Shown: positions 1 through 11,594 of the stretch, piece by piece
Numbering within the stretch: position 1 is the stretch's first letter
How the letters are laid out: every line of letters starts with the position of its first letter
NCBI GenBank assembly: GCA_042217555.1
Contig: JBDGSL010000065.1
Location: 1-11,594, forward strand
Length of the DNA stretch: 11,594 bases
Direction: 5' to 3'
Source of the DNA: Candidatus Nanohalobium sp.
GTDB taxonomy: Archaea > Nanohalarchaeota > Nanosalinia > Nanosalinales > Nanosalinaceae
Program-made: the position numbers and the translations under genes
The notes under the pieces: generated by a model
Database searches by the model: none
What the model was told of the DNA's origin: nothing
What the model saw: only the letters and a program-made list of their open reading frames with translations

Positions 1-1
1 C

Positions 2-754
2 GAGATCGAGTTCGAGGATGAGGACTCGGAAACTCAGACAGCGTGGACGACGTCTTGGGGCCTCTCCACGAGGACGATCGGTGCCTTGATCATGGCACAC
101 GGAGACGATGATGGCCTTAGATTGCCTCCTTCCGTTGCCCCGGTACAAACGGTCGTCGTACCTATCTATCAAGAGGACAACCAGGAAGAAGTCATAGACT
201 ACGCAGAAGAAGTCGCCGGCGAACTCGAAGAGAAAGGCCTTAGAGTCAAATTAGATGACAGGGATCACAGGACTCCAGGGTACAAGTTCAACGAATGGGA
301 GCTGAAAGGAGTACCTCTCAGAGTGGAGATCGGGCCTAACGAAGTACAAGACAACGCAGTTACACCTGTCCGCAGGGACAACGGCGAGAAAGACATGGGC
401 CAGGACAGAGAAGAATTCATAGGGGAAGCCAAAGAAGTACTGGAAGACATCCAGGACTCACTCTACAGCGAACTGGAAGAGTATCTGCAGGAGAACATCA
501 GAGAGGCCGACTCAAAGAATGAGATCCTGGCCACGATCGGCAAATCCCGTGGATATGTCAAAACCAAGTGGTGCGGCAACGAAGAATGCGAGGCCGAAGT
601 GAAGGACGAAGTCTCCGCCGAGATTGTAGTACTGCCATTCGAAGAAGACTCCAAGCCTGCTACTATCCAGGAGAAAGATGAGGAAATTGACGGAAAATGC
701 TCTATCTGCGGCGAAGAAGCCGAGAGATGGGCTTACTTTGCGAAAAATTACTGA
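2..754 (+). CDS. proS: Prolyl-tRNA synthetase, archaeal/eukaryotic type (C-terminal part; 5' end lies outside the window)
   Basis: The frame is open from base 2: ...AWTTSWGLSTRTIGALIMAHGDDDGLRLPP (class II motif 3 region). It continues with the anticodon-binding domain (DDRDHRTPGYKFNEWELKGVPLRVEIGP), the C-terminal Zn-binding WCG..EC..CSIC and a terminal Tyr (FAKNY). Confidence 0.97.
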   Translation, partial: EIEFEDEDSETQTAWTTSWGLSTRTIGALIMAHGDDDGLRLPPSVAPVQTVVVPIYQEDNQEEVIDYAEEVAGELEEKGLRVKLDDRDHRTPGYKFNEWELKGVPLRVEIGPNEVQDNAVTPVRRDNGEKDMGQDREEFIGEAKEVLEDIQDSLYSELEEYLQENIREADSKNEILATIGKSRGYVKTKWCGNEECEAEVKDEVSAEIVVLPFEEDSKPATIQEKDEEIDGKCSICGEEAERWAYFAKNY

Positions 755-814
755 GGGAGTAATTTTTCTGGTGAAAACCTTCCAGAGGGGGCTGTTTTCG
801 CAGAGAACTACTGA
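695..814 (+). repeat. Degenerate 60-nt tandem duplication of the last 20 codons of proS
   Basis: 695-754 reads KCSICGEEAERWAYFAKNY* and 755-814, in the same frame, reads GSNFSGENLPEGAVFAENY*. The period is exactly 60 nt and both units end TACTGA followed by G. Confidence 0.7.
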
Positions 815-895
815 GAAAAGTGGTTTCACCTCATCTTTCTTCTCTCTTGAGAAATCTTCGGTTTTTATACAAGAAGATCTAAAACAGAATTAATA

Positions 896-1009
896 ATGAG
901 AACGCGTAGAGAATCTCAGGCCGTAATTAAAGGCCCTGAAGGCTATCTGGCTGTTAGAAAACTTAATGGGGAATGGTGTTTACACTGCTTCGGAGCAGCT
1001 TCTCCTTGA
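896..1009 (+). pseudogene. 5' fragment of a probable Nudix-family hydrolase, cut just before the Nudix box
   Basis: A TATA-like TTTTTATA at 862-869 precedes ATG 896 (leaderless spacing). The ORF reads MRTRRESQAVIKGPEGYLAVRKLNGEW, resembling the Nudix N-terminal strands up to the W that normally precedes xLPGG. It then runs into out-of-frame amidohydrolase sequence and stops at 1009. Confidence 0.5.
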
Positions 1010-1712
1010 GGCCAAGGACTGTGCAGAGATCTTCAACACCTCATATCATATTCACGTCTCGGAAACCGAGAAAGAAGTAAATGACTCGATAGATGAAAAC
1101 GAGAAACCGCCACTAGAATACCTCGACGAACTGGGACTTGTAAACAATGATTTGATAGCAGCACATGGAGTCTGGCTGACGGATAAGGAAAAACAGATCA
1201 TGGCAGAAAAAGGAGGAACTGTAGTCCACAATCCCGCAGCAAACCTGAAACTAGGTTCAGGGATCGCAGACATACCGGAAATAATGGAGAAAGAGATCAA
1301 CGTAGCTCTCGGAACTGATGGCGTAGCATCCAACAACAACCTCAACCTGTTCGAAGAGGCGAAAATTGCATCAATACTCCACAAACGAAACAGTCCGGAG
1401 AAAATCAACGAACAGCAAATACTCGATATGGCTACCATCAACGGTGCAAAAGCCCTAGGACTGGAAGATGAGATAGGTTCTATAGAGCTCGGGAAGAAAG
1501 CAGACCTGATAACAATAGACCTCGATTCGCCAGACATGACTCCTGTACACGGCAAGAAAGGCCTGATATCGAATATAGTGTACTCGTTCTCAGGCAAGGT
1601 TGACGAGGTAATAGTCGATGGCGAACCCGTTGTCCAGGATGGAGAGGCCGTTAAAGTAGGTAGAGAGAAAATTTTGAAGTACGCAGCAGATCTATCGGAA
1701 AAGTTCGAATAA
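977..1712 (+). pseudogene. C-terminal half of an amidohydrolase-superfamily deaminase (5'-methylthioadenosine/SAH deaminase MtaD/SsnA-like); N-terminal half missing
   Basis: Motifs VYT.SE, HIHVSET, AHGVW, HNPAANLKLGSG, LGTDG, ATINGAKALG and IGSIELGKKADL are present. Homology starts abruptly at VYT (expected PHAxYT) and the N-terminal HxH metal ligands are absent. ATG 966 could give a 248-aa product but lies in the non-homologous upstream segment. Confidence 0.8.
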
Positions 1713-1749
1713 AAAGGTTTTTACAAGCCAGGCCAGCTTTAAAGATGAT

Positions 1750-1986
1750 ATGGATGAAATACTGGATATCCTGACAGAGTTTGCGCCCATCGAAACCCTG
1801 ATATCTGTAATCGCAGGTCTAATGGTGGTAGCTGGCCTTATTGTGACGGTAGGAGGCTACTTCCTCAACCTTAACCTCTTCGACGAACTAGGGATTGCGG
1901 TAGGAGTAGTACTGATAATCGCCGGAGTACTGCTATACGTCTTCAGCTCTGTAGCAGGAGAGGCCCTGGAGCTAGTCCTCGGCTAG
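1750..1986 (+). CDS. Small membrane protein with two predicted transmembrane helices
   Basis: 78 aa with two long hydrophobic stretches (LISVIAGLMVVAGLIVTVGGYFL and LGIAVGVVLIIAGVLLYVF) and acidic termini. TATA-like TTTTTACA near 1718-1725 and a T-tract after the stop. Confidence 0.8.
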   Translation: MDEILDILTEFAPIETLISVIAGLMVVAGLIVTVGGYFLNLNLFDELGIAVGVVLIIAGVLLYVFSSVAGEALELVLG

Positions 1987-2016
1987 AAAGAGGCCTCCTA
2001 TTTTTACCATCTTTTT

Positions 2017-3126
2017 CTATACTTTTGCGTCTTTCAACTCTGGTTTCTCATCGATGCTCGGGATAGTTTTCTTCTGCTTGATCCGGCGGAACTTATCGTG
2101 ATCTTTAGGTTCTAACAGGGTGATTGCTTCTCCTTCACGGCCCTGGCGTCCTGCACGGCCGATTCTGTGGGTGTAGGTGTCTGCAGTATCCGGCACGTCG
2201 TAGTTGAAAACATGGGTTACACGGTCTACATCGATTCCACGGGCTGCAACGTCGGTTGCGACTACGACTTTGATCTCGCCGTTTGCGAACTTCTCCAGGG
2301 TGTCTTCTCTCTGGTTCTGGTTCATATCGCCGTTAAGCTCCTGGGCATCGATACCGTTTTTCCTCAGCTTGTCTGCAAGCCAGCGGGTGGTGGCCTTTGT
2401 CTGGCAGAAAACAACGGATAGATCTCTATCTTTCTTCTCTAGGAATGTGTACAGAAGCGAGAGCTTCTTGTCGGACTTTGCGTTAACGTATTTTTCGTCA
2501 AGATTTCTTGTCTGCTTGCTTTTCTCGATCCTGATGGTCTCTGGGTCAATATCGTACCGGTCGCACATCTTCTTCAGTGAACGCGGAATTGTGGCGCCGA
2601 AAAGAAGGTTCTGACGTTCATCCGGGAGATAGCTGATAATATCTTCTAGCTCGTCCTGGAAACCCATATCAAGCATGCGGTCGGCCTCATCCAGAACAAA
2701 GAAATCCAAGTTATCGACTTTAAGCTGGCCTTTACCCAGTAGATCAAGAACTCTTCCTGGAGTACCAACAACTATATTGGCCTTTTTCGCTCCCTCGATC
2801 TGAGGCTCGTAACTTACTCCACCGTAGATAGTAACTGTTTCAACAGGCTTGCCGGCAGCTGTATCAATCTCTTTCGTAATCTGTTTCGCCAGTTCTCTTG
2901 TAGGCGAAAGAATCAAGGCCTGTGTATCGCTTCCGTGTACCTGCTCCATTATAGGCAGTGAGAAGGCCAGTGTCTTACCGGATCCTGTCTCGGACTCAAC
3001 CATGAGGTCTTCGCCCTCGAAAACTTTAGGTATAGCTTTTTCCTGTACTTCTGTAGGTTCTGTAATTCCGTGCTTCTCCAGTTTCTCAACTGTTCTGTCT
3101 GAAATATTAAGCTCTGAAAAATTCAT
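2017..3126 (-). CDS. DEAD-box ATP-dependent RNA helicase (minimal core, CshA/DeaD-like)
   Basis: Q motif (F..L.I...PTEVQ), SETGSGKT, PTRELA, GG, TPGR, DEAD, GAT (motif III), TDVAARGID and HRIGRAGR. ATG 3126 is preceded by an SD-like GAGGATTTGAT. Confidence 0.96.
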   Translation of the reverse strand: MNFSELNISDRTVEKLEKHGITEPTEVQEKAIPKVFEGEDLMVESETGSGKTLAFSLPIMEQVHGSDTQALILSPTRELAKQITKEIDTAAGKPVETVTIYGGVSYEPQIEGAKKANIVVGTPGRVLDLLGKGQLKVDNLDFFVLDEADRMLDMGFQDELEDIISYLPDERQNLLFGATIPRSLKKMCDRYDIDPETIRIEKSKQTRNLDEKYVNAKSDKKLSLLYTFLEKKDRDLSVVFCQTKATTRWLADKLRKNGIDAQELNGDMNQNQREDTLEKFANGEIKVVVATDVAARGIDVDRVTHVFNYDVPDTADTYTHRIGRAGRQGREGEAITLLEPKDHDKFRRIKQKKTIPSIDEKPELKDAKV

Positions 3127-3214
3127 CAACTAAATCAAATCCTCGTATTATACCAGAGTATTGGCCCTCTGTCTTTTTATTTCAACGCGGATAGGAAAAA
3201 GAGGAGAAAAATAT

Positions 3215-4300
3215 TCAGCAGTAGTTTTTCTCAACGAAATCCATCATGATTCTGTAGTAATCGCCGAGGCTGTCGATCACTGCGTACTCGTTCGGTGCAT
3301 GAGCATTGTAGCCTTCAGGCCCGAAGACAACTGCTGGAATGCCGTGCTCTGTCAGGAACCTCATGTCGCTGCCCGGCTCCTTACGGGAGATCTTGCATTC
3401 CTCCTCAAATTTTTCAGCTGAACTTTTCAAGGCCTGAACATGTCTGTTATCGTGATTGGTTGAAAGCATTGACTCGTTTAGCGACTCCTCAACTTCAAGG
3501 CCTTCAATACTGCGGATATCCTCTAGCACTTCCTCATTGGGGTATTCTCTGGCGGTCCGGATATCTATCCATGATTCACATTTTTCCGGCACCTTGTTTG
3601 TGGATTCTCCAGACTCGATCTTTCCCAGATTTACTGTTGTAACCCATTTTTCACCGTCCTCATGGTCGGCGAACAGATCTCTGATATCGGGCCATTTCTC
3701 CATGAACTTTTCCGCTGCGTTCTCTCCGTTCCAGGGCCGTGATCCGTGTGCCGAGAGGCCTTTTGCAGTTACTTTCAGCCATAGAATCCCTTTCTGATCC
3801 GTAATTATGTCCATATAGCCTTCCTGGTTATTCGGTTCAGCTGATACCGCGAACTCTGGAGAGTAATGTTCTTCGAAGAGGTATCCTGCGCCGTTGAACC
3901 CTCCTTTTTCCTCGTCGGAGACTATCATCAGGCCTACGCTTGGTTGCTTATCTTTCAGGTCTTTCATTACCTGCATGAGTGCGGCGACTCCTGCCTTCAT
4001 ATCACCTGTTCCTCTGCCGTACAGTTTTCCGTCCTCTCTTTCTGGCTGGAACATTTCATCCGGTGCCTCTATTACGTCGATATGGCCGTGTAGCATCAGA
4101 TCAGGGTTTTTATCGCCGAAAGTGATGACTATGGAAGGGATGCCCTCGTTTTCATGCCGGTGGATCTCGAACTCTGGTTCGGAGAAGTAGTCCTCGATAA
4201 AGTCCAGGCACCTGTTTATCTCCTTCAGGTCGTCGTTTGTGGATTTGAACTTCACAAGTCCTTCGGTAAGTTCCAGTATCTGGTCCTGTTTATCGGCCAT
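3215..4300 (-). CDS. M20 family metallopeptidase/deacylase (DapE/ArgE-like)
   Basis: HGHIDV, YGRGTGDMKAG, DEEKGG, AEP, AHGS, NKVP and GSD..F...GIPAVVFGP...AH..NE metal-binding and dimerisation motifs. Confidence 0.93.
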   Translation of the reverse strand: MADKQDQILELTEGLVKFKSTNDDLKEINRCLDFIEDYFSEPEFEIHRHENEGIPSIVITFGDKNPDLMLHGHIDVIEAPDEMFQPEREDGKLYGRGTGDMKAGVAALMQVMKDLKDKQPSVGLMIVSDEEKGGFNGAGYLFEEHYSPEFAVSAEPNNQEGYMDIITDQKGILWLKVTAKGLSAHGSRPWNGENAAEKFMEKWPDIRDLFADHEDGEKWVTTVNLGKIESGESTNKVPEKCESWIDIRTAREYPNEEVLEDIRSIEGLEVEESLNESMLSTNHDNRHVQALKSSAEKFEEECKISRKEPGSDMRFLTEHGIPAVVFGPEGYNAHAPNEYAVIDSLGDYYRIMMDFVEKNYC

Positions 4301-4322
4301 ACCCAGTTATTACCGGAGAATT

Positions 4323-4332
4323 GTCTTAAATC
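4323..4332. promoter_or_regulatory. Putative bidirectional TATA box shared by two divergent leaderless genes
   Basis: CTTAAAT (+) / ATTTAAG (-) is centred near 4328, 28 nt from ATG 4300 (-) and 26 nt from ATG 4354 (+), in a 53-nt intergenic gap. Confidence 0.55.
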
Positions 4333-4353
4333 TTCAGGAACAAACAGTGTAGT

Positions 4354-4614
4354 ATGGAATTTGACTGGCTTGACCAAGCAGTTGACTATGCAGAAGAAGA
4401 GTACGGAGAGCTTGAAGGACGTGAGTTCGAAGCCTCTGTCCGAAGATCTCTTTCAGCACTAGGTTTTGACACAACCTTTGTCCAGGATGTAGAGCTTGAC
4501 GAGGGTGTTGTCAATAGTTACAAGGTTGAAACCGGTGAAGGAGATTACAAGATCGCAGTCCACAGAGATCAGTCCGAGATAGAAATCTACGATCGGCCCG
4601 ACCACCTTGCATAA
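4354..4614 (+). CDS. Hypothetical acidic protein (86 aa)
   Basis: D/E-rich composition like neighbouring genes, with an ATG at leaderless distance from the TATA. No recognisable motif. Confidence 0.75.
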   Translation: MEFDWLDQAVDYAEEEYGELEGREFEASVRRSLSALGFDTTFVQDVELDEGVVNSYKVETGEGDYKIAVHRDQSEIEIYDRPDHLA

Positions 4615-4646
4615 AAGATAAATTTCTCATTCCTTCATTATTCTTC

Positions 4647-5024
4647 ATGAGTTCTCAAAAAGAAGCCAAAAATACTTTTGAAAGAGTTATAGATGCCGCA
4701 CCAGACACGCTCTATGGCGATTACTCCGATTTAAGTGATCTTGAGGATCGGTATGTGGTTTTCGAATATGACGGTATTGATGAAGGTATCAATGTAATTT
4801 CCTCCGAGGATATTGGCATGATTCTCGAGGCCGGAGCTGCGAATGGCCAAGAATTTCCTCTTTTCAGAGGTATCGAGGCCAGCGAAGGATATGTCAGAAA
4901 GGCCTTGGAAAATGGAGAAGGATTGATGGCTGCAAGAATAAGAGAAGGAGAAGTTGATGATGCAGGTTACATGGTTGAAGAAGGAGAGCTGAAAGGCCTC
5001 ATGGCCTTCGAATCAACTAACTGA
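4647..5024 (+). CDS. Hypothetical acidic protein (125 aa)
   Basis: D/E-rich ORF with an AT-rich element about 25-30 nt upstream. Its 3' end overlaps the convergent gene by 12 nt. Confidence 0.75.
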   Translation: MSSQKEAKNTFERVIDAAPDTLYGDYSDLSDLEDRYVVFEYDGIDEGINVISSEDIGMILEAGAANGQEFPLFRGIEASEGYVRKALENGEGLMAARIREGEVDDAGYMVEEGELKGLMAFESTN

Positions 5025-6143
5025 AACATTTCTCACCCCTTCTACCGGTCCCTGTCCATGATCGCTGTATTCAGTGCCGGTGGCTTCAAGTGATTCTACT
5101 GCTGAATCAATTAACTGTATCTCGTTGGTACCGTCCTTGAAGAACTGATAGCTCATTGCATCGCTGACATCATCACCGTAGTTAATGGCCTCCGGGCTGT
5201 ATCTCTCAGGGGTGAAACCTTCCGCCGATAGCTTACTGGAAACATCCCATGCAGATTCGTGGTTGGCGTCGAACTCTACTCCAACCCAGCGCACATCTTC
5301 ATCTTCGACAGCTTCATCTATCGCTGTCATCGCCTCGTCCATGGACTGATCTCCGTCCGGAAGCACCTGGAAACTAGCCATCTTGCCGACTTCGTCATCG
5401 TAGACCTTCTGTTCTACACGGTAGCCTGTATCATCTACATCTTCTGGACCTACATGCAGATTTCTATCAAGGTTTTCATCCCTCTCGCTGTTGACACCGG
5501 AGAGAACATTGTCCACAAGACCTACGGTATCATCGGTGACATACACATCACGAGGATTTCCTTCTGTATGCTGGAAGTTGCCGTCGGGATAAACCATAGG
5601 AACCACTGTTTCACGGCCTTCTCCAGCGAATACCTCAGGGTACTTGTTCAGGCTGACACCTTCAGGTACTGCTCCCTTCTTTTCGTGGCCGTGCTGAGTC
5701 TTCGCATGAACAGAGGAGACAGGATGTGTAACATACCTGTCGGCGTCCGACTGTCTAGCTGTTTCAACCCTCTGATCTACCAGATCCTGGTAGAAAGGTG
5801 CGCCTTCCATTTCCTGAAACTCTGGGTCCAGAACAATCCCTCCGAACTCGGCCTCATGGCCATCACGGTGATACTTTACGGAGCCAGTACCGACAACAGT
5901 ATCCTCCGGTACTTCTTCGCCATCGACTTCCTGACCTCCAGCTACTTCCACTACAAAGTTGTCACTGCCTTCTCCGGGAATCACCTCTTCTTCAACCATT
6001 TCAGGGTCTGTGAAGGCCACAAAAGGATAGTCTTCGTAGACTGCGTTGTAAGCTCCTGCTATACCTTCAGCATCGAGCTCCTGTTCTCGGGCAGGTCTTA
6101 CTTTGTAATCTACTGATTTCTGTTCTTGCTCCAAGTAGGCCAC
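5013..6143 (-). CDS. Acidic GNAT-fold (N-acetyltransferase-like) protein with a C-terminal domain; start codon uncertain
   Basis: VRPA...IA.AY..VYEDYPF...DPE, VVGTGSV, AEFGGIVLDPEFQ and H...Q...EKKG..PEG follow the GNAT secondary-structure pattern. The acetyl-CoA motif A (Q/RxxGxG) is degenerate. GTG 6143 is immediately preceded by an in-frame TAG. Confidence 0.7.
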   Translation of the reverse strand: MAYLEQEQKSVDYKVRPAREQELDAEGIAGAYNAVYEDYPFVAFTDPEMVEEEVIPGEGSDNFVVEVAGGQEVDGEEVPEDTVVGTGSVKYHRDGHEAEFGGIVLDPEFQEMEGAPFYQDLVDQRVETARQSDADRYVTHPVSSVHAKTQHGHEKKGAVPEGVSLNKYPEVFAGEGRETVVPMVYPDGNFQHTEGNPRDVYVTDDTVGLVDNVLSGVNSERDENLDRNLHVGPEDVDDTGYRVEQKVYDDEVGKMASFQVLPDGDQSMDEAMTAIDEAVEDEDVRWVGVEFDANHESAWDVSSKLSAEGFTPERYSPEAINYGDDVSDAMSYQFFKDGTNEIQLIDSAVESLEATGTEYSDHGQGPVEGVRNVSVS

Positions 6144-6220
6144 CTATAGCTGCTGTTTTCTTGCTGATTTTTGCCTGTTTGTGCGTTGCGTCGTGTTGTA
6201 ATGGTGTGTTGTAGTGTCAT
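6110..6220 (-). CDS. Putative upstream/leader ORF (36 aa) overlapping the GNAT-like gene out of frame
   Basis: A strong SD GAGGTGA (6233-6227) lies 6 nt before ATG 6220. The ORF reads MTLQHTITTRRNAQTGKNQQENSSYRWPTWSKNRNQ* and overlaps the GTG 6143 ORF by 34 nt. Confidence 0.45.
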   Translation of the reverse strand: MTLQHTITTRRNAQTGKNQQENSSYRWPTWSKNRNQ

Positions 6221-6234
6221 TGAATTTCACCTCA

Positions 6235-6273
6235 AAAAGGAGAATGAGACTGTAGAGGTCTTTAGCTCTACAG
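6235..6273 (-). terminator. Hairpin followed by a pyrimidine/U tract (terminator- or attenuator-like)
   Basis: Perfect 8-bp stem CTGTAGAG (6250-6257) / CTCTACAG (6266-6273) with an 8-nt loop, followed on the minus strand by TCTCATTCTCCTTTTT directly before the SD. Confidence 0.5.
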
Positions 6274-6352
6274 AATCAGGATAATCAGCAGGATAATAGA
6301 AATACCAGGTGCTAGCTGATCAAGATCTGAAACAGAATTAAATATTCGAGAA

Positions 6353-6501
6353 CCAAGGCTAGGACTACTGCTGGATGTACTCCAGAACGCAGAATCCGTT
6401 GGTTTCTGCTTGAGCAGTCTTTCCTCCTGTGGAAAGCTGCAGAACGCGGCCACCCTTCTTGAGCTGGCCTTCAATAAAGCGTCCACCCGTGATTGCCTTG
6501 G
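6353..6501 (-). ncRNA. Candidate structured RNA (closing stem plus four-hairpin junction) in the leader of the GNAT-like gene
   Basis: Nested pairings were read by hand: CCAAGGC/GCCUUGG, GGAC/GUCC and UAUUG/CAGUA, enclosing four hairpins. G-U pairs favour the minus strand. It starts about 25 nt downstream of a TATA box. Confidence 0.55.
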
Positions 6502-6525
6502 ACATACCTGCAGTTAAGTGATTAC

Positions 6526-6537
6526 TTTTTATAAAAA
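6526..6537. promoter_or_regulatory. Palindromic TATA box TTTTTATAAAAA, probably driving the minus-strand leader transcript
   Basis: Perfect 12-bp AT palindrome about 25 nt upstream of the 5' arm of the predicted closing stem (6501). Confidence 0.55.
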
Positions 6538-6650
6538 TTCTGCTTAACAGGCCACTGTGGAGGAGTTCCACATACCTATTTAAAGATAAGAGAGGAATCT
6601 TTGCTTAGTAAGTTTTAATCCGTGAAAGTTTTTCTCGGGGATGATTTATA

Positions 6651-7298
6651 ATGGAAAATAACCAGGTTCAGACGAAACAGGACATGGACGAATTCAAAAC
6701 AGGCACGACTACAGTAGGCCTAACAACCGAAAGAGGAGTTATTCTGGCAGCTGACCGGAGAGCCTCAATGGGACGGCTCACGGCTTCGAAGTACGCCAAG
6801 AAGGTGTACAAGCTGGATGACAAGATAGGCCTTACCATCGCTGGCAGCGTAGGCGATGCACAGAAAATTATCAGAACCATGAGAAGTCAATTGAACCTGC
6901 ACAGGCTTGAAACAAAGGAGCTATCCGTTAAAGGAGCAGGAACATTACTGTCTAACATACTACATGGACACAAGGCCATGCCGTTCTTCAACCAGTTCAT
7001 CATGGGCGGAATTGAAGACGGCGAAGGAGTACTCTACGACCTGGATCCTGCAGGAGGCCTGATGAAGCACGAGAAGTTCACGGCCACAGGATCAGGAAGC
7101 CAGATGGCTTACGGAGTACTGGAGAACGACTACGAAGACGGCCTCGACCATGAAAAGGGAAGAGAGATGGCAACCAAGGCAATTCAGGCCGCAATGGAGA
7201 GAGACACGGCATCAGGAAACGGGATCATGGTTGCAGAGATTACAGAAGAAGGCTACAATGTTCTCGACGAGAAAGAAGTTGAGAGTGTTCTGCAGTAA
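6651..7298 (+). CDS. psmB: 20S proteasome beta subunit (with propeptide)
   Basis: Propeptide cleavage site KTG/TTTVG, then AADRRAS, GSVGDAQ, DPAGG, ATGSGS..AYGVLE and RDTASGNG. It lies next to aCPSF1, the conserved archaeal synteny. Confidence 0.97.
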   Translation: MENNQVQTKQDMDEFKTGTTTVGLTTERGVILAADRRASMGRLTASKYAKKVYKLDDKIGLTIAGSVGDAQKIIRTMRSQLNLHRLETKELSVKGAGTLLSNILHGHKAMPFFNQFIMGGIEDGEGVLYDLDPAGGLMKHEKFTATGSGSQMAYGVLENDYEDGLDHEKGREMATKAIQAAMERDTASGNGIMVAEITEEGYNVLDEKEVESVLQ

Positions 7299-7365
7299 AG
7301 GCCTTCTTATACCTTAACTTTTACTTTAAAGCAATTTACAGCTATTCAATGGATTTGATTTCACA

Positions 7366-9246
7366 ATGGAAGAACTAGAAGACGTAAAGGACATGCTTCC
7401 ACCGGAAGCAAATGTCGACGACATTAAATTTGAAGCATCAGATATAGTAGTGTATACAAACAGCAAAGACTTTTTCCTCGACCACTCAGACATTATCCAG
7501 GAGATAGTATCGGAGCTGAAGAAGAGAGTAGAGGTAAGGCCTTCTTCAAAACTCTTTAAAAAGCCTGAAAACGCTGAGAAAATTTTGAATGATATAGTTG
7601 GGGAAAGAAAGGATGCTGAGATTGACAATGTTATTTTCCAGCCTTCTCTAGGCAAAATGATAATTAGAACCTCTGAGCCAGGTTCGATTATAGGTAAAAA
7701 TGGTTCAGGCCTTGATGAGATAAAGAAGAAGACTCTATGGGCGCCTCAAGTTGAAAGAGTACCTTCTATCAGTTCTAAAGTAGTGGACAGGGCCCGTGAG
7801 CTAACGGTAGAGGATCCTGAGTTCCGTAAGGACTTTCTGCATGATGTCGGGAAGAAGATCCGACTTGATAAATCTGTAGGAGATGAATGGATTAGGGTCT
7901 CTGCGCTTGGAGGCTTTAGACAGGTTGGAAGAAGCTCAGTGCTTCTGCAGACCGAGGAATCAAATGTTCTGCTTGACGCCGGGATAGATCCCTCTGCGGA
8001 ATCCGGCAGTAAGGACAACTATCCTTTCCTGAATGCTCCTGAACTGGATCTCAGGGATCTGGACGCAGTGGTCCTCAGCCACGCTCACATGGATCACGTC
8101 GGTATGATTCCATATCTATACAAGATGGGTTACGACGGTCCTCTGTACACTACTAAACCAACTAGAGATCTGATGATTATGCTGACACTGGACTACATAG
8201 GCCTGGCGCACAGCGAGAACGCGAAGGCTCCTTATGACTCATCTGATATCAAGAAGGCTGTGAAGAGAACGATCACGCCGGAGTACGGGGAAGTAACTGA
8301 TATCACGCCAGATATGAGACTGACTTTGAAGAACGCAGGCCATATAATCGGTTCAAGCCTGGTACATATCCATGTAGGGGAAGGCCTCCACAACCTTCTG
8401 TATACGGGAGACTACAATTACGACTCTACAGAGATGCTGAGGCCTGCGGATACTAATTTCCAGCGTGTGGAGACTATGATTACAGAGTCAACGTACGGTG
8501 GAAGAGATGATGAGCAGACTCCGAGAGAGGAGGCGAACAAGAAGTTTCTTTCAAGGGTCAAGCAGACCTTGAACAAGGGCGGTAAAGTTATTGTTCCTGT
8601 CTTCGCGGTTGGTCGTTCACAGGAAGTTTTAGGCCTCCTGGCGGATGAGATGCAGAGAGACTACTTTGACTACAATGTCTACATTGATGGAATGATTAAT
8701 GATGTGAACGCTCTGCATACAGCCTACCCTGAGTTCCTTTCGAAGAAGGTTCAGAGCAAGGTGAACGATGAGAACTCTCCTTTCCTCATGGACAATATCG
8801 AGACTATTGGAAGCCATGAGGAGAGGAAACAGGTCTACGAGGACGACGCATCGATAATTCTGACAACCTCGGGAAGCATCACGGGAGGCCCTGTAATGTC
8901 ATATCTCCAGGAAGAGGCTCAAGACCCTGACAACACGCTGATCTTTGTCGGTTACCAGTTTGAGGGAAGCCTAGGAAGAGAGATTCAGGAAGGCGCGGAT
9001 CAGGTAGAGATCAACGGTGAAAAAGTCGATGTCAACCTGGATACTTACACAGTGTCAGGTTTCTCAGCTCACAGCGATCGACAGCAGATTATTAACTTCT
9101 CCAAGAACCTGAGAAGCACTCCTAACAAGATACTGACGAACCACGGCGAGGCCTCGAAATGCTTCTCCCTTGCAAGTGCTCTACATAAAATCCTGAATAT
9201 TGACACCTCCGCACCTCAGAACCTTGACGCTATCCGCCTTAACTAG
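7366..9246 (+). CDS. fttA: aCPSF1 / FttA: KH-domain metallo-beta-lactamase beta-CASP ribonuclease and transcription termination factor
   Basis: N-terminal KH region (PGSIIGKNG), then LGGFRQVGRS, SHAHMDH, AGHIIGS, YTGD, ESTYG, FAVGRSQE, GFSAHSD, NHGE and C-terminal APQNLDAIRL. 626 aa. Confidence 0.96.
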   Translation: MEELEDVKDMLPPEANVDDIKFEASDIVVYTNSKDFFLDHSDIIQEIVSELKKRVEVRPSSKLFKKPENAEKILNDIVGERKDAEIDNVIFQPSLGKMIIRTSEPGSIIGKNGSGLDEIKKKTLWAPQVERVPSISSKVVDRARELTVEDPEFRKDFLHDVGKKIRLDKSVGDEWIRVSALGGFRQVGRSSVLLQTEESNVLLDAGIDPSAESGSKDNYPFLNAPELDLRDLDAVVLSHAHMDHVGMIPYLYKMGYDGPLYTTKPTRDLMIMLTLDYIGLAHSENAKAPYDSSDIKKAVKRTITPEYGEVTDITPDMRLTLKNAGHIIGSSLVHIHVGEGLHNLLYTGDYNYDSTEMLRPADTNFQRVETMITESTYGGRDDEQTPREEANKKFLSRVKQTLNKGGKVIVPVFAVGRSQEVLGLLADEMQRDYFDYNVYIDGMINDVNALHTAYPEFLSKKVQSKVNDENSPFLMDNIETIGSHEERKQVYEDDASIILTTSGSITGGPVMSYLQEEAQDPDNTLIFVGYQFEGSLGREIQEGADQVEINGEKVDVNLDTYTVSGFSAHSDRQQIINFSKNLRSTPNKILTNHGEASKCFSLASALHKILNIDTSAPQNLDAIRLN

Positions 9247-9281
9247 GTGTTTTTAAATCGGTTGAAGAGTGATTAACTGTT

Positions 9282-9554
9282 ATGGTATGGGAAGTTAAAT
9301 GCGATAACTGTGGTGAAGTGATTAACTGGGGAGGCAGCGAGCCTTCAAAGTACGATGCCAGAGACGAGGACGAGATCAAGCTTGGTGACGAGGCCATAAG
9401 ATTCAACGATAACGTTTACTGCAAGGAATGTGTGAAGGAGTTCGTCAGGTTCGGTATCGGTGACGTTGAGAACCGTGTTGGCTACCTTGAAGACAGGATG
9501 GAAGAGGTTATGAAAGCAGTGGGAATGGAGAAAGGAATCAATCCTGAGGGCTAG
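9282..9554 (+). CDS. Small zinc-finger protein (CxxCG...CxxC) with a C-terminal helical/coiled-coil tail
   Basis: CDNCG and YCKEC pairs, acidic composition, and a TATA TTTTTAAA at 9250-9257 at leaderless spacing. Confidence 0.8.
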   Translation: MVWEVKCDNCGEVINWGGSEPSKYDARDEDEIKLGDEAIRFNDNVYCKECVKEFVRFGIGDVENRVGYLEDRMEEVMKAVGMEKGINPEG

Positions 9555-10315
9555 TTCAGTACTTTTTCGGTATCGTTCTCTTCCACTGTGTTATCCATCT
9601 TCAGGAGAATCCTGTTCTCAGGTAGGAACGGCGGCGGCAGAAATCTCAGGCCTACAAGCCCTAGTTCTGTCATGAATACAGGGAAAGGAACCAGTTTGCA
9701 GCTGTATCCTTCTTCCTCGTATATCTGTTTGCCGAGTTCGCCCAGAGAGATTTTTTCATCGCCAGCTACTTCCAGAACCTCGTCTTCAAAGCCGTCGGCG
9801 ACTTTCTGAAGTATTTCTACAAGTCTGTCTGACTCTATAGGCTGTGTTCTAGACGGTATATCGGGGAAGACCCTGGTGAAAGCAATGTTTCTGATTGAAT
9901 CCAGAAGTCTGTTTCCCTCTCCAAGAACGATTGAAGGCCTTACAATAGTATATTCGAGACCGGAGCTCTGGATAATTTTCTCGGCCTCCTTCTTTGTGTT
10001 GAAGTAGCTGTGATCCACTCTGTCTACGCCTAAAGCGCTTAGGTACACGATTTTCTCGGTTTCTACTCCTTCAAGAAGATTTTTTGTGCCTTGAACATGC
10101 AGTTTCTGATAATCGCTGGCAGTGTAGAAGCCTGGAGCTAATCCGATGGTGTGGTACACGACGTCAAACTTTTTCGGAATGTAGAAATCTTTCGTGATAT
10201 CGATGTGATAGTCGCCGTTGCTTCGATCAAGGTATTCGACGCTGTGGCCCTCCTCTGAAAGTCTATCCCCTATCTGCCTTCCTATAAACCCTTTACCGGC
10301 GACCAGTACTTCCAT
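9551..10315 (-). CDS. NAD(P)-binding Rossmann-fold SDR (NDUFA9/epimerase-like, atypical SDR)
   Basis: MEVLVAGKGFIG nucleotide-binding loop, VYHTIG, HVQGTKNLL, YLSALG, YFNTK (YxxxK) and IVRPSIVLG. ATG 10315 is preferred over the ORF-track start at 10336 because a TATA-like CTTATTAA lies about 25-30 nt upstream. Confidence 0.9.
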   Translation of the reverse strand: MEVLVAGKGFIGRQIGDRLSEEGHSVEYLDRSNGDYHIDITKDFYIPKKFDVVYHTIGLAPGFYTASDYQKLHVQGTKNLLEGVETEKIVYLSALGVDRVDHSYFNTKKEAEKIIQSSGLEYTIVRPSIVLGEGNRLLDSIRNIAFTRVFPDIPSRTQPIESDRLVEILQKVADGFEDEVLEVAGDEKISLGELGKQIYEEEGYSCKLVPFPVFMTELGLVGLRFLPPPFLPENRILLKMDNTVEENDTEKVLN

Positions 10316-10395
10316 AAAAAACTGTTTAAGTAGCAACCATTAATAAGCCCTGCCGGGATGAAAGATTATTAACCACCGTAGAGAAAGAATAGTAC

Positions 10396-10887
10396 ATGGA
10401 TCTGGATAACTCAGCTCTAGCGTACCAGGTTTTCCGCTACACTTTTCTAGATGAGGAAAGCTACAGCGTGCAGATGGAGTTAAAACATGGATTGGACGAG
10501 GAAAAGGCAGAACAGATAATTCTCAAGGCTTCAGAAGAAGGCCTTCTTGACGTTGTCCAGGACTCGGATCCTCAGGAGTACAGCGTTGATTTCGATGCAC
10601 TGATTGACAGATTCTACGTGTACTGGGAGGATGAAGTCGAAGAACTGGATACACCTGTAAATATTGATAGCTTTCTCAAGGGATACATGAAGTCTTACTT
10701 TAGAGCAGAGGAGAATTCCTCGCTACGGCAGATGCTGGTAAGAGATCTTTACCTTGGCCTCAACAAGGTAGATGCTTCGAGAGGGCTTCCTCGTGGGCTA
10801 GAGGGAATGCATGAAGATATGAGAGATAAGTACGAGCATCCGACCCGGTACAGTGATTACGTACAGAAAGGCCTCGACAACTCCTAG
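10396..10887 (+). CDS. Hypothetical acidic protein, possibly with a degenerate winged-helix N-terminal domain
   Basis: 163-aa acidic ORF with a TATA-like ATTATTAA about 25-30 nt upstream. The segment AEQIILKASEEGLLDVVQDSDPQEYSV resembles a wHTH recognition helix plus wing. Confidence 0.75.
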   Translation: MDLDNSALAYQVFRYTFLDEESYSVQMELKHGLDEEKAEQIILKASEEGLLDVVQDSDPQEYSVDFDALIDRFYVYWEDEVEELDTPVNIDSFLKGYMKSYFRAEENSSLRQMLVRDLYLGLNKVDASRGLPRGLEGMHEDMRDKYEHPTRYSDYVQKGLDNS

Positions 10888-10893
10888 AGAAAT

Positions 10894-10935
10894 GTGCATG
10901 ATTTTTACATTTAATTGCACAAACAAGTGTTTGTG
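10894..10935. promoter_or_regulatory. Operator-like inverted repeats over the regulator promoter
   Basis: GTGCA-N17-TGCAC (10894-10920) brackets the TATA-like TTTTTACATTTAA. It overlaps a perfect CACAAACA-AG-TGTTTGTG palindrome (10918-10935). Confidence 0.55.
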
Positions 10936-11262
10936 AAGTGTCCTGGCGAGATAAAGGAGTTGTTGAATGTCCTCTACAATCTTTCTGGAGCAGAGTCGCA
11001 GGTTATCTACTATCTCTGTGAGGAAGAGGCCAGGGCCTCAGAACTTGCTGATTTCTTCGGCAAGGATCGATCCACAGTCCAGAGATATCTTTCGAAACTC
11101 CGGAGTACCGGGCTCGTTGAGCGCGAAAGCGTCGTTGAGACAGGTAAGAGAGGGCGTTACTACGTTTACCGTGTGCCCGACAAAGAGGATATGAAGAGGA
11201 AGATAAAAGAGAGAATGGACAACTGGGAGGAGGACAAGTTCAAGGTTCTAAACCAGCTCTAA
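10915..11262 (+). CDS. Stand-alone TrmB-like winged-HTH transcriptional regulator (COG3355-like); true start may be GTG 10927 or 10933
   Basis: LS.AE..V..YL...ASELA..FGKDRSTVQRYLSKL...GLVERE...GRYYVY wHTH followed by a C-terminal dimerisation helix (MKRKIKERMDNW). Two Cys lie in the N-terminal part. Confidence 0.88.
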   Translation: MHKQVFVKCPGEIKELLNVLYNLSGAESQVIYYLCEEEARASELADFFGKDRSTVQRYLSKLRSTGLVERESVVETGKRGRYYVYRVPDKEDMKRKIKERMDNWEEDKFKVLNQL

Positions 11263-11269
11263 CCCAAGA

Positions 11270-11296
11270 GTGTATAAAAGTTCAACATTATTACAC
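11270..11296. promoter_or_regulatory. Second copy of the GTGYA-N17-TRCAC inverted repeat overlapping the glutaredoxin TATA box
   Basis: GTGTA (11270-11274)-N17-TACAC (11292-11296), with TATAAAA at 11273-11279, about 25 nt before ATG 11302. Confidence 0.55.
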
Positions 11297-11301
11297 AGAT
11301 T

Positions 11302-11574
11302 ATGACTGAGATCGAAGTATTCACAACACCTACATGTCCGTACTGTGCGAAAGTCAAACAGTGGCTTGAAGAAAACAACTACGAATACACCGAAATCAAT
11401 GTAGCCGAAGACCAGGAAGAGGCCCGCAGAATGATAATGAGAACGGGACAGAGAGGAGTTCCCCAAACCTTTGTCGGCGACCAAGAGATAATCGGTTTCC
11501 AGCCAGGAAAGATAAAGGAAGCCATAGAGGAAGAAGGATCAGAGGCCTCCACATCCGAGAAAGAAGCTGCGTAG
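11302..11574 (+). CDS. Glutaredoxin-like protein (NrdH-redoxin/YruB-like)
   Basis: CPYC active site (FTTPTCPYC), cis-Pro loop GQRGVPQTFVG, IIGF, and an acidic tail. Confidence 0.93.
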   Translation: MTEIEVFTTPTCPYCAKVKQWLEENNYEYTEINVAEDQEEARRMIMRTGQRGVPQTFVGDQEIIGFQPGKIKEAIEEEGSEASTSEKEAA

Positions 11575-11585
11575 GGTGGAGAAAA

Positions 11586-11594
11586 ATGGATAGA
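11586..11594 (+). CDS. Probable start of the next gene (truncated by the window end)
   Basis: ATG 11586 is preceded by an SD-like GGTGGAG, 11 nt after the glutaredoxin stop. Only three codons (MDR) are visible. Confidence 0.4.

Follow-up and report, generated by a model that had tools for sequence, protein, structure and literature searches.

The window analysed here, a stretch of 11,594 nucleotides from Candidatus Nanohalobium sp., carries on its minus strand a gene for a GNAT-like protein, preceded by a long spacer in which a TATA box, a short leaderless open reading frame (ORF0), several helices and hairpins and a second short ORF follow one another (Table 1). The TATA box was already part of the original prediction and was confirmed at its place 30 nt ahead of the ATG; the GNAT-like label given there agrees with language-model features only (nearest ESM Atlas clusters GNAT, 0.96), the product having no match in Pfam. 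The protein has 14 homologs, itself included, with identities of 46-83%. Divergent from it, at 6651-9246, lie genes for a proteasome beta subunit and for FttA/aCPSF1, the termination factor invoked in the model below, an adjacency that is probably plain synteny. No bacterial-type terminator was found in 6100-6700, and no LeuA-family gene in the genome to which the window belongs (94% complete), which nevertheless has trpE-like and prephenate dehydratase genes (L439, L443).

Table 1. Elements of the leader and the gene behind it, in window coordinates.
Feature	Position	Strand	Remarks
TATA box of the leaderless transcript	6526..6537	-	Predicted; 30 nt before ATG 6505; spacing alike in homologs
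Leaderless ORF0, frame 0, 46 codons	6365..6505	-	Conserved in start and frame, variable in length
Predicted +1 shift site 1: SD-like GGUGG, E-site CGC, P-site UUU, A-site AUU (Ile)	6473..6487	-	Putative shift
Predicted +1 shift site 2: SD-like GGUGG, CGC, P-site GUU, A-site CUG (Leu)	6440..6454	-	Putative shift
Degenerate third copy of the Leu site, frame 0, without GGUG	6383..6397	-	Present in L003 too
Open +1 frame between site 1 and the stop behind the codon run	6268..6477	-	Open across all indels of L002, L004, L005
Ile/Leu codon run closing the +1 frame	6271..6303	-	6 Ile and 4 Leu in last 12 codons
P1 helix, 6501-6495 with 6359-6353	6353..6501	-	Pairs bases directly after start codon; kept in ortholog group
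Hairpin H1	6448..6469	-	3′ arm is SD-like part of site 2
Hairpins H2, H3, H4	6371..6440	-	Optional insert, missing in three orthologs
Hairpin across the +1-frame stop codon	6250..6273	-	Local z -1.16, not significant
Pyrimidine tract, five U at end	6234..6249	-	Putative role in termination
Shine-Dalgarno (SD)	6227..6233	-	
Second short ORF, 36 codons	6110..6220	-	A/C-rich start; overlaps start of main gene
GNAT-like gene, 376 aa	5013..6143	-	Predicted regulated gene

The original prediction saw in the minus strand of 6505-6353 a riboswitch or small RNA with a five-way junction, in which three closing helices (P1 to P3) enclose four hairpins (H1 to H4), and tied it to the GNAT-like gene. All the helices it named are able to pair in the window's genome, and the minus-strand fold (-58.3 kcal/mol, z -3.11) was equalled by only one of 200 shuffles; the plus strand does nearly as well (z -2.60, again one in 200), so folding alone leaves the strand undecided. 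P1 and H1 to H3 appear in both the minimum-free-energy and the centroid structures and H4 in the centroid, whereas P2 and P3 are absent from both, the 5′ strand of P2 being paired there with 6447-6442. In three orthologous loci with the same two flanking genes, proteasome and GNAT-like (L002, L004, L005), ORF0 has only 24-25 codons, H1 is retained, P1 keeps 6-7 of its 7 pairs, and H2, H3, H4 and P3 are deleted, so that the five-way junction is a local mosaic; the folds of these orthologs are not significant (z -1.1 to -1.6), and H2 and H3 recur with altered stems or loops in the paralogous leaders L003 and L013. An alignment of seven leaders is 77% paired, above all 500 column shuffles, under a structure that came from one of its own rows, with H1 paired in 89% of cells. 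P1 passes a shuffle test in only 8 of the 60 leaders introduced below, the window's own leader being among the failures, and was rejected as a general leader feature.

A covarying multi-helix core was not found across the homologs; what they conserve in the ORF at 6505-6365 is a start codon, a frame and a 15-nt motif in phase with the codons, a coding pattern that speaks against a riboswitch. The statements that the stretch resembles no known RNA held: no Rfam match overlaps it at E<=10, it contains no tRNA, and SRP RNA and an RNase P candidate sit elsewhere in the genome, the latter (L016, G000:C29:40405-40729) as a divergent form scoring 41.9 bits against a cut-off of 84. A T-box riboswitch, considered because of a segment (6457-6444) that we take to resemble the T-box bulge, was rejected, as Rfam gave no match and the likeness is not kept in homologs. 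RF03001, the leuA-Halobacteria motif, was likewise rejected for the window, the best covariance-model score in the genome being 19.5 bits, at another place, against a cut-off of 47.9; it exceeded this cut-off in none of 150 genomes, with one weak match, L244, within coding sequence. Set against the minus-strand z score and the pairing of the seven rows, which both favour a riboswitch or sRNA, the two helices missing from the fold, the non-significant ortholog folds, the empty Rfam search and above all the ortholog deletions, by which this reading is largely refuted, make it hardly credible; an undescribed cis-regulatory element tied to the GNAT-like gene is the part of the original prediction that stands.

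The motif common to the homologs is GGU GRN YRY KUU followed by what we call a test codon, all in the frame of an ATG spaced about 30 nt from a TATA box; a frame-0 stop comes within a few codons after it, while the +1 frame is open to a later stop. The folded stretch was matched at the DNA level in 12 of 61 genomes, and a pattern search with the motif through 70 genomes of the order gave 129 matches, against 20 for a reversed control (the control summed by hand). Sixty-five leaders passed an automatic filter and five were removed by eye, four because they had no TATA box (L030, L053, L082, L099) and one at a contig end (L111), which left 60 leaders in 40 genomes of one family. When the TATA-spaced ATG was chosen regardless of frame, 51 of 56 matches having one were in frame 0; a relaxed pattern gave 86 of 86 sites in frame 0, 60 of which had been selected for that. 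In a search at the peptide level, for which most loci had already been preselected by the DNA pattern, the first codon is GGU in 94 of 96 matches and the P-site codon UUU or GUU in 95 of 96; judged from the sequences, conservation of the motif is at the nucleotide level. The named records that carry the element are Candidatus Nanohaloarchaea: among at least 120 loci from a wider contig search that covered 15 of 64 parts of the collection, ten passed the leader filter, seven from Nanohaloarchaea and three apparently by chance, and 26 matches in other families of the same order, obtained with a pattern in which the A-site codon was fixed, held no convincing leader. The window's genome contains the anti-SD sequence, and GGUGR stands 4 nt (GGUGGA 3 nt) before the P-site codon, the mode for SDs of start codons being 6 nt. 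A tRNA on the NUU P-site codon would find UUN after a +1 shift and could re-pair with it. Among unusual members, L107 (~101-200, minus strand) has three tandem sites, for Val, Ile and Leu, and a run with all three amino acids, and L063 (~156, minus strand), which failed the leader filter and lies outside the 60, has a Leu site followed by 200 or more open +1-frame codons that lead into amidotransferase-like sequence, which makes it an example, within this family, of the element inside a gene.

In 44 of the 60 leaders, here called run-type, the +1 frame closes with a run of branched-chain codons, and the composition of the run follows the test codon. Among these 44, two or more Ile codons occur within the last 12 in 20 of the 21 leaders with an Ile site and in 4 of the 23 without; a Leu run is found in all 39 with a Leu site and in none of the five without, and a Val run in all eight with a Val site and in 3 of the 36 without, although p values for this matching are overstated because the genomes are related. 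Mixed runs accompany tandem sites, as in the window, where an Ile site and a Leu site go with a run of both codons. Ile in the runs is written AUU or AUC 113 times and AUA never, and the sites use the same codons; in the window's genome AUA makes up 41% of the Ile codons in long ORFs, and it is read by a different tRNA from AUU and AUC. Against the correspondence stand four run-type leaders with at least three Ile codons in the run and no recognised Ile site. Most run-type leaders are followed by an ORF of 22-38 codons with an A/C-rich start, whose stop overlaps the start of the main gene; this overlap of second ORF and main gene resembles a natural bicistronic loading cassette.

The remaining 16 leaders have no run (in this count L047 is classed as run-type and L075 as run-less). 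In all 16, the +1 stop ends 0-20 nt past the start of the next gene, whereas the frame-0 stop lies 41-65 nt before it; stop/start overlaps of this kind couple translation in Haloferax (PMC6728339). Genes behind the leaders, of which Pfam at its cut-off named 11 of 54, include threonine dehydratase behind four Ile-only leaders, a LeuA-family gene behind one Leu leader, and glutamine amidotransferase behind six. When the test codon was left free in the pattern, the window's genome yielded a site for Gly ahead of glyS, for Pro ahead of proS (two copies), for Thr ahead of the start of a TGS-domain gene, and for Trp ahead of a trpE-like gene. The two proS genes (L440 and L442, in G000:C9 and C83) are near-identical and have the same leader with two Pro sites, either by duplication or through assembly redundancy.

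A metagenome search with the LeuA-family protein from behind the Leu leader retrieved 80 loci, 65 of them distinct and mostly GC-rich, in which the element lies within the gene itself. The enzyme is in the +1 frame in 57 of the 58 that have a TATA-spaced ATG, and in 43 of the 65 neither ATG nor GTG nor TTG occurs in frame within 150 nt (counted by hand; four of these are truncated at a contig end). Sites were recognised in 62, mostly as GCG GAU CGA GUU CUU, and the A-site codon of the first site is a Leu codon in 61 of these; aligned to the anti-SD, the haloarchaeal GAUC and the nanohaloarchaeal GGUGR stand in identical register to the P-site codon. Two Haladaptatus genes, one of them annotated as citramalate synthase, have UUU AUU, with Ile as the test codon, at the corresponding place. 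A FastTree phylogeny of 122 LeuA-family proteins, drawn from the leuA-like loci and from archaeal genomes (part of 222 matches), includes 40 whose genes have a site by the rule used and 82 whose genes do not: all eight Ile sites are in the clade named after the annotated citramalate synthase, a name that rests on this one annotation, NCBIfam not separating LeuA from CimA, and the 32 Leu sites are in the other clade, with an exception in L326, a Leu site on a long branch of the citramalate-synthase clade. This Natrinema locus matches RF03001 at 1352-1404 (73 bits) over an out-of-frame ORF before the LeuA-family gene, and the conserved 3′ end of the RNA motif is the frame-0 codon pair AUU-CUC; what is curated as an RNA motif may be a frameshift signal. 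One leuA-like gene (L247:1240-1322) has an in-gene Val and then a Leu site and lies directly ahead of an ORF that was recognised by eye as acetolactate-synthase-like.

The start, frames, sites and run, and the matching of test codon to run and to gene, are features of the sequence itself, and from them we put at roughly three in four the probability that the window's leader is a leaderless ORF with Ile and Leu test codons, on which a starved ribosome slips into the +1 frame, reads on to the run and thereby switches on the GNAT-like gene. In this model the 16S anti-SD would pair with GGUGR close behind the P-site, and, as in prfB, re-pairing of the P-site tRNA on UUN instead of NUU would compete with the A-site tRNA: where charged tRNA abounds, the test codon would be read and translation would stop in frame 0; with charged tRNA scarce, SD pairing would push the P-site tRNA to UUN and the ribosome into the +1 frame. 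For the in-gene form the shift would yield the enzyme, and in run-less leaders it would deliver ribosomes to the next start. The output of run-type leaders is the weakest part of the scheme. When amino acids are plentiful, the frame-0 stop would leave bare a stretch, on average 81 nt long and 37% U when no shift occurs, exposing it to cleavage and termination by aCPSF1/FttA; a ribosome that has changed frame would shield this stretch while pausing at the run beside the U tract, so that transcription could reach the second ORF and the main gene coupled to it. The GNAT-like gene is accordingly predicted to be on when either Ile or Leu is scarce. Protection from aCPSF1/FttA is favoured because the bare stretch is U-rich and U-rich motifs are where aCPSF1 ends transcription in archaea (PMC7515710), the odds being about even between it on one side and SD control and mRNA decay on the other. 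H1 masks the SD-like bases of site 2 and P1 the start region, and both may tune loading.

A shift whose effect is on translation, the displaced ribosome opening, in the manner of ermC, an anti-SD helix at the second ORF instead of blocking termination, is possible if unlikely. In several Leu-run leaders the downstream SD is folded against a pyrimidine stretch, its unpaired probability being about 0.2 (C45, L052, L108), and a ribosome placed at the stop raised SD accessibility in 12 of 41 leaders; yet it lowered it in 8 of 41, there was no significant overall shift (p 0.13 for the stall, 0.09 at the stop), and the window's own leader was unchanged (0.46, 0.47, 0.49). With the ribosome footprint masked on the run, the downstream SD was again not consistently opened (up in 6 of 41, down in 13 of 41, the window unchanged), and opening of the SD is thus not supported by this folding, which left out L003, L077, L085, L087 and the leaders without a recognised second-ORF start. 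Transcriptional slippage was rejected by inference, since the runs have at most three U and the GUU sites none.

Two further explanations dispense with the frameshift. In one, the GUG of the motif starts the +1 ORF, making it an ordinary Ile/Leu attenuation leader peptide, with ORF0 incidental or serving only to load ribosomes. A GUG does stand in the +1 frame of all 86 nanohaloarchaeal sites, where the pattern imposes it, and a codon run followed by a stop and a U tract is the classical layout of an attenuator; but the test codon that matches run or gene is read in frame 0 only, control codons are missing from the +1 frame of run-less leaders, the sites in haloarchaeal and other genes mostly lack a GUG, and the leuA-like genes without an in-frame start codon would be left unexplained, all of which makes this improbable. 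Even a little less credit is due to a mere stall at the frame-0 test codon that alters folding or termination and leaves the +1 frame unread: P1 engages the start region and H1 the SD-like bases of site 2, so that a stall could refold the leader, yet the +1 frame that indels leave open, the runs that match the test codon, the overlap of stop and start in run-less leaders and the enzymes encoded in the +1 frame of the in-gene form would all go unexplained, and P1 outdoes shuffling in only 8 of the 60 leaders.

Frameshifting in the +1 direction, the reading preferred here, has its nearest relative in prfB, the gene of bacterial release factor 2, whose shift site is CUU-UGA. Shared with it are an SD-like stretch some 3 nt ahead of a P-site NUU, the direction and the competition at the A-site (PMC5009743); the A-site codon of prfB is a stop, whereas the leaders have a sense codon there, which changes with the amino acid, and their site, an archaeal one, comes in tandem and is placed here in a separate leader. 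In ermCL and E. coli pheL, too, ribosomes that change frame within a leader ORF move on into the spacer, with an effect on the gene that follows, but the former answers an antibiotic (ketolide) and the latter is described as incidental, neither having a programmed amino-acid test codon in the accessible part of the account (PMC5009743). With leader-peptide attenuation, as in ilv and leu and in the leaderless poly-Cys ORFs of mycobacteria (as far as the accessible descriptions go), the leaders share a cognate run closed by a stop, behind which come a hairpin and a U-rich tract, except that here the run is reached only after a change of frame and that copies with no run are coupled straight to the start that follows. 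According to the available text of Atkins et al. (2016; PMC5009743), no productive hungry-codon frameshifting under starvation is known, and in that of De Lise et al. (2021; PMC8211752) the one demonstrated archaeal frameshift is a -1 case.

For leuA2 of Haloferax volcanii (HVO_1510), an out-of-frame ATG has been noted, with speculation on slippage under leucine shortage and an in-frame CTG start proposed as the alternative; the accessible part of that account names no shift site, test codon or SD, nor Ile, Val, synthetase or leader forms (Pfeiffer and Dyall-Smith, 2021; PMC8305020). RF03001 is curated as an RNA hairpin, and the window does not match it. Beyond this speculation on one Haloferax gene, we found no description of the shift site in the literature within reach, which excluded subscription papers, and nothing on it in the accessible parts of GapMind 2026 and Gelsinger 2020. 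The window's leader probably belongs to an apparently unpublished family of +1 frameshift leaders that sense amino acids, and it has tandem sites for Ile and Leu with a run to match. We lean, somewhat beyond even odds, towards the wider proposal that many archaea gauge amino-acid supply by an SD-driven +1 frameshift in which the A-site codon names the amino acid, the window being a two-stage OR gate for Ile and Leu.

If so, the SD-driven +1 frameshift would be the archaeal counterpart of attenuation and T-boxes, and a leader in a host-dependent nanohaloarchaeon would report how well its host feeds it. Confirmation of the shift would establish a general amino-acid sensing mechanism for archaea, built on a codon-programmable sensor of about 15 nt that is directly testable in Haloferax volcanii, and would explain haloarchaeal leuA and cimA genes that have no start codon or are unannotated (L326, L327).

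Other arrangements occur at the starts of LeuA-family genes. Five of them (L374, L382, L393, L430, L431) mostly have no in-frame ATG and carry no +1 site, and a conserved TTG behind an SD-like stretch may be their start. Three more (L338, L347, L348) share a short CGAUUUAG-like motif, conserved and located about 40 nt ahead of the start, with a frame-0 stop after UUU or AUU, and this is possibly another variant of the element.
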